A stretch of 60,550 nucleotides of DNA, the filler included. It is 4 parts of 4 records of this genome, joined end to end, with 100 filler letters (N's around TTAATTAATTAA, not from the genome) between each part and the next. Parts side by side here need not be neighbours in the genome. Positions count along the whole stretch, not along the records: positions 20,253 to 31,225 come from DRR723986_2396; 3 more parts are not named here. The stretch is one strand, 5' to 3'. Below, in pieces: positions 1-60,550 of this stretch (position 1 is the stretch's first letter; each line of letters begins with the position of its first letter). The notes beneath the pieces are model-generated. The model was not told the origin of the DNA. It made no database searches and saw only the letters and a program-made list of their open reading frames with translations. The position numbers and the translations under genes were made by a program.

Positions 1-220
1 CCCCAAGCTGAAGGGCGGCAAAGGCGGGCCGGTGGTCTTGCTGCACCACATCTGCCACCGCGAAATTCATGCGACCTTAACCGAGGCGGAGTTAGCACAA
101 TCCTACAACACGCCAGAGGCGCTGCTTGGGCATCCACGGCTTGCGAAATTCGCCAGATGGGTGGCCAAACGCCCGCCGGGGTTCTTGTCAAAGGTTCCGG
201 GCGGGCGGCGTAAGCGGTGA
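1..220 (+). CDS. HNH-endonuclease-like small protein, 5' end outside the window
   Basis: Frame is open from the window start: PKLKGGKGGPVVLLHHICHREIH resembles the C-terminal HNH motif of small Rhodobacteraceae HNH proteins. Confidence 0.7.
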   Translation, partial: PKLKGGKGGPVVLLHHICHREIHATLTEAELAQSYNTPEALLGHPRLAKFARWVAKRPPGFLSKVPGGRRKR

Positions 221-275
221 GCTGGATGGCCTGCCCGCAGCGGGGCAGACTTCGGTCAATATAGAAGGGTATCAC

Positions 276-350
276 ATGCGTTGGATGATTGTTTTTGCGG
301 GCCTTATGGCCATTGCTGCCTGTGATGTGCCGGTTGTGCCCCTGATCTAG
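276..350 (+). CDS. 24-aa micro-lipoprotein (MRWMIVFAGLMAIAAC-DVPVVPLI)
   Basis: AGAAGG RBS-like motif upstream of ATG at 276; charged N-terminus, hydrophobic core and IAAC lipobox; stop overlaps the convergent gene's stop. Confidence 0.55.
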   Translation: MRWMIVFAGLMAIAACDVPVVPLI

Positions 351-958
351 CTGCGGCACATCTTCTTTATGCCCCGCGCGATGGCAGGGTCCGCCGCGAC
401 AGTGTCGGCGGTCAGGTCATTGGCGTGTTGCAACAGATCCTCTGGCACTACGATCCGGTCAATAAGGCCAAAGGTCAGTGCCTCTTGGGCCTCGATCTTT
501 TGCCCGCCCATCAAGATCAGTTTGGTTCGGGACGGGCCTATCAAGGCTGCCATGCGGGCCGGATCAGAAGGTTGCGGCAAAAAGCCAAGTTTCATCACCG
601 GATAAAAGAACTTGGCCCCCGGCACCGCGATCCGCAAATCGCAGGCCAGCGCCATGCCCATCGCGCCGCCCGCCAGCGTTCCGTTGAGGGCCGCGATGGT
701 CAGACCGGGCAGGCCCGCGATGGCGCCGGATAGGCGTTCCCAAACATCCGATTTGGCCAATCCTGCGCGTGCCTCGTCCAGATCCGCGCCGGCGCTGAAT
801 ACCTTGCCCCGTCCGGTCAGGATCACCGCCCGCGCGTCTTGCGCGGCTTCCATCACATCGGCCAGTTCGGACAGCATCGCGTGGGTCAGCGAATTGGCTT
901 TGTCGGGGCGATTGATCGTGACCGTCAGCACATCACCTTTGCGGTCAGTCTCAATCAT
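347..958 (-). CDS. enoyl-CoA hydratase/isomerase family protein
   Basis: NRPDKANSL, FSAGADL and GGAMGMALACDLRIA crotonase motifs. Confidence 0.9.
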   Translation of the reverse strand: MIETDRKGDVLTVTINRPDKANSLTHAMLSELADVMEAAQDARAVILTGRGKVFSAGADLDEARAGLAKSDVWERLSGAIAGLPGLTIAALNGTLAGGAMGMALACDLRIAVPGAKFFYPVMKLGFLPQPSDPARMAALIGPSRTKLILMGGQKIEAQEALTFGLIDRIVVPEDLLQHANDLTADTVAADPAIARGIKKMCRS

Positions 959-1704
959 ATCAGGCCAACCGCCTTGCGGACGCCCTCATCCCGCAGAGAG
1001 ATTTCATCGCCTTTGAAACGATCCGCCTCGGCACTGCACATCCACAGCAGGGTACGGGCAGGCCAGTCAGCTGGAATATGATCCTCCCAGTTCAGTTTGC
1101 TGACCGGGTTGATGCCGCTTTGCTTGATCTCGCGCTGCATTTGCGTGGCAACTGTGCCTGGCGACAGACCAATGGCGCGGATGCCGCTTTCGACTTCTTC
1201 CAGATGCAAACAGCGGTTCAACATATTCACCGCCGCCTTGCCAGAGCAATAATGGCTCCACCCTTCGATTGCGCCGTGCGCCGCACCGGAGGATATGGTC
1301 AGCACCGAACCGCCGCCTGCATCCTTCATCACTGGCAGCGCCGCGCGGATGCCGTTGAACACGCCCTTGAGGTTGATGTCGATGTTCATCGCCCAACCGT
1401 CCGGGTCTGCCTCGGCCAAACGCGAAATGGGTTCAATTGCGCCCGCATTGTTGATCAGAACGTCCAATCCGCCAAAGGCCTGCACGGTGGTTTCAACCGC
1501 CGAAGACATCTCGCCAAACCGCGCCACGTTGCAGGGAATCGCGATGGCCTGTTTGCCGATCTCGCCTGCGATCTGCGCAATCGCCTCCTGTGAGCGGGCC
1601 AGAAGCGCGACATTTGCGCCCGCATCGGCAAAGACCCGCGCAGCCGCTTCGCCAATGCCGCGGCTGGCGCCGGTGATCATTACGGTTTTTCCGGTCATAT
1701 CCAT
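955..1704 (-). CDS. SDR family oxidoreductase
   Basis: TGASRGIG, NNAG and YCSGK (YxxxK) motifs. Confidence 0.92.
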   Translation of the reverse strand: MDMTGKTVMITGASRGIGEAAARVFADAGANVALLARSQEAIAQIAGEIGKQAIAIPCNVARFGEMSSAVETTVQAFGGLDVLINNAGAIEPISRLAEADPDGWAMNIDINLKGVFNGIRAALPVMKDAGGGSVLTISSGAAHGAIEGWSHYCSGKAAVNMLNRCLHLEEVESGIRAIGLSPGTVATQMQREIKQSGINPVSKLNWEDHIPADWPARTLLWMCSAEADRFKGDEISLRDEGVRKAVGLI

Positions 1705-1861
1705 AACGTGTTCCTTTGTGTGGGTCTGGGTTTTGCAACCTGATTGCCCTCTGTGGTAGTCTTACCCCGACCGAGGGTCCAGCCCCCCACCGCTGCCGCG
1801 GCTTGACCCTGCCGGGGGTTTGCACGACCTTGACGCGAAATTTGCCACAAAGGATTTATCT

Positions 1862-3391
1862 ATGTCCCGCTTTTCCACATCTTCCCTTTGCTTTGCCGTT
1901 CCGATGGTTTTCCTGTCGCAGGCCGCTTTGGCAGATCTCACCCCCGCACAGGTCTGGGGCGATTGGCAGCAATACATGGAAGGCATGGGATACAGCGTGC
2001 AGGGCCAGCAAAGCGCCAGCGGCAACAACCTGACGGTCAGTGACATCCAGTTGGGCTTTGAAATGCCCGACCAAGCCGGTTCTATGAACATGTCGATGGG
2101 CACGATTGTATTTGTCGGGCAAGGCGACGGATCGGTTGCGGTGGTCATGCCCGAGACCCTGCCTATGGTCATGACCGGGACCGACGGTGCCACCTCCTCG
2201 GCGTTCAAACTGACGATGGATTACATCCAGACCGGTCATTCCATGATCGTCAGCGGCACCCCCAAGCAGATGAATTATGCCTATACTGCCGACACCTTTG
2301 GCCTCAAGCTGCAACAGTTGGAGGCGGACGGTGAAGTGATCGGGCCCGAAACCGCGCGGTTTGATGTGACCGGCACCGGTCTGGTCAGCAACACCAGCAT
2401 GACGATCGGTGAATTGCGGGACTATCAACAATCCGGCAGCGTCGGCGGGATCAGCTATGATCTGTTTGTCGACAACCCCCAAGAGGGCAATCAAGTCAGC
2501 GTGAATGGCAATCTGCAGAACCTTGAGATGTCTGCAGAAGGGGCGATCCCGCTGTTGTTGGAAAAGGCCTCTGACACCTCCGCGATGATTAAGGCCGGGT
2601 TTGAGATCACCGGCGCGTTCAACGCCGGGTCCAGCGCGACCGCGATGCAGGTGACCGATCCGGTGAACGGCGATATGTCCCTGAACACCTCATCCCAAGG
2701 CAGCCGGTTGAGCGTTGATCTGGGCGCGGATGGAGTAAGCTATGGCGGCGGGCAGACCAATTTGCAGGTCACGATGAATGTGGCCGACCTGCCCTTCCCG
2801 ATTGAACTCAGCATGGCGCAAAGCGCATTTAACCTCGCCATCCCGGTCAGCAAATCAGACGAACAGCAGGATTTTGCCTTTGGCCTGACCATGGGCGATT
2901 TCCAGATGTCCGATCTGATCTGGGGCATCTTCGATCCGGCAGGCCAATTGCCCCGCGATCCGGCCACGTTGGTCATTGATCTGGCTGGCAAGGCCAAGCT
3001 TTTGGTTGATTACCTTGATCCCAAGGTTGCCGAGAACATGGGCGCAGATGTGCCCGGTGAGGTGGAGGCAGTCACCATCAACAAACTGCTGCTGGACGCG
3101 GTTGGCGCCAAGTTCGAAGCGGACGGTCAGGTGGCACTCGACAATGCCGACAAAACCACGATCCCCGGTTTCCCCAAACCTGTGGGAAGCATTTCCTTTA
3201 CCCTCGACGGGGCCAACGGCCTGATCGACAAACTGGTGTCCATGGGTTTGATCCCGGCGGATCAGGCGATGATGCCGCGAATGATGATGGGAATGATCAC
3301 CGTGCCTGCGGGCGGGCCGGATCAGCTGAAGTCCAAGATCGACTTTACCGAGGATGGCCAGATCCTCGCCAATGGGCAGCGGATCAAGTAA
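1862..3391 (+). CDS. exported protein, DUF2125-like
   Basis: Signal peptide ending AALA-DLTPAQVWGDWQ; beta-rich; C-terminal ILANGQRIK as in Roseobacter DUF2125 proteins; AAGGA upstream of ATG 1862. Confidence 0.7.
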   Translation: MSRFSTSSLCFAVPMVFLSQAALADLTPAQVWGDWQQYMEGMGYSVQGQQSASGNNLTVSDIQLGFEMPDQAGSMNMSMGTIVFVGQGDGSVAVVMPETLPMVMTGTDGATSSAFKLTMDYIQTGHSMIVSGTPKQMNYAYTADTFGLKLQQLEADGEVIGPETARFDVTGTGLVSNTSMTIGELRDYQQSGSVGGISYDLFVDNPQEGNQVSVNGNLQNLEMSAEGAIPLLLEKASDTSAMIKAGFEITGAFNAGSSATAMQVTDPVNGDMSLNTSSQGSRLSVDLGADGVSYGGGQTNLQVTMNVADLPFPIELSMAQSAFNLAIPVSKSDEQQDFAFGLTMGDFQMSDLIWGIFDPAGQLPRDPATLVIDLAGKAKLLVDYLDPKVAENMGADVPGEVEAVTINKLLLDAVGAKFEADGQVALDNADKTTIPGFPKPVGSISFTLDGANGLIDKLVSMGLIPADQAMMPRMMMGMITVPAGGPDQLKSKIDFTEDGQILANGQRIK

Positions 3392-3497
3392 CCAACCTTA
3401 GCCTTAGCTGCGGCCCATTTAGCCGCTCTTTGACCCTCCCCTTGTCCTGCCGGATGGGGAGGGTTACCTGTCTCTTCGACCCAAGCCGGAGTGTTTT

Positions 3498-4844
3498 ATG
3501 TCCCAGCCTCTTGATGCGCTGACCAAATCCCTGTTGCAGGCCGCCAAAACAGCCGGTGCCGACAGTGCCGATGCAAAGGCGATCCGGGCCACATCCGTGT
3601 CGGTCGATGTGCGGGCAGGAGCGCTGGAACAGGCGGAGCGATCCGAAGGTGTCGATATCGGCCTGCGGGTGTTTGTCGGGCAAAGGTCCGCAATTGTCTC
3701 GGCCTCTGATACCTCTTCGCGCACCATCGAAGAAATGGCCGAACGCGCCGTAGCCATGGCCAAAGAGGCCCCCGAAGATCCCTTTTCCGGTTTGGCAGAT
3801 CCCGATCAGCTGGCCACTCAATGGAACCTCGACGCGCTGGAGCTTGTCGATCCAACGGCAGAGCCAACGCCGCAGGCGATGCAGGATGACGCCGCAGAGG
3901 CCGAAGCGGCAGCATTGGCTGTCAAAGGGGTCACTCAGGTGCAATCGGCCAGTGCCGGATATGCCGCGCAGGCCACACATTTTGCCACCAGCAACGGCTT
4001 TGACGCTGGATACAGCCGGACAGATCGCGGATTGTCTTGTGTCGCTATCGCCGGAAGCGGCACGTCCATGGAACGGGACTACGACGGGGATGGCCGGATT
4101 TTTCAGTCCGACATGCGTGCGCCCGATGACATCGGGCAAACCGCAGGCGAACGCGCCGTGGCGCGGCTTGATGCGCGCAAACCTCCCACGGGCGCCTTTC
4201 CCGTGCTGTTTGACGAACGGATTTCTTCCAGCTTGATCGGCCATCTGCTTGGCGCGATTAACGGATCATCCATCGCACGGGGTGCCTCGTTTTTGCGCGA
4301 TGCGATGGGAGAGGCCGTGTTGCCCGATCATCTGTCGCTGATCGAAGACCCACACCGCCCCCGCGCCAGCGGATCACGCCCCTTTGATGGGGAAGCCCTG
4401 CCAACGGCACGGCGCATGATTGTGGAAAACGGGGTTTTGCAAGGCTGGACCCTGGATTTGGCCACCGCCCGCAAGCTGGACCTCGCGCCGACAGGAAACG
4501 CGGCACGCAGCACTTCCTCGGGGCCCTCGCCATCAAATTGGAATATCGAACTGACCCAAGGTGCAGCCAGCCGCGATGATCTGATCCGCGAGATGGGCAC
4601 AGGGCTTTTGGTGACCTCAATGATCGGCAGCACAATCAACCCCAACACCGGCGATTATTCGCGCGGGGCGGCTGGTCATTGGGTCCAGAACGGTGAGATC
4701 ACCCATACGATCAACGAATGCACTATCGCGGGCAATCTGCGCGATATGCTGCGCAATATGCGACCCGCCAATGATGCCCGCACCCACCTGAGCCGGGTTG
4801 TGCCATCGCTTTTGATACCGGGAATGACCCTTGCCGGCGCGTGA
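3498..4844 (+). CDS. pmbA: TldD/PmbA family protein (PmbA/TldE type)
   Basis: SRPFDGE, TGNAAR, NPNTGDYSRGAAG and TIAGNL motifs. Confidence 0.88.
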   Translation: MSQPLDALTKSLLQAAKTAGADSADAKAIRATSVSVDVRAGALEQAERSEGVDIGLRVFVGQRSAIVSASDTSSRTIEEMAERAVAMAKEAPEDPFSGLADPDQLATQWNLDALELVDPTAEPTPQAMQDDAAEAEAAALAVKGVTQVQSASAGYAAQATHFATSNGFDAGYSRTDRGLSCVAIAGSGTSMERDYDGDGRIFQSDMRAPDDIGQTAGERAVARLDARKPPTGAFPVLFDERISSSLIGHLLGAINGSSIARGASFLRDAMGEAVLPDHLSLIEDPHRPRASGSRPFDGEALPTARRMIVENGVLQGWTLDLATARKLDLAPTGNAARSTSSGPSPSNWNIELTQGAASRDDLIREMGTGLLVTSMIGSTINPNTGDYSRGAAGHWVQNGEITHTINECTIAGNLRDMLRNMRPANDARTHLSRVVPSLLIPGMTLAGA

Positions 4845-5607
4845 TCTGCCTCTGCTGATTGATGCCGCCCGCATGGCAGGGCGTGTCGCCACCAGCTTTG
4901 CCGGGAGAACCGCCGCGCGCTGGGACAAGCCCGGCGATGCAGGCCCGGTGACAGAGGCCGATCTGGCGGTCAATGATCTGTTGCTGACCAATCTACGGCA
5001 GGCGCGACCCGACTATGGCTGGCTGTCCGAAGAAACCGAAGACAACACCGACCGTTTGACCCAAGACCGCGTTTTCATCGTCGATCCCATTGATGGCACC
5101 CGCAGTTTCATGGAGGGGTCCAGCACTTGGGCCCATGCCATTGCCGTGGCGGAGCAGGGCGTGGTGACTGCCGCCGTGGTCTACCTGCCACTGCGAAACA
5201 AGCTCTACTCTGCATCTCTGGGGGGAGGGGCATACCTCAATGGTCAGCCGATACGCGCCACCAAACAACCCAGTCTGGAAAAATCCACGGTTCTGGCCGC
5301 CAAACCCGCGTTGCACAGCGGGTTTTGGCGCGGCGGGGCCACGCCGGAGTTTACCCGCAACTACCGCCCATCCCTGGCTTACCGGCTGGCGCTGGTGGCA
5401 CAGGGGCGGTTTGATGCAATGCTCACGCTGCGGCGCAGTTGGGAATGGGACATTGCTGCAGGGGCGCTGATCGTGGCCGAAGCGGGCGGTGTCTGCTCTG
5501 ACCAAACCGGCCAGCCGCTGCGCTTCAACAACCCTGATCCGCGGCTCAATGGCGTGGTGGCGGGCGGTGCGCCCTCTCAAATTGCTCTGATCGACGCCCT
5601 TGCGTGA
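4831..5607 (+). CDS. inositol monophosphatase/CysQ family phosphatase
   Basis: VTEAD, LSEE, DPIDGTRSF and WDIAAG motifs; TTG start overlapping the pmbA end. Confidence 0.9.
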   Translation: MPARDLPLLIDAARMAGRVATSFAGRTAARWDKPGDAGPVTEADLAVNDLLLTNLRQARPDYGWLSEETEDNTDRLTQDRVFIVDPIDGTRSFMEGSSTWAHAIAVAEQGVVTAAVVYLPLRNKLYSASLGGGAYLNGQPIRATKQPSLEKSTVLAAKPALHSGFWRGGATPEFTRNYRPSLAYRLALVAQGRFDAMLTLRRSWEWDIAAGALIVAEAGGVCSDQTGQPLRFNNPDPRLNGVVAGGAPSQIALIDALA

Positions 5608-5659
5608 GGCCCCGCATCTGATAGGCAGAGATCAATCTACATCCATCAAAGGAAGCATT

Positions 5660-5902
5660 ATGGCACAGCGTCTGCATCTGGTTTTTGGCGGTGAACTGGT
5701 GAACCCCAGCGAAAACGTCTTTAAAAATGTTGATGATCTCCACATCGTCGGAATTTTCCCCGATTACGCGACCGCCTATGACGCTTGGAAAAACGAGGCG
5801 CAGCGGACCGTGGACAACGCGCATATGCGTTATTTCATCGCGCACCTGCACCGGCTGCGCGACGAAGAGGCTGCTGCGTCTTCCACCGAAGAGTTGGGCT
5901 AA
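5660..5902 (+). CDS. DUF4170 family protein
   Basis: QRLHLVFGGEL...AQRTVDNAHMRYFI signature; AAGGA upstream of ATG 5660. Confidence 0.85.
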   Translation: MAQRLHLVFGGELVNPSENVFKNVDDLHIVGIFPDYATAYDAWKNEAQRTVDNAHMRYFIAHLHRLRDEEAAASSTEELG

Positions 5903-5908
5903 CTTCCA

Positions 5909-7141
5909 ATGGCGCGGTCGCTGGGGCTGACCGCCTATCGGGCCTTGGCCCGGCGGGCAGAGGCACAGACCAAAGAACCGTTTGCCCCGCGCCCGGAGGG
6001 GGAGCTGCTTTGGCTGCATGCCGCCGAGCCGGGCAATGTGATCGCGCTTCAGGATTTGGCCGTGCGGATGTGCGGGGCGCGGATCGGCTTGCATGTTTTG
6101 ATCACGCTGCCGGATGGCGATACTGCACCGCCGCCTCTGCAACAACGCCCCGATGTGACGATTATCCAAGCGCCCGCGCCCAGCGAACACCCTGCCGCCG
6201 TTGCCGCATTTCTGGATCATTGGCGGCCTGATGCCTGTGTCTGGGCCTGGGGCGCGTTGCGGCCGAACCTGATACTTGAGACCGCGCAGCGGCAATGCCC
6301 GCTCATTCTGGTCGATGCAGACACCCGCGGTTTTGACGGACGGCGCGACCGCTGGTTGCCCGATCTGACGCGGCGGCTTTTGTCACAATTCTCAGCGGTC
6401 ATGGCACGAAGCGAAGCGGCGCGGCGGCGTTTGGTGCAACTGGGCCAGCCGCGCAACCAGATCGACCTGACCGATCCGTTGCTCGCTGGGGGGCAGGCTT
6501 TGCCCTATGTGGACTCCGATTTGTCGGAAATGTCCGCGACCATCGGCGGACGCCCGGTCTGGTTTGCTGCGCAGATCTTGCCAAAAGAAGTGCCCGTTGT
6601 CCTGTCGGCCCATCGCAAGGCGATGCGCCTGTCCCACCGGCTCTTGTTGATCTTGCATCCAGCCACCCCGCAGGACGCGGGCGCCGCAGCAGCGCTGGCC
6701 GCAGAGCGGGACTTTTCGGTGCTCAATTGGGGAAATGACGGCTTTCCCGACGAGTCGACGCAGGTCTTGATTGCCGATGAAACCCGCGATCTGGGCCTGT
6801 TTTTCCGCATTGCGCCTGTCTCGTTCCTTGGATCGTCCCTGATCGCAGGTGAAGGCGGCTGTGATCCGTTTGATGCGGCGGCACTTGGCTCTGCCGTGCT
6901 CTATGGGCCAAAGGTACGCCATTTCATGCCGTCCTACACGCGGCTGGCGGCAGCCGGGGCGGCGCGGATTGTGAATGATGCCGATGCTTTGGGCACAGCT
7001 GTGTCACGGTTGATTGCCCCCGATCAGGCCGCCGCGATGGCCCATGCCGGCTGGGATGTAATCAGCAAAGGCGCGGCGGTGACGGACAAGATCACCGATC
7101 TGATCCAAGATATTCTGGACACGAGAGAGGCAGACAAATGA
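5909..7141 (+). CDS. waaA: Kdo transferase (WaaA/KdtA)-like protein with degenerate catalytic motifs
   Basis: [26 protein letters not shown] and AVLYGP give the WaaA-like layout; directly upstream of lpxK. Confidence 0.75.
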
Positions 7142-8130
7142 CCCGAGCGCCGGATTTTTGGCATAAACCCAAGCCGGCTCTGCGGGCGCACCTGCTGCGC
7201 CCGTTGGGCGCGCTTTATAGCATGGCAACGGCCCGCAGGTTGGCACAAGGCGCGCGGGAGCGGCTGAATATTCCCGTGATCTGTGTCGGAAACATCAATG
7301 CGGGCGGTACAGGCAAAACGCCCACGGTCATGGCCGTGGTGGAACATTTGCGCGGGTTGTTTCACGAACCGCACATTGTTTCGCGCGGGTATGGCGGCAC
7401 GCTTGATGGGCCTGTGCAGGTAGATCCCGCGCGGCACAGGGCGGCGGATGTCGGGGATGAACCATTGCTCTTGTCCGCCTTTGCAGAGGTTTGGGTGGCC
7501 AAGGATCGCGCCGCCGGGGCGCGGGCCGCGCAGGAGGCAGGCGCGAGCGTTATTGTGCTGGACGACGGGTTCCAGAATCCGGCGCTGCAGCAAGATCTGA
7601 GCATTGTGGTGGTAGACGCCGCAAAGGGGTTTGGCAACGGATTGTGCCTGCCCGCCGGACCGCTCCGCGAACCTGCGGCGGTTGGGTTGGCGCGGGCCGA
7701 TCTGCTGTTGTCGATTGGGGATGCGGCCGCGCAATCAGAGTTTGATACCGCCGCATTGCCCAGCGATCTGCCGCATGTAAAGGCCGCACTTGCACCTTTG
7801 CAAACCGGCATGGATTGGACGGATACCAAGGCTTTGGCCTTTGCCGGCATCGGTCACCCGGAGAAGTTCTTTGCCACCTTGCGGGGCCTTGGCGCGCAGA
7901 TCGTACATGCCGAGGCGCTGGACGATCATCAGCCCTTAACGCCTGCCCTGATGACCCGGCTAGAGGCGGATGCAAGGGCCAGAGGGGCGCAGTTGGTCAC
8001 CACGGAAAAGGATGCGGTGCGCCTGCCTGCGAATTTCCGTAGCAAAGTGATCACCTTGCCGGTGCGCCTCGACTTGCCGGAAAACAACGTTTTGTTTGCT
8101 GCTTTGGATAGCCTGCCCAAGCCAGCGTAA
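7138..8130 (+). CDS. lpxK: tetraacyldisaccharide 4'-kinase
   Basis: [29 protein letters not shown] and TTEKDAVR. Confidence 0.95.
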
Positions 8131-8154
8131 TCCAATTGTTTTGACCAATCGGGA

Positions 8155-9267
8155 TCAGTCGTCTTCGCCCAGTTTCGGCGCTGGTCGGTGCAGCGCCAGA
8201 TCAGCGCCCGAAAAGGTAAACGGTGACCGCAACCCCGGCACACCGTCCAATTCGATCTGCATCCCCCGCGCCACCACTTGTGGATCGGCCATCACATCGG
8301 ACAAATCATTGATCGGTCCCGCAGGCACATTATGCGTCTCGCAGTCGGCCAAAAGATCATCGCGGCTGCGCTTTGACGTGGCCTCATTAAACCGCCGGAT
8401 CATCTCTGGCCGGTTCGCAACACGGTCGGCATTCTTGGCGTAATCCGGCGAAGTTGCCATATCCTCAAGACCCAGCAACCGGCAGAGGCGTTGATACTGA
8501 CCGTCGTTGCCTGTGGCGATGATCAGGTGGCCGTCGCTGCTTTCAAACACCTCATAGGGGGTCAGATTGGGATGCGCGTTGCCCATACGCCCCGGCGCGT
8601 TGCCCGTCAGCATGTAGTTCATCGCCTGATTGCCCATGATCGCCACGGCACAATCAAGCAATGCCATGTCGATATGCTGGCCCATGCCGGTCTGGCTGCG
8701 CTGATGCACTGCCGCAAGGATCGCGGTCGTGGCATAGATACCGGTGAAAATATCCGTGATCGCCATGCCGGATTTCTGCGGCTGGCGGTCCGGCTCTCCG
8801 GTGATCGACATCAGACCGGACATGCCTTGGATGATAAAATCATAGCCCGCGCGGTGGGCATAGGGACCCGTGTGACCAAAGCCGGTGATGGAACAATAGA
8901 TCAGCCCCGGAAATTCTTCTTTCAGGCTGTCATAGTCGAGGCCGTATTTGGCCAATCCGCCGGTCTTGAAATTCTCGATCAAAATATCCGCATCGCGCAG
9001 CAGGTCTTTGACCTTGGCCTGCCCATCGGCGCTGCGAAAATCAGCCGTCACAGAGGCTTTGCCGCGGTTGGCGGAATGGAAATACCCTGCGGTCACATCC
9101 TCGTTGCGGGTGACAAAGGGTGGACCCCATTGGCGGGTGTCATCGCCATCGGGACTTTCGACTTTGATCACCTCGCATCCGAGGTCAGAGAGGGTCTGAC
9201 CGGCCCATGGGCCAGCCAGAACGCGGGCCAGTTCAACAACTTTCAGCCCTTGCAGTGGTGCGGTCAT
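8155..9267 (-). CDS. CaiB/BaiF family III CoA transferase
   Basis: LAGPWAG, GDDTRQWGPP, NRGK, GYDFIIQGMSG and catalytic ITDIFTG. Confidence 0.93.
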   Translation of the reverse strand: MTAPLQGLKVVELARVLAGPWAGQTLSDLGCEVIKVESPDGDDTRQWGPPFVTRNEDVTAGYFHSANRGKASVTADFRSADGQAKVKDLLRDADILIENFKTGGLAKYGLDYDSLKEEFPGLIYCSITGFGHTGPYAHRAGYDFIIQGMSGLMSITGEPDRQPQKSGMAITDIFTGIYATTAILAAVHQRSQTGMGQHIDMALLDCAVAIMGNQAMNYMLTGNAPGRMGNAHPNLTPYEVFESSDGHLIIATGNDGQYQRLCRLLGLEDMATSPDYAKNADRVANRPEMIRRFNEATSKRSRDDLLADCETHNVPAGPINDLSDVMADPQVVARGMQIELDGVPGLRSPFTFSGADLALHRPAPKLGEDD

Positions 9268-9941
9268 TAGCCGGCCAGCTCTGTTTCGATGATGTCTTTG
9301 AGCTGATCATAGGCCATGTTGCTGTACTTGGTCCCGTTGATGATAAAGCTGGGTGTGCTGTCGATATCATCAGCTTTGCCGTTTTCCTGAAACCACGCAT
9401 AAAGCGTCTCGGCCTGTTTGCCGTCCTGCAGGCAGGCTTCGATGGCGTCATTGTCCAATCCTGCCAGACGCCCGATTTTGCGCAACTCATCGACTATTGC
9501 CGCAGGCTCACCCGCCCGCGCCCATGTAGATTGGCTTTTGTAAATCAGGTCGATGATGCCAAAGAACTTTTCCTCACCGCCGCAGCGGGCGATCAAAGAT
9601 GCCCAGATGCCGGGCCGGTCAAAATAGACCTCGCGGTAGACAAATTTGATTTTGCCGGTGTCGATATAATCCGCCTTGAGTTTTTTGAACGTACCCTCGT
9701 GGAAGGCCGCGCAATGCGGGCAGGTGAAAGATGCATATTCGGTAATGGTCACAGCCGCATCGGGGTTACCCAGCACCATGTCCGAAACGCTTGAGGTATC
9801 CACCTCACCACTGGTTTGCGCGTTAGCGGCATTGGCCAATGGGTTCACGGGTGTTGACCCGCTGCGCGTGTTGCTGGTCAGATACCAGCCGCCCATTCCC
9901 ACAACGGCCAACGCGCCCAGGATCATATTTCTACGGTTCAT
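9267..9941 (-). CDS. DsbA family thiol-disulfide oxidoreductase
   Basis: EYASFTCPHC active site and STPSF cis-Pro loop; N-terminal signal anchor. Confidence 0.92.
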   Translation of the reverse strand: MNRRNMILGALAVVGMGGWYLTSNTRSGSTPVNPLANAANAQTSGEVDTSSVSDMVLGNPDAAVTITEYASFTCPHCAAFHEGTFKKLKADYIDTGKIKFVYREVYFDRPGIWASLIARCGGEEKFFGIIDLIYKSQSTWARAGEPAAIVDELRKIGRLAGLDNDAIEACLQDGKQAETLYAWFQENGKADDIDSTPSFIINGTKYSNMAYDQLKDIIETELAG

Positions 9942-9962
9942 GTCGTTTCCTTTGTCAGCTTT

Positions 9963-10472
9963 TCAGCGTTTGTTCTTGTTCAATATGTTCTCGCCCAGCC
10001 GCGCAAGGGCATCGCGCAAACCATCATCCGATACCGGATCAACTGTCGCCGCCGCTTTTTGACGCAGCGCAGGGTCAGGTTTTGCCTGGGGCGTTTTGGG
10101 CTTTTGATGAGAGAAATCCACCTTGCCTTCGGCAAAGCCGGTCGCGGCGGTTTGAGTGATCCGCACGCGGGCAATGGCGTTGTAGCCATAGACCGCATTC
10201 ACCCTCTGCCGCAGTTTTTCCTTTTGCATTTCCAGCATCGGCGCATTGGCCCCGGTGGTCAGCAAGGTCAGAGTTGCGCCCATTCCGCCCCGGCCATAGC
10301 CAACTTCGACCGGGCGGGCCATGGCAGCAATATCTTCGCCCGCAATTTCGGCCCATTGGGTCAGCAGGCGTGACTGGGCAAAGCCGCGGGTCTCGCTGGC
10401 ACGGCGGATCTGGTCGGTCAGCAGGCTGTCCGTCCGTTTGAACCCTTTTGTACTGGCGCGCCGTGGCGGCAT
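9963..10472 (-). CDS. dciA: DUF721/DciA family protein
   Basis: LLTQWAEIAG...VNAVYGYNAIARVRITQ; conserved position between dsbA and mutY. Confidence 0.8.
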   Translation of the reverse strand: MPPRRASTKGFKRTDSLLTDQIRRASETRGFAQSRLLTQWAEIAGEDIAAMARPVEVGYGRGGMGATLTLLTTGANAPMLEMQKEKLRQRVNAVYGYNAIARVRITQTAATGFAEGKVDFSHQKPKTPQAKPDPALRQKAAATVDPVSDDGLRDALARLGENILNKNKR

Positions 10473-10555
10473 GACTATGTTTCCCTTTGGATCGGGTTCA
10501 ACATAATGGTTTGCCCCCGTATCACCAGCCCAGAGCGACAGCGGAGCCATAAAGA

Positions 10556-11623
10556 ATGCGTGAAACAGACCAGACAGGCGATCTGCCGCGCATCTTGCTG
10601 GATTGGTATGATGTACATGCCCGCCAGATGCCGTGGCGGGTGGCGCCAGCGGATCGCAAGGCGGGCCAACTGCCCGATCCCTATCACGTCTGGATGAGCG
10701 AGATCATGTTGCAGCAGACCACTGTTGCGGCGGTGCGGGACTATTTCACCCGTTTTGTCACCCGCTGGCCCAAAGTGGCGGATCTGGCGGGTGCCGAGGA
10801 TGCCGAAGTGATGGGGGAATGGGCCGGACTTGGCTATTATGCCCGCGCCCGGAACCTGTTGAAATGCGCAAGGGTGGTGGTTGCAGACCATGATGGCGCC
10901 TTTCCGGCAGATCATGATGCCTTGCTGAAACTTCCGGGGATTGGCCCCTACACCGCCGCAGCGGTATCCTCGATAGCGTTTGACGCGCCGCGCACCGTTC
11001 TGGATGGAAACGTTGAGCGGGTGATGGCCCGGCTTTACGATATTCACACACCGCTGCCCGCCGCCAAACCTGAGCTGATGGCGCTTGCCGAAACTCTGAC
11101 GCCGCAAAACCGGCCGGGTGATTATGCCCAAGCCGTAATGGACCTTGGCGCAACGATCTGTAGCCCCAAATCGCCCGCCTGCGGTATTTGCCCCTGGCGC
11201 GACCCCTGCCTGTCACGAGCACGGGGCACGGCGGCGGGACTGCCAAAGAAAACCCCGAAAAAGCCCAAACCTGTGCGGCACGGAACTGTCTATCTCGCAC
11301 AAAGGGCCGATGGGGCATGGCTGCTGGAAACCCGTCCGGACAAGGGGTTGCTGGGCGGGATGCTTGGCTGGCCAGGGTCGGAATGGCTGGACGTGGCGAA
11401 AGATCGACCATTGGGCGTGCCTCCCGTGAAGGGTGATTGGCGGCCCATTGACGGCGAAGTGCGCCATACCTTTACCCATTTCCACCTGATGTTGAGCGTT
11501 CAAGTCGGCGCTGTTGCCGCCGATGCCGAACCCAGCGTCGGCACCTTTGTCCAGCCTGCAAATTTCCGGCCTTCCGATCTGCCAACGGTCATGCGCAAGG
11601 CGTTCGATTTGTCGCGCAAATAG
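10556..11623 (+). CDS. mutY: A/G-specific adenine glycosylase
   Basis: SEIMLQQT, WAGLGYYARARNL, HhH LPGIGPYTA, DGNVERV and 4Fe-4S CxxxxxxCxxCxxxxxC. Confidence 0.97.
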   Translation: MRETDQTGDLPRILLDWYDVHARQMPWRVAPADRKAGQLPDPYHVWMSEIMLQQTTVAAVRDYFTRFVTRWPKVADLAGAEDAEVMGEWAGLGYYARARNLLKCARVVVADHDGAFPADHDALLKLPGIGPYTAAAVSSIAFDAPRTVLDGNVERVMARLYDIHTPLPAAKPELMALAETLTPQNRPGDYAQAVMDLGATICSPKSPACGICPWRDPCLSRARGTAAGLPKKTPKKPKPVRHGTVYLAQRADGAWLLETRPDKGLLGGMLGWPGSEWLDVAKDRPLGVPPVKGDWRPIDGEVRHTFTHFHLMLSVQVGAVAADAEPSVGTFVQPANFRPSDLPTVMRKAFDLSRK

Positions 11624-11701
11624 CGCGGCGTCAGTGTTTGAGAGGGCCGCCGTTTACGGTATATCAACCTCGAACACGCCACAAAGCCGGCAGGAGCCCC
11701 G

Positions 11702-12847
11702 ATGCCAAATACCATTATCGCACCGCAAGACCTGGCGCGGCTGTCCCGCGCCCTTCCGTTCTGGTTGTCCCTTGGCCTGATCCCGCTGACCTGGATCTGC
11801 GCAGTGGTGGGCGGCTGGTCGATTGCTCTTTTGCCGATTGTGACGTGGTTCTTGTTTTCGCTGCTGGATGCGGTGCTGGGTCTGGACCTCGACAATGCCG
11901 ATCTTGAGGCGACCGATGATGATTTGTTCTGGTATCGCCTGATCACGCTGATCTGGGTGCCCGCGCAGACCGTGACGGTTTTTGGCCTGATCTATTATGT
12001 GCCGCAGGCCGAGCATCTGGGCACGGCAGAGCGGGTGTTTCTGTTCATGGGGGTTGGGGTTGTAACCGGCACCATCGGGATCAACTACAGCCACGAACTG
12101 ATGCACCAGAAAAACAATCTGGAACGTTGGTGGGCGGATATCCTGCTGGCGATGGTGCTCTATTCACATTTCCGTTCCGAACATCTTTTGGTGCATCACC
12201 GCTATGTCGCAACGCCCCGTGATCCGGTGACCGCGAGATACAATGAGGGGTTTCACAGGTTTTATCCGCGCGTTTTGCGGCAATCGCTTGTTTCGGCCTT
12301 TCGGGCGGAGGCGCAGATGCTGGCGCGCAAAGACCTGCCTTGGACCGACCGCCGCAATCCGTTCTTTCGCTATTGGGCGTTGCAAGGCGGGTTCTTACTG
12401 TTGGCGCTGATCCTTGGCGGCATGACGGGTCTGCTGTTGTTTGTGGTTCAGGCGGGCGTCGCCATCTGGCAGCTTGAGCTGGTCAATTACATTGAACACT
12501 ATGGGCTGACGCGCAAACATCTGGGGGATGGAAAATACGAACATGTGCAACCGCGCCATTCGTGGAATGCGGCACACCGGGCGTCAAACTGGCTACTGAT
12601 CAATCTACAGCGGCATTCCGATCACCACTACAAGCCTGACCGCCGCTTTCCAGTGTTGCAGACCTACGGCACCGATCAGGCACCGCAACTGCCCTATGGC
12701 TATCCGGTGATGACCATGGCCGCGATGGTGCCGCCCTTGTTCAAGCGGATCATGAACCCCCGCGTGCGCAATTGGCGCGAGATGTATTACCCCGAAATCA
12801 CCGATTGGCAGGACTATAACAAGCGCCGCACACCCATGCCCCGCTGA
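11702..12847 (+). CDS. alkB: alkane 1-monooxygenase
   Basis: His boxes HELMH, EHLLVHH, NYIEHYG and LQRHSDHH; membrane segments. Confidence 0.93.
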   Translation: MPNTIIAPQDLARLSRALPFWLSLGLIPLTWICAVVGGWSIALLPIVTWFLFSLLDAVLGLDLDNADLEATDDDLFWYRLITLIWVPAQTVTVFGLIYYVPQAEHLGTAERVFLFMGVGVVTGTIGINYSHELMHQKNNLERWWADILLAMVLYSHFRSEHLLVHHRYVATPRDPVTARYNEGFHRFYPRVLRQSLVSAFRAEAQMLARKDLPWTDRRNPFFRYWALQGGFLLLALILGGMTGLLLFVVQAGVAIWQLELVNYIEHYGLTRKHLGDGKYEHVQPRHSWNAAHRASNWLLINLQRHSDHHYKPDRRFPVLQTYGTDQAPQLPYGYPVMTMAAMVPPLFKRIMNPRVRNWREMYYPEITDWQDYNKRRTPMPR

Positions 12848-12914
12848 GCAGTCCGAACGCTTTTTTAAGACTTGTCTGCCATCTCTGTGACATCAGCCGT
12901 CACCGGGGGGTGTC

Positions 12915-13352
12915 ATGCAAGCCAACATGCGATCAAAGTCCAAACCGTCTGGCACCTGCCTGATCATTGAAGACAGTGAATTTGATCGGGAACGTCTGAC
13001 CCGGATCATTGGAAAATCCCAGCACGATATGCATGTGGAACTGGCACCGACGCTGCGGTCTGCGCGGGCCGCTTTGAGCCGGCAACGGATCAACTTGATC
13101 CTGCTCGATAACAACTTGCCCGACGGGCTTGGCGCCAATTTTGCACTGGAACTGGCCAAAGACCCCAAGCTTGCGCAAATCCCGGTCATATTGGTCAGTG
13201 ACTGGCCCTCCCCGTTCATGTGGGAAAAGGCACAGTCGGCAGGCGTGGCCTTCGTTCTGTCGAAAACCGAATTTGACAGCCGTTACGTCCATGCCGTGAT
13301 GTCGCTCATGACCACCGTGCCAAGAAATGGCGCACAGCCGACGATCAATTGA
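12915..13352 (+). CDS. single-domain response regulator receiver protein
   Basis: IIEDS, LLDNNLPDG (phospho-Asp) and conserved Lys in LSK. Confidence 0.85.
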   Translation: MQANMRSKSKPSGTCLIIEDSEFDRERLTRIIGKSQHDMHVELAPTLRSARAALSRQRINLILLDNNLPDGLGANFALELAKDPKLAQIPVILVSDWPSPFMWEKAQSAGVAFVLSKTEFDSRYVHAVMSLMTTVPRNGAQPTIN

Positions 13353-13463
13353 GCCTCGCAATCGCTCTCGTCGCGGGTCGCGCAGACACCGTTTCGGTTC
13401 GTATTTGCGCGGCAAAACGGTGCAAACAGTCCTAACCTGTCTGTAGCAATGCAGGAGGGATCT

Positions 13464-13850
13464 ATGCGCGGAAGTTGTCTTTGCGGTCTGGTCAAATACG
13501 AAATATCAGGCTCACCGCGTCCGGTTGTCGGGTGCCATTGTACGCAATGCCGAAAATCTTCGGGCCATTATGTCGCCGCAACCCAAACGGCCAAATCCAG
13601 CATCGCCATCACCGGACGGGACCACCTGACCTGGTTCCAATCGTCACAAACCGCACGGCGCGGGTTTTGCACCACCTGCGGCAGCCAGATGTTCTGGACC
13701 GAAGAGACCAGCGACAACATCTCGGTCATGGCCGGGTCTATCGACGGCGACAGCGGGCTGTCCATGGATCGGCAGCTCTATCCCGATGACAAAGGCGACT
13801 ATTACGCGTTGCCTGAAGTGGCGGTGGTGGATCAATCCACGCTCAAATAA
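13464..13850 (+). CDS. GFA/CENP-V family protein
   Basis: GSCLCG, CHCTQCRK and RGFCTTCGS; GGAGG RBS before ATG 13464. Confidence 0.9.
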   Translation: MRGSCLCGLVKYEISGSPRPVVGCHCTQCRKSSGHYVAATQTAKSSIAITGRDHLTWFQSSQTARRGFCTTCGSQMFWTEETSDNISVMAGSIDGDSGLSMDRQLYPDDKGDYYALPEVAVVDQSTLK

Positions 13851-13874
13851 AAAAGCCCCGCCATGAGGCGGGGC
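13849..13874 (-). terminator. intrinsic terminator downstream of ccrM (may be bidirectional)
   Basis: GCCCCGCC-ATGA-GGCGGGGC stem with an A-tract on the left, i.e. a U-tract on the minus strand. Confidence 0.8.
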
Positions 13875-13949
13875 CAAGGTGAGTGCCCTTTTGGGCGATC
13901 CTTCGGCAAGAAGGTCGCGGGCACCGGCGGTGTTCGAATGTTTGGGTGT

Positions 13950-15146
<1,197 letters not shown>

Positions 15147-15153
15147 TTAAGTT

Positions 15154-15768
15154 TTATTCTTGATACAAGATATTGTGGACCGGTTTGAACGAACGTCTAT
15201 GGTGTGGGGTGGCACCAAGTTTTTGCAGCGCATCCATGTGCTTTTTTGAGCCATATCCCATGTTGGTTTCCCATCCATAACCGGGATGCTGTTGCGCCAA
15301 TGACAACATGACACAATCCCGACAAATTTTTGCCATAATTGAGGCCGCCGAAATCGACTGCGAGAGGCTATCGCCTTTGACAATTGTCTGGGATGGCAAG
15401 GCCAAGCCGCGGGGGATCATATTGCCGTCGATCAGGGCGTAGTCCGGCGGGATCTTGAGCCCTTCAAGGGCGCGGACCATCGCGAGGTGGCTGGCACGCA
15501 GAATGTTATGTTCGTCAATCTCTTCGACCGTGGCATGGGCAATCGACACATCAGCCGCCTGCATGATCTCGTCATAAAGACGGGTGCGGGCTTTCTTTGT
15601 CAGCTTTTTTGAATCGTTAAGTCCCTCGGGGATGTTTTCGGGGTCCAGCACCACCGCCGCTGCGGTCACCGGACCGGCAAGCGGGCCGCGCCCCACTTCA
15701 TCAACGCCGGCGATGCGGCTGTATCCCTGTGCCTGTGCGGCGCGCTCAAATGTAAAATCTGGTGTCAT
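15154..15768 (-). CDS. rnhB: ribonuclease HII
   Basis: AGVDEVGRGPLAGPV, DSKKL, IDGN, KGD and HRRSF. Confidence 0.96.
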   Translation of the reverse strand: MTPDFTFERAAQAQGYSRIAGVDEVGRGPLAGPVTAAAVVLDPENIPEGLNDSKKLTKKARTRLYDEIMQAADVSIAHATVEEIDEHNILRASHLAMVRALEGLKIPPDYALIDGNMIPRGLALPSQTIVKGDSLSQSISAASIMAKICRDCVMLSLAQQHPGYGWETNMGYGSKKHMDALQKLGATPHHRRSFKPVHNILYQE

Positions 15769-15785
15769 GGCCCACCCAAACCGCA

Positions 15786-15817
15786 AGACAGCCCGAACCT
15801 CAAGGGCCGGGCTGTCT
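15786..15817. terminator. stem-loop between the secreted-protein gene and rnhB
   Basis: AGACAGCCCG...CGGGCTGTCT 10-bp inverted repeat. Confidence 0.5.
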
Positions 15818-15920
15818 GCAACAGTTCACTCGTTACTGTTTTTGAAGACGGAAGATTGCCCGAACACTCTCCCGCCTCCAACCGGCGGCACGGGGGCGCG
15901 CCACCGGTCCGGGCACGCAG

Positions 15921-16418
15921 TTACCTGCGGGCCAAGCGGTAGCCCCGATCCCGCAGACAGCGGGCCTCATAACCGCGGCGATTGCCGCGCGGGGTATCGA
16001 ACACATAGAGACATTGGCGGGGCAGACGGTTCACGAAGTCATAGTTGTTCTTCAGGCAGCGGCGGCCAAACATCCGCACTTTGCCATGCCCCGTCCGGTA
16101 GCTGCGAAAGCACTCTCCCGGCAGCAGCTTGCGATCCACCCGGCGCGGCAGCGGGCGCGGCTTTGGCTGATAGCGCGGCGGCTTGTAGCTGGGCTGGTTG
16201 TAGTGGGGCACGTGGTTTTTCTTCACATGCTTCTTTTCATAGTGATGCGCTTTTTTGTCTTTCTTGTTGTCGTGAATGATCTTGCCCACAATCGCGATGC
16301 CCAACAGGGCAGCCAAGGCGCGGGCGGCGTCGTCATTGTCGGCGCGGGCGGGCATGGCCCCAAAGGCGGTGATGGCAATCGACGCGGCGGCGACGGTGGC
16401 GATAAATCTGCGGTACAT
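15921..16418 (-). CDS. secreted hypothetical protein with a duplicated Cys-pair module
   Basis: Signal peptide ending PARA, hydrophobic segment, His/Lys/Pro-rich linker, two LP..C...RCL repeats. Confidence 0.75.
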   Translation of the reverse strand: MYRRFIATVAAASIAITAFGAMPARADNDDAARALAALLGIAIVGKIIHDNKKDKKAHHYEKKHVKKNHVPHYNQPSYKPPRYQPKPRPLPRRVDRKLLPGECFRSYRTGHGKVRMFGRRCLKNNYDFVNRLPRQCLYVFDTPRGNRRGYEARCLRDRGYRLARR

Positions 16419-16603
16419 GGGTCTGATCCTTTCTTCAGGTCTGCGCGGGAACCCCGTGCAAGAGCGGGATGGAGGGATGCTCTGGTTCCAAGGTGGCCCG
16501 GCCCCTTTGAGACAGGCAATAACAGCGGGCTGTTATCGAATATCAACGGGGCCATCTGGCCTTGGATATTGAATAACGCCCCGCAAAAGCGCAGGAAGGT
16601 ATC

Positions 16604-16894
16604 ATGAAACACGCCATTATCTCTTTTGCCCTCGCTGTCGTGATTGGCCTTGCGCAGCCCGCGCATGCCGCGGATTGCTATGCGGATTACAAGGCAAAAC
16701 AGGACAACCCCCTGCGCCTGCATTACGGTGTTGCGCAGATCAACGGTGCATGTACTCCGGCCGGAGCGGCATCAGAATTGGCCGCCCGATTGGCACAGCA
16801 AGGTTGGACCCTGCTGAATGTTCTGGGTGTTTTTGGCCCCGATGGATTGGCGGAAAGGAAAGACAGTGCCGGATCAAACTACCTCCGCTTCTGA
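16604..16894 (+). CDS. small exported hypothetical protein
   Basis: GGAAGG RBS; signal peptide ending AHA; two Cys. Confidence 0.8.
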   Translation: MKHAIISFALAVVIGLAQPAHAADCYADYKAKQDNPLRLHYGVAQINGACTPAGAASELAARLAQQGWTLLNVLGVFGPDGLAERKDSAGSNYLRF

Positions 16895-16895
16895 T

Positions 16896-17570
16896 ATGCG
16901 CCGCTTTGGCGGGCGATTTGTGGGCGGCGGCATTGCGGCAATTGTTGCCTTGCTCTTGCTGGGTGCGGTTTTGCTGTTCTGGGCCTTGCCGGATGCGAAC
17001 CAGTTCAACGCGCAGGTCGAACGGATCTTTGTTGAAAATGACGATCTGACCAGCGGTGCCGAGATCAAGCTGCTTGAGATCCTCGCGCAATCCGGCACCG
17101 CGTTTTCCGACACGCTGAACAGTTACCGTGTGGTGATTTTTGTGCTGCTGTTGTTTGCCAGTGCCATGCTGATCGCCGCACTGGTGTTTCTGGTGCTGCT
17201 CATCGGGTTCAACCGGCGGATGGCACAGATTGAACGGGCGGGCATTCAGGTCAATTCCCTGCTGATCAGCCGTGAAGAGAACACCGTTTACCTCAACAAC
17301 CTTGGCTTCAAACTGACCGGGGCAGCGATGGAGACCCTTTCTGTGCTGGCCGAGGCGCGGATGGATGATGAGGTCATGTCCGGTTCCGAAATCGAAGGGG
17401 TCATCTCTGGCCGCAATGCTGCGGATTGTGATGAGGCGGCAGGCGCGACCCGCATCAAAAGGCTGCGCGATACCTTGGGCAATCAGCTGGTGTCAGAACT
17501 GTTGGTCAAGAACATCGCGCGGCGCGGCTATATGCTGGCCATCGACAAAGACGTGATCAAGGTGATCTGA
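16896..17570 (+). CDS. membrane-anchored protein with C-terminal OmpR-type winged helix-turn-helix
   Basis: Two hydrophobic segments then KLTGAAMETLSVL...IKRLRDTLG...VKNIARRGYML; ATG 2 nt after the upstream stop. Confidence 0.8.
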   Translation: MRRFGGRFVGGGIAAIVALLLLGAVLLFWALPDANQFNAQVERIFVENDDLTSGAEIKLLEILAQSGTAFSDTLNSYRVVIFVLLLFASAMLIAALVFLVLLIGFNRRMAQIERAGIQVNSLLISREENTVYLNNLGFKLTGAAMETLSVLAEARMDDEVMSGSEIEGVISGRNAADCDEAAGATRIKRLRDTLGNQLVSELLVKNIARRGYMLAIDKDVIKVI

Positions 17571-17673
17571 ACGGCGCCCTGCAAACCTCCGAACACTTCA
17601 AAAATTGGTACATTGTTCCCTCTGGTCAATCCCGAGCAACCTTGTCTAGGGTGCAGCAACCCTTGCCGAGGAA

Positions 17674-18456
17674 ATGATCATGCCCGTCAAACTCAACCCG
17701 TTCAAACGCGCCCTCCAAAACGGGCAACTTCAGTTTGGTTGCTGGCTTGGCCTTGGCGATACGTTTTCCGCAGAACTGATGGGCACCGCCGGTTTTGACT
17801 GGATGGTGATCGACGGGGAACATGGGCCGAACGATCTGCGGTCTAGCCTTGCGCAGTTGCAGGTGCTTGAAGCCTCTGAAAGCCAGGCGGTGGTGCGCCT
17901 GCCTGTGGGAGAGACCTATATGCTCAAGCAGGTTCTGGACGCCGGGGCGCAAACGGTTCTCGTGCCAATGGTCGAGAGCGCCGAACAGGCCCGTCAATTG
18001 GTGCGCGACGTGACCTATCCGCCGCATGGCGACAGAGGCGTTGGCTATGCCCTGACCCGCGCCTCGCGGTTTTCGCAGATCAAAGACTACGGCAAGACAG
18101 CAGATGAACAGATTTGTTTGCTGGTGCAGGTCGAGAACCGCAAGGGCATTGCCGCGCTGGATGAGATCCTCGCGGTTGACGGTGTGGATGGTGTTTTTAT
18201 CGGTCCGGCTGATCTGGCGGCGGACATGGGGCATATGGGCGATTCGCTGCATCACAATGTGCAGACCGTGATCATGGACGCGCTGCGCCGTATTCGCGCG
18301 GCAGGCAAGGCGCCAGGGGTCATTTCCACCCATGAACCGATGACCCATGAGGCGATTGAGGCCGGTGCGCTTTTTGTGGCGGTTGGGTCCGATGTACAAA
18401 TTCTGGCCGAGGGCGCACGGGCGTTGACGGAGAAATGGAAAGCGCCACGATCATGA
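17674..18456 (+). CDS. HpcH/HpaI class II aldolase
   Basis: GFDWMVIDGEH, LDAGA, YPPHGDRG and VFIGPADL. Confidence 0.92.
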   Translation: MIMPVKLNPFKRALQNGQLQFGCWLGLGDTFSAELMGTAGFDWMVIDGEHGPNDLRSSLAQLQVLEASESQAVVRLPVGETYMLKQVLDAGAQTVLVPMVESAEQARQLVRDVTYPPHGDRGVGYALTRASRFSQIKDYGKTADEQICLLVQVENRKGIAALDEILAVDGVDGVFIGPADLAADMGHMGDSLHHNVQTVIMDALRRIRAAGKAPGVISTHEPMTHEAIEAGALFVAVGSDVQILAEGARALTEKWKAPRS

Positions 18457-19631
18457 ACTTTGGCATATTCCTTCTTGGGCTTGGCTATGTATTAAGCCAG
18501 TTTTTCCGCGCCTTTCTTGCGGTCTTGTCCAGCATTCTGGAACAAGACATCGGCGCAACACCGGATGATCTGGCTTTTGCCTCCGGCCTTTGGTTCCTGT
18601 CGTTTGCCGCCATGCAGATCCCCGTGGGCGCAGCGCTGGACAGTATCGGACCGCGACGGACAATGGCATGGGCGCTTTTCATTGGCGGCAGCGGCGGGGC
18701 GGCACTTTTTGCACTGGCGACCACCCCCCTGCACATCAGCATCGCCATGACCCTGATCGGGATCGGATGTTCACCGGTGCTGATGGCCTCTTACTATATT
18801 TTTGCCCGCGACTACCCGCCGGCACAGTTTGCTGTCCTGGCCTCAATGATGGTCGGGCTGGGCAGTTTGGGCAATCTGGTGGCCTCCTACCCGATGGCAC
18901 TGGCCGCCGAAACTTTGGGCTGGCGCAACGCGCTTTGGGCATTGGCGGCATTGTCTGCACTGGTGGCCTTTGGTGCGTTGATCTTTGTGCGCGATCCCCA
19001 AAAGGTTGAAGGCGAATCCAAGGGATCACTGGCCGAGCTGTTCAAGCTGCGGGCGCTGTGGTTCATCTTTCCGATCATGGGCGTCAGCTATGCGATCTCC
19101 GGTGCGGTGCGCGGGCTTTGGATCGGGCCATATCTGGCGGATGTGTTTGGCGCAAACACCAGCACCGTGGGTCAGGCCAGCCTGCTGATGGGCATTGCGA
19201 TGGTGATCGGCGCCTTGGCCTATGGTCCGGCAGACCGTCTTATGCCCTCGCGCAAATGGATGATCGTGGCGGGCACGGTGATCACCCTTGTCGCAAGCGC
19301 GGTTCTGATCGCCCAGCCGGCACAATCGCTGGTTCTGTCCGTGACCATGCTGTGCATCATCGGCTTTTTCAGCGCGACCTATCCGGTGATCATGGCCCAC
19401 GGGCGCAGCTTTCTGCCGCCGCATCTGATCGGGCGCGGTGTGACCATGCTGAACCTCTTCAGCATCGGCGGTGTGGGCGTCGCGCAGTTCTTTTCCGGCA
19501 AGGTCTATAGCGCCGCCCTGCCCGGTGCGGCCACCACCGCCAGCCCCTATGTTGCGGTCTATGTCCTTTTCGCCGGAAGCCTCGCTTTTGGCCTTCTGGT
19601 GTACCTTTTCAGCCGCGATAACGCGGATTGA
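18453..19631 (+). CDS. MFS transporter
   Basis: About 12 hydrophobic segments; MFS loop motif GAALDSIGPRR. Confidence 0.9.
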   Translation: MNFGIFLLGLGYVLSQFFRAFLAVLSSILEQDIGATPDDLAFASGLWFLSFAAMQIPVGAALDSIGPRRTMAWALFIGGSGGAALFALATTPLHISIAMTLIGIGCSPVLMASYYIFARDYPPAQFAVLASMMVGLGSLGNLVASYPMALAAETLGWRNALWALAALSALVAFGALIFVRDPQKVEGESKGSLAELFKLRALWFIFPIMGVSYAISGAVRGLWIGPYLADVFGANTSTVGQASLLMGIAMVIGALAYGPADRLMPSRKWMIVAGTVITLVASAVLIAQPAQSLVLSVTMLCIIGFFSATYPVIMAHGRSFLPPHLIGRGVTMLNLFSIGGVGVAQFFSGKVYSAALPGAATTASPYVAVYVLFAGSLAFGLLVYLFSRDNAD

Positions 19632-19729
19632 GGCCACAAAGGCACCGCCAGCACGGCTGAGCCCCTTTTACTTGCCCGTCAGGCAGGCTAAAGGGCTGCG
19701 ACCATCACTATATATATTGGAGAAATCAG

Positions 19730-20152
19730 ATGGGTTATCGCGTCGCCGTCGTGGGCGCCACAGGCAATGTGGGCCGCGAAATGCTGAATATTCTGGCCGA
19801 GCGCCAGTTCCCTACGGACGAGGTTGTGGCATTGGCCAGCCGTCGGTCTTTGGGCACGGAAGTCAGCTATGGGGACACGACGCTCACGTGTAAGGATCTG
19901 GACACGTTTGATTTCACTGGCTGGGATATGGCGCTGTTTGCTGTTGGCTCAGAGGCCACCAAGAAATATGCGCCGGGTGCCGCCAAGGCGGGCTGCGTCG
20001 TGATCGACAACTCATCGCTTTATCGCTATGACCCGGATATTCCGCTGATCGTGCCCGAGGTGAACCCCGAGGCCGTTCACGGCTATGCCAAGAAAAACAT
20101 CATCGCCAACCCCAACTGCTCAACCGCGCAGATGGTTGTTGCGCTGAAGCCG
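19730..20152 (+). CDS. asd: aspartate-semialdehyde dehydrogenase, truncated by contig end
   Basis: VVGATGNVG, IDNSS, VPEVN and catalytic ANPNCST. Confidence 0.95.
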
Positions 20153-20252
20153 NNNNNNNNNNNNNNNNNNNNNNNNNNNNNNNNNNNNNNNNNNNNTTAA
20201 TTAATTAANNNNNNNNNNNNNNNNNNNNNNNNNNNNNNNNNNNNNNNNNNNN
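20153..20252. other. artificial contig linker
   Basis: N-run containing TTAATTAATTAA at 20197-20208, which gives stops in all six frames. Confidence 0.97.
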
Positions 20253-20465
20253 GTGGCGGCAGCTGCTTGCAGGCTAAGCCTCAGATTTAGGTCAGACCTG
20301 AGATTTGTTCGCATTGTTCTGACAGCACCGAGCGTAGGGCTGTCGATCTTCTAGCTCGCGCAGCAATGCTCGATCCGGCAGAAGAAGCTCTCCGGTTGCC
20401 ATTAACAAGAACGGAAGTGACTGACGCCCTTCGGGGCATCTGGTGGCATGCAGTTCATTCGTAGG

Positions 20466-21371
20466 TCACAAGCTGCTTTTTTCAGTCAAGAGATCCCACA
20501 CCAGCCGTTCGCCTTTACTATGGGGCCGCTGCACCCGGAAACAATAGGCAAACAAGTCTTCTGTCGGTAATACATCATCCAGTTGAAACAGGTCATCTTG
20601 CTCCACATGGGGGGCGGCGATGGCCGATGGCAGCCACGCCACCCCGGTGCCAGCCAGAACGAATTGGACCACGCCTGTTGACAGGCCAGATTCAATAAGT
20701 GGATCCAGATGAATGTTTCTTGGCAGGGATTTTACGATGTCTTCCCAAAGGACGCGGCCAAAGAAGTTCTGCCGCGGAAAAGTGATAACCGGGACGCGCA
20801 TGTTGTCCTGTGGTGACAGAGCGCGCAGCGCGTCGCGCAAACCCTTGTCGGCGGTGAAAGGTATAAAGCGGTCCGTTGCGATCTGCTCTCTCTCTAGATC
20901 TGGAACTTGGCCGAATAACGGGCGGCGCGCGGTTTCATAAGCCACCAGGATATCCACCTGCTTTGTCAGCAACAGCGCCACACCGTCTTCGGGATAGGCC
21001 GATTGTAGTTTCATCAGTAGACGGTCTTGGCCCTGCGCCTCGGTTAGTTTGCGTGGCAGGAACGAGGTCAGTAGGCTATGCTGCGCGGCAACCACCACTT
21101 TGGATGTATCACCCTGACTGGCCTGTAGTTCTGACCGCAGGTGGCGCAGGGTTGCGGCCATTTCATGCAGGGTCGGCATTAGCGCTACCATTTCAGGGGT
21201 CAGGCGCAGCGGACGGTTGGCGCGGTTGACGATATCGGCTCCAAACCAATGTTCAATAGCTGCGATGCGTCTGGAAAAAGCTGGTTGCGTCACATTGCGG
21301 GCCTTGGCCGCGCGTGACAGCGACCCTTTTTCTTCGATCGCAATGAGATCGTCGATCCAACCAATGTCCAT
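20466..21371 (-). CDS. LysR family transcriptional regulator
   Basis: SLSRAAKARNVTQPAFSRRI HTH; start is 21371 or 21386. Confidence 0.93.
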   Translation of the reverse strand: MDIGWIDDLIAIEEKGSLSRAAKARNVTQPAFSRRIAAIEHWFGADIVNRANRPLRLTPEMVALMPTLHEMAATLRHLRSELQASQGDTSKVVVAAQHSLLTSFLPRKLTEAQGQDRLLMKLQSAYPEDGVALLLTKQVDILVAYETARRPLFGQVPDLEREQIATDRFIPFTADKGLRDALRALSPQDNMRVPVITFPRQNFFGRVLWEDIVKSLPRNIHLDPLIESGLSTGVVQFVLAGTGVAWLPSAIAAPHVEQDDLFQLDDVLPTEDLFAYCFRVQRPHSKGERLVWDLLTEKSSL

Positions 21372-21384
21372 GGCAGCTTTCTTC

Positions 21385-21399
21385 ATGCAAGTTTTGCAT
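21385..21399. promoter_or_regulatory. putative LysR binding box
   Basis: ATGCAA-GTT-TTGCAT inverted repeat containing T-N11-A in the divergent intergenic region. Confidence 0.65.
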
Positions 21400-21472
21400 A
21401 TTAAGGCAGATAATCGGCATTATTCAAAGCTGTTTTTTGATCATAACATGTCCAAAGCAATGAGAGATAGCT

Positions 21473-21583
21473 ATGCCCCTTGACCTAGATCCATTTCCTC
21501 ATATCCGGCTAGCACATTTGGCGACCCCACTTGAATTTGCCCATCGCCTGGCCCCGGACGCCGCGGCAGCGGTGGCGGAGTAA
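21473..21583 (+). pseudogene. 36-aa remnant of a D-cysteine desulfhydrase/ACC deaminase/CuyA family gene
   Basis: MPLDLDPFPHIRLAHLATPLEFAHRLA matches the family N-terminus (FPR..LAHLPTPLE), then PDAAAAVAE-stop just before dctM. Confidence 0.65.
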
Positions 21584-21587
21584 CGTC

Positions 21588-22874
21588 ATGGCGGGGTGGG
21601 CGATCCTTGTCTTTGTGCTGGTCGCTCTGGCGGCAGGTGGCGCGATTGCATATGTCATCGGGGCGGGCTCGGTCCTGACCTTCGTGGCGCTGGGGCAGGC
21701 CGATTACCTTGCCATCCTGCCGCAACGTATGTTCAGCCAGTTGGATGTCTTTGCCTTCCTCGCCATGCCGCTGTTTATCCTTACAGGCGAGTTGATGAAC
21801 CGGGGTGGCATTGCCAATGCGCTGATCGATTTTTCCATGTCGATCGTCGGGAGGCTGAAGGGCGGTCTGGGGCATGTGAACATCCTGACCTCGGTGTTTT
21901 TTGCTGGGATCAGCGGGTCGGCCGCGGCCGATGCGGCGGCGCTGTCGAACACGCTGGTGCCGCAGATGGTGCGGCAGGGCTATTCGCTTAACTATGCGGC
22001 GGCGGTCACCGCTGCCTCGTCGATCATCGGGCCGATCATTCCGCCCTCGATCATCCTGATTTTCTATGGCGCGCTGATGAATGTGCCCATCGCCGCGCTG
22101 TTTGCCGCCGGGGTGCTGCCGGGGCTGATGCTGGCAGGCGTGCTGCTGGTGGTGAACGGCATCTATGCCCATGTGCAGGATCATCCCGGCGGGCGCGACG
22201 CCGATCTGCCGCCGTTCTCGCCCAGCCTGGTCAAGGCGCTGCCAGCGCTGCTGCTGCCCGTCATCATCTTGGCCGGTGTTCTGTTCGGCTATGCCACGCC
22301 CGCCGAATCCGCAGCCGTCGCCGTATTTGCAGCGCTGGTTATCGGCTTTGCCTATCGCGAGCTTGACCTTGCCAAGCTGCGACTTGCCGCCGAACGCACT
22401 CTGATGCTGCTGGGGGCAATTTTTATCATCCTCTGCGCAATCTCGGCCTTCAGCTATATTACCGCTCTGGCGCAATGGCCGCAGCGTATCTCGGCCTTTG
22501 TGGTCGGTCAGGGCTTTGACAAGGTGGAATACCTGCTGGTCATTAATCTTGTCTTCCTGCTGGCCGGGATGGTGATGGACGTCAAGGCTGCAGTGGCGCT
22601 TTTGGCGCCGATCTTTGTGCCCGTGGCGGTCACGCTTGGCGTCGATCCGGTGCATCTGGGCATTGTTATCTGTTTCAACATCACTGTTGGCCTGCTGTCG
22701 CCTCCTCTGGGCGGGGTGATCCTTATCATCTCGACTGTGACGGGGGCGAATTACTGGCAACTGATCAAGGCGACGCTGCCGTTCTTTCTGGTCGAGGTGG
22801 CGCTGCTGGCAGTGCTGGTGGCGGTGCCCGCGATTTCTCTGACCCTGCCGCAATGGCTAGGCCTTTTACCCTGA
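21588..22874 (+). CDS. dctM: TRAP transporter large permease
   Basis: AMPLFILTGELMNRGG, FAGISGSAAAD, IIPPSI and DPVHLG. Confidence 0.93.
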   Translation: MAGWAILVFVLVALAAGGAIAYVIGAGSVLTFVALGQADYLAILPQRMFSQLDVFAFLAMPLFILTGELMNRGGIANALIDFSMSIVGRLKGGLGHVNILTSVFFAGISGSAAADAAALSNTLVPQMVRQGYSLNYAAAVTAASSIIGPIIPPSIILIFYGALMNVPIAALFAAGVLPGLMLAGVLLVVNGIYAHVQDHPGGRDADLPPFSPSLVKALPALLLPVIILAGVLFGYATPAESAAVAVFAALVIGFAYRELDLAKLRLAAERTLMLLGAIFIILCAISAFSYITALAQWPQRISAFVVGQGFDKVEYLLVINLVFLLAGMVMDVKAAVALLAPIFVPVAVTLGVDPVHLGIVICFNITVGLLSPPLGGVILIISTVTGANYWQLIKATLPFFLVEVALLAVLVAVPAISLTLPQWLGLLP

Positions 22875-22895
22875 CAAACCCTTGGGAGGACCGAA

Positions 22896-23882
22896 ATGAA
22901 ACACCTGAAACTAACTCTTTCTGCCTTGGCTCTTTTGGGCACGCTGGCGCTGCCCGCGATGGCCGACACCATCAAGATCGCCATGAACGGTGCCGAAGAT
23001 CTGGAGACCAATTCCGAATACGCCTTTATCGTGGGCTTCCGTGATGCGCTTGCCGGATCGGGATTCGAGGTCGAGGTCTTCCCCTCGGACTCGCTCGGCG
23101 GTGAAAAGGAACGTCTGGGCCAGACCGGGCAAGGGTTGGTGCAGATCAACCTTGCCGCCGCCACCGCGCCCGCCTCGATCAGCCCAATGCTGCGCGGCCT
23201 CATCATGCCCTTCATGTTCCAAAGCGCCGCCGAACTGGATGCGGTGACGGCCAAGACCGATCTTTTGGACCAGATCAACGCCCCCCTTATCGAAAACGGC
23301 CTGCGCGTAGCCGCCTTTACTCAGCGTGGTCTGGACGCAGGCATTTTCAACTCGAAAAAACCCGTCGCCATGCTCGACGACCTGGCCGACCTGCGAATGC
23401 GTGCGCTGAACAAGGGGCAGGTAGCCTTCTTTCAGGTGCTCGGTGTGCAATCCACCGTCGTCGCATGGGGCGAGGTCGCCAACGCATTGCAAACCGGGAT
23501 CGTCGATGGCTATGTGAACCCGCCGAACTCGGCCCTGCGTACCGGGCATACCCAATACCTCAAACACTACACCCCGGCGGCGCTGGCCCCCTCGGTGCGC
23601 GCTGTCGTAGTATCTGAAGACTGGTGGAGCGGCCTGTCCGACGCCGATCGCACCACGATCCAATCGGCGATCGATGCAGGCACCGCCGCCAATCGCGCGT
23701 GGGTTCAGGACTGGTCCGGCAAGGTGCAGGCGCTCTTTGACGAGGCTGGCGTGACCGTGACCGAACTGGCCCCAGGCGAGCGGGAAAAGATGCTGGCCCT
23801 GTCCGAGGTTGTGCATAAGAAAGTCATGTCTGAAAGCGATCTTGCCGCCTATGCCGCCGCGCTGGCGCAGGTCCGCAACTGA
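22896..23882 (+). CDS. dctP: TRAP transporter substrate-binding protein
   Basis: GGAGG RBS; signal peptide; VEVFPSDSLGGE, LRMR and ALQTGIVDG. Confidence 0.92.
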   Translation: MKHLKLTLSALALLGTLALPAMADTIKIAMNGAEDLETNSEYAFIVGFRDALAGSGFEVEVFPSDSLGGEKERLGQTGQGLVQINLAAATAPASISPMLRGLIMPFMFQSAAELDAVTAKTDLLDQINAPLIENGLRVAAFTQRGLDAGIFNSKKPVAMLDDLADLRMRALNKGQVAFFQVLGVQSTVVAWGEVANALQTGIVDGYVNPPNSALRTGHTQYLKHYTPAALAPSVRAVVVSEDWWSGLSDADRTTIQSAIDAGTAANRAWVQDWSGKVQALFDEAGVTVTELAPGEREKMLALSEVVHKKVMSESDLAAYAAALAQVRN

Positions 23883-23901
23883 CGCGCGCGGGGGGTAAAC
23901 C

Positions 23902-24390
23902 ATGAAACGCGCGATCATCCGAACAAGCGATCTGGTCGATGCCGCCTTGTTGCGTGTCGCCATTGTGGCGCTGGCATTGCTGGTCGGCACGGTCGTATTG
24001 CAGGTGGTCGCGCGTTATGTCTTTTTCCAGCCCCCTGTGTGGACCGAGGAAATTGCCCGCTACCTGATGATCTGGGCGGGGCTTTTGGGCGCGACATTGG
24101 CCTTCAAACGCCACTTCGACCCGGCGATATTTCAGCCCAAGATGGGGCCGCGCGCGCAGCGGTTGGTTCTGACGATCCAATCGGTCGCGATCCTGATTTT
24201 CGTGCTGCCCGCGTTGTTTTACTGCTTTGTAGGGCCGGGGCTACGGGTGACGCGTGGCTTTCTAATGCGCCACTCGAAAACCTATTCCGAAACGCTGGAT
24301 ATCGCCACGATCTATGTGGCGGTGGCGGTGCCCTTGGCGCTGGCCGTGATCCTGCTGCACCTCGCCGCCCGCTGGGCAGGCGAGACCTAA
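23902..24390 (+). CDS. dctQ: TRAP transporter small permease
   Basis: QVVARYVF...WTEEIARYLMIW; four TM segments. Confidence 0.9.
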   Translation: MKRAIIRTSDLVDAALLRVAIVALALLVGTVVLQVVARYVFFQPPVWTEEIARYLMIWAGLLGATLAFKRHFDPAIFQPKMGPRAQRLVLTIQSVAILIFVLPALFYCFVGPGLRVTRGFLMRHSKTYSETLDIATIYVAVAVPLALAVILLHLAARWAGET

Positions 24391-24411
24391 AAACCGCTAA
24401 AGGGCTAAGCC

Positions 24412-25851
24412 ATGGCCGACTATGATCTGATCTTTCGCAACGCCCGCCTGATCGACGGCAGCGGCGGCCCGTCCGTCACTGGCGATCTGGCGATCACAGG
24501 CGACCGGATCGTGGCGATGGGGCAATTGGCTGAGGACACCGCCGCCCAAGAGATCGAGTGCGACGATCTGGCGCTTGCACCCGGTTTCATTGACAGTCAT
24601 TGCCACGACGACCGCGCCGTTCTGGAAATGCCGCTGCTGGAACCCAAGGTCAGCCAAGGCGTGACTACCGTTATCAACGGCAATTGCGGGGTCAGCATCG
24701 CCCCGGTTCTGCCCGACCGCCCGCAACCGCCTGCGCCGCTTAGCCTGTTCACCGCACCGGGCACCACGAACTTTCCTGATTTCGGCGCCTATTTCGCCGC
24801 GCTGGAAACCACGCCCACCGCTGTGAACACCGCCTGCCTGTGTGGCCATTCCAACCTGCGCCACGCGGTTATGGACCGGCTGGACCGCGCCGCGACCGCC
24901 GACGAAATCGCTGCAATGTGCGCGCTTCTGGACCAGGCACTTCGGGCCGGGGCCATCGGGCTATCCACCGGGCTTTACTATGCTCCCGCCACCAATGCCC
25001 CCACGGACGAGGTGATTGCCATCGCCCGCACCCTTGGCCGCCACGATGGGCTTTATGTTACCCATATGCGCAACGAAGAGGATCGCGTGATCGACTCCTT
25101 GCTCGAAACCTTTCGGATCGGGGCCGAGGCCGGTGTGCCCGTGGTCGTGTCGCACCACAAATGCATGAGCAAACCGAACCACGGTAAATCGAAGATCACG
25201 CTCGATCTGATCGACAAGGCGCGCGCCCATCAAAACATCGCGCTGGATGCCTATCCCTACGCCGCCAGTTCCACCATTTTACAGCCTGAGCGCGTCGAAA
25301 AATGCGACCGGGTGGTGATCACATGGTCCGATGTAATGCCCGATGCCTCGGGGCGCGATCTGGCCGAAATCGCCGCCGAAATGGGCTGCACCCCGCGCCA
25401 AGCGGCCGAGCGGCTGATGCCCGGCGGTGCCGTTTATTTCCAGATGAGTGAAGAGGACGTGCGCCGTATTCTCAGCTATCCTGACACGATGATTGGCTCG
25501 GACGGGATCGTGCACGATAAACACCCCCATCCCCGCGCATGGGGCACGTTCCCACGGGTGCTGGGGCACTATTGCCGCGATGAAAACCTGTTCGCGCTGG
25601 AAACCGCCGTGCACAAGATGACAGGCCTGACCGCGCGCAATTTCGCCCTGACCGGGCGCGGGGTGCTGGCACCGGGCAACTTTGCCGATCTGGTGCTTTT
25701 TGACCCGGCCACCATCATCGACATCGGCGATTTCGCCGACCCCTGCCGCCCCGCCAAAGGGATCAAGCGGGTTTATGCCAACGGTGTCTGCATTTGGCTG
25801 CAAGGGCAGCCCACCGGTGCGCGTCCTGGTCGACCATTGCGGCGCACTTAG
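24412..25851 (+). CDS. N-acyl-D-amino-acid deacylase (D-aminoacylase family)
   Basis: PGFIDSHCHDD, GNCG, HMRNE, SHHK, IGSDG and PHPRAWGTFPRVLG. Confidence 0.92.
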   Translation: MADYDLIFRNARLIDGSGGPSVTGDLAITGDRIVAMGQLAEDTAAQEIECDDLALAPGFIDSHCHDDRAVLEMPLLEPKVSQGVTTVINGNCGVSIAPVLPDRPQPPAPLSLFTAPGTTNFPDFGAYFAALETTPTAVNTACLCGHSNLRHAVMDRLDRAATADEIAAMCALLDQALRAGAIGLSTGLYYAPATNAPTDEVIAIARTLGRHDGLYVTHMRNEEDRVIDSLLETFRIGAEAGVPVVVSHHKCMSKPNHGKSKITLDLIDKARAHQNIALDAYPYAASSTILQPERVEKCDRVVITWSDVMPDASGRDLAEIAAEMGCTPRQAAERLMPGGAVYFQMSEEDVRRILSYPDTMIGSDGIVHDKHPHPRAWGTFPRVLGHYCRDENLFALETAVHKMTGLTARNFALTGRGVLAPGNFADLVLFDPATIIDIGDFADPCRPAKGIKRVYANGVCIWLQGQPTGARPGRPLRRT

Positions 25852-25971
25852 CAGATAACTCGATCAAGTATCAGTTCTGCCGGCTTTGTCAGAGGCACTT
25901 TGCTTTAGGCACAGAGCACTGGCGAAGCCTTCGTCTGGCGGCCTCTTACGTTCAATACGTCGCGCTTGACG

Positions 25972-26898
25972 CTATTGCTGTGCTTTCAAGGCCCGTTTCA
26001 AAGACGCCGCGCAAGAAAACCCGCACAGTGCTGCTGCATCTGCTGCAGAAATCCCTTGTTGAAACATAAGCTCGCGCGCCCTTGCCAGGCGCATATGCTG
26101 GTAGGTTTTGCCTGGGGGTAGCCCCAGTTCGGCTGTAAACAGGCGCGCCATGCTGCGCAGTGTCAGCCCTGCTGTGGCGGCGATCTGGGGCAAGGGGCGG
26201 GGCTTTTCTATTGTGGTGGCCATGAGATCCAGTACTTTGCGAATACGTGGGTTGGGATGAGAAGGCAAACCACCAAAGCCATCATCGGCCGCGCCTGTAA
26301 GACGTGGTGCGTTTAAAAACATTGACGCGGCATCAAAGCGGGCCGCCGCGCCGAACCGCTGCGTAATTTCTTGCAAAACCAGTTCCATCGCCCCCGCCGC
26401 GCTGCCGCAGCTCAGCCATTTGCCGTCGCTGGCAAAGGGGGCCGCTACGCGGTTTACCTTTGGAAATCGGTCAGCGAATTCGTCGAGTAGTTGCCAGTGC
26501 AAGGTCGCCTGCCGCCCCTCCAGATACCCAGCCGAGGCCAGCAACCACGCCCCTGTATCGGCGGCGATCACCGTTTTGGCGCGGTGCGCTGTCATAAGCG
26601 CGCGGCGGGTGGCTGGCTGGCCTGCATCCCGTCGGAACCTGTCGCCGCCGATCACGATCAGTAGATCGCAGGCCCCTGCCTGCGACACTGGGCAATCGGG
26701 GGTCAGTGACAGCCCGCTGGACGATGCGACAGGGCCATCACTTGGGGTCAGGATGGCCCAGGTAATGGCCGCGCCATGTTCATCGCGCACCACGCGCAAT
26801 GGTTCCAGCAGGCAGGCCAAAACCATGTTCGAAAACGCCTCGAACAGCAGGATGTTGATCCGCAGCGCGGGCGCGGTCTTTGGCAGAATCGGTGTCAT
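25972..26898 (-). CDS. GlxA family AraC transcriptional regulator
   Basis: N-terminal DJ-1/amidase-like domain (EPLR, ASSSGL, TGAWLLA, ATLHW) plus C-terminal AraC HTH. Confidence 0.9.
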   Translation of the reverse strand: MTPILPKTAPALRINILLFEAFSNMVLACLLEPLRVVRDEHGAAITWAILTPSDGPVASSSGLSLTPDCPVSQAGACDLLIVIGGDRFRRDAGQPATRRALMTAHRAKTVIAADTGAWLLASAGYLEGRQATLHWQLLDEFADRFPKVNRVAAPFASDGKWLSCGSAAGAMELVLQEITQRFGAAARFDAASMFLNAPRLTGAADDGFGGLPSHPNPRIRKVLDLMATTIEKPRPLPQIAATAGLTLRSMARLFTAELGLPPGKTYQHMRLARARELMFQQGISAADAAALCGFSCAASLKRALKAQQ

Positions 26899-26970
26899 GA
26901 TTGGCAGCTTCGGTGATTTTGCGCCCATTCGCTATACCGCATCCTGTCCGAAACGCTATGGAGAGCCGCC

Positions 26971-29451
26971 ATGCCCGACCGCCCCCTTTCCCATATCCGC
27001 GTGCTGGATTTCGGCCATTACCTGGCAGGCCCGATGGTGGGCATGATGCTGGCCGATCTGGGGGCCGAGGTGATCCGGATTGATCCGCCCGGCGGGCCGC
27101 GCTGGCGTGATCCTGCGTTTGACATGCTCTCACGCGGCAAGCGGTCTTTGGTGCTGGATCTGAAAACCGATGCAGGGCGGCAAACCGCGTTGGATATGGT
27201 CGCGCGCGCCGATGTGGTGATCGATAATTTCCGCCCCGGCGTGATGGCGCGGCTGGGGCTTGGCCCCGCGGGCCTTCGCGCGGCGAACCCTGGTATCGTG
27301 TCGCTGTCGCTGCCCGGCTTTGCCTCGGCCGACCCCGAATTGGCCGGGTTGGCCGCGTGGGAGGCAGTGATTGCGGCCCGCACGGGGCAGTTCACCGATA
27401 TGGGGTTGAACCGGCAATTGATGGGGATCAATCCGTCTTTCACGCCGCTTGGGCTGGCGTCGGCCTATGGTGCGGCGTTCGGCGCGATGGCGGTGCTGTT
27501 TGCGCTTGGTGCCCGCGACCGGATGGGCGGCGATCATATCGAGGTGCCGCTGGCCTCGGCGCTCTTCGAAGGGCTGGTCTATAATTGCCAGCAGGTTCAG
27601 GACTATCCCGCGCGCTACAAATCCCCGCGCGAGGTGGAACTGGACCGGCGCCGCGCGGGCGGCCTGCCGCTGGACCTGAGCTATGCCGATTTGGGCGCGT
27701 TTCTTGACCCGTTTTATCGCACCTATACCTGCGCCGATGGGCGGGGTTTCTATGTGGTGTCCTGTTCGATCAAAACGCACCCGCGCCGGGTGTTGCATGT
27801 GCTGGGGTTGCAGGATCTGGCGGCTAGCCTGCCTGATTTTGACGCTTATCTGGACCAAAAAGACTGGCCCGATGACTGGGCGATGCGCAACTATCCGGTC
27901 GGGGATCGTGACCGCAAGCGCGTATCGGATGCGATGCAGGCGGTGTTTCTAACCCGGCCCTCGTGGGAGTGGGAGGCGATTTTTGGCGCGGCCAAGGCCC
28001 CGGCCAGCGCGCAGCGCAGCACGGCGGAGTGGTTGGCCGATCCGCATGCGCTGGCCTCGGGGTTGGTGTTGACGGTGGATGACCCGCGCCATGGGCCGAT
28101 GCGGCAGATGGGCAATCTGGCATGGCTACTGGATGATGCAGGCGCGATGCGCAAACACCCCGGCCCGGTGGTGGATGAGTTTCGCGCCGATCTGCCCGCA
28201 TTGCTGGCCGAAAGCCCCCGCGCCGCACCGCAGGGCAGGGGCCAGGGCGGCTGGCTGGACGGGCTGCGCGTGGTGGACCTGACCAATGTGATCGCAGGCC
28301 CCACCATCGGCGCAACGCTGGCGCGGTTCGGGGCGCAGGTGACGTCGGTGCAGCCGGTCAGCCCCTCGGTCGATCCGTGGAATGCGATCGTTTTTGGCAT
28401 GCACGCCCATCGCGGCAAGGAAAGCGTGCTGCTGGATCTAAGCTGCGATGCGGGCCGCGCGGCGCTAAAGCGGTTGATCGCGGGGGCCGATGTGTTCACG
28501 ATGAACGGCACCGATGAACAGCGCGACGCGCTTGGCCTGTCGCCCGAAAGGCTGACGGCGCTGAACCCGCGCGCGATCCTTGTGCAGCTCGATGCCTGGG
28601 GCGGGCCGATGCGGGGGCCGAAATCGGATCATCTGGGCTATGACGATCTGGCGCAGGCGGCGACCGGTGTGATGGTGCGCTTTGGCGGCGGGCCGGACAC
28701 GCCCGAGGAACACGCCCATTTCGGCACGATCGACGCGCTGACAGGCTATGCCGCCTGCGTCGCCCTTGGTGCGGCGCTGGAACGGCGGCGGTTGACCGGA
28801 AAGGGCGGCGTGGCCCGCGCGGCGCTGGCCGGGTGTGGTGCGATGATCCAGGCGCAGTTCATGTATGATTTTGACGGGCGCGGGCCGTTCGATGAACCCG
28901 CCGGGCGGCAGGCGCGGGGCTGGGGGCCGTTCTATCACTGCTACCGGGCCACGGATGGTTGGATGTTTTTTGCCGCCCCGACCGAGCGCGCCGCAGCGCT
29001 GGCCCGCGTGCCGGAACTGGCCGATTTGGCGGGGGTGGCAGAGGGTGGATTGGCCGTGGCGCTGGCCGACCGCTTTGCCGCCCATCCCATCGCCCATTGG
29101 CAGGCGCGCTTTGCGGATGGGTCGTCAGCGGTCGTGCCGCTGGGCTCGCTGTCGGAAAATCGCGATAAAAACCTGCACCTTGAAAGCAACGGCCCCGCCG
29201 ATATCCGCCACGCCACCTATCGCGCGATCCGGCATGACCAGCACCCGATGGGCCGCTGGGTTGATCTGGTGGCGCCCAATGCGGTGCGCCCCGACCGCGC
29301 CGCGATCACCATCCCCGGCCATGCGCCCAAACCCGGCGCGCAAACGCGGGCGATCCTGTCGCAGATCGGGCTGACACAGGCCGAGATCACGGCCATGATA
29401 GACACAGGCACCGCCGCAACGGGCTGGTCTGACAAATACCTGCCGGAGTAA
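26971..29451 (+). CDS. two-domain family III CoA transferase/lyase, DddD-like (826 aa)
   Basis: Two tandem CaiB domains (DFGHYLAGP; DLTNVIAGP); FTDMGLNR..MGINPSF motif; Asp retained only in the C-terminal domain (HAHFGTID, residue 588). Confidence 0.88.
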   Translation: MPDRPLSHIRVLDFGHYLAGPMVGMMLADLGAEVIRIDPPGGPRWRDPAFDMLSRGKRSLVLDLKTDAGRQTALDMVARADVVIDNFRPGVMARLGLGPAGLRAANPGIVSLSLPGFASADPELAGLAAWEAVIAARTGQFTDMGLNRQLMGINPSFTPLGLASAYGAAFGAMAVLFALGARDRMGGDHIEVPLASALFEGLVYNCQQVQDYPARYKSPREVELDRRRAGGLPLDLSYADLGAFLDPFYRTYTCADGRGFYVVSCSIKTHPRRVLHVLGLQDLAASLPDFDAYLDQKDWPDDWAMRNYPVGDRDRKRVSDAMQAVFLTRPSWEWEAIFGAAKAPASAQRSTAEWLADPHALASGLVLTVDDPRHGPMRQMGNLAWLLDDAGAMRKHPGPVVDEFRADLPALLAESPRAAPQGRGQGGWLDGLRVVDLTNVIAGPTIGATLARFGAQVTSVQPVSPSVDPWNAIVFGMHAHRGKESVLLDLSCDAGRAALKRLIAGADVFTMNGTDEQRDALGLSPERLTALNPRAILVQLDAWGGPMRGPKSDHLGYDDLAQAATGVMVRFGGGPDTPEEHAHFGTIDALTGYAACVALGAALERRRLTGKGGVARAALAGCGAMIQAQFMYDFDGRGPFDEPAGRQARGWGPFYHCYRATDGWMFFAAPTERAAALARVPELADLAGVAEGGLAVALADRFAAHPIAHWQARFADGSSAVVPLGSLSENRDKNLHLESNGPADIRHATYRAIRHDQHPMGRWVDLVAPNAVRPDRAAITIPGHAPKPGAQTRAILSQIGLTQAEITAMIDTGTAATGWSDKYLPE

Positions 29452-29455
29452 GCGC

Positions 29456-31090
29456 ATGACAACCGAAGGCCCCGGCCCCGCGATCACCCCCCGCACCCGC
29501 GCCCGTGCGCGGCACATCCTGGACCATTACTATATCGGGCCGGCGCGAGATCCGCAGGTGCTGGAAATCTGGGGCTATACCCCGCGCATGAGCTATGCGC
29601 CGGGCGATGAGGTGGTGCTGCATGTCTCGACCACTGCCGAGAGTTGGTCGTTCGAGGTGGGCCGCGATGGTGCGACATACGAGCCGCTGCTGCGTGTCGG
29701 TGACCTGCCGGGCAGGCATTACGACACACCTGCCGATTGTTCGGTTGCTGGCTGCAACTGGCCTGAAAGCACCCGCTTTATCGTGCCCGAGGGCTGGCGC
29801 CCCGGTGGCTACCTGATCACCCTGACCGCCGAACGGGGTGGCGACCGGGTCGAGGAACACCACCTGATCCTGATCCGCCGCGCCCCCCACCTACCGCGCA
29901 CGCCCTATGTGCTGGTCTGCGCCACGGGCACGTGGCTGGCCTATAACTGCTGGGGTGGGTCGAACCATTACGAAGGGATCACCGGGCCCGAGGGCAACGA
30001 ATTTTCGCCCGTTGTCTCCACCCAGCGGCCTTGGACGCGGGGGTTTTGCAAACTGCCCGCAGGCGCGCCGCGCGCGCTATCGGATCAGCCCCCGAAACAT
30101 GGCGAGATGACGCGCTATCCTTACATGGAATGGGCCTATGCCTATGGCTATTCCAAGAAATATGCATCAAGTGGGTGGGCCAGCTATGAACGCCCCTTCG
30201 TCCGCTGGGCGGAAAGCGCGGGCTATGATCTAGACTTTTGCACCCAGCACGATCTGGACGCCGACCCGGGCCGCCTGACTGGCCATGCCTGCGCGATCTT
30301 TGTGGGGCACGATGAATACTGGAGCGCGCCGATGCGCGACGCGGTGGATGCTTATGTCGATGCGGGCGGGCGCGTGGCGCGGTTTGCGGGCAATTTCCTG
30401 TGGCAAACGCGGCTGGGCGACGGGAGCCGCACCCAGACCTGCTATAAATACCTGGCCGCGCGTGACCCGATGGCCGCCGGCCCCACCCCCCACCTGACCA
30501 CCGCCGCGTGGGAGGTCGCGCCAGTGGATCGCCCCGGCGCGCTGACATTCGGCGTCAACGCGTTGCGCGGGGTCTATGCTGGGCTGGGGCGCTGCGCGGG
30601 CAATGGGCCGGGTGGGTTTACCGTCTATCGCCCTGATCATTGGGCTTTTGATGGTGCCGGGCTGGGTTATGGCGATGTGCTGGGGGCATCCTCGCGCATC
30701 TTTGGGTATGAGGTCGATGGGCTAGATTATCGTATGGAGGACGGCCTGCCGTTTCCCACCTGCACCGACGGGGCAGTGCCGGACATCACGATACTTGCCA
30801 TGGGGCTGGCCACGAATATCGAGGCCGATACCGGTGTCTGGGGCGAGACGCTTTATATCGGCAGCGCAGATGCGGCGTTTAAAGCGATGGCGCTTTATGG
30901 AGAGATCACGCCCGAAACGCTGGACGCATGCGCGCGCGGCAATGGCATGATCATCCACTGGCCCAAGGGCAAGGGCGAGGTCTTTACCGCCGCCACCTGC
31001 GAATGGGTGGCGGGGCTGATGCGCGGCGATGCGCAGGTCGTGAAAATCACCAAGAATGTGTTGGACAGATTTGGCGGGCAGGCGCCTTAG
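29456..31090 (+). CDS. N,N-dimethylformamidase beta-subunit-like protein
   Basis: GYT..SYAPGD, TWLAYNCWGGSNHY, GHDEYWS, FAGN and GYEVD motifs. Confidence 0.85.
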   Translation: MTTEGPGPAITPRTRARARHILDHYYIGPARDPQVLEIWGYTPRMSYAPGDEVVLHVSTTAESWSFEVGRDGATYEPLLRVGDLPGRHYDTPADCSVAGCNWPESTRFIVPEGWRPGGYLITLTAERGGDRVEEHHLILIRRAPHLPRTPYVLVCATGTWLAYNCWGGSNHYEGITGPEGNEFSPVVSTQRPWTRGFCKLPAGAPRALSDQPPKHGEMTRYPYMEWAYAYGYSKKYASSGWASYERPFVRWAESAGYDLDFCTQHDLDADPGRLTGHACAIFVGHDEYWSAPMRDAVDAYVDAGGRVARFAGNFLWQTRLGDGSRTQTCYKYLAARDPMAAGPTPHLTTAAWEVAPVDRPGALTFGVNALRGVYAGLGRCAGNGPGGFTVYRPDHWAFDGAGLGYGDVLGASSRIFGYEVDGLDYRMEDGLPFPTCTDGAVPDITILAMGLATNIEADTGVWGETLYIGSADAAFKAMALYGEITPETLDACARGNGMIIHWPKGKGEVFTAATCEWVAGLMRGDAQVVKITKNVLDRFGGQAP

Positions 31091-31225
31091 ACCCAGTTGG
31101 GCAGCTATGCCGTGCCACCCATTACGCCAGCCGGCCTAAAGCAGGCCGGCCTCTTGCAGCACTTTACGTGCCACGCGAAAGCACTCCAGCCGGTCTTGTC
31201 AGAAGAACTTTGCTTGAGACAGGGC

Positions 31226-31325
31226 NNNNNNNNNNNNNNNNNNNNNNNNNNNNNNNNNNNNNNNNNNNNTTAATTAATTAANNNNNNNNNNNNNNNNNNN
31301 NNNNNNNNNNNNNNNNNNNNNNNNN
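31226..31325. other. artificial contig linker
   Basis: N-run with TTAATTAATTAA at 31270-31281. Confidence 0.97.
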
Positions 31326-31727
31326 CATTCCACCCACCCTATATTTCTACAGGTTAAAAAAGTGATAAAAGTGTAACCAAAATCCAGGAAAGCCCTTGGT
31401 CGACATGCGGGCCGTCACTACAAGTCTAACACCCGAACTCGCAAATTCATACTGCATAAAAACAAACGGACAGTAAACCCCGAATCAACGGCCGGTAAAT
31501 CGGGATAATCGTGAGGAGGTGACCATAAATGTATTTTCAGCTGCCCTCGTTGTTTAAGGTGGACGCTGAGAGAATTTCTGCCGCCTGCACTTGTGCCAGG
31601 CCCTGAGGTCTTGAACTCGATGGCCGCAAGTCCTGCGGAATTGCTCCCGGCAGGACTTCCGGCATTGAACCAAAGAAACGTGAATATTACGAATCGTGAT
31701 GTCGGTTAAGAGCCGAAGCTTGTATTT

Positions 31728-31792
31728 GCTGACTATTATAGCCAACTATTCTGGCCAACTATTCTGGCCAACTATTCTGGCTGACTATGCTA
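31728..31792. repeat. 13-bp tandem repeat, 5 units
   Basis: GCTGACTATTATA / GCCAACTATTCTG x3 / GCTGACTATGCTA. Confidence 0.9.
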
Positions 31793-32176
31793 GCTGGCAG
31801 TGCTTGTTTCGCTTTTGGAGTCTTCCGCCGCTTTGCGTGAAAAGACCTTTGTTAATACATCCGGCATTTTCTCAAGAGCCGCACCTAGGCCACCGCGATG
31901 TCCGACGTCGAGAATCTGAATCGAGTCGCCATGCGTGACCAGAAAACCAAGCGGTTCCATTCCCAGACCCGCACCGGCACCACCGCCACTGCCCTGCGCC
32001 TTTTTGTCGTCTTCGCCTGTGCCGGCGCCACCGCCAAAACCCACGCCGATCCGAATGATAGGCACACAGGTGAATTCGCCGAGCGTAAAGGCTTCGCCAA
32101 CAACAGTTTCGGTCTTGACAAGGTTGCTGACGTTTTCAGTTACATCCTTGAGTAGTGTCTCAAAATTGGGAGTCAT
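31790..32176 (-). CDS. GerW/YtfJ family protein
   Basis: KTETVVGE...VPIIRIGVGFGGG...GGGAGAG..PLGFLV signature. Confidence 0.85.
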   Translation of the reverse strand: MTPNFETLLKDVTENVSNLVKTETVVGEAFTLGEFTCVPIIRIGVGFGGGAGTGEDDKKAQGSGGGAGAGLGMEPLGFLVTHGDSIQILDVGHRGGLGAALEKMPDVLTKVFSRKAAEDSKSETSTAS

Positions 32177-32757
32177 GTCTTTAACCTTTTATTTGATGAT
32201 GGAAGAGGAGTAAATATATTCCAGGCGAACGCCAGAGCAGCCAGAAGAATGTAATACGGTCGAAGTTTGAGCTTGGAATACATCCAGTTGTGTTTGTTGA
32301 AGTTGATAACAATGTTAAGTCCATGTGCCGCAAGTAGAGGCTGTAGCGCAAATAGCTGCGCATTCAGAATTACATCACCACTGTCAAATGCGGCTTTGAA
32401 CTCGAGTATTTTCAGCGCCTTGCGCAAACGTCGTAACATCGACGGAAGTGAGCTGATTATTCGCCTGTGTTTAGGACGCCATCGCTTCTTGCTTTGGGGT
32501 TGTGCATTTTTTAACTCCCTGGCCTGTTGTTTGTGCGTCTTAGGTACGCCTTTTTTAACACGGAAACGTTTGCCGGGGACCTGCACCTCACGAATCCATT
32601 CGCCGCTCGCTTCCGAAACATATACGCGCACGTGAACAAGGTGCAGCAGGACAATTGATGCGTAAGGCCGTGCCGTGTCAATTTCGACGATGATCGGCAT
32701 AGTTAACACAATCACCGCAGTGACAATGCACAATGCAACAATGAGTAGTATTGTCAT
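32173..32757 (-). CDS. YtfI/DUF2953-like membrane-anchored basic protein
   Basis: N-terminal TM, basic middle, FDSGD..LNAQL...INF; stop overlaps the ytfJ-like start. Confidence 0.6.
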   Translation of the reverse strand: MTILLIVALCIVTAVIVLTMPIIVEIDTARPYASIVLLHLVHVRVYVSEASGEWIREVQVPGKRFRVKKGVPKTHKQQARELKNAQPQSKKRWRPKHRRIISSLPSMLRRLRKALKILEFKAAFDSGDVILNAQLFALQPLLAAHGLNIVINFNKHNWMYSKLKLRPYYILLAALAFAWNIFTPLPSSNKRLKT

Positions 32758-33023
32758 GCTCCCTCGCAGAATGTGTCGCCGACTGTGCAGTCATTCGAGA
32801 AAGCGGCGACGTCAATGGGAAGGTCTGACTTGTGCGGATGCCGTGGAACTCACTTTTAAAGTACGATGTAGATGCATGTGAAGCTATGACGTGCCTCATG
32901 CTCTTTCCTGATTTGTTGCGGTGTCTCTGCTTAGAGTTTCTGCTGTGTGTTTCTGTGATATGTTTAAGGCAGGGATGACTCGTGTGACGCGTAATTAGAT
33001 CGGGATAATCACATTAAGAAATG

Positions 33024-33071
33024 CACATGCCCGGAGCAGACGCGGACGTGCAGCGTTGTTCCAGGCATGTG
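33024..33071 (-). terminator. stem-loop terminator after the T9SS cargo gene
   Basis: CACATGCCCGGAGCA / TGTTCCAGGCATGTG inverted repeat (13/15) followed by a U-rich stretch on the minus strand. Confidence 0.6.
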
Positions 33072-33099
33072 TTAAAAGGTTAGAATTTGAGAGTCAAGT

Positions 33100-36000
33100 T
33101 TATTGAACCATAAATTTAACAGAACTGCTCTTGCCGTTCGGCAGCTGCAAAGTCATTATATACACGCCGCTCGCCCAGTCACCAATGGGAATCAACTGCT
33201 CAGACTGTGCTGAAGTCACCGGCGCTTCAAGGAGTTTGTTTCCGGCGATGTCGAATACCTGGATATTAGCTCCCAGGCTGACGTTGACATCACGACGGTC
33301 GATGTTAACTGTCAGGAGGGAATTGGCGCTGACTGGGTTGGGGCTTAACTCAAGTGCCTCGTGGCCTTCGTGCTGCAAATGCTCATGCTCGGAAGCAGAA
33401 GTCACAAGAGTTCCTCCCTGCGGAAAACACAGCTCACCAAAGTAACAGATGCGAAACTCATCATAGCCGTGTACCAAAGTAAGCGGCGACTCAGTGTGCA
33501 CCCAGCCGGGTAGGGCCTGTACATCCGTGACCTGCAATGTTTGTCCCGAACCACTTACTACTGAGTGCGTAAAACTAAGCAGCGTCGGGTCCGTGACTTT
33601 CTCGTCGCTAAGTTCTTGCATGCGGCAGCTGTTCTCAATGCCGATTTTAGTTGAATACATGTCACCTTTGTTCCACTCGGAAAACGAGCAGTTACTGCCG
33701 GTGATGAAGAGCGAACCATCTTCCAGGACGTCGATGTCATTGGCGCAATCTTCCTGGCCGGCGTTCACAACCGGCAGCTCAAAACCTGGGGCAGCCTGCG
33801 ACTTATGAACATCTCCGTTAACAAGCAGCTCTGCGATATATACCTGTTCTTCGTAGTCGATACCGCTGATGATATCATTATAATAGGTGACACCGGTGAA
33901 GGCAAAGGAGTCGTCATCGCGCTGCACAATACCCATTGCCTGATCGTTACTGCTGCGGTGATATGTGCGTTTCCATTCGACCATGCCAAGTTCATCGATT
34001 TTAATTACGATCGCATCGCGGTTGATGCTATTTTTGTTTGTCCCGCAGAGGATAAAGCCGTCATCATTAAATCCATCGCTGTCGTCATCTGTGGGTACAA
34101 TTGATGTTGCCCAGCAGTCTCCAAGCGAATATGAAAAGGCCCACTGCACAGCACCCAGATTGTCAAGGCGCATGACAAATACGTCGCGATCTGCGAAACC
34201 GTTCTGGCCGGGATTGCTGCCGAGTTCCTTGGAGCTACCGACAACTATGAAACCATTGTCGGCCAGGCCGTCGCCATCAGCATCCACGGGGTGCACGCTC
34301 TGAGCCTCGGTATATGCGCGGTCCAACACAGAATATGTCTTGGCAAATTGCACAGCACCGGACTGATTAACATATGTGACGAGAGCCTGGCGTTGTGTGC
34401 CGCCATTCGTCGCATAACCGGCGGCAACATATCCATTTCCATCACTTGAACTCAGGTTGGGAATCGGCCGGACTTCCTTAAACAACTCATCGTGATCCGC
34501 CAGGCGTTCACCAATCGATACCGCCCAGTCCGGATTTGTTCCTTCAACTCTGGTTATGACGGCATTGTCTTCAGTGTTGCCGGAGCCGAGAGAATTAACC
34601 AGGCGTCCGGCAAGAGCAAAACCATTGTCACTCGTGCGCTGAATATCATGGCCTTCCGCGTGGTAATATTTTGACGTGTTTGGAATCGTGAATCTGACAT
34701 ATTGGTTGCTGATGATACTGCCGTCTTCGCCGTGTACCAGAATTGGCATGTCTTGTGAAGAAAGGTCGCTCTTGTAACTCGCTATTCCGGTTAGTGCATA
34801 CTGTGGAACAATCAGTCCGCCGCCGCCAACTGTTCCCTCGAATGCCACACCCGCTAAACCACGGTCATATTTGTCGTCAAAGTGATATTGAAACAGCGGC
34901 TGATGAATTGGTTCATGCGGGCACTCGTGGACTTCCGCTATTTTGATATCCAGTTCGATATAATCCACAAAGGTTTCATCGGGGCCACCCAAAAGAGGTC
35001 CAAGCACTAAAGGCGACTGGCCCAACTTTGTTTGTTTGGTTACTTCATCATCTTGCTCAAAAATACAGAGTGTGTTATTAAAACAGAGTTGCTCATCAAC
35101 GTGCATGATGTATGTGTGCGGATCGGTGGTATTTGCACCGACATTATCTTTGTAGCCGACAATAGCGTAGCCGCCCGCAGCCGTTTTTTCCATATCAAAT
35201 GCACCCTGATTACTTTCAAAGTTCCATTGTGGCGCTTCAAAGTGTGCGGCTTTAATCAGAGTACCGCCCACGTCAAATTGCATGGTTAATATACGCGTGT
35301 GATCTGCTGTGGCATCTTTGTATTGCCCCACGGCAAATACGCCACCGGAAGCGGATTCCTCAACGGCGTAGAACGATTCATCGTGATCTGTATCACCAAT
35401 TACTTGTGTCCAATATCTGTTACCCAATTGATCCGTCCTGATAACCACTCCATCGGTGCGTGCCGGTTGAGCGATTGTAGTGGCCGTGCCGCTAATCAGG
35501 AAACCATCGTCAGAGGTTTGGCGGACATCCATTCCGCGCGTTTCAAAGTCCGAATCATCATAAACTTTTGCCCAATTGAGCGTTACAAAAGGCGCAGTTG
35601 TCGAGTAGGTGAAATGCATTAAGGTGACACCCTGAACAGCAGCGTCCGGTGGACAGCTTACATCTACACTTCCAGTCACAACAAATTCATTGGCTGAGCC
35701 GATTTCGCGAATCGAGTATCCACGCATTTTAGCCCTGTCACAGGTCGAAAATCCCGGTGTGTTAAGTGTGTACGACCAGAGCATCATACCGCTGGGATCA
35801 TAACAGATCAGCAGCATGTTTTCGATTGAAGGGTTTGAGGCATCCTGCTCAAATCCAACCATGACGTAATTGCCGTTGTTAAGTACTTCAACGCAGCGCG
35901 CTTCACTATCAGTGGCAGTTGACATGCGTTTTTCCCAGAGGATTTTGCCCGCATCATCAACTTTAATCATGATAGCGCGTTTGTGGCGTGTATTGGCGCC

Positions 36001-36354
36001 CACAAATACATAACCAATATCGCCAACATTCGTTTGGTGGATCGACCAGGGGTCCATTCCCGGGTCTTCGAAGTAGTATTCTTGCTCAAGTACGACGCCG
36101 AGCGCATCAAACTTGGTAAACTGTCCACCTTCCAAACCGTACCAATTTGCGATAGTCACAAAGCCGCCATCGCGCGTTTGCTGGATGGCGCGCCCTTCCG
36201 AGTCCTTTGCATCTACGCTGGGGTCTATCTTTAGTCCCACTTCAAACAGCTGTGGTTGTGCTTGCAGACTCGTAGTCTGCAGTAGCAGTAAAATAATTGC
36301 TGTGCTGAACGCTAACAGCGCGTGTGTCCACGCTGGGTGTTTTTCACTAAACAT
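33100..36354 (-). CDS. secreted repeat protein (probable beta-propellers) with T9SS type A C-terminal sorting domain
   Basis: Signal peptide ending LQA-Q; repeated T.DGGF / W.K.Y blades; C-terminal LSPNP...VFDIAG...ASGVYIM...VKFMVQ. Confidence 0.88.
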   Translation of the reverse strand: MFSEKHPAWTHALLAFSTAIILLLLQTTSLQAQPQLFEVGLKIDPSVDAKDSEGRAIQQTRDGGFVTIANWYGLEGGQFTKFDALGVVLEQEYYFEDPGMDPWSIHQTNVGDIGYVFVGANTRHKRAIMIKVDDAGKILWEKRMSTATDSEARCVEVLNNGNYVMVGFEQDASNPSIENMLLICYDPSGMMLWSYTLNTPGFSTCDRAKMRGYSIREIGSANEFVVTGSVDVSCPPDAAVQGVTLMHFTYSTTAPFVTLNWAKVYDDSDFETRGMDVRQTSDDGFLISGTATTIAQPARTDGVVIRTDQLGNRYWTQVIGDTDHDESFYAVEESASGGVFAVGQYKDATADHTRILTMQFDVGGTLIKAAHFEAPQWNFESNQGAFDMEKTAAGGYAIVGYKDNVGANTTDPHTYIMHVDEQLCFNNTLCIFEQDDEVTKQTKLGQSPLVLGPLLGGPDETFVDYIELDIKIAEVHECPHEPIHQPLFQYHFDDKYDRGLAGVAFEGTVGGGGLIVPQYALTGIASYKSDLSSQDMPILVHGEDGSIISNQYVRFTIPNTSKYYHAEGHDIQRTSDNGFALAGRLVNSLGSGNTEDNAVITRVEGTNPDWAVSIGERLADHDELFKEVRPIPNLSSSDGNGYVAAGYATNGGTQRQALVTYVNQSGAVQFAKTYSVLDRAYTEAQSVHPVDADGDGLADNGFIVVGSSKELGSNPGQNGFADRDVFVMRLDNLGAVQWAFSYSLGDCWATSIVPTDDDSDGFNDDGFILCGTNKNSINRDAIVIKIDELGMVEWKRTYHRSSNDQAMGIVQRDDDSFAFTGVTYYNDIISGIDYEEQVYIAELLVNGDVHKSQAAPGFELPVVNAGQEDCANDIDVLEDGSLFITGSNCSFSEWNKGDMYSTKIGIENSCRMQELSDEKVTDPTLLSFTHSVVSGSGQTLQVTDVQALPGWVHTESPLTLVHGYDEFRICYFGELCFPQGGTLVTSASEHEHLQHEGHEALELSPNPVSANSLLTVNIDRRDVNVSLGANIQVFDIAGNKLLEAPVTSAQSEQLIPIGDWASGVYIMTLQLPNGKSSSVKFMVQ

Positions 36355-36541
36355 GTGAAGTCCTATTGTGAAAATTTATACAATACCTCTTCTACCCACC
36401 CGCATAAGCTCCAGGTCAGAGCCGGTGCGGGATGTGATCGATTGAGGATGTATTAAATGGTAACGCGCGTTACAGTGATGAATATGCCTGTGCCGTGCGC
36501 TTAGGCCAAAAAATAAATAGGGTATGCATAGGGTAGATTGC

Positions 36542-38218
36542 TTATACAGGAACTGTGTTTAAGTACTCTGTCAGATTAATTCCCTTTGTTAACTTTAACT
36601 TGCGCCTTATGTTCTTGCGGTGAACTCCGATTGTCTGTGATGAGCAGAACAATAGCTCCGCAATTTCCTTGCTGCGGAATTCGAGGCGGACGAGCAGACT
36701 GACGCGCAATTCCGTTGGTGTCAGCTTGGGAGCAACTGCGTGGAGGCCGTCGACAAAGACGCTGAACTGTTTCTTAAACTGCGTATCCGAAAGCAACTCC
36801 CCCGGAGCCTCCTGCAGTGTCTCATCGATTTTCTGCAGCATGGATTGCGCCACCGACACCGTGTCCTTGTCCAGGTCTGTAACAAGCTGTTTAATGTCAC
36901 TGCGGATGCTGTCCAGCACCGATGTTCCGCGCGCATTGCTGCGCCGGTGAATTTCAAGGCGCTCGCGCATTTCAGCCAGTTTGTCTGCATCCGCTTCTGC
37001 TTCCGGCATGTTAACAGAATGTGGAAGTCGTGCGTCGGACATAGATGAGTTGCCGTCGGCCAGGCCGCCATTGCCAAAAATCTCGGCATTGATCAGCTGG
37101 CGGCGGCGGCCCAGGTTCTGAATTTCACGCACTACGGAGTTATCGCGTATCTGGGTGTAAAACTTGCCGGCCGACTTCGCAAAGACTTCGGCTTCAGCAT
37201 CGCGGTTCTGCTGCCGCAAGAGGAGTGCCATTAAACTGTGCATGCTCTCCAAAGCACTGAGCGGCGCCTGCGTGCCAATTAGCGTTAAATGTTTGCCGAG
37301 TAGCTCACAGGCTTCAGCATGACGGTCAAGAAGTGGCAAGGTGCGTGCCGCATAGAAGATAACTGTTGAAGCCGGGTCTTTAACGCTGCCGAGATCAATT
37401 GCTTTTAAGACATTGTTTATGTAACGTCCTGCGCTGTGTCGTTCGCCGCGCCGCGCATATGTTTCGGCTATGCGTACCAAAACAAGGGGCAAGGTGGGTG
37501 ATGAACTGCTGCGGGCGTAGCGCTCGGCTGCATGCAGATGTTTAAGAGTTTGTTCGTAGTCGGTTTTCTTCTCTGTGCAGGTTGCCAGGTTGATGTATGT
37601 GTTAATTACTCCGACCAGGTCATTGGCCTCCCGACGATAGCGTAGGCTGCGTTCAGAGTATTCGATTGCCAGGTCAATGTTTTTTAGCTCAACATAAATT
37701 CCGCCAATGTTGCCGTATGCAGCGCCAATCCCGCGTGGGTTGTTTAACTCCTTCTGCAGTTTAAGCGAATCCATGAAGTAGCGCATTGCGCGTTCCAGCT
37801 CACCGGTGATGCCAAACATGACACCCAGGCTGTTTAGAACCATCGCCTGTGATTCAAGTGAGGCGCCGGCGCACGCGATTTCGAGAGCCTCGTTCAGGTG
37901 ATAGTAGGCCTGGGTCGCATCGTCCTTTTCATATGCTATAACTCCCAATACGTGATGTGCATCGGCCTGCTGAGCTCGCATTGAATGCCGCCGTGTTAAC
38001 AGCAGAATCTCCTGCAGGATTGTCTCGCATTCCGCATCGCCCTGCTGGCGTAAAACCTCTGCCTGTGCCGTTTTAACTTTGCAGTACAAACGTGGATGTT
38101 CTGTGACAGTAATGCGGGTGAGTGCCTCACGCAAAACCTGCAAGGCTGCTTGTGGATCATGGCGGTAGGTCGCCTGGGACTGCGCCAAACTCTGTTGTAT
38201 GTCTTGTTCTATTGTCAT
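36542..38218 (-). CDS. tetratricopeptide-repeat protein with C-terminal LuxR HTH
   Basis: GGAGG RBS before ATG 38218; TPR repeats (LNSLG, YGNIG, YINLA); LTPTELRV...SKEIAELL...HRKNIRRKL. Confidence 0.9.
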   Translation of the reverse strand: MTIEQDIQQSLAQSQATYRHDPQAALQVLREALTRITVTEHPRLYCKVKTAQAEVLRQQGDAECETILQEILLLTRRHSMRAQQADAHHVLGVIAYEKDDATQAYYHLNEALEIACAGASLESQAMVLNSLGVMFGITGELERAMRYFMDSLKLQKELNNPRGIGAAYGNIGGIYVELKNIDLAIEYSERSLRYRREANDLVGVINTYINLATCTEKKTDYEQTLKHLHAAERYARSSSSPTLPLVLVRIAETYARRGERHSAGRYINNVLKAIDLGSVKDPASTVIFYAARTLPLLDRHAEACELLGKHLTLIGTQAPLSALESMHSLMALLLRQQNRDAEAEVFAKSAGKFYTQIRDNSVVREIQNLGRRRQLINAEIFGNGGLADGNSSMSDARLPHSVNMPEAEADADKLAEMRERLEIHRRSNARGTSVLDSIRSDIKQLVTDLDKDTVSVAQSMLQKIDETLQEAPGELLSDTQFKKQFSVFVDGLHAVAPKLTPTELRVSLLVRLEFRSKEIAELLFCSSQTIGVHRKNIRRKLKLTKGINLTEYLNTVPV

Positions 38219-38587
38219 GTGCCGTCCTCCGGTTGTTAATACGGTGGCATGCATTCCGCGGGCAAGCGAATACAATGGATGGAATGCCCTTGTGGCATCT
38301 TTAATCACAGAAAAATACAAGGAGGGGCTTGTGTGGCGCTGGTATGGTTGGAAGCTGAGACACGCAGTCTTTGAATGTCGTTACGCCGGAATAGTGACCC
38401 CGCAAGTCGCAGAGTTGTCGCTAAACATCTAAATTTAACACGTAAGTCAGTCATTCAGCCGCATTCTTAATGCCGGCCCCGGAATTTTCAGCTGGACGTG
38501 TAGAATCGCGCTACGCCGGACTCACAGGTGTGGTGGCGGGGCTTGGAGCTTGGCCACCGGTGACTAACAAAAAGATAAAAACAAGCT

Positions 38588-38647
38588 GATCCCCATGCCG
38601 GTCTGAACGCAGATCCCCATGCAGATCCCAGTGCCGATCCAAATGGA
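38588..38647. repeat. degenerate 12-bp tandem repeat, 5 units
   Basis: GATCCCCATGCC / GGTCTGAACGCA / GATCCCCATGCA / GATCCCAGTGCC / GATCCAAATGGA. Confidence 0.7.
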
Positions 38648-38748
38648 GGGGGCAGCGAAGTGCTCAGGCGCGCGCAAAAAGCACCCGGAATTGTAGGTCC
38701 CGAGTGCAGTTCTAGAAGTAACAAGTAGCTATCGACCCAGTCAGGGCC

Positions 38749-39243
38749 TTAATGTGCAATGATCAGCTCGCCGGTTGACTCATCGGAGACAGCCCCGCCG
38801 GACGCCCATGCGATAATGTGGACGCGGTACATGCCCGCGCGCTGTTCGCGTGTGAAGATCATGACTTCGTTTTCGCCGGCCGGAAATTCTCCACGGTCCA
38901 CGACGGTTTGAACGAGTTCGCCACAGCGATCGCGCAGTTCAACTGTTACGGTTGCGGTTGAATCTTCAAGGATAAAACGCACATTTGTGGAGCGGTCGGC
39001 CGGGTTGGGGAATGCCGGCATTGGGCAGAGTGTTTCGAGCGGTGTGCAGCGCCAGTCGTTGGTATCGGCGGTGCCAACCGTGTCGCCATTCGGTGCGATA
39101 CGTGTTACGGTGCTGCCGTCAACTTCGGTGCAGTCAAAGCCCGTGGAGTCGTCGTCGCAGGCTGAAAGGCCAATCAGCGCGCAGGCCATCAGCGTGGTAC
39201 ATAGTGTAATAAAGCGCTCGTGGCGCGGGTTTCTCTTCTTCAT
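38749..39243 (-). CDS. lipoprotein with T9SS-CTD/FlgD-like Ig domain
   Basis: LSAC lipobox followed by DDD; AFPNP...VELRDRCGELV...AGMYRV pattern. Confidence 0.7.
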   Translation of the reverse strand: MKKRNPRHERFITLCTTLMACALIGLSACDDDSTGFDCTEVDGSTVTRIAPNGDTVGTADTNDWRCTPLETLCPMPAFPNPADRSTNVRFILEDSTATVTVELRDRCGELVQTVVDRGEFPAGENEVMIFTREQRAGMYRVHIIAWASGGAVSDESTGELIIAH

Positions 39244-39486
39244 TTTACTCTCGGAAAATTGGTTCTCGTCTGCTGCACTACAAATTACGCAATTCGGCGC
39301 AGGTGCGGGAATCTGCCGTGGAATTTTCTTTGGAATGGCCTTGCTTTGGTCGCGCCAAAATGCCTTGTGCGCGACGTTTAAGCCGTGCTAAGTTGCGCAG
39401 TCGTATTTCCGGTCCATTCGTTTGGTGAGGTGATGATCGCTTTGAGCCGCTTTTTCCACTTGCAGTGGGCGTCTCAGGCTTTTTTG

Positions 39487-39586
39487 NNNNNNNNNNNNNN
39501 NNNNNNNNNNNNNNNNNNNNNNNNNNNNNNTTAATTAATTAANNNNNNNNNNNNNNNNNNNNNNNNNNNNNNNNNNNNNNNNNNNN
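39487..39586. other. artificial contig linker
   Basis: N-run with TTAATTAATTAA at 39531-39542. Confidence 0.97.
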
Positions 39587-39666
39587 GCCTGCCGCATCAT
39601 CCAGATCGGCGGCACATCTTGCGTTTCACCCGCCAGTGCGCGCAGCAGTTTTTTCGTCTCGGCCAT
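39587..39666 (-). CDS. hemE: uroporphyrinogen decarboxylase, N-terminal fragment at contig end
   Basis: [28 protein letters not shown]; divergent from hemC. Confidence 0.88.
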
Positions 39667-39772
39667 ATCTGCCCCCAAATTCCGGTTTGAGCACACGCGT
39701 CTCGCTTCGGCGGCAATTTGTCAAGCACAGCCCCCATTGTCAGGGCAATGTGACGCGACTAAAGCTGTCGGT

Positions 39773-40732
39773 ATGACAGTAACTCTTCCCTCCCCCGCTT
39801 CGCCTCTGAAAATCGGCACCCGTGGCTCGCCTCTGGCGTTGGCTCAGGCGTATGAGACGCGCGCGCGTTTAGCGGCTGCTTTCGATCTGCCGCCCGAAGC
39901 GTTTGAGATCGTCGTAATCAAAACCACCGGCGACAATCGTGCGATGATTGACGCGGACCGCCCGCTGAAAGAGATCGGTGGCAAGGGATTGTTCACCAAG
40001 GAAATCGAAGAGGATTTGCTTTCGGGCGCGATCGACATTGCGGTGCATTCGATGAAGGACATGCCTGTTCTGCAACCCGATGGATTGCTGTTGGATACCT
40101 ATCTGCCACGCGAAGATGTGCGCGATGCGTTTGTCTCCCCCAGCAAATCGGCGCTGATCGAATTGGCTCAGGGTGCGGTTGTTGGCACCTCTTCCTTGCG
40201 GCGTCGGGCGCAGCTGCTGAACCGTCGACCAGATCTGCAAGTCGTTGAATTCAGAGGAAATGTTCAGACGCGATTGAAAAAGCTTTCGGAAGGCGTTGCA
40301 GAATGCACCTTCCTTGCGGCGGCCGGTTTGAACCGTCTGGCGATGGATGATGTGCCCGCAACCCCTATTGAAGCCGACGATATGTTGCCCGCAGTGGCAC
40401 AGGGTGCAATTGGGATTGAGCGGCGCTTGGACGACAGCCGGGTGGCCGACATGTTGGCGGCAATCCATGACACAACAACGGGCCAGCGACTGGCTGCGGA
40501 ACGGGCGTTTTTGGCGGCGCTGGACGGCTCTTGTGAAACACCGATTGCGGGTCTGGCGGAATTGGATGGCGATACGTTGCGGCTGCGCGGCGAGGTGCTG
40601 CGCCCAGACGGATCAGAATCGATCAGTGACGATCAAACCTGTGCCATCGAAGACGGGGCCGAGTTGGGCCGTGCGATGGCCAAAGGCCTGTTAAACAAGG
40701 CCGGAGAAGGCTTTTTCGACTGGAGGGCGTGA
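39773..40732 (+). CDS. hemC: hydroxymethylbilane synthase
   Basis: IGTRGSPLALAQ, GGKGLFTKE, VHSMKD, GTSSLRR, RGNVQTR and LDGSCETP. Confidence 0.97.
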   Translation: MTVTLPSPASPLKIGTRGSPLALAQAYETRARLAAAFDLPPEAFEIVVIKTTGDNRAMIDADRPLKEIGGKGLFTKEIEEDLLSGAIDIAVHSMKDMPVLQPDGLLLDTYLPREDVRDAFVSPSKSALIELAQGAVVGTSSLRRRAQLLNRRPDLQVVEFRGNVQTRLKKLSEGVAECTFLAAAGLNRLAMDDVPATPIEADDMLPAVAQGAIGIERRLDDSRVADMLAAIHDTTTGQRLAAERAFLAALDGSCETPIAGLAELDGDTLRLRGEVLRPDGSESISDDQTCAIEDGAELGRAMAKGLLNKAGEGFFDWRA

Positions 40733-40816
40733 CGTCACAAAATTTGTGACGCCATGGTCAATTTGACAGGATGGGCCCCTCTCTGAGACGCTTTGCGGCA
40801 AGAGGAGGACCCACTC

Positions 40817-41761
40817 ATGACACCAGGCAAGGCCTATTTATCTACTGAAGAAATCCGCCCTTTGGCCGAACGTTCGGACGCGATGGGGTATTGGTTGGTG
40901 CTGCATTGCTGGGGCACGATTGCTTTGGCGTTGGCTCTGTTTGCGGTTTGGCCCAATCCGCTGACCTTTGTTATTGCGGTGTTGGTGATCGGTTCGCGAC
41001 AGTTGGGACTGGCGATTTTGATGCATGAGGCGGCGCATAATGCACTGTTTAAATCGCGTAAAATCAATGACCTAGTTGGGGAATGGCTGTGTGGCCGCCC
41101 GATCTTGGCCGAGCTTGCGGCCTATCGTCATTATCACCTCACGCACCACCGATTCACCCAGACGGACAAAGACCCGGATCTGGTGTTGTCATCCAAGTTC
41201 CCAACCTCTCACGCGTCATTAAAACGTAAATTTTCCAGAGACTTAACCGGTCAAACCGGGGTCAAACAGCTGATGGGGCAGATCATGATGTCGTTCCAGT
41301 TGGCGGGCGACAAAGACGCGATGGAATCTGCGGCGTCGGACTTTGCCCAGAGCTTTAAGGCCCCGCAGTTGTGGAAGAGCCTCCCGGTTTTTCTGTTTGT
41401 TATCATCGTGATGGGCGCAATCGGCGACTGGTGGTGGGGGCTGGCGTTCTGGCTGCTGCCCTATCTGACATGGTTCCAATTCGTGCTGCGGGTTCGCAAT
41501 ATCGCGGAACATGGCGCGACGGAGCAATCCGAAGACCCACTACAGAATGTGCGGACCACCAAGGCGAACCCCATTGCCCGGTTGTTTGTCGCACCATATT
41601 GGGTGAACTTCCATTTGGAACACCACATGGTGATGCATGTGCCCTGTCACAATCTGCCCAAAATGCACAAAGCGCTGCTGTCCAAAGGGCTAGGCGGGCA
41701 GATGAAGGTGGCGGATGGATATGGTCAGGCCATGCGCGAAGCCGGGTGGCGGTCCGCCTGA
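40817..41761 (+). CDS. membrane fatty acid desaturase family protein
   Basis: His boxes HEAAH, HYHLTHH and HLEHH; GGAGG RBS. Confidence 0.88.
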   Translation: MTPGKAYLSTEEIRPLAERSDAMGYWLVLHCWGTIALALALFAVWPNPLTFVIAVLVIGSRQLGLAILMHEAAHNALFKSRKINDLVGEWLCGRPILAELAAYRHYHLTHHRFTQTDKDPDLVLSSKFPTSHASLKRKFSRDLTGQTGVKQLMGQIMMSFQLAGDKDAMESAASDFAQSFKAPQLWKSLPVFLFVIIVMGAIGDWWWGLAFWLLPYLTWFQFVLRVRNIAEHGATEQSEDPLQNVRTTKANPIARLFVAPYWVNFHLEHHMVMHVPCHNLPKMHKALLSKGLGGQMKVADGYGQAMREAGWRSA

Positions 41762-41864
41762 TTGGGGAGTTCGGGGGTGATTTCGTACGATTTGCCCCCG
41801 CAAAATCCCCGTCGAATCCGGCCGTTTCTGACGTTTTGGGGAGTTTCCCCGTGATTTCGTACAA
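41762..41864. repeat. 29-bp imperfect direct repeat with internal palindromes
   Basis: TTGGGGAGTT-CGGGG-GTGATTTCGTAC-GA at 41762 and TTGGGGAGTT-TCCCC-GTGATTTCGTAC-AA at 41836. Confidence 0.8.
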
Positions 41865-41957
41865 AACCCGTTTCCGAGGGGTTACGCACGGTGCGGCGAG
41901 ACCCTGTTAACCGAATTTTGCGACTCTGCAGCCTCTGATCCCGATCCCGAGGCTGCC

Positions 41958-42215
41958 ATGATCAAGCTGAGTTCCATCACCCATCTGCGCGACAATCTGG
42001 GCAAATTTGTCCACGACGCAGAGTTCCATCACGACCGGTTTCTGATTTTGAAAAATGGACGCGAGGTCGCTGGGCTGGTCCCGGTGCGGGACGTCAAATT
42101 GCTGGACAACGCCGCCAACCGATCGATGGATTACAAAGCCTATCAAGTGGCCGAGGAATTGATGCGGTGGCGGCTCATCAGAGAGGGCATGGAGCGGTTT
42201 GAGCCGCGCGGCTAA
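41958..42215 (+). CDS. Phd/YefM family antitoxin-like protein
   Basis: SITHLRDNLGKFV...ILKNGREVAGLVP N-terminal Phd pattern; GAGG RBS. Confidence 0.75.
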   Translation: MIKLSSITHLRDNLGKFVHDAEFHHDRFLILKNGREVAGLVPVRDVKLLDNAANRSMDYKAYQVAEELMRWRLIREGMERFEPRG

Positions 42216-42239
42216 CCGCGCGCCACCGTTCAGGGTCGG

Positions 42240-42752
42240 TTATTTCTTTTCGAGAAACTGATACGCCTCGAGGATGGTATCGGTGAGCCCGGCAAAAAAG
42301 CCCGCGCCGGTGACATCAATCAGGCCGGTGGCGGGGTGGTCGTCATCCACCGCGTCGTCTTGGGCCGCTTTCACATCATAGAGAGGGGTTGGTGCGCCCA
42401 GCAGTTCGCGGTGGCTTGCGCCTTTGCCGTGTTTCAGCACGTTTGCCGCCAGATAATAGTGGTGCACCCGATCCGCGAGATCGGTTTTGCCCGCATCAAT
42501 CAGCAGGTTTTTCAATTTGCGCGAAAACGGCCCGCGTTTGAAATGGTGCTGCATCTGGGATTCAAAAGCGGAGTAGATATCGACCGTCGCCAGTTCCAGT
42601 GCAACGGTGGCGGCGCGCAGGTCTTCGTGCAGGGAGTCGGACAGAGTTTGCGCAGCGCTAAGTTCGAGGATTTCTGAAATGCGATCTTGGAAAGGTTTCG
42701 CGGTGGCCCGTGCCGATGAAACCCGGTCAGGTACGTTCTGTGTGGTGTCCAT
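42240..42752 (-). CDS. hypothetical helical protein
   Basis: AGGAGA RBS; 170-aa ORF with normal codon usage; ANVLKHG motif. Confidence 0.75.
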   Translation of the reverse strand: MDTTQNVPDRVSSARATAKPFQDRISEILELSAAQTLSDSLHEDLRAATVALELATVDIYSAFESQMQHHFKRGPFSRKLKNLLIDAGKTDLADRVHHYYLAANVLKHGKGASHRELLGAPTPLYDVKAAQDDAVDDDHPATGLIDVTGAGFFAGLTDTILEAYQFLEKK

Positions 42753-43153
42753 CGGTCAATCTCTCCTACAAGTGCCCCCCATCCCATACGCGATGCGGCT
42801 GGGAATGATAGGGGGATGTGGCGAAATTTGGGGCTGAACCCACGGATTATGGCGTCTGGTATCGAGAGGATTTGGCATTTTCCGTCAGAAGACCGGATCG
42901 ACGGTAAGGTTTTGCCATGAGGAAAGGACACAATCCTTAAGAAAAAGTAAACAAAGGGTTCTTGGACGGGACCAAGCGTCCTAACTTGATCAGTGACACG
43001 TTAGGCGTAGGGCTATGCCGTTCTGGAATCCGCTGTTTGATCGCCTGTAAAAACCTATGTTTGAGGCCCCAAAGAATACAGTATTCTGCCCTGCACCTGA
43101 GCAATCGACCGAATGACTAGAGTTTCACAAAAACACGATGAGTTGGATATCAG

Positions 43154-43825
43154 ATGAATGAGCGTCGTCTTCTGGGTAAGATAGATAAAAGCGCATACAA
43201 ACTGAGCGTTTATCAAATTTTGCGCGAACGCTCGATCCTTGAATCCGCAGATTATATTGAGCAGCACCTTGATACAGCAATGATCTTTGATCAGGCGCCA
43301 AAGCTTTGGAGCTATGCCGCTAGATCTGCGCATTTGGATGAAGGTTTGATCCTTGAATTTGGTGTTTTCAAAGGGAAATCCATCAATCATTTCGCAAGGT
43401 TGCTGCCTGATCAAAACGTACACGGGTTTGACAGTTTTGAGGGCTTGGCTGAGGATTGGAAGGGCTATCACTTGCCAAAAGGTGCATTCGATCTGGGCGG
43501 CAATATGCCAAAGGTCGAAAGCAATGTAACGCTGCACAAAGGGTGGTTTGAGAATACCCTCCCGTCTTTTTTGGAAGACAGGCCTGAGCCTATCCGCTTG
43601 TGCCACATTGATTGTGATACTTACGAAAGTGCGCTGTACGTTCTCGACCGCCTGGCTGACCGCTTGGTCAAAGGAAGCATCGTGGTCTTTGACGAGTACC
43701 ACGGATACCCGAACTGGAAAAACGGTGAATTCAAGGCTTGGCAGTCGGTTTGCAACGGGGATGCCAGCCTGAAATATCGGTATATCGCGTTTTCTGACAT
43801 GCAGGTTGCCGTAGAAATCCTCTGA
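43154..43825 (+). CDS. TylF/MycF-like class I SAM-dependent methyltransferase
   Basis: LEFGVFKG, GFDSFEGL, KGWFENTL, HIDCDTY and VFDEY. Confidence 0.88.
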   Translation: MNERRLLGKIDKSAYKLSVYQILRERSILESADYIEQHLDTAMIFDQAPKLWSYAARSAHLDEGLILEFGVFKGKSINHFARLLPDQNVHGFDSFEGLAEDWKGYHLPKGAFDLGGNMPKVESNVTLHKGWFENTLPSFLEDRPEPIRLCHIDCDTYESALYVLDRLADRLVKGSIVVFDEYHGYPNWKNGEFKAWQSVCNGDASLKYRYIAFSDMQVAVEIL

Positions 43826-43862
43826 CTTGTTTCGGCTGTTTCGGCATTGTGGTTAAGGTCAG

Positions 43863-43891
43863 CAAACCCCGCCTTTTTGTGACGGGGTTTG
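43863..43891. terminator. terminator between convergent methyltransferase and cysK
   Basis: CAAACCCCG...CGGGGTTTG 9-bp stem. Confidence 0.7.
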
Positions 43892-43917
43892 TGGGGTTTC
43901 AGGTCTGGTGTTTGGGA

Positions 43918-44985
43918 TCAGAGCTGGGCCGAGGGGGTTGAGAGGGAGATCGCTTGTTCGTCTGCGCTCATACCCTCGGGGATGTCCTCGAACAGGGGGG
44001 TGGAGAGGTAGCGTTCGCCGGTGTCGGGCAGCATCACGAGGATATTGGCCCCTTCGGGCGCGGTTTCAGCGATCTGCATGGCGGCGGCAAAGGTCGCGCC
44101 GGCTGAGATGCCGGTAAAGATCCCCTCTTCTGCCGCGAGGCGTTTGGACCATGCGATGCCATCGGGGCCGGGCACGGGCAGCAGGGCGTCGTGGTATTTG
44201 TTGTCCAGCGTTTCCTGCAACACGTGAGGAATGAAATCCGGAGTCCAGCCTTGGATCGGATGGGGCTGAAAGGCCGGGTGGCTTTCGGTGGCTTGGTTTT
44301 GGGCGTTGCGCGGGGTGGTTTGCCCTGAGCCGATCAGGGCTGCGTTGGCGGGTTCGGCGAGGATGATCTTGGTCTCGGGGCGGGTTTGTTTCAGCACCCG
44401 ACCAACGCCAGAGACGGTGCCGCCGGTGCCATAGCCGGTGACCCAGTAATCCAGCCGCTGGCCTTTGAAATCCGCAAGGATTTCGCGGGCGGTGGTGTGT
44501 GCGTGAATGTCGGCATTGTCTGTGGTTTCGAACTGACTGGCGAGGAACCAGCCGTTGGCCTCGGCGAGTTCCTTGGCCTTGTTGTACATGCCCATGCCTT
44601 TGAGCGCCTTGGGGGTCAGGACCACTTTGGCGCCAAAGAAGCGCATCAGGCGGCGGCGTTCGATGGAAAAGCTGTCGGCCATGGTGATGACCAGCGGATA
44701 CCCTTTGGCGGCGCAGATCATGGCAAGACCAATGCCGGTGTTGCCAGAGGTTGCCTCGACCACAGTTTGGCCGGGGCGCAGGCGTCCATCGCGTTCGGCG
44801 GCCTCAATGATGTTGAGGGCGAGACGATCCTTGACCGAGCCACCGGGGTTGGCGGATTCGGTTTTCACAAAGACATTCACATGCTTGGGCGCGATGCGGT
44901 TGATCTGGATGGTGGGGGTGTTGCCGATGGTATCCAGCACACTGTCAAAACGGTGGCCGAGGCCATTGGTGGTTCTAATGGACAT
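43918..44985 (-). CDS. cysK: cysteine synthase A
   Basis: IGNTP, NPGGSVKDR (PLP Lys), EATSGNTG, GTGGT and PDTGERYLST. Confidence 0.93.
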   Translation of the reverse strand: MSIRTTNGLGHRFDSVLDTIGNTPTIQINRIAPKHVNVFVKTESANPGGSVKDRLALNIIEAAERDGRLRPGQTVVEATSGNTGIGLAMICAAKGYPLVITMADSFSIERRRLMRFFGAKVVLTPKALKGMGMYNKAKELAEANGWFLASQFETTDNADIHAHTTAREILADFKGQRLDYWVTGYGTGGTVSGVGRVLKQTRPETKIILAEPANAALIGSGQTTPRNAQNQATESHPAFQPHPIQGWTPDFIPHVLQETLDNKYHDALLPVPGPDGIAWSKRLAAEEGIFTGISAGATFAAAMQIAETAPEGANILVMLPDTGERYLSTPLFEDIPEGMSADEQAISLSTPSAQL

Positions 44986-45299
44986 TTGAAACGCTCCGCT
45001 CGGAAAAAGGGAATTGCCTATATTCTAGGCACAAGCCGCGGGCGGCGCTAGTCTGCGGAAGGTCGCGACCGGGGTATTGAGAGGATTAGGGACAACATCC
45101 AGAATCAGCCAAGTCAGGTTGGCCGTTCTTCTGTGGGAGAGACGTTTGGGGCAACGAATGTGTCTACTAAAGAGATAAACAGGAACACAGTGTGCGAAAA
45201 GGTCAGCCAGCGCCCATCGCCTTGGGATAACCTTCTGGGTTGCAATGCCTTCGTTTTATTTATCTACAGTGCCTCATAAAATTTAAAGAGGACCTTTGC

Positions 45300-45557
45300 A
45301 TGAAACTCCCCCCAATGACGCTGTGCACCTTTGCCCTTTTGGCGGCATGTTCAACCGTGCCCGACGCCGATGCAATGAATATAGATTATAAAAAGGATGG
45401 CGCGTTTTCCGGCAGTGCTGGGGCGTCATGGACGGCTGAGGACATCAAAGGCAATGCTCTGGTTGATATCTGCAAAGGCACCCAGAAATTGACTGATTTC
45501 AAAATCGCCCGTGACGCGAATGGCACCGCAACGTTTAGCGGGAAATGTACCGCGTAA
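45300..45557 (+). CDS. small lipoprotein
   Basis: GAGGA RBS; LAAC lipobox; two further Cys. Confidence 0.7.
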   Translation: MKLPPMTLCTFALLAACSTVPDADAMNIDYKKDGAFSGSAGASWTAEDIKGNALVDICKGTQKLTDFKIARDANGTATFSGKCTA

Positions 45558-45578
45558 GGTGCATTTCGAAAGAATAGG

Positions 45579-45607
45579 TCTGGCCCGGCATACCGGGGCC
45601 AGATTTT
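45579..45607 (+). terminator. intrinsic terminator between the lipoprotein gene and hemF
   Basis: TCTGGCCC...GGGCCAGA stem followed by TTTT. Confidence 0.65.
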
Positions 45608-45620
45608 AGACCCACTTGTT

Positions 45621-46514
45621 TTAAACCCACTTGGCCATGGGCGGCAGGCTCATCAAGACGGCGTTGGCGTCGTGGCCGGTTTCAAGGCCGAATTTGGTGC
45701 CGCGATCATAGACGAGGTTGTATTCGGCGTAGAGGCCGCGATGCACCAGTTGCGCGTCTTTGTCGGCATCGGACCAATCCTGAACCCGGCGTTTTTCGAT
45801 CAGGGGGACAAAGGCGGGCAAGAAGGCGCGGCCAATATCCTGCGTCAGGGCGAAATCATTGGCCCAATCATCGGTGCAATAGTCATCCATGAAGATGCCC
45901 CCGACGCCGCGCGCGCGATTGCGGTGCGGGATGTAGAAATATTCGTCGGCCCAGTCTTTGAGGCGCGGGTAATGCGCCAGCCCGTGCGGGTCGAGGTGGG
46001 CTTTTTGCGTGGCGTGGAAATGCGCCGTGTCTTCGTCATATTCGATGCAGGGGTTCAGGTCTGAACCGCCGCCGAACCACCATGCGTGTGGGGTCCAGAA
46101 CATGCGGGTGTTCATGTGGACCGCAGGGGCGTGCGGGTTTTGCATATGCGCCACCAGCGAAATGCCCGAGGCCCAGAACCGCGGGTCGTCTTTCATGCCG
46201 GGGATGCCCTTGCGCGCGGCCATGGCGTTTTGGGCGCGTTCGCCCAGGGTGCCGTGCACCTCGGATACGTTCACGCCAACCTTTTCGAACACCCGCCCGC
46301 CGCGCATGACGGACATCAACCCGCCGCCCGCGTCAGAGCCATCATCCGAGGCGCGTTTGGTTGTTGTGACTTCGAACCGGCCCGGTTCTGCGTCGGACAG
46401 GGGGCCGGTGGCATGGCTGTCTTCGAGTGCCTCAAAGGCGGCCACAATGTCATCGCGCAACTGGCGGAACCATGCGGCGGCGGTGGCTTTTTCGGTTTCC
46501 ATGGGCGCGGTCAT
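45621..46514 (-). CDS. hemF: oxygen-dependent coproporphyrinogen III oxidase
   Basis: FEKVGVNVS, HMNTR, WWFGGGSDL, RGVGGIF and EYNLVYDRGTKFGL. Confidence 0.96.
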   Translation of the reverse strand: MTAPMETEKATAAAWFRQLRDDIVAAFEALEDSHATGPLSDAEPGRFEVTTTKRASDDGSDAGGGLMSVMRGGRVFEKVGVNVSEVHGTLGERAQNAMAARKGIPGMKDDPRFWASGISLVAHMQNPHAPAVHMNTRMFWTPHAWWFGGGSDLNPCIEYDEDTAHFHATQKAHLDPHGLAHYPRLKDWADEYFYIPHRNRARGVGGIFMDDYCTDDWANDFALTQDIGRAFLPAFVPLIEKRRVQDWSDADKDAQLVHRGLYAEYNLVYDRGTKFGLETGHDANAVLMSLPPMAKWV

Positions 46515-46536
46515 GTGCGGTCCTTTTGGCAGGAGA

Positions 46537-47340
46537 TTAGTGGGCTGGCGCGGCGACGGGGTCCAGCAGGGTGCGCCCGCCGTCCAGTGTCATGATCTGC
46601 CCGGTCATAAAGCCCGACGCGTCCGAGGCCAGAAACTGTGCGGTTTCGGTCAGTTCGGTTGGCGAGGCGATGCGCGACAGGGGCGTGTGATTTTCGATGT
46701 CAGTGCGAAATTCACGGTTGTCTTTGAGCGTGGATTTGAGCGAGGCGCTCATCACTGATCCAATCGCGATGGAATTGACCCGGATGCGGTTGGGGGCAAG
46801 GGCCACAGCCAGCGAGCGGGTCATCTGATCCAGTGCCGCCGTTGAGACGGAATAGGCCATCAGATCGGGATGCGTGCGCCGCGCGGCAATAGAAGAGAGG
46901 TTGATGATCGACCCGGCGGGGGACTCATCTTCGTCGTCTTTGGACTGTTTAATCATGCGCTTGGCCACCAGTTGGCTGAGGCGCAGGGCGGGCATCAGGT
47001 TCTGGTTCAGCAGTTTGGTGACCGAGTCGTCATCGGTATCCAGCGGATCAGAGGGCACAACCTGACGCGAGCCGTTGACCAGAATGTCGACTTCGTCGAA
47101 GGCATCGAGGGTGGCGGACAGCAAGTTGGCAATGGTCAGCTTTTCGCGCAGATCGCCGGCGAAATAGCGAATGTTGCCTTCGTCCGCTTGTTCGCCCAGC
47201 TCGGCGATCAGCCGCTTTTCGTCCATATCCGCAAACATCACGTTCGCGCCTTTTTCAACAAAATGACGCCCAATGGCGAGGCCGATGCCATTGGCGGCCC
47301 CGGTCACGATGGCGGTTTTACCAGCGATGGAAAAAGACAT
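46537..47340 (-). CDS. SDR family oxidoreductase
   Basis: TGAANGIG, INLSS, IRVNSI and FMTGQ..LDGG. Confidence 0.9.
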   Translation of the reverse strand: MSFSIAGKTAIVTGAANGIGLAIGRHFVEKGANVMFADMDEKRLIAELGEQADEGNIRYFAGDLREKLTIANLLSATLDAFDEVDILVNGSRQVVPSDPLDTDDDSVTKLLNQNLMPALRLSQLVAKRMIKQSKDDEDESPAGSIINLSSIAARRTHPDLMAYSVSTAALDQMTRSLAVALAPNRIRVNSIAIGSVMSASLKSTLKDNREFRTDIENHTPLSRIASPTELTETAQFLASDASGFMTGQIMTLDGGRTLLDPVAAPAH

Positions 47341-47380
47341 TGCGGTCTCCGTCTGTGTTTGAGGCGCAGGTTAGCGGGGA

Positions 47381-48358
47381 TCAGCGACGCTTGCGAGTGG
47401 GTCGTTGTGCCCGCAGCACCTTGAACCGATTGTCACCGGCGGTTTCTTGCACAGAGGCGAAATGTTGCCCCAACACCGTTTCGTACGGCAGGTGGCGATT
47501 GGCCACCAGCCAGAGCGTGCCCGAGGTGGTCAGGATACGGGCGGCGGTTTGGATAAAGCCCTGCCCCAGCGTCGGTTCGGCCGCGCGCGAGGTGTGGAAC
47601 GGTGGGTTCATCACCACGGTGTTGAATTGTTCCTTGGACTGCCATGTCAGCGCATCGGCCCAGTGGAACCGGGCGCGGTCATCTGAAATGTTGGCCTGTG
47701 CGCAGGTTAGGGCGGCATGATCTGCCTCGACCAAATCCACAGACTCGATTTTTGGATCTTGCAGCAGGCGCGCCGACAGAAAGCCCCATCCGGCGCCCAG
47801 ATCAGCCACGCGGGTGCCGAGTTTCTGCGGCAGGGCGTCGATCAACAGGGCGGATGCCGGGTCGATGCCATCTGCGGAAAAGACGCCGGGCGCGGTGTGA
47901 AAGCCATCAACGATCTGTTCGCTGGGGGCGACCCAATCAGCGACGGCCTCTGGGTTCGATTGGAACCAGAAAATCTTACCATGCGCTTTGGACATGGGGC
48001 CAAAGATGTCGACGCGCTTGCGCAGTTCCTTGAGGATGCTGTCGATGCCGTCGGTTTTGGCGCCATCAATCACCACCAACCCCGAGCACCGCTGACAGGC
48101 GGCAGCCACAGCAGCGCGGGCCTGTGCCTTGGCGCGGGGCAGGAACACCACGGCCGTATCGCAGGGTGCGGTTGTTTCAGGCACACAGGCAAAACCCAGC
48201 GACGCGAAATGGTCGTGGAACGGTTTGAACGGCTGCACCACCTCTGCCGATTTGGGCAGGGCGCTGAGGTCGTGATCAGGTGTGGGCAGCAAAACCGAGG
48301 GTACCCCGGACAGCTGTAGGTCGCCCGAATCGAGCGCCAGTGTCAGACGGACGGACAT
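47381..48358 (-). CDS. RsmC-like class I SAM methyltransferase
   Basis: PGVFSADGID, DLGAGWG, NPPFH and LVANRHLPY. Confidence 0.85.
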   Translation of the reverse strand: MSVRLTLALDSGDLQLSGVPSVLLPTPDHDLSALPKSAEVVQPFKPFHDHFASLGFACVPETTAPCDTAVVFLPRAKAQARAAVAAACQRCSGLVVIDGAKTDGIDSILKELRKRVDIFGPMSKAHGKIFWFQSNPEAVADWVAPSEQIVDGFHTAPGVFSADGIDPASALLIDALPQKLGTRVADLGAGWGFLSARLLQDPKIESVDLVEADHAALTCAQANISDDRARFHWADALTWQSKEQFNTVVMNPPFHTSRAAEPTLGQGFIQTAARILTTSGTLWLVANRHLPYETVLGQHFASVQETAGDNRFKVLRAQRPTRKRR

Positions 48359-48365
48359 GTGTCCC

Positions 48366-48707
48366 CTATTCTTCTCGTTCCATGGTGCATTGTAGCGGGT
48401 GCTGGTGGCGACGGGCGAAATCCATCACCTGACCCACTTTGGTTTCAGCGATTTCGTGGCTGAAGACGCCAACAATCGCGAGACCTTTTTTGTGCACAAC
48501 GAGCATAATTTCAAAAGATTCAGCGTGATTCAGGCCAAAGAACCGTTCCAGAACGTGCACCACGAACTCCATCGGGGTGTAATCGTCGTTGAGCAACATG
48601 ACCTTGTACAGCGGCGGGCGCTGGGTCTTGGGGCGCGTTGCCGTAATGACAGAGGTATCGCCGTCGTCGTCCGATTTGTCCGACATCATGAGGGGCTGTA
48701 GCAGCAT
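48366..48707 (-). CDS. clpS: ATP-dependent Clp protease adaptor
   Basis: [16 protein letters not shown]...HPLQCTME. Confidence 0.97.
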
Positions 48708-48800
48708 CGTGCAGAAATATCCGGTTTGAACTTTGGTTTAATCTTGGGCCTTATATAGCGCTCGGGGACGAATATAAAAGAGAAAGCGCACAAGGCTCAA

Positions 48801-49502
48801 ATGGGACGTAATCTGACCACTGTTGGCTTTGATGCTGATGACACGTTGTGGCACAACGAACGGTTCTTTCGTCTGACGCAGGATCGGTTCGCGGGTTTGC
48901 TGGCGGATCACGCCGCGCCCGAGCATTTGGCGGAGCGGTTGCTGGCGGCAGAGCGTAAGAATATCGGGCATTATGGGTATGGGATGAAGGGGTTCGTTCT
49001 GTCGATGATCGAGACCGCCATTGAGGTCACCGAGGATCGGGTGCCGGCCGCCGTGATCCGGGAGTTGATCGAAGCGGGGCAGGATATGCTGGCCCATCCG
49101 ATTGAGTTGCTGCCCCATGCTCAGCAGGCGGTCGAAGCGGTGGCGGACAGTCATCGGGTGATTTTGGTCACCAAGGGCGATTTGATTGATCAGGAACGCA
49201 AGCTGGCCCAGTCTGGCTTGGGTGATCTGTTTGATGGTGTTGAGATCGTGTCGGAAAAGACCGACGCGGTCTATCGCACGGTGTTTGCGCGCCACGGCGA
49301 TGGGGCCGAACGGGCAATGATGGTGGGCAATTCGATGCGATCGGATGTGGTGCCCGCGATTCAAGCCGGGGGCTGGGGGGTCTATGTGCCCCATGGCATG
49401 GTCTGGGAGATCGAACATGCAGAGCCCCCCACCCATGCGCCGAGATATCACGAGCTGGCCGATTTGGGCGGTTTGGCGGATCTGGTCTGCGATTTGGGGT
49501 GA
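48801..49502 (+). CDS. HAD family hydrolase
   Basis: FDADDTLW, VTKGD and MVGNSMRSD. Confidence 0.9.
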   Translation: MGRNLTTVGFDADDTLWHNERFFRLTQDRFAGLLADHAAPEHLAERLLAAERKNIGHYGYGMKGFVLSMIETAIEVTEDRVPAAVIRELIEAGQDMLAHPIELLPHAQQAVEAVADSHRVILVTKGDLIDQERKLAQSGLGDLFDGVEIVSEKTDAVYRTVFARHGDGAERAMMVGNSMRSDVVPAIQAGGWGVYVPHGMVWEIEHAEPPTHAPRYHELADLGGLADLVCDLG

Positions 49503-49557
49503 CTTGCGGCTTGGTCGGTTTCTTGGGTAGGCACGTGGTTATAGAGGAGAGATTTAC

Positions 49558-49890
49558 ATGCCCCATGCAGAGATAAAGTATTCCGAAGACTTGATGATTG
49601 ATGCCCCGGTCATTCTGGCCGAGATCGAGCAGGTCATTCTGCGCAACGATGGCGGGTCTGGGGAGTGCAAGGGGCGCGCCTATCCCGCGCTGCAGTATCA
49701 CCACACCCACATGTTGGTGACGATTTCGATGCTGACCAAGGCGCACCGGGATGCTGCATTTACGCAAAAGCTGATGGCGGATCTGGAATCCGCGGTTCGG
49801 GCGCAGATCAGTCAAAAGTGTTTTTTCTCGTTGGGGATCAACTACACAACCGAGTCTTATCTGACCACCGAACACGACCCTAAAGTGTGA
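49558..49890 (+). CDS. 5-carboxymethyl-2-hydroxymuconate isomerase/tautomerase-like protein
   Basis: N-terminal MPH..I.YS with catalytic Pro; GAGGAG RBS. Confidence 0.7.
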   Translation: MPHAEIKYSEDLMIDAPVILAEIEQVILRNDGGSGECKGRAYPALQYHHTHMLVTISMLTKAHRDAAFTQKLMADLESAVRAQISQKCFFSLGINYTTESYLTTEHDPKV

Positions 49891-50097
49891 TCCACATCAC
49901 GCCACAGTTTTGCCACAATCGCCGGTTTAGGGGGGCACCTTGAGCGTCCCCCTAAATATAGACATATCAAACTCGAGTTTTCGATAAAGGCCCACAACCT
50001 ACGGGTTTATTTTGAGGAAATGCTGTGTTAGCCTGTGGGTAATAATTCCAGAGTCAGCCGGAAAATCGGCGGCCAGAGGCAGACAGAGGCAATCATC

Positions 50098-51522
50098 GTG
50101 CAGGTTCGGCGCATTCAGCCGGCCCGTTTGGGCCTATTTATTCTCACCGCAGCATTGCTGTGTCTGATGCTCGTGTCGCGCGCATCGGCAGCCCCTTATG
50201 CGGCCATGGTCATTGACGCCAGAACAGGCGAGGTTTTGCACGCACGCAATGCCGACACCCGTTTGCATCCCGCGTCGCTGACCAAAATGATGACGCTCTA
50301 CATCGCCTTTGAGGCGGTGCGGAATGGCGAAATCACATTGGACACCAAGGTACGGATCCCCAAAGCCGCTGCGGCAGAGCCGCCGTCGAAGTTGGGATTG
50401 CGGTCTGGGCAAAAGATCGCGTTTCGCTATCTGATCCGGGCGGCAGCGGTGAAATCCGCCAATGATGCCGCCACCGCAATTGGCATCGCGATTTCGGGCT
50501 CCGAGGCGGCCTTTGCCCGGCGGATGACCCGCACGGCCAAGGCCCTGGGCATGACCCGGACCACATTCAAAAATGCCCATGGCCTGACCGAAAAGGGCCA
50601 TATGAGCACCGCGCGGGATATGACCGCGTTGGGGCGGCATCTGCTGTATGATTATCCGCAGTATTACAATCTGTTCTCGCGGCGGTCGACCAATGCGGGC
50701 ATCAAATCCGTCAACAACACCAACCGTCGCCTGCTCGCTGCCTATAAAGGCGCGGATGGCATCAAGACGGGCTATACGCAAGCGGCCGGGTTCAATCTGG
50801 TGGCGTCGGCCAAGCGCGGCAATGAGCGTGTAATTGCGACTGTTTTCGGTGGTAAATCAACATCTTCGCGGAATGCACGGGTGGCCGAGCTGTTGGACCT
50901 TGGGTTCCGTCGCGCGCCGTCGCGGGCCCCGATCAGCAAACCGAACCGTCCTGCGTATGTGGGCAACACCAGCACCGCCGTCAGCAAGACTGTGCGGGTG
51001 GCGGGTGCGCCAAAAGCCAGTCTGCGCCCGAAACTGCGCCCCGGTGGCGTTCTGGTGGCTGACAGTGTGGCTGCCAATGCCGCCAAACAGACCGACCGCA
51101 TTCAGGCCGGGATTGATGCAGCAATCGCGAATTCAGACATCGTTGCCCAGACCGAAGCCGCCAGCACCGGCACACGCCCTGCAATGCGGCCCGAAAATCT
51201 GGCCCTGTTGTCAACAACCGGACAGGGCAAAGCCATTATGCCCGAGCCCGAACAAGAGGTCGTGACCCGGCTGAGCACTTCGGGCGGGCATCTGTGGGGC
51301 ATCAATGTCGGGCGCTATACCAACCGCTATCAGGCCGAAAAGGTGCTGTTGCGCACTGCGCTGGCGGAAATGTCGACGCTGGATGGATCGTTGCGCAAAG
51401 TCAGCCAGTCCAAGCGCGGGTTCGAGGCCACGTTTCAAGGCATGACGCGCGATCAGGCGGATCTGGCCTGTCGACGCCTGAAAGCCCGCAATGTCACCTG
51501 TTTCATGATCGGGCCCTCATAA
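50098..51522 (+). CDS. D-alanyl-D-alanine carboxypeptidase with C-terminal SPOR-like domain
   Basis: PASLTKMM (SxxK), SAND and KTG; start uncertain (GTG at 50098 chosen). Confidence 0.9.
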   Translation: MQVRRIQPARLGLFILTAALLCLMLVSRASAAPYAAMVIDARTGEVLHARNADTRLHPASLTKMMTLYIAFEAVRNGEITLDTKVRIPKAAAAEPPSKLGLRSGQKIAFRYLIRAAAVKSANDAATAIGIAISGSEAAFARRMTRTAKALGMTRTTFKNAHGLTEKGHMSTARDMTALGRHLLYDYPQYYNLFSRRSTNAGIKSVNNTNRRLLAAYKGADGIKTGYTQAAGFNLVASAKRGNERVIATVFGGKSTSSRNARVAELLDLGFRRAPSRAPISKPNRPAYVGNTSTAVSKTVRVAGAPKASLRPKLRPGGVLVADSVAANAAKQTDRIQAGIDAAIANSDIVAQTEAASTGTRPAMRPENLALLSTTGQGKAIMPEPEQEVVTRLSTSGGHLWGINVGRYTNRYQAEKVLLRTALAEMSTLDGSLRKVSQSKRGFEATFQGMTRDQADLACRRLKARNVTCFMIGPS

Positions 51523-51623
51523 GACCCGACACCTACCACCTCGTGCAAATAGGCCATGGTCCCAAGCCATGGCCTTTTTCTTTGTTTACAGGGTGTGGAT
51601 GCGCGGGGGGGGGTCCCGCGTGC

Positions 51624-51788
51624 TCAGCTGCAGCGGGTCCGGTCAATTTTGAGAAACCGGCGCAGTTCCAGCCCCTTGCGGCGCTCGTGTTCCAATACAG
51701 GATGCGCGCGGGGTGCGGGGGTATGGTGGGGATCCCAAGCCTCTTGACCGGTTGAGGTTTTGATCACGGATGCAAAAATTCCTAACAT
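51624..51788 (-). CDS. 54-aa small protein divergent from LysR (not in the ORF track)
   Basis: AAGGAG RBS; MLGIFASVIKTSTGQEAWDPHHTPAPRAHPVLEHERRKGLELRRFLKIDRTRCS. Confidence 0.65.
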   Translation of the reverse strand: MLGIFASVIKTSTGQEAWDPHHTPAPRAHPVLEHERRKGLELRRFLKIDRTRCS

Positions 51789-51871
51789 ATCGAAGCTCCT
51801 TCTTCGGGGTGTGGCCTGTCTTTAAATTAAGGGATTGATGTCCGGTGGGGCAAATCAGTATGATTTCTCAA

Positions 51872-51890
51872 ATGTTAGTTGAGCTATCAT
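51872..51890. promoter_or_regulatory. putative LysR operator
   Basis: ATGTTAG-TTGAG-CTATCAT imperfect palindrome immediately upstream of the LysR start. Confidence 0.5.
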
Positions 51891-51894
51891 ATAG

Positions 51895-52770
51895 ATGAAC
51901 TGGTCCCGAATCCCATCGCTGGCCGCGCTGCGCGCCTTTGAGGCCACGGCACGCGGGCAGAGCTTTAGCAAAGCCGCGCGCGAGCTGAATGTGACCCATG
52001 CGGCCATTGCCCAGCATGTACGCAGCCTAGAGGCCGAATTCGGCGAGGCACTGGTTGTGCGACAGGGGCGTGGGTTGATCCTTAGCCCTGAGGGCCAGCA
52101 GTTGGCCGACGCCCTGAGTGCCGGGTTTGAAACCATTGCCGATGGGGTTGAGGCGTTGCGCCACCTGACCGAGGACCGGCCGCTGCATATCTCGGTAACG
52201 CCCTCGTTCGCGTCACACTGGTTGATGCCCCAGATCGGAGAGTTCTGGGCCCGTCATCCTGAGGTGCCGCTGAACATCAACCCCAGCACCGATCTGGTAG
52301 ATATGCGCCGGGGTGGGTTTGATCTGGCGATTCGCTATGGGGATGGTGATTGGCCGGGGTTGGAGGTGGAGCTGTTGACCGACGGGGATTTCTGGGTGGT
52401 GGCGCATCCCGATCTGCTGGAGGGGCGTACCACCACCTGTTTGAGCGACGTACAGGACCTGCCGTGGTTTATGGAATCGTTCATGTTGGAACGCAGTGCG
52501 CTGATCGCACAAGAAGGCGTGTCGATGGACGCCTTGAACCTGACCCTGCTGAATACCGGAGACTTGGTGATGTCGGCCACGCTCGCTGGGCTTGGCGTCA
52601 CAGTCCAGCCCCGGTCGCTGGTTGAGCGCGAAATACAAAACGGGTCTCTGATGCGGATCTGCGCGTTAAAGCAGGAAACGCTGGGCTATTACATCGTAAC
52701 CGTGCCGGGACGCAGCCCCAAGGGATTGGGGGTGTTTTCAAAGTGGTTGCTCTCAAAAGCCGATACCTGA
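51895..52770 (+). CDS. LysR family regulator (GcvA-like)
   Basis: PSLAALRAFEATAR..SFSKAARELNVTHAAI and DLAIRYG. Confidence 0.93.
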   Translation: MNWSRIPSLAALRAFEATARGQSFSKAARELNVTHAAIAQHVRSLEAEFGEALVVRQGRGLILSPEGQQLADALSAGFETIADGVEALRHLTEDRPLHISVTPSFASHWLMPQIGEFWARHPEVPLNINPSTDLVDMRRGGFDLAIRYGDGDWPGLEVELLTDGDFWVVAHPDLLEGRTTTCLSDVQDLPWFMESFMLERSALIAQEGVSMDALNLTLLNTGDLVMSATLAGLGVTVQPRSLVEREIQNGSLMRICALKQETLGYYIVTVPGRSPKGLGVFSKWLLSKADT

Positions 52771-52877
52771 AGGCGCATCAATGCCTGAAAAATGCCCGCC
52801 CCTTGTGATCTGACATTCACAGGAGCTGAAAACAGGCCAGAGCCATGACCACTTTGCGTCTGTACTTTAAGTCACGG

Positions 52878-54155
52878 TCAAGGGCTCTGAAGTTGCTTTT
52901 CGAACTGCGTTTGAATTTGACGCAACTCTTCGATGGCCGCCCGGATATTGGAACTGTCGATCACGTTGACTTCTACATGTTCCCCGACATGGCTCAGCGC
53001 TTGGGATGAAACAATACTGGAGCTCGATTTCAGCCCTTTGACCTCGTGATAGCCAATCGTTCGGGAGAACCCTCTTGGGGTCATTTCGCCTTTGAATATC
53101 GTCTCCACGGCATTTGAGATCAACGAATGCGTCGAGTGATCTATCAACGTTGTATTGGGTTCAGCGGCCCCCTGTAAGCGCGCGGCGAGGTTCACAGGGC
53201 TGCCCAGAACGGTGTAGTCCAAGCGTTGGTCCGAGCCGAAATTGCCAACCGTGCAATACCCCGTCGCGATCCCCATCCGAACCCGGAGTCCGTTTGGCAC
53301 CCCAAGTTTGCGCCAATATCCCTGCAACTCTGCCACCCGGGCCTGCATGCGCAGCGCCATGTCCACGCATTTAAGCGCGTCTTTGACTTCGCCTTCGCTG
53401 TCGGGATCGCCAAAAAACACCAGAACGGCGTCTCCGATAAATTTGTCGATTGTTCCCCCGCATTCAATCGCGATCTTGGTCATCTCGGACAGGTAGGAGT
53501 TGATGACCGCGGCCAGCCGCTCGGGTTCCAGAGTGTCGCTCAGGTCAGTGAACTGTACGATATCAGAGAAAAAGACAGTCAGGTTTTTACGCGCATGCCT
53601 GTTCACGACGTTTTCTGATTGCGAAAAAATGCTGCTGTAGATTTGCGGTGAAAGGTATTTTGCCAATCGGTTTGCGAGGATTTCCAGCTGCCGGCTTTTT
53701 TCCTCGATGATTTCGCGGTCGCGGATCTTTTGTTCAAGCAGGTCTTCGCGTTCTTTTTTCAACTGCCATTCCAGCGTGCGGTCCACGAACTGACCCTGAA
53801 CGCCATTCAAGTACGAAAAATCCAGATCCTTGGTATGCGTTGACAGCAGCGAATAGATTTTTTCCTGCCCGTCGATGGTTATGTGAACCTCGGGCAACAG
53901 AACAGAGCCTTGGCTGCTCAGCTCGGACACAAAGGTGTCGATCTGTTTGCCCGGAATATTCAGTTGCTCCAGCACATCCAGCAACGAGGCATTTGTAACG
54001 TTTCCAAGGATCGGAAAGAACGATTTAAAGTTGCTGTTGACGCGCTGAATTTCCAGATCCTGATTGGCAAAATACGCTGCCGTAATCGCGTTTCGAAAAT
54101 TGAAAAAACTTAAGTCCAGGATACTCTTTTCGCTAAAAAACTGTTCGGCATTCAT
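52878..54155 (-). CDS. class III adenylate/guanylate cyclase with N-terminal PAS-like region
   Basis: TVFFSDIVQFT, DKFIGDA, VGNFGS and YTVLGSPVNLAARLQ. Confidence 0.9.
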   Translation of the reverse strand: MNAEQFFSEKSILDLSFFNFRNAITAAYFANQDLEIQRVNSNFKSFFPILGNVTNASLLDVLEQLNIPGKQIDTFVSELSSQGSVLLPEVHITIDGQEKIYSLLSTHTKDLDFSYLNGVQGQFVDRTLEWQLKKEREDLLEQKIRDREIIEEKSRQLEILANRLAKYLSPQIYSSIFSQSENVVNRHARKNLTVFFSDIVQFTDLSDTLEPERLAAVINSYLSEMTKIAIECGGTIDKFIGDAVLVFFGDPDSEGEVKDALKCVDMALRMQARVAELQGYWRKLGVPNGLRVRMGIATGYCTVGNFGSDQRLDYTVLGSPVNLAARLQGAAEPNTTLIDHSTHSLISNAVETIFKGEMTPRGFSRTIGYHEVKGLKSSSSIVSSQALSHVGEHVEVNVIDSSNIRAAIEELRQIQTQFEKQLQSP

Positions 54156-54604
54156 TAAAATCCCCCCTAAAGATTATTGAATGTTAGCTCATCTTTGACC
54201 ATTCCAGTTGAACGCGTTTCCCTGTCACGCCCCCCAAGTCGTGACACAATACGGGACGCAGACGATCAAAAAGATCTTGGGCACCGGCGGCGCATCCCCG
54301 GAAAGAGACGCGTCCCCGTGGTTAAGTGCAGTCCGCAAAATCCCAACGATCAATGCAGTATGTAACGCTTTGCGCGGCGTTCCGTCCCCGAATACCAAAA
54401 GTATCAGACGAGGTGTTTTGCAGCTGCGTTGGCTATCTCGTTGTGTGCGTTCGGCTAGATTTGGTCCACTGTGTGTTCACATACGAAACCCGCACCCAAC
54501 CAAAAGCAAGGAATTTTAGACAAAACAGCGAAACAGGGTGTTTTCACTCAGCTTTGTTTCGGTTCTGCCGTAAACTGGCTGCCAATACGCCTAATATTCG
54601 ACCT

Positions 54605-55366
54605 TTAGCGGTCGAATTTAGTCACGCTCACCCCGCCGCCGGTCAGGCAATCGCGCACAGATTTGGCCAGTTGCACCGCTGTTGGCGTGTCGCCATGCAG
54701 GCATATGGTGTCGATCGACGTCTCAATATGTTTGCCGCTTTCGGTGATGATCGCGCCCGCTTGCACCATCTCAAGGATGCGCGGACCGGCGATGGCCGGG
54801 TCGTGGATCACCGCGCCGGGCAGGGAGCGATCCACCAGTGTGCCGTCGTCGTTGTAGGCGCGATCGGCAAAGATCTCGCCCACCCATTTGCAGCCCAGAT
54901 CACGCACGGTGGCCTCTTGCTTGGTGGCGGCCAGCACCATGATGATGATGTCCGGGTCCACGTCCAGCGCGCCCTGATAGCAGGCCCGCGCCATATCGGC
55001 GTCCACCGAACACATATTGGCCAGTGCGCCGTGCAGTTTCAGGTGGCGCACTTTGACGCCCAGCGCGTCGGCCATGCCCCGCGCCGCGCCCAGCTGATAG
55101 CGCACCATGTTGCGCAGGGTGTCATGGGGCACTTTCATATTGCGCCGCCCGAACCCTTGCAGGTCGGGAAAGCCGGGGTGGGCGCCGATGCCGACGCCGT
55201 TTTCTGCGGCCAGTGTCATGGTTTTGGCCATCACGTCCGGGTCGCCCGCGTGAAAGCCGCAGGCGATATTGGCGCTGGTGATGGTTTTCAGCAGGCTGGC
55301 GTCATCGCCCATGTTCCACGGGCCAAAGCTTTCGCCCATATCGGCGTTCAGATCGACGGATGTCAT
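54605..55366 (-). CDS. pxpA: 5-oxoprolinase subunit A (LamB/YcsF)
   Basis: DLNADMGES, ANIACGFHAGD, GAHP, FADRAY and ICLHGD. Confidence 0.93.
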   Translation of the reverse strand: MTSVDLNADMGESFGPWNMGDDASLLKTITSANIACGFHAGDPDVMAKTMTLAAENGVGIGAHPGFPDLQGFGRRNMKVPHDTLRNMVRYQLGAARGMADALGVKVRHLKLHGALANMCSVDADMARACYQGALDVDPDIIIMVLAATKQEATVRDLGCKWVGEIFADRAYNDDGTLVDRSLPGAVIHDPAIAGPRILEMVQAGAIITESGKHIETSIDTICLHGDTPTAVQLAKSVRDCLTGGGVSVTKFDR

Positions 55367-55369
55367 GGC

Positions 55370-56377
55370 TCAGGTTTCCTTTTCAGACGCGGAGATCATC
55401 CCGCCTATCAATTGGTAGGATAACAAATCGGGAATGTCATGGGGGTCGCGGATCAGCGGTTCGACCTTGCCCGGCAGTTTTGCCAGCTCTTTGGCAAAGG
55501 CGGCTTGGGCGGTGGCCGCCTCTTCCAGCGTGACAAACTGGAACCGGATGGGCGCGCCTGCGGGTGTTTGCGCGGCGCGGGGCAGATCGCAGGGCAGAAC
55601 GGTGCCGATCCTTGGGTATCCGCCGGTGGTCTGGCATTCGGGCAGAAGGATGAACGGATTGCCGGTGCCGGTCATCTGGATGTCCCCTTGGGTGATGACC
55701 TCGGACAGGATGTTGAGCTGACCGGCGGCGGCAAAGCCTTCGCCTGCGCTCTCCATCTGCATGCCCATGCGGTTGGCGCGGGGGCCACGGGTGAAGTCTG
55801 TGGCTTCGAACCGATCCAGTGTCTCTTGCGCAAAGAGTGCGGTTTGGAAGCTGGGCACGATACGTAATGTGCCGCCTGTCAGGCGCGGCGCGGGGGTGAG
55901 TTTCATGCCGGTGCGCGCTGTGTCTGCGCCTGCTGGTAGCCTGTCGCCAACCTGCACCCCCTGCCCCACTTTGGCGGTCAGGTGCACGGCGCGCGATCCC
56001 AGCACAACGGGTGTATCAATGCCGCCCGCCAGATGCAGATAGCCATACCCGCCCTTGAGCACAGCCCCCAGCGACAGGCGTTGCCCTTTGAGCAGTTGGT
56101 GTGACGCGTTCCACGCGATTGCACTGCCGTCGATACTGGCCTGCATCGGGGCGCCGGTCAGGGCGATGGCGGTGTCTTGGGTGGCCTCGAATTCGCCGCC
56201 CATTCCGGCCATTTCCAGCGCGGCCAATGTCGGGCTTTGGCCCAGCAGGGCCGCGCCCTCGAACAGGGCCAACAGATCCGCTGCACCAGACCGGGACAGA
56301 CCCTGATCCAGATACCCTTGGCGGCCCTGATCCTGAATGGTGCAAGCGGGGCCGATGCGGTGGACGATCAGGCTCAT
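55370..56377 (-). CDS. pxpC: 5-oxoprolinase subunit C
   Basis: IQDQGR.G, SGAAD, NRMG and QTTGGYPRI. Confidence 0.9.
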   Translation of the reverse strand: MSLIVHRIGPACTIQDQGRQGYLDQGLSRSGAADLLALFEGAALLGQSPTLAALEMAGMGGEFEATQDTAIALTGAPMQASIDGSAIAWNASHQLLKGQRLSLGAVLKGGYGYLHLAGGIDTPVVLGSRAVHLTAKVGQGVQVGDRLPAGADTARTGMKLTPAPRLTGGTLRIVPSFQTALFAQETLDRFEATDFTRGPRANRMGMQMESAGEGFAAAGQLNILSEVITQGDIQMTGTGNPFILLPECQTTGGYPRIGTVLPCDLPRAAQTPAGAPIRFQFVTLEEAATAQAAFAKELAKLPGKVEPLIRDPHDIPDLLSYQLIGGMISASEKET

Positions 56378-57135
56378 GTCGTGATCTCCTCACAGGTGGC
56401 ACCGCCTCTGCCGTCTGCGTTGTTGGCGCGGATCTGGTCCAGTTCGGGCTTGGTGATGGGGTGGAACATCATTTCGTCGCCGGGGTTGAGCGCGAAGCTC
56501 TGCTCCATTTCCGGACGGAAACAGCGGAATGCGGTTTGGCCCACGTGACGCCAGCCGGTGGGGGTTGGACCAGAGAACAGCACGAATTGCGAAATCGCCA
56601 ACACCAGCGCGCCCTCGGGCACCATCGGGTTCAGCTCTTGCAGGCGGGGGATGTTGAATTCGGGACCCAGCGGCCCGAGGTAGGGCTGACCCGGCGCGAA
56701 CCCAATGGTGAGCACCCGGACACGGGAGGCCGCCAATCGGGTGATGGCGTCAGAGGCCGACAGGCCCGCGGCCGCAGCCGCATCTTCGAGTTGCGGCGCA
56801 AGGTCTGTGCCATAGACCGTCGGCACCCGCCAGAGCTTGCGCCCGGTGGGCAGTGCCTCGGCGTACCAGTCGCGGGTGGCGAGCAGCGCGTTCAGGCGCG
56901 TGGCAATTTCTGTGTGCGGGATCTGTAGCGGATCGAACCGGATATAGGCCGAGGCAAGCGAGGTTGAGGTCTCGATCACCCCGTCCCAGCCTGCGCCCTC
57001 TAACGCGCCGCGAAACGCGAGGGCGGCGCGGTTTGAGGGTTCAGTCATGGTGTCGGCAAAGCTGACCAGCATGCCGTCCAGCCCGACATTGCGCACCAGC
57101 GGATAGGGATCAGATGGCTGAGGGGCGTGGGGCAT
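56374..57135 (-). CDS. pxpB: 5-oxoprolinase subunit B
   Basis: VPTVYG, IGFAPGQPYL and PTGWRHVG. Confidence 0.9.
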   Translation of the reverse strand: MPHAPQPSDPYPLVRNVGLDGMLVSFADTMTEPSNRAALAFRGALEGAGWDGVIETSTSLASAYIRFDPLQIPHTEIATRLNALLATRDWYAEALPTGRKLWRVPTVYGTDLAPQLEDAAAAAGLSASDAITRLAASRVRVLTIGFAPGQPYLGPLGPEFNIPRLQELNPMVPEGALVLAISQFVLFSGPTPTGWRHVGQTAFRCFRPEMEQSFALNPGDEMMFHPITKPELDQIRANNADGRGGATCEEITT

Positions 57136-58042
57136 AGAGTCTCCGCAAGAGTGTTGGGGTCAGGTACATTGGGAATTGATAGCAGCCAAGGAAAACCAAA
57201 AGGGGTTCGGTCGTCTCAGGTGGCAGCGCCACAAGGAACAGGGCAAAGTTGCGGTTGCCCGATACGATGCTGACGGGCACCGCGTCGCGACGGTCCAGCG
57301 CGCTAAGGCTCAGAAAGCTCACGATTTGCGCGCCGAAATTGATGCCAAAGGCCGCAAGCAGCCAGAACCCCAGCTCCCACGGGTCGCGGTCCCATGCAGG
57401 GCGGATGGCGGACATCAGGGCAATTACGATCACCGCCAGCGCGATCACTGTCACCCCATCAACCGAGGCGCGGTTGCGGTCCGACAGGGTGCGAAAGCCC
57501 CAGTATCGCAGGGCAAAGCCCAGCACAGCGGCGGTCAGGATGACACTGAGCAAGCGGGCAGCGGCGCGCAACACTTCGCCCACGCCACCCAGTTCGGGCA
57601 GGAAGAAAAACACCGGGATACAGGTCAGCGGCAGGATGGCGGTGCCAAGGATCAACAGGCGCAGCGCCGGGGCTGGGTCATGGCCCAGAAGGATCGAAAA
57701 GTTGGCCGACCCAGTCACCGAAGGTGCGGCTAGAACCAGCACCGCCGCCATGGCCAGAGGTGTCAGCGGCAGGCCAAACAGCCAGAGGCAGGCGATGAAC
57801 CCCAGCGGCAGAACCAGTTGCAGCACCAGTGCGGTTGCGGCGGTGCGGGTCAGGGCATCGAGGCTTTCGACGGCCTCAATCGGGCCGATGCGAAAGGCGG
57901 TCAGAAACAGCAGCAGCGCCACCATTTCCGGGATCCACGGGCGCATCACAGCGGCGAGGCCGGGCAATAACAGCCCGGCCACCAGCCCGATAATCAGGCC
58001 AAACTTGCCATGACGGGCGATGAACGCCAGTCCGAGGTGCAT
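57110..58042 (-). CDS. membrane transporter, bile acid:sodium symporter/Acr3-like
   Basis: About 10 TM segments; AAPS and GNRN crossover-like motifs. Confidence 0.6.
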   Translation of the reverse strand: MHLGLAFIARHGKFGLIIGLVAGLLLPGLAAVMRPWIPEMVALLLFLTAFRIGPIEAVESLDALTRTAATALVLQLVLPLGFIACLWLFGLPLTPLAMAAVLVLAAPSVTGSANFSILLGHDPAPALRLLILGTAILPLTCIPVFFFLPELGGVGEVLRAAARLLSVILTAAVLGFALRYWGFRTLSDRNRASVDGVTVIALAVIVIALMSAIRPAWDRDPWELGFWLLAAFGINFGAQIVSFLSLSALDRRDAVPVSIVSGNRNFALFLVALPPETTEPLLVFLGCYQFPMYLTPTLLRRLYAPRPSAI

Positions 58043-58062
58043 GGTATCCGCTCCTTACCCAA

Positions 58063-59382
58063 TCACCCGTTGGGTCCGGACCTGAGGTTATCCGGTAGCC
58101 ATGTGGCCAGTTCCGGGAAGGCGATCAGGACAAAGACCATCACAACCATAATCAGGAACATCGGGAACGCGGCCCGGGCGATAAAGCCCATTTCATGATG
58201 CGTCATACCTTGCATCACAAAGAGGTTGAACCCGATCGGCGGCGTGATCTGCGCCATTTCGACGACCACCACGATGAAGATACCAAACCAGATCAAATCG
58301 ATGCCCGCGCTGCGCACAACCGGCTCCAGCACCGCCATGGTCAGAACCACGGTGGAAATACCGTCCAGAAAACAACCCAGAATGATGTAGAACACCAAGA
58401 GGACCATCAGCAGCCAGAATTTGGAGAATTCCCAGCTGGCGATCAGTTCGGCCAGTTCCTTTGGCAATCCGGTTTTGGCCATCGCGAACTTGAGGAAGGC
58501 CGAGCCAGCAAGGATCAGAGCGATCATGGCTGAGGTGCGAACAGCGCCGATGGTGCTTTCCTTGAAGGTCGTCCATGTCAGCGAGCCTTGGATTAGGGCC
58601 AGCGTCCATGCGCCCACAACACCAATGGCCGCGGCCTCGGTCGGGGTGGCAAAGCCAAGGTACATCGACCCGATCACCACCAGAACCAACAGGATCACCG
58701 GGATCAAAAAGCGCGAGTTCTTGAGCTTGTCCATAAAGGACATGCCGTCTTCTTGGTCGGGGTTCCAGCTTTTGGAGAGTTTGGAGTAGACCGCCACGTA
58801 GATCATGAACATGGACGCCAGCACGAGGCCCGGTATCACGCCTGCAAAGAACAGTTTGATGATCGACACGCCATCAATGGTCACACCGTAGACGATCAGC
58901 GTCAGCGAGGGCGGGATCATCAGACCCAGCGTCGCAGCGCCAGCCAGCGTGCCGATGGTCATCTGTTCAGGATAGTTCCGCTTGCGCAGTTCCGGGATCG
59001 ACATTTTGCCAACCGTGGTCAGTGTCGCGGCCGAGCTGCCAGAGACGGCGGCAAAGACGGTACAGCCCACGATATTGGCATGCACCAGACCGCCGGGCAG
59101 TTTCGCCATCCAAGGGGATAGACCTTTGAACATGTCCTCGGACAGGCGGGTGCGGAACAGGATTTCCCCCATCCAGATGAACATGGGCAGCGCCGCAAGT
59201 TCCCAGGATTTAGAGGCGGACCAGATCTGGCTGACCATGTCTTGGCCAATGGTGGTCGAGTTCGAGAACATTTCCAGCGCGACCCAAGAGACGCCCATCA
59301 TGGCGATGCCGACCCAGACACCACTGCCCAAGAGCAGAAACAGAACCCCGAGGAAAATCAGGACAAGTACGAGATAGTCCAT
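58063..59382 (-). CDS. dctM: TRAP transporter large permease
   Basis: ALPMFIWMGE, AAVSGSSAAT, MIPPSL and ITPPIGFNLFV. Confidence 0.93.
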   Translation of the reverse strand: MDYLVLVLIFLGVLFLLLGSGVWVGIAMMGVSWVALEMFSNSTTIGQDMVSQIWSASKSWELAALPMFIWMGEILFRTRLSEDMFKGLSPWMAKLPGGLVHANIVGCTVFAAVSGSSAATLTTVGKMSIPELRKRNYPEQMTIGTLAGAATLGLMIPPSLTLIVYGVTIDGVSIIKLFFAGVIPGLVLASMFMIYVAVYSKLSKSWNPDQEDGMSFMDKLKNSRFLIPVILLVLVVIGSMYLGFATPTEAAAIGVVGAWTLALIQGSLTWTTFKESTIGAVRTSAMIALILAGSAFLKFAMAKTGLPKELAELIASWEFSKFWLLMVLLVFYIILGCFLDGISTVVLTMAVLEPVVRSAGIDLIWFGIFIVVVVEMAQITPPIGFNLFVMQGMTHHEMGFIARAAFPMFLIMVVMVFVLIAFPELATWLPDNLRSGPNG

Positions 59383-59385
59383 GTC

Positions 59386-59916
59386 TCAGACCTCCTGCGT
59401 TTCGATGTTATCGTTTTTGATGCGATGATGCCCTCTGAAGATCAGATGCAGCAGGTTGTCGGTGAGCGCGATGGCCAGAATGACGCCGCCAATGATCATC
59501 ACAGACTGCGGGATCCACAGCGCGGTTTTATCCTGCGCCTGACTGACGTCGTTGAATTTCCACGACCAGTAGACGAATTGCCGAGCATGCCAGCAAAAGT
59601 ACCAAACGGTGGCCGCCGCAACGGCAAAGCACCAGATATCGACATATCGTTTGGCCTTTGGTCCGACTGCATTCAACAAGAGGGACACGCGGATGTGCGA
59701 GCCCCGGTTCAGTGCTGCGCCAAAGCCCATGAACGACGCCGCGGCCATAAAGTAAGCGGCATATTCTGGCGCGCCGGGAAAGACCTCGGACGACCATCGG
59801 GCCAGCATCTGCAGAACGATCAAGCCAAGGATGGCGATCATGCAGAGGGCCGCAAGGAATTCAGCAAAGCGATAGATAAAGTCGAGTCCAGCCCGTAGGC
59901 CGCGCAGGACGCCCAT
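59386..59916 (-). CDS. dctQ: TRAP transporter small permease
   Basis: Four TM segments; GSHIRV motif; lies between dctP and dctM. Confidence 0.9.
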   Translation of the reverse strand: MGVLRGLRAGLDFIYRFAEFLAALCMIAILGLIVLQMLARWSSEVFPGAPEYAAYFMAAASFMGFGAALNRGSHIRVSLLLNAVGPKAKRYVDIWCFAVAAATVWYFCWHARQFVYWSWKFNDVSQAQDKTALWIPQSVMIIGGVILAIALTDNLLHLIFRGHHRIKNDNIETQEV

Positions 59917-59942
59917 TGTGTCACCCTCCTATTGGATGCAAA

Positions 59943-59969
59943 TCGGGCGGCACGTGACGCGCCGCCCGA
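59943..59969. terminator. intercistronic stem-loop after dctP
   Basis: TCGGGCGGC...GCCGCCCGA 9-bp stem. Confidence 0.6.
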
Positions 59970-59979
59970 CGAATTTTAG

Positions 59980-60550
59980 TTACTGCATTGCGTTGAAGGC
60001 ATCGACGATGGCTTTGCCTTCGTCACCTGCGGCTTCGAGCCATTCGTTGGTCATGGTCACGCCGATTTCTTTCAGCTCGCCTGTCATCTGTTCGGATGCT
60101 GGACCAACGGTCATGCCACCGTCACGCAGACCTTGCAGCGTGAAGCCAGTGTATTCTTTGGCGCGCCAGTTGCCTGCATATTCCGCCAGTACCGCACAGC
60201 CACTGATGACGTTCTTGTGGGCGTCTGCCGTTGCGGCCCATTTTTCCGAGTTCACCATCACGTAGTTGCGGGGCAGCCATGCGTCCACTTCGTAGAAGAA
60301 GCCGAGGCTTTCCCAGACTTTACGGTCGTAGCCGGTGGAGCCGGACGACACCATGGATTCAGCAACGCCGGTGGCGAAAGCTTGGCTGATTTCAGCGGCT
60401 TCGATCGTGACGGGCAGCATGCCTGTCAGTTCAGCCAGACGCGAGGTGGCGTTGTTATAGCTGCGGAACTTGATGCCTTTCATTTCAGCGACCGAGTTCA
60501 CCTCGTCCTTGAAATAGAGGCCCTGTGGCGGCCATGGCACGGCATAGAGC
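59980..60550 (-). CDS. dctP: TRAP substrate-binding protein, 5' end outside the window
   Basis: PWPPQGLY, KFRSYN and AFATGVAE. Confidence 0.9.
   Translation of the reverse strand, partial: LYAVPWPPQGLYFKDEVNSVAEMKGIKFRSYNNATSRLAELTGMLPVTIEAAEISQAFATGVAESMVSSGSTGYDRKVWESLGFFYEVDAWLPRNYVMVNSEKWAATADAHKNVISGCAVLAEYAGNWRAKEYTGFTLQGLRDGGMTVGPASEQMTGELKEIGVTMTNEWLEAAGDEGKAIVDAFNAMQ

Follow-up and report, generated by a model that had tools for sequence, protein, structure and literature searches.

A conserved three-gene cassette joins a DddD-family protein from a sister clade of canonical DddD to a GlxA-type regulator and a predicted amidohydrolase

DddD is a DMSP CoA-transferase/lyase known from Marinomonas MWYL1, Halomonas HTNK1 and Sinorhizobium fredii NGR234; it is ~830 aa long and carries two family III CoA-transferase domains in tandem. 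Canonical DddD loci have the classical layout, with dddT (BCCT transporter), dddB/dddC or dddA (GMC oxidoreductase) and the LysR-type regulator gene dddR. As Alcolombri et al. reportedly found in 2014, the catalytic Asp of DddD resides in the C-terminal domain only (Asp602 in the Marinomonas enzyme). GbdR, CdhR and SouR are AraC regulators of the GlxA type that control betaine, carnitine and sarcosine catabolism in Pseudomonas; they combine a DJ-1/PfpI-like domain with an AraC HTH and are encoded divergently from the catabolic operon. The large subunit of dimethylformamidase (DMFase; Paracoccus sp. DMF, 6LVB) is ~775 aa long, contains three domains and is accompanied by a small α subunit.

The window analysed here, the whole stretch of 60,550 nt, consists of four concatenated contigs, separated by linkers (N44-TTAATTAATTAA-N44) at 20153–20252, 31226–31325 and 39487–39586. 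The real context of the gene triad is therefore the 10,973-nt contig 20253–31225 alone. Three genes are present as an earlier note on this DNA had claimed, at 25972–26928 (−), 26971–29451 (+) and 29456–31090 (+), with the latter two 4 nt apart. The Pfam assignments (DJ-1_PfpI with HTH_18, a double CoA_transf_3, and DMFA2_C) bear out the domain identities proposed there. The features of the locus are as follows.

25980–31083, no strand: three-gene cassette of 5.1 kb, the sole part of the window with nucleotide likeness (73–90%) to related loci
25972–26898, − strand: GlxA/GbdR-type AraC regulator, DJ-1/PfpI-like sensor domain and HTH_18
26880–26914, + strand: two direct repeats TTGGCAGNWTCGGT, copies at 26880–26893 and 26901–26914, 21 nt start to start
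26899–26970, no strand: divergent promoter region of 72 nt, with a GGAGAG ribosome-binding site at 26960–26965
26971–29451, + strand: DddD-family protein of 826 aa (clade B), two family III (CaiB/BaiF) CoA-transferase domains, catalytic Asp588
29456–31090, + strand: DMFA2_C-family protein of 544 aa, predicted mononuclear-metal amidohydrolase
31226–31325, no strand: artificial contig linker N44-TTAATTAATTAA-N44; the sequence past it is no neighbour of the triad

The 826-aa protein is built like canonical DddD, sharing its two tandem domains and co-linear with it over 99% of its length; CoA_transf_3 (PF02515) matches it in two stretches (2.1e-130). Its locus is different. In place of dddT, dddB, dddC, dddA and dddR, the cassette carries genes for a GlxA-type regulator and a DMFase-like protein. 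The catalytic Asp is D588, within a GTID motif in the C-terminal half, while the corresponding N-terminal loop (residues 150–176) contains neither Asp nor Glu and has Ser164 as the counterpart of D588. This Asp/Ser equivalence is based on HMM and family alignments (including an alignment to PDB 2G04); BLASTP between the two halves aligned only residues 6–114. The earlier note had singled out the confinement of Asp to the C-terminal half. D588 is indeed there, but all 89 family members that were compared, among them canonical DddD, show the same D588 and S164 pattern, so the asymmetry is family-wide and does not distinguish the 826-aa protein.

In a quick IQ-TREE tree of 114 rows, canonical DddD forms a clade of 39 rows (SH-aLRT 100), and the 826-aa protein lies outside it in a well-supported sister clade, hereinafter designated clade B (67 rows, SH-aLRT 100, branch length 0.63). 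Clade B includes the plasmid 'dddD' of D. shibae, and every triad locus falls within one 48-row subclade of it (SH-aLRT 98). Identity between clade B and canonical DddD is 42–49%, with no intermediates, and the 826-aa protein is 46% identical to the NGR234 protein. Among 401 genomes of one large alphaproteobacterial family, clade B occurs in 13 and canonical DddD in 14.

It is possible, though in our judgement somewhat unlikely, that the cassette enzyme is a true DddD converting DMSP to DMS and 3-hydroxypropionyl-CoA as in Marinomonas and Halomonas, with LysR swapped for a GlxA-type regulator and the DMFA-like gene as an accessory or passenger. Consistent with this, the enzyme shares its architecture, Asp588 and Ser164 with canonical DddD. 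Of the 262 columns conserved in the set of 39 canonical rows, 161 keep the same residue in both clade B subclades, with conservation of 95% or more in each. On the other hand, there are 17 fixed differences between clade B and canonical DddD, five of them within 51 residues of Asp588 (F537L, C538V, C542A and C591T are examples of substitutions close to it), and one genome (G664) carries a canonical gene together with a gene of the window's clade.

A second subclade of clade B (16 rows; e.g. Leisingera aquimarina L040 and Ruegeria arenilitoris L041), 67–79% identical to the cassette enzyme, also bears on this question. Unlike the cassette, its loci resemble the classical ddd layout: they have a divergent LysR gene (15 of 15 loci) and often a BCCT transporter (6 of 15) or a GMC oxidoreductase (2 of 15), and they lack the GlxA-type regulator, the DMFA-like gene and the TTGGCAG repeat. 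The enzymes themselves are nearly the same. Specifically, the LysR-context and cassette enzymes differ at one of the 339 columns conserved in both groups, and the 262 canonical conserved columns include no position altered solely in the cassette enzymes. This near-absence of cassette-specific changes speaks for a CoA-transferase whose specificity stayed the same as the new partners were acquired, and that specificity could be for DMSP.

The literature contains points on both sides of the DMSP assignment. Dshi_3632, SPO1703 and the HIMB11 gene are treated as dddD in papers, some clade members are named DddD in sources (P0062, P0068), and the clade gene is listed as a DMSP lyase in the genome papers of D. 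shibae, R. pomeroyi and HIMB11. All these namings are homology-based; the earlier note had called it misleading, should its reading hold, to count such genes as DMS-producing dddD, and the public records and papers do rely on homology alone. In R. pomeroyi, a DddD-like gene that is not tied by name to clade B is up 2.5- to 4.8-fold under DMSP plus oxidative stress (H2O2; PMC9769926). This gene, SPO_RS08640, listed as 'DddD-like', is unresponsive to DMSP alone (1.1-fold, versus 4.3-fold for dddW) and is outside the three R. pomeroyi DMSP lyases of the same paper. Just three other roseobacters are named with DddD 'with predicted DMSP lyase activities' in PMC3338564, R. pomeroyi and D. shibae both being unnamed among them. 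PMC8831719, on the D. shibae 'killer plasmid', mentions Dshi_3633 twice, and PMC3390766 mentions SPO1702. The papers that could be consulted contain no assay of any clade B member and report no activity on DMSP for one. A literature search gave no paper linking DddD with dimethylformamidase; for DddD with beta-alanine betaine, carnitine and related compounds, nothing relevant was among the matches listed.

The passenger role of the DMFA-like gene is at odds with its linkage. The gap from the DddD-like gene is 4 nt here and 4–8 nt for the orthologue. Of the 401 genomes, 13 encode an orthologue of the 544-aa protein (identity of 66% or more, against at most 54% for paralogues). In 10 of these 13 the gene is on the same strand beside a DddD-like gene, nine times within 30 nt and once ~2 kb off. 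The orthologues thus occur almost only in the clade B DddD neighbourhood, and dN/dS of the gene is 0.08–0.10. Being near-exclusive to the clade, closely linked and under purifying selection, the gene does not behave like a passenger, which counts against a plain dddD. Rather than falling in the validated DddD clade beside an unconserved DMFase-like neighbour, the outcome that the earlier note had set against its own reading, the protein lies in the sister clade and the neighbour is conserved.

The 544-aa protein belongs to the family of DMFase. DMFA2_C (PF20254) matches it at 2.6e-67. A single-sequence PDB search gave no real match and the solved relatives were found by profile only: a profile of 46 relatives matches two structures, 8HUY (N-acetyl-(R)-beta-Phe acylase; 2.6e-35) and 6LVB (DMFase; 1.2e-34), both of which share the DMFA2_C domain and fold with the 544-aa protein. 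Similarly, 8I5A/8HUY and 6LVB are the only strong Foldseek matches of a model with pLDDT 93.8. The DMFase active site, as described in the excerpted text of PMC7686228, consists of a 2-Tyr-1-Glu iron site (Y399, Y440 and E521) and the catalytic residues H519 and N547. With respect to that description, four of the five positions map: Y399, H519, E521 and N547 align with Y163, H285, E287 and N313, with conservation of 90% or more at each position across the 46 relatives, while Y440 is unaligned and the invariant Y172 is a candidate counterpart only. Compared with the large subunit of DMFase, the protein is short and lacks domain II; DMFase residues 41–339 (~300 residues) are replaced by ~29 profile positions. 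Nucleotide conservation ends 7 nt before the stop codon of the DMFA-like gene, so no small-subunit gene belongs to the cassette. No fusion of the two enzymes was seen among eight longer relatives of the 544-aa protein, a set that makes this weak evidence. Both solved relatives of this short branch are amidases.

The three genes form a discrete, conserved, co-inherited unit. Its occurrence extends over many marine and soil bacteria. Partner genes were counted in 73 loci, 64 of which have both flanks readable. Both partner genes are kept in 29 of these 64 loci, with the DMFase-like neighbour conserved and near-exclusive to the clade; the DMFA-like gene alone is kept in six, the regulator alone in five, and neither partner in 24. 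By comparison, none of 21 canonical DddD loci has either partner gene.

Conservation at the nucleotide level has sharp limits. By blastn, likeness to nine close loci ends at the cassette edges, 25980 and 31083, and related loci gave no match to the window outside 25900–31150. The same triad occurs in D. shibae pDSHI01 amid unrelated flanks, where its neighbours include an IS91 transposase and an integrase. It recurs, again with unrelated flanks, on a Shinella plasmid. Taken as a whole, these data are best explained by a self-contained catabolic cassette at 25980–31083 that moved between genomes. An imperfect direct repeat brackets the cassette.

25872–25911, + strand: left copy of a 40-nt direct repeat (78% identical, family D2)
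31182–31221, + strand: right copy of the same repeat

This pair is possibly an insertion scar. A core pattern derived from both copies matches those two alone within the window and is absent from 138 loci, and no comparable cassette-flanking direct repeats were found in four other loci.

Three further features lie on the same contig, outside the conserved unit.

20466–21386, − strand: LysR regulator, 4.6 kb upstream
21531–24390, + strand: TRAP transporter genes DctM/DctP/DctQ
24412–25851, + strand: Amidohydro_3 protein (amidohydrolase)

The earlier note had stated that neither a LysR regulator nor a transporter is present here. Strictly, a LysR gene and a TRAP transporter are found upstream on the contig, though none of 80 related loci has them or the amidohydrolase adjoining the triad, and they were discarded as members of the unit for that reason. 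Genes after 31226 (a T9SS-tail protein and LuxR/TPR) were also discarded as neighbours, as a contig linker intervenes.

It is very improbable that the cassette is decaying or a remnant without function. The DMFA-like gene is broken or truncated in two MAGs among the 29 loci with both partners (L004 and L005), the DddD-like gene is broken in one (L025), and genome G784 has fragments carrying stop codons. However, the window and most loci have intact ORFs, all three genes are under purifying selection (dN/dS 0.08–0.13 overall, 0.09–0.13 for the DddD-like gene), and the operator repeats are conserved.

The regulator is organized like GbdR, CdhR and SouR, with a DJ-1/PfpI-like domain (DJ-1_PfpI, 4.1e-14), an AraC HTH (HTH_18, 2.3e-12) and an orientation divergent from the catabolic genes. 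Its score on the GbdR model NF052371 is 142.6 bits against a cut-off of 480, so it is no orthologue of GbdR, only a distant relative; its dN/dS is 0.09–0.12. The longest ORF spans 25972–26928 on the − strand (318 aa). The start codon is probably Met11 at 26898, and the CAT at 26896–26898 is conserved across an 18-locus alignment.

The two direct repeats span this start codon and end 57 nt before the ATG of the DddD-like gene. TTGGCAGNWTCGGT has just two zero-mismatch matches in the 60.5-kb window and is conserved in the 18-locus alignment. Of 39 loci that have the regulator, 24 show a TTGGCA-N15-TTGGCA pattern at this position, compared with 0 of 23 loci with neither partner. TTGGCAG-N14-TTGGCAG, with its 21-nt spacing, is thus likely to be the operator of the regulator, judging from the sequence pattern. 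A scan for consensus sigma-70 promoters and terminators gave nothing above shuffles in 26899–26970.

These features suggest how the cassette might work. The regulator most likely binds both TTGGCAG repeats straddling its own start codon and would activate the divergent operon on a small, probably zwitterionic, inducer. Because the catalytic equipment of the family is kept (Asp588 and Ser164), CoA transfer and elimination are the most likely reactions of the DddD-like enzyme. Specifically, a 3-substituted propionate would receive CoA from acetyl-CoA and then lose its beta-substituent by elimination, yielding acryloyl- or 3-hydroxypropionyl-CoA. The translationally coupled 544-aa amidohydrolase, of the DMFase/beta-phenylalanine-acylase type, most likely strips an N-acyl or amide group and would thereby admit the substrate or its conjugate to the CoA step.

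A different possibility, which we consider improbable, is that the 826-aa protein is a CoA-transferase only and performs no lyase step, acting on acrylate, 3-hydroxypropionate, carnitine, crotonobetaine or gamma-butyrobetaine, with the amidohydrolase cleaving a simple amide to supply the free acid. CaiB and similar family III CoA-transferases perform transfer alone, and the C-terminal half of the protein scores 107 bits on the CaiB model. A carnitine sensor belongs to the regulator family. In six loci the DddD-like gene has TauD/gamma-butyrobetaine-hydroxylase-like genes nearby, directly downstream in one (L014). But six is a small share of the 73 loci examined, the NCBIfam CoA-transferase models all score far below their cut-offs on the 826-aa protein, and the protein is related, co-linearly and over its full length, to DddD rather than to single-domain CaiB.

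We therefore return to the cassette as a transferase/lyase system. A mobile cassette with a regulatory switch, a CoA-transferase/lyase and a predicted amidohydrolase, taken as one explanation, seems to us as apt to be right as wrong. Its substrate, at our best guess, would be a beta-alanine-type solute in acylated or N-methylated form, or DMSP plus such a conjugate, rather than DMSP alone. A bolder version, offered tentatively and judged less likely than not, is a nitrogen counterpart of the DddD route: predicted deacylation of an N-acyl beta-amino acid or amide-linked beta-alanine-type solute, formation of the CoA thioester, and elimination of an amine (NH3, DMA or TMA) to give acryloyl- or 3-hydroxypropionyl-CoA. 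The 'dddD' genes of model roseobacters (that of the D. shibae plasmid, those of the R. pomeroyi type and that of HIMB11) and of many metagenomes would then yield no DMS and be markers of an undescribed osmolyte pathway.

The naming of these genes matters because dddD is a marker gene for estimates of bacterial DMS production from genomes and metagenomes. According to the excerpted texts of PMC6309047 and PMC9327192, DddD cut-offs in use are 40–50% identity and E ≤1e-30, and, according to the latter, the rule of the field is grouping with experimentally ratified DddD in a tree. By these excerpts, the 826-aa protein passes the 40% identity cut-off and fails the tree rule, and the current identity and E cut-offs would admit clade B unless a tree is added. 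Genes routinely counted as dddD may act on a different compound.

The cassette offers an unusually clean handle on such a pathway, with one regulator, one predicted operator and two enzymes, and it would supply the first physiological role for the short, single-subunit branch of the DMFase family. If clade B acts on another compound, some estimates of DMS potential are inflated, and a widespread, plasmid-borne, transferable pathway for a further solute awaits discovery.

ORF calling bears out the arrangement described in the earlier note, namely a GlxA/GbdR-type AraC regulator, a DddD-like gene and a DMFA-like gene, the last two being separated by 4 nt:

25972-26928, minus strand: regulator, 318 aa; DJ-1_PfpI and HTH_18 (Pfam)
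26971-29451, plus strand: DddD-like protein, 826 aa; two CoA_transf_3 stretches (Pfam, 2.1e-130)
29456-31090, plus strand: DMFA-like protein, 544 aa; DMFA2_C (Pfam, 2.6e-67)

None of the three proteins reaches an NCBIfam equivalog cut-off. Specifically, the regulator scores 142.6 bits against the GbdR model (cut-off 480), the 826-aa protein scores 107 bits against the CaiB model (cut-off 413), and the 544-aa protein has no NCBIfam match. Purifying selection acts on each of the genes: measured against three relatives, dN/dS is 0.08-0.13.

The window consists of at least four contigs artificially joined by N44-TTAATTAATTAA-N44 linkers (20153-20252, 31226-31325 and 39487-39586). Gene order across the linkers is therefore meaningless, and ORFs that cross them (e.g. 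19730-20200) are artefacts. The cassette occupies one end of a contig of 10,973 nt (20253-31225, GC 0.624), and because of the linker at 31226-31325, no gene past 31326 is a neighbour of it. Upstream of the triad, this contig also encodes a LysR regulator, a TRAP transporter and an Amidohydro_3 protein, all of which the earlier note had overlooked. This upstream set is found beside the triad in none of 80 related loci. The contig at 31326-39486 has a GC content of 0.507, compared with 0.58-0.62 for the remaining three, and codes for a protein of 1084 aa carrying a T9SS (Por_Secre_tail) sorting domain, along with a YtfJ-like protein and a TPR/LuxR regulator. Such a tail would not be expected in an alphaproteobacterium, so this contig may be bin contamination or a foreign island.

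The cassette is a discrete, mobile three-gene unit. In blastn of the collected loci against the window, nucleotide likeness is confined to 25980-31083, with 73-90% identity across it in the nine closest loci shown. Plasmid pDSHI01 of D. shibae and a plasmid of Shinella sumterensis carry the same triad between unrelated flanks. On pDSHI01 (190.5 kb; locus L001, 5445-13143), the triad directly follows a site-specific integrase and an IS91 transposase; a paper on the 191-kb 'killer plasmid' mentions Dshi_3633 twice (PMC8831719). An imperfect 40-nt direct repeat (78% identical; 25872-25911 and 31182-31221) flanks the cassette on both sides, immediately beyond the stretch that resembles other loci at the DNA level. 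This repeat was found in none of 138 loci searched, no comparable flanking repeat is present in four other loci examined, and the pair, unique to the window among the loci searched, may be an insertion scar.

The three genes tend to stay together. A relative with at least 55% identity occurs in 73 loci, 64 with both flanks readable and nine with one flank missing. Among the 64, both partner genes are kept in 29, only the DMFA-like gene in six, only the regulator in five and neither in 24. Of the 29, two MAG loci (L004 and L005) have a frameshift or truncation in the DMFA-like gene, and one locus (L025) has a broken DddD-like gene. The broken DMFA-like copies, including one in genome G784 (C138) that consists only of fragments with in-frame stops, may be assembly errors or real decay. 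Across loci, identity of the DddD-like protein to the window correlates with that of the DMFA-like protein (Spearman 0.68, 33 loci) and of the regulator (0.86, 38 loci), values that, across kin-related loci, show consistency and are not a test.

The best 120 database relatives of the DddD-like protein are 72-95% identical and 802-834 aa long; most belong to Rhodobacterales and some to Rhizobiaceae and Halomonas, and two sources name members among them DddD. Plasmid genes of the NGR234/Rhizobium/Agrobacterium/Paraburkholderia type are 45-47% identical. A quick IQ-TREE tree with SH-aLRT support was built from 114 rows, leaving out six fragments shorter than 650 aa, L074 for its very long branch, and L103 and L105-L116 as duplicates. 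The window protein falls outside the canonical DddD clade (39 rows, support 100), in a separate clade that has 67 rows, a support of 100 and a branch length of 0.63. Members of the canonical clade include NGR234 and loci of classical layout, which is LysR-GMC-DddD(-BCCT) in the alphaproteobacterial loci; canonical loci in the other order combine dddD with BCCT, alcohol/aldehyde dehydrogenase-sized genes and LysR. NGR234 DddD was reportedly shown to be active by Todd et al. in 2007. Among 401 genomes in the family of genome G002, the window-type gene occurs in 13 (67-92%) and the canonical type in 14 (42-50%); among 401 in the order of genome G001, the canonical type occurs in 16 (56-73% to NGR234) and the window type in one. 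These surveys contain no intermediates. One genome, G664 (loci L127 and L130), carries a canonical-type DddD with GMC and LysR genes plus a window-clade DddD of the LysR-context subclade, suggesting that the two clades are not redundant.

Every triad locus belongs to one 48-row subclade (support 98) of the window's clade. Its 16-row sister (support 98) has a ddd-like context, with a divergent LysR gene in 15/15 loci, a BCCT transporter in 6/15 and a GMC oxidoreductase in 2/15. Among 339 columns with at least 95% conservation in each of the two subclades, only one tells them apart. Of 262 columns with at least 95% conservation in the canonical clade (39 rows), both subclades retain 161 and share a change at 17; none is altered solely in the cassette enzymes. 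Five of the 17 fixed changes (F537L, C538V, C542A, I567V and C591T) lie within 51 residues of Asp588. In the Marinomonas enzyme, Asp602 is reportedly catalytic (Alcolombri et al., in 2014). Asp only in the C-terminal half is true of the window protein but is a family trait and not distinctive, because Asp588 and Ser164 are invariant in 89/89 sequences. The near-absence of subclade differences is the strongest argument that the CoA-transferase would have kept its specificity on gaining new partners. Because there is no fixed difference from the relatives in ddd-like context, DMSP stays a candidate substrate, and the same fact favours a plain DMSP lyase with new partners, a possibility we consider rather unlikely.

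The 544-aa sequence alone finds no match in the PDB. A profile of 46 relatives matches N-acetyl-(R)-beta-phenylalanine acylase (8HUY, 2.6e-35) and the DMFase large subunit (6LVB, 1.2e-34), which are also the only strong Foldseek matches of the AlphaFold model (pLDDT 93.8). Y163, E287, H285 and N313, each at least 90% conserved, occupy four of five DMFase positions in the profile alignment; DMFase Y440 falls in an unaligned stretch. In DMFase, Y399, Y440 and E521 are iron ligands, and H519 and N547 are essential (PMC7686228). The cassette has no small-subunit gene, and nothing in the 544-aa protein corresponds to DMFase residues 41-339, a stretch that includes domain II. Of 401 genomes, 13 have an orthologue (at least 66% identity), which adjoins the DddD-like gene in 10; in the other three it is a single isolated copy (G553), a fragment at a contig end (G669) and the copy with stop codons (G784). 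Paralogues in these genomes reach at most 54% identity. Those of ~45-50% on rhizobial and other plasmids lie among amino-acid or peptide transporters, peptidases and ectoine-utilisation-like genes. On a Rhizobium sp. CCGE532 plasmid (L084, 2042-12857), a ~51% paralogue lies within an ectoine-utilisation-like cluster (aminotransferase, amino-acid ABC transporter, Xaa-Pro peptidase family protein, AsnC regulator, M20 peptidase and EutB). Taken together, the homology and these gene contexts point to an amidase for small N-acyl or amide compounds.

TauD/gamma-butyrobetaine-hydroxylase-like dioxygenase genes lie near the DddD-like gene in six loci (L014, L012, L022, L053, L065 and L070), a recurrence that hints at quaternary-amine chemistry; in L014 (10585-14124), two such genes and extra GlxA-type regulators directly follow it. 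Another amine-catabolic context is a Ruegeria sp. THAF33 plasmid (L003, 5739-15412), where a cassette-subclade DddD-like gene with neither partner lies between two pairs of genes, one for saccharopine dehydrogenase and aldehyde dehydrogenase, the other for a class V aminotransferase and a dimethylglycine-dehydrogenase-like (DAO-GCV_T) protein.

Alignment of 18 loci defines two direct repeats, 21 nt apart, that straddle the probable start codon of the regulator; nowhere else does the window match the pattern exactly:

26880-26893: TTGGCAGAATCGGT
26901-26914: TTGGCAGCTTCGGT

TTGGCA-N15-TTGGCA occurs at the same place in 24/39 loci with the regulator, in 0/23 with neither partner and, at a different place, in 1/22 canonical loci. 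The pair is a candidate operator of the regulator. Judging by a CAT that is conserved between the two repeats, the regulator probably starts at 26898, which would make the divergent region 72 nt.

In the literature examined, Dshi_3632, SPO1703 and the HIMB11 gene are named dddD by homology (PMC4069834, PMC3789786, PMC7934745, PMC4334477, PMC5395565, PMC4148974), on the basis of 43% to a Halomonas protein in PMC4069834. Only Sagittula E-37, Citreicella SE45 and HTCC2083 are named as roseobacters having DddD 'with predicted DMSP lyase activities' (PMC3338564). R. pomeroyi SPO_RS08640 ('DddD-like') is unchanged with DMSP alone (1.1-fold) and up 2.5- to 4.8-fold under DMSP plus oxidative stress (PMC9769926). 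One protein labelled R. pomeroyi (P0023) shares 88% identity with the window protein, and SPO1703 is itself a candidate member of this clade. In G808, a genome from the genus group that includes Ruegeria marina, the triad holds the sole DddD-family member. In the literature searched, no paper was found on DddD together with dimethylformamidase. The earlier proposal of an undescribed pathway is a reasonable hypothesis. Its context part has real support, since enzymes of a clade outside ratified DddD are paired with an amidase and a GlxA-type switch, and this pairing is conserved, exclusive and transferable; DMSP is still in play. We see an even chance that the cassette acts on a nitrogen analogue or an amide-linked one, whether or not it also acts on DMSP.
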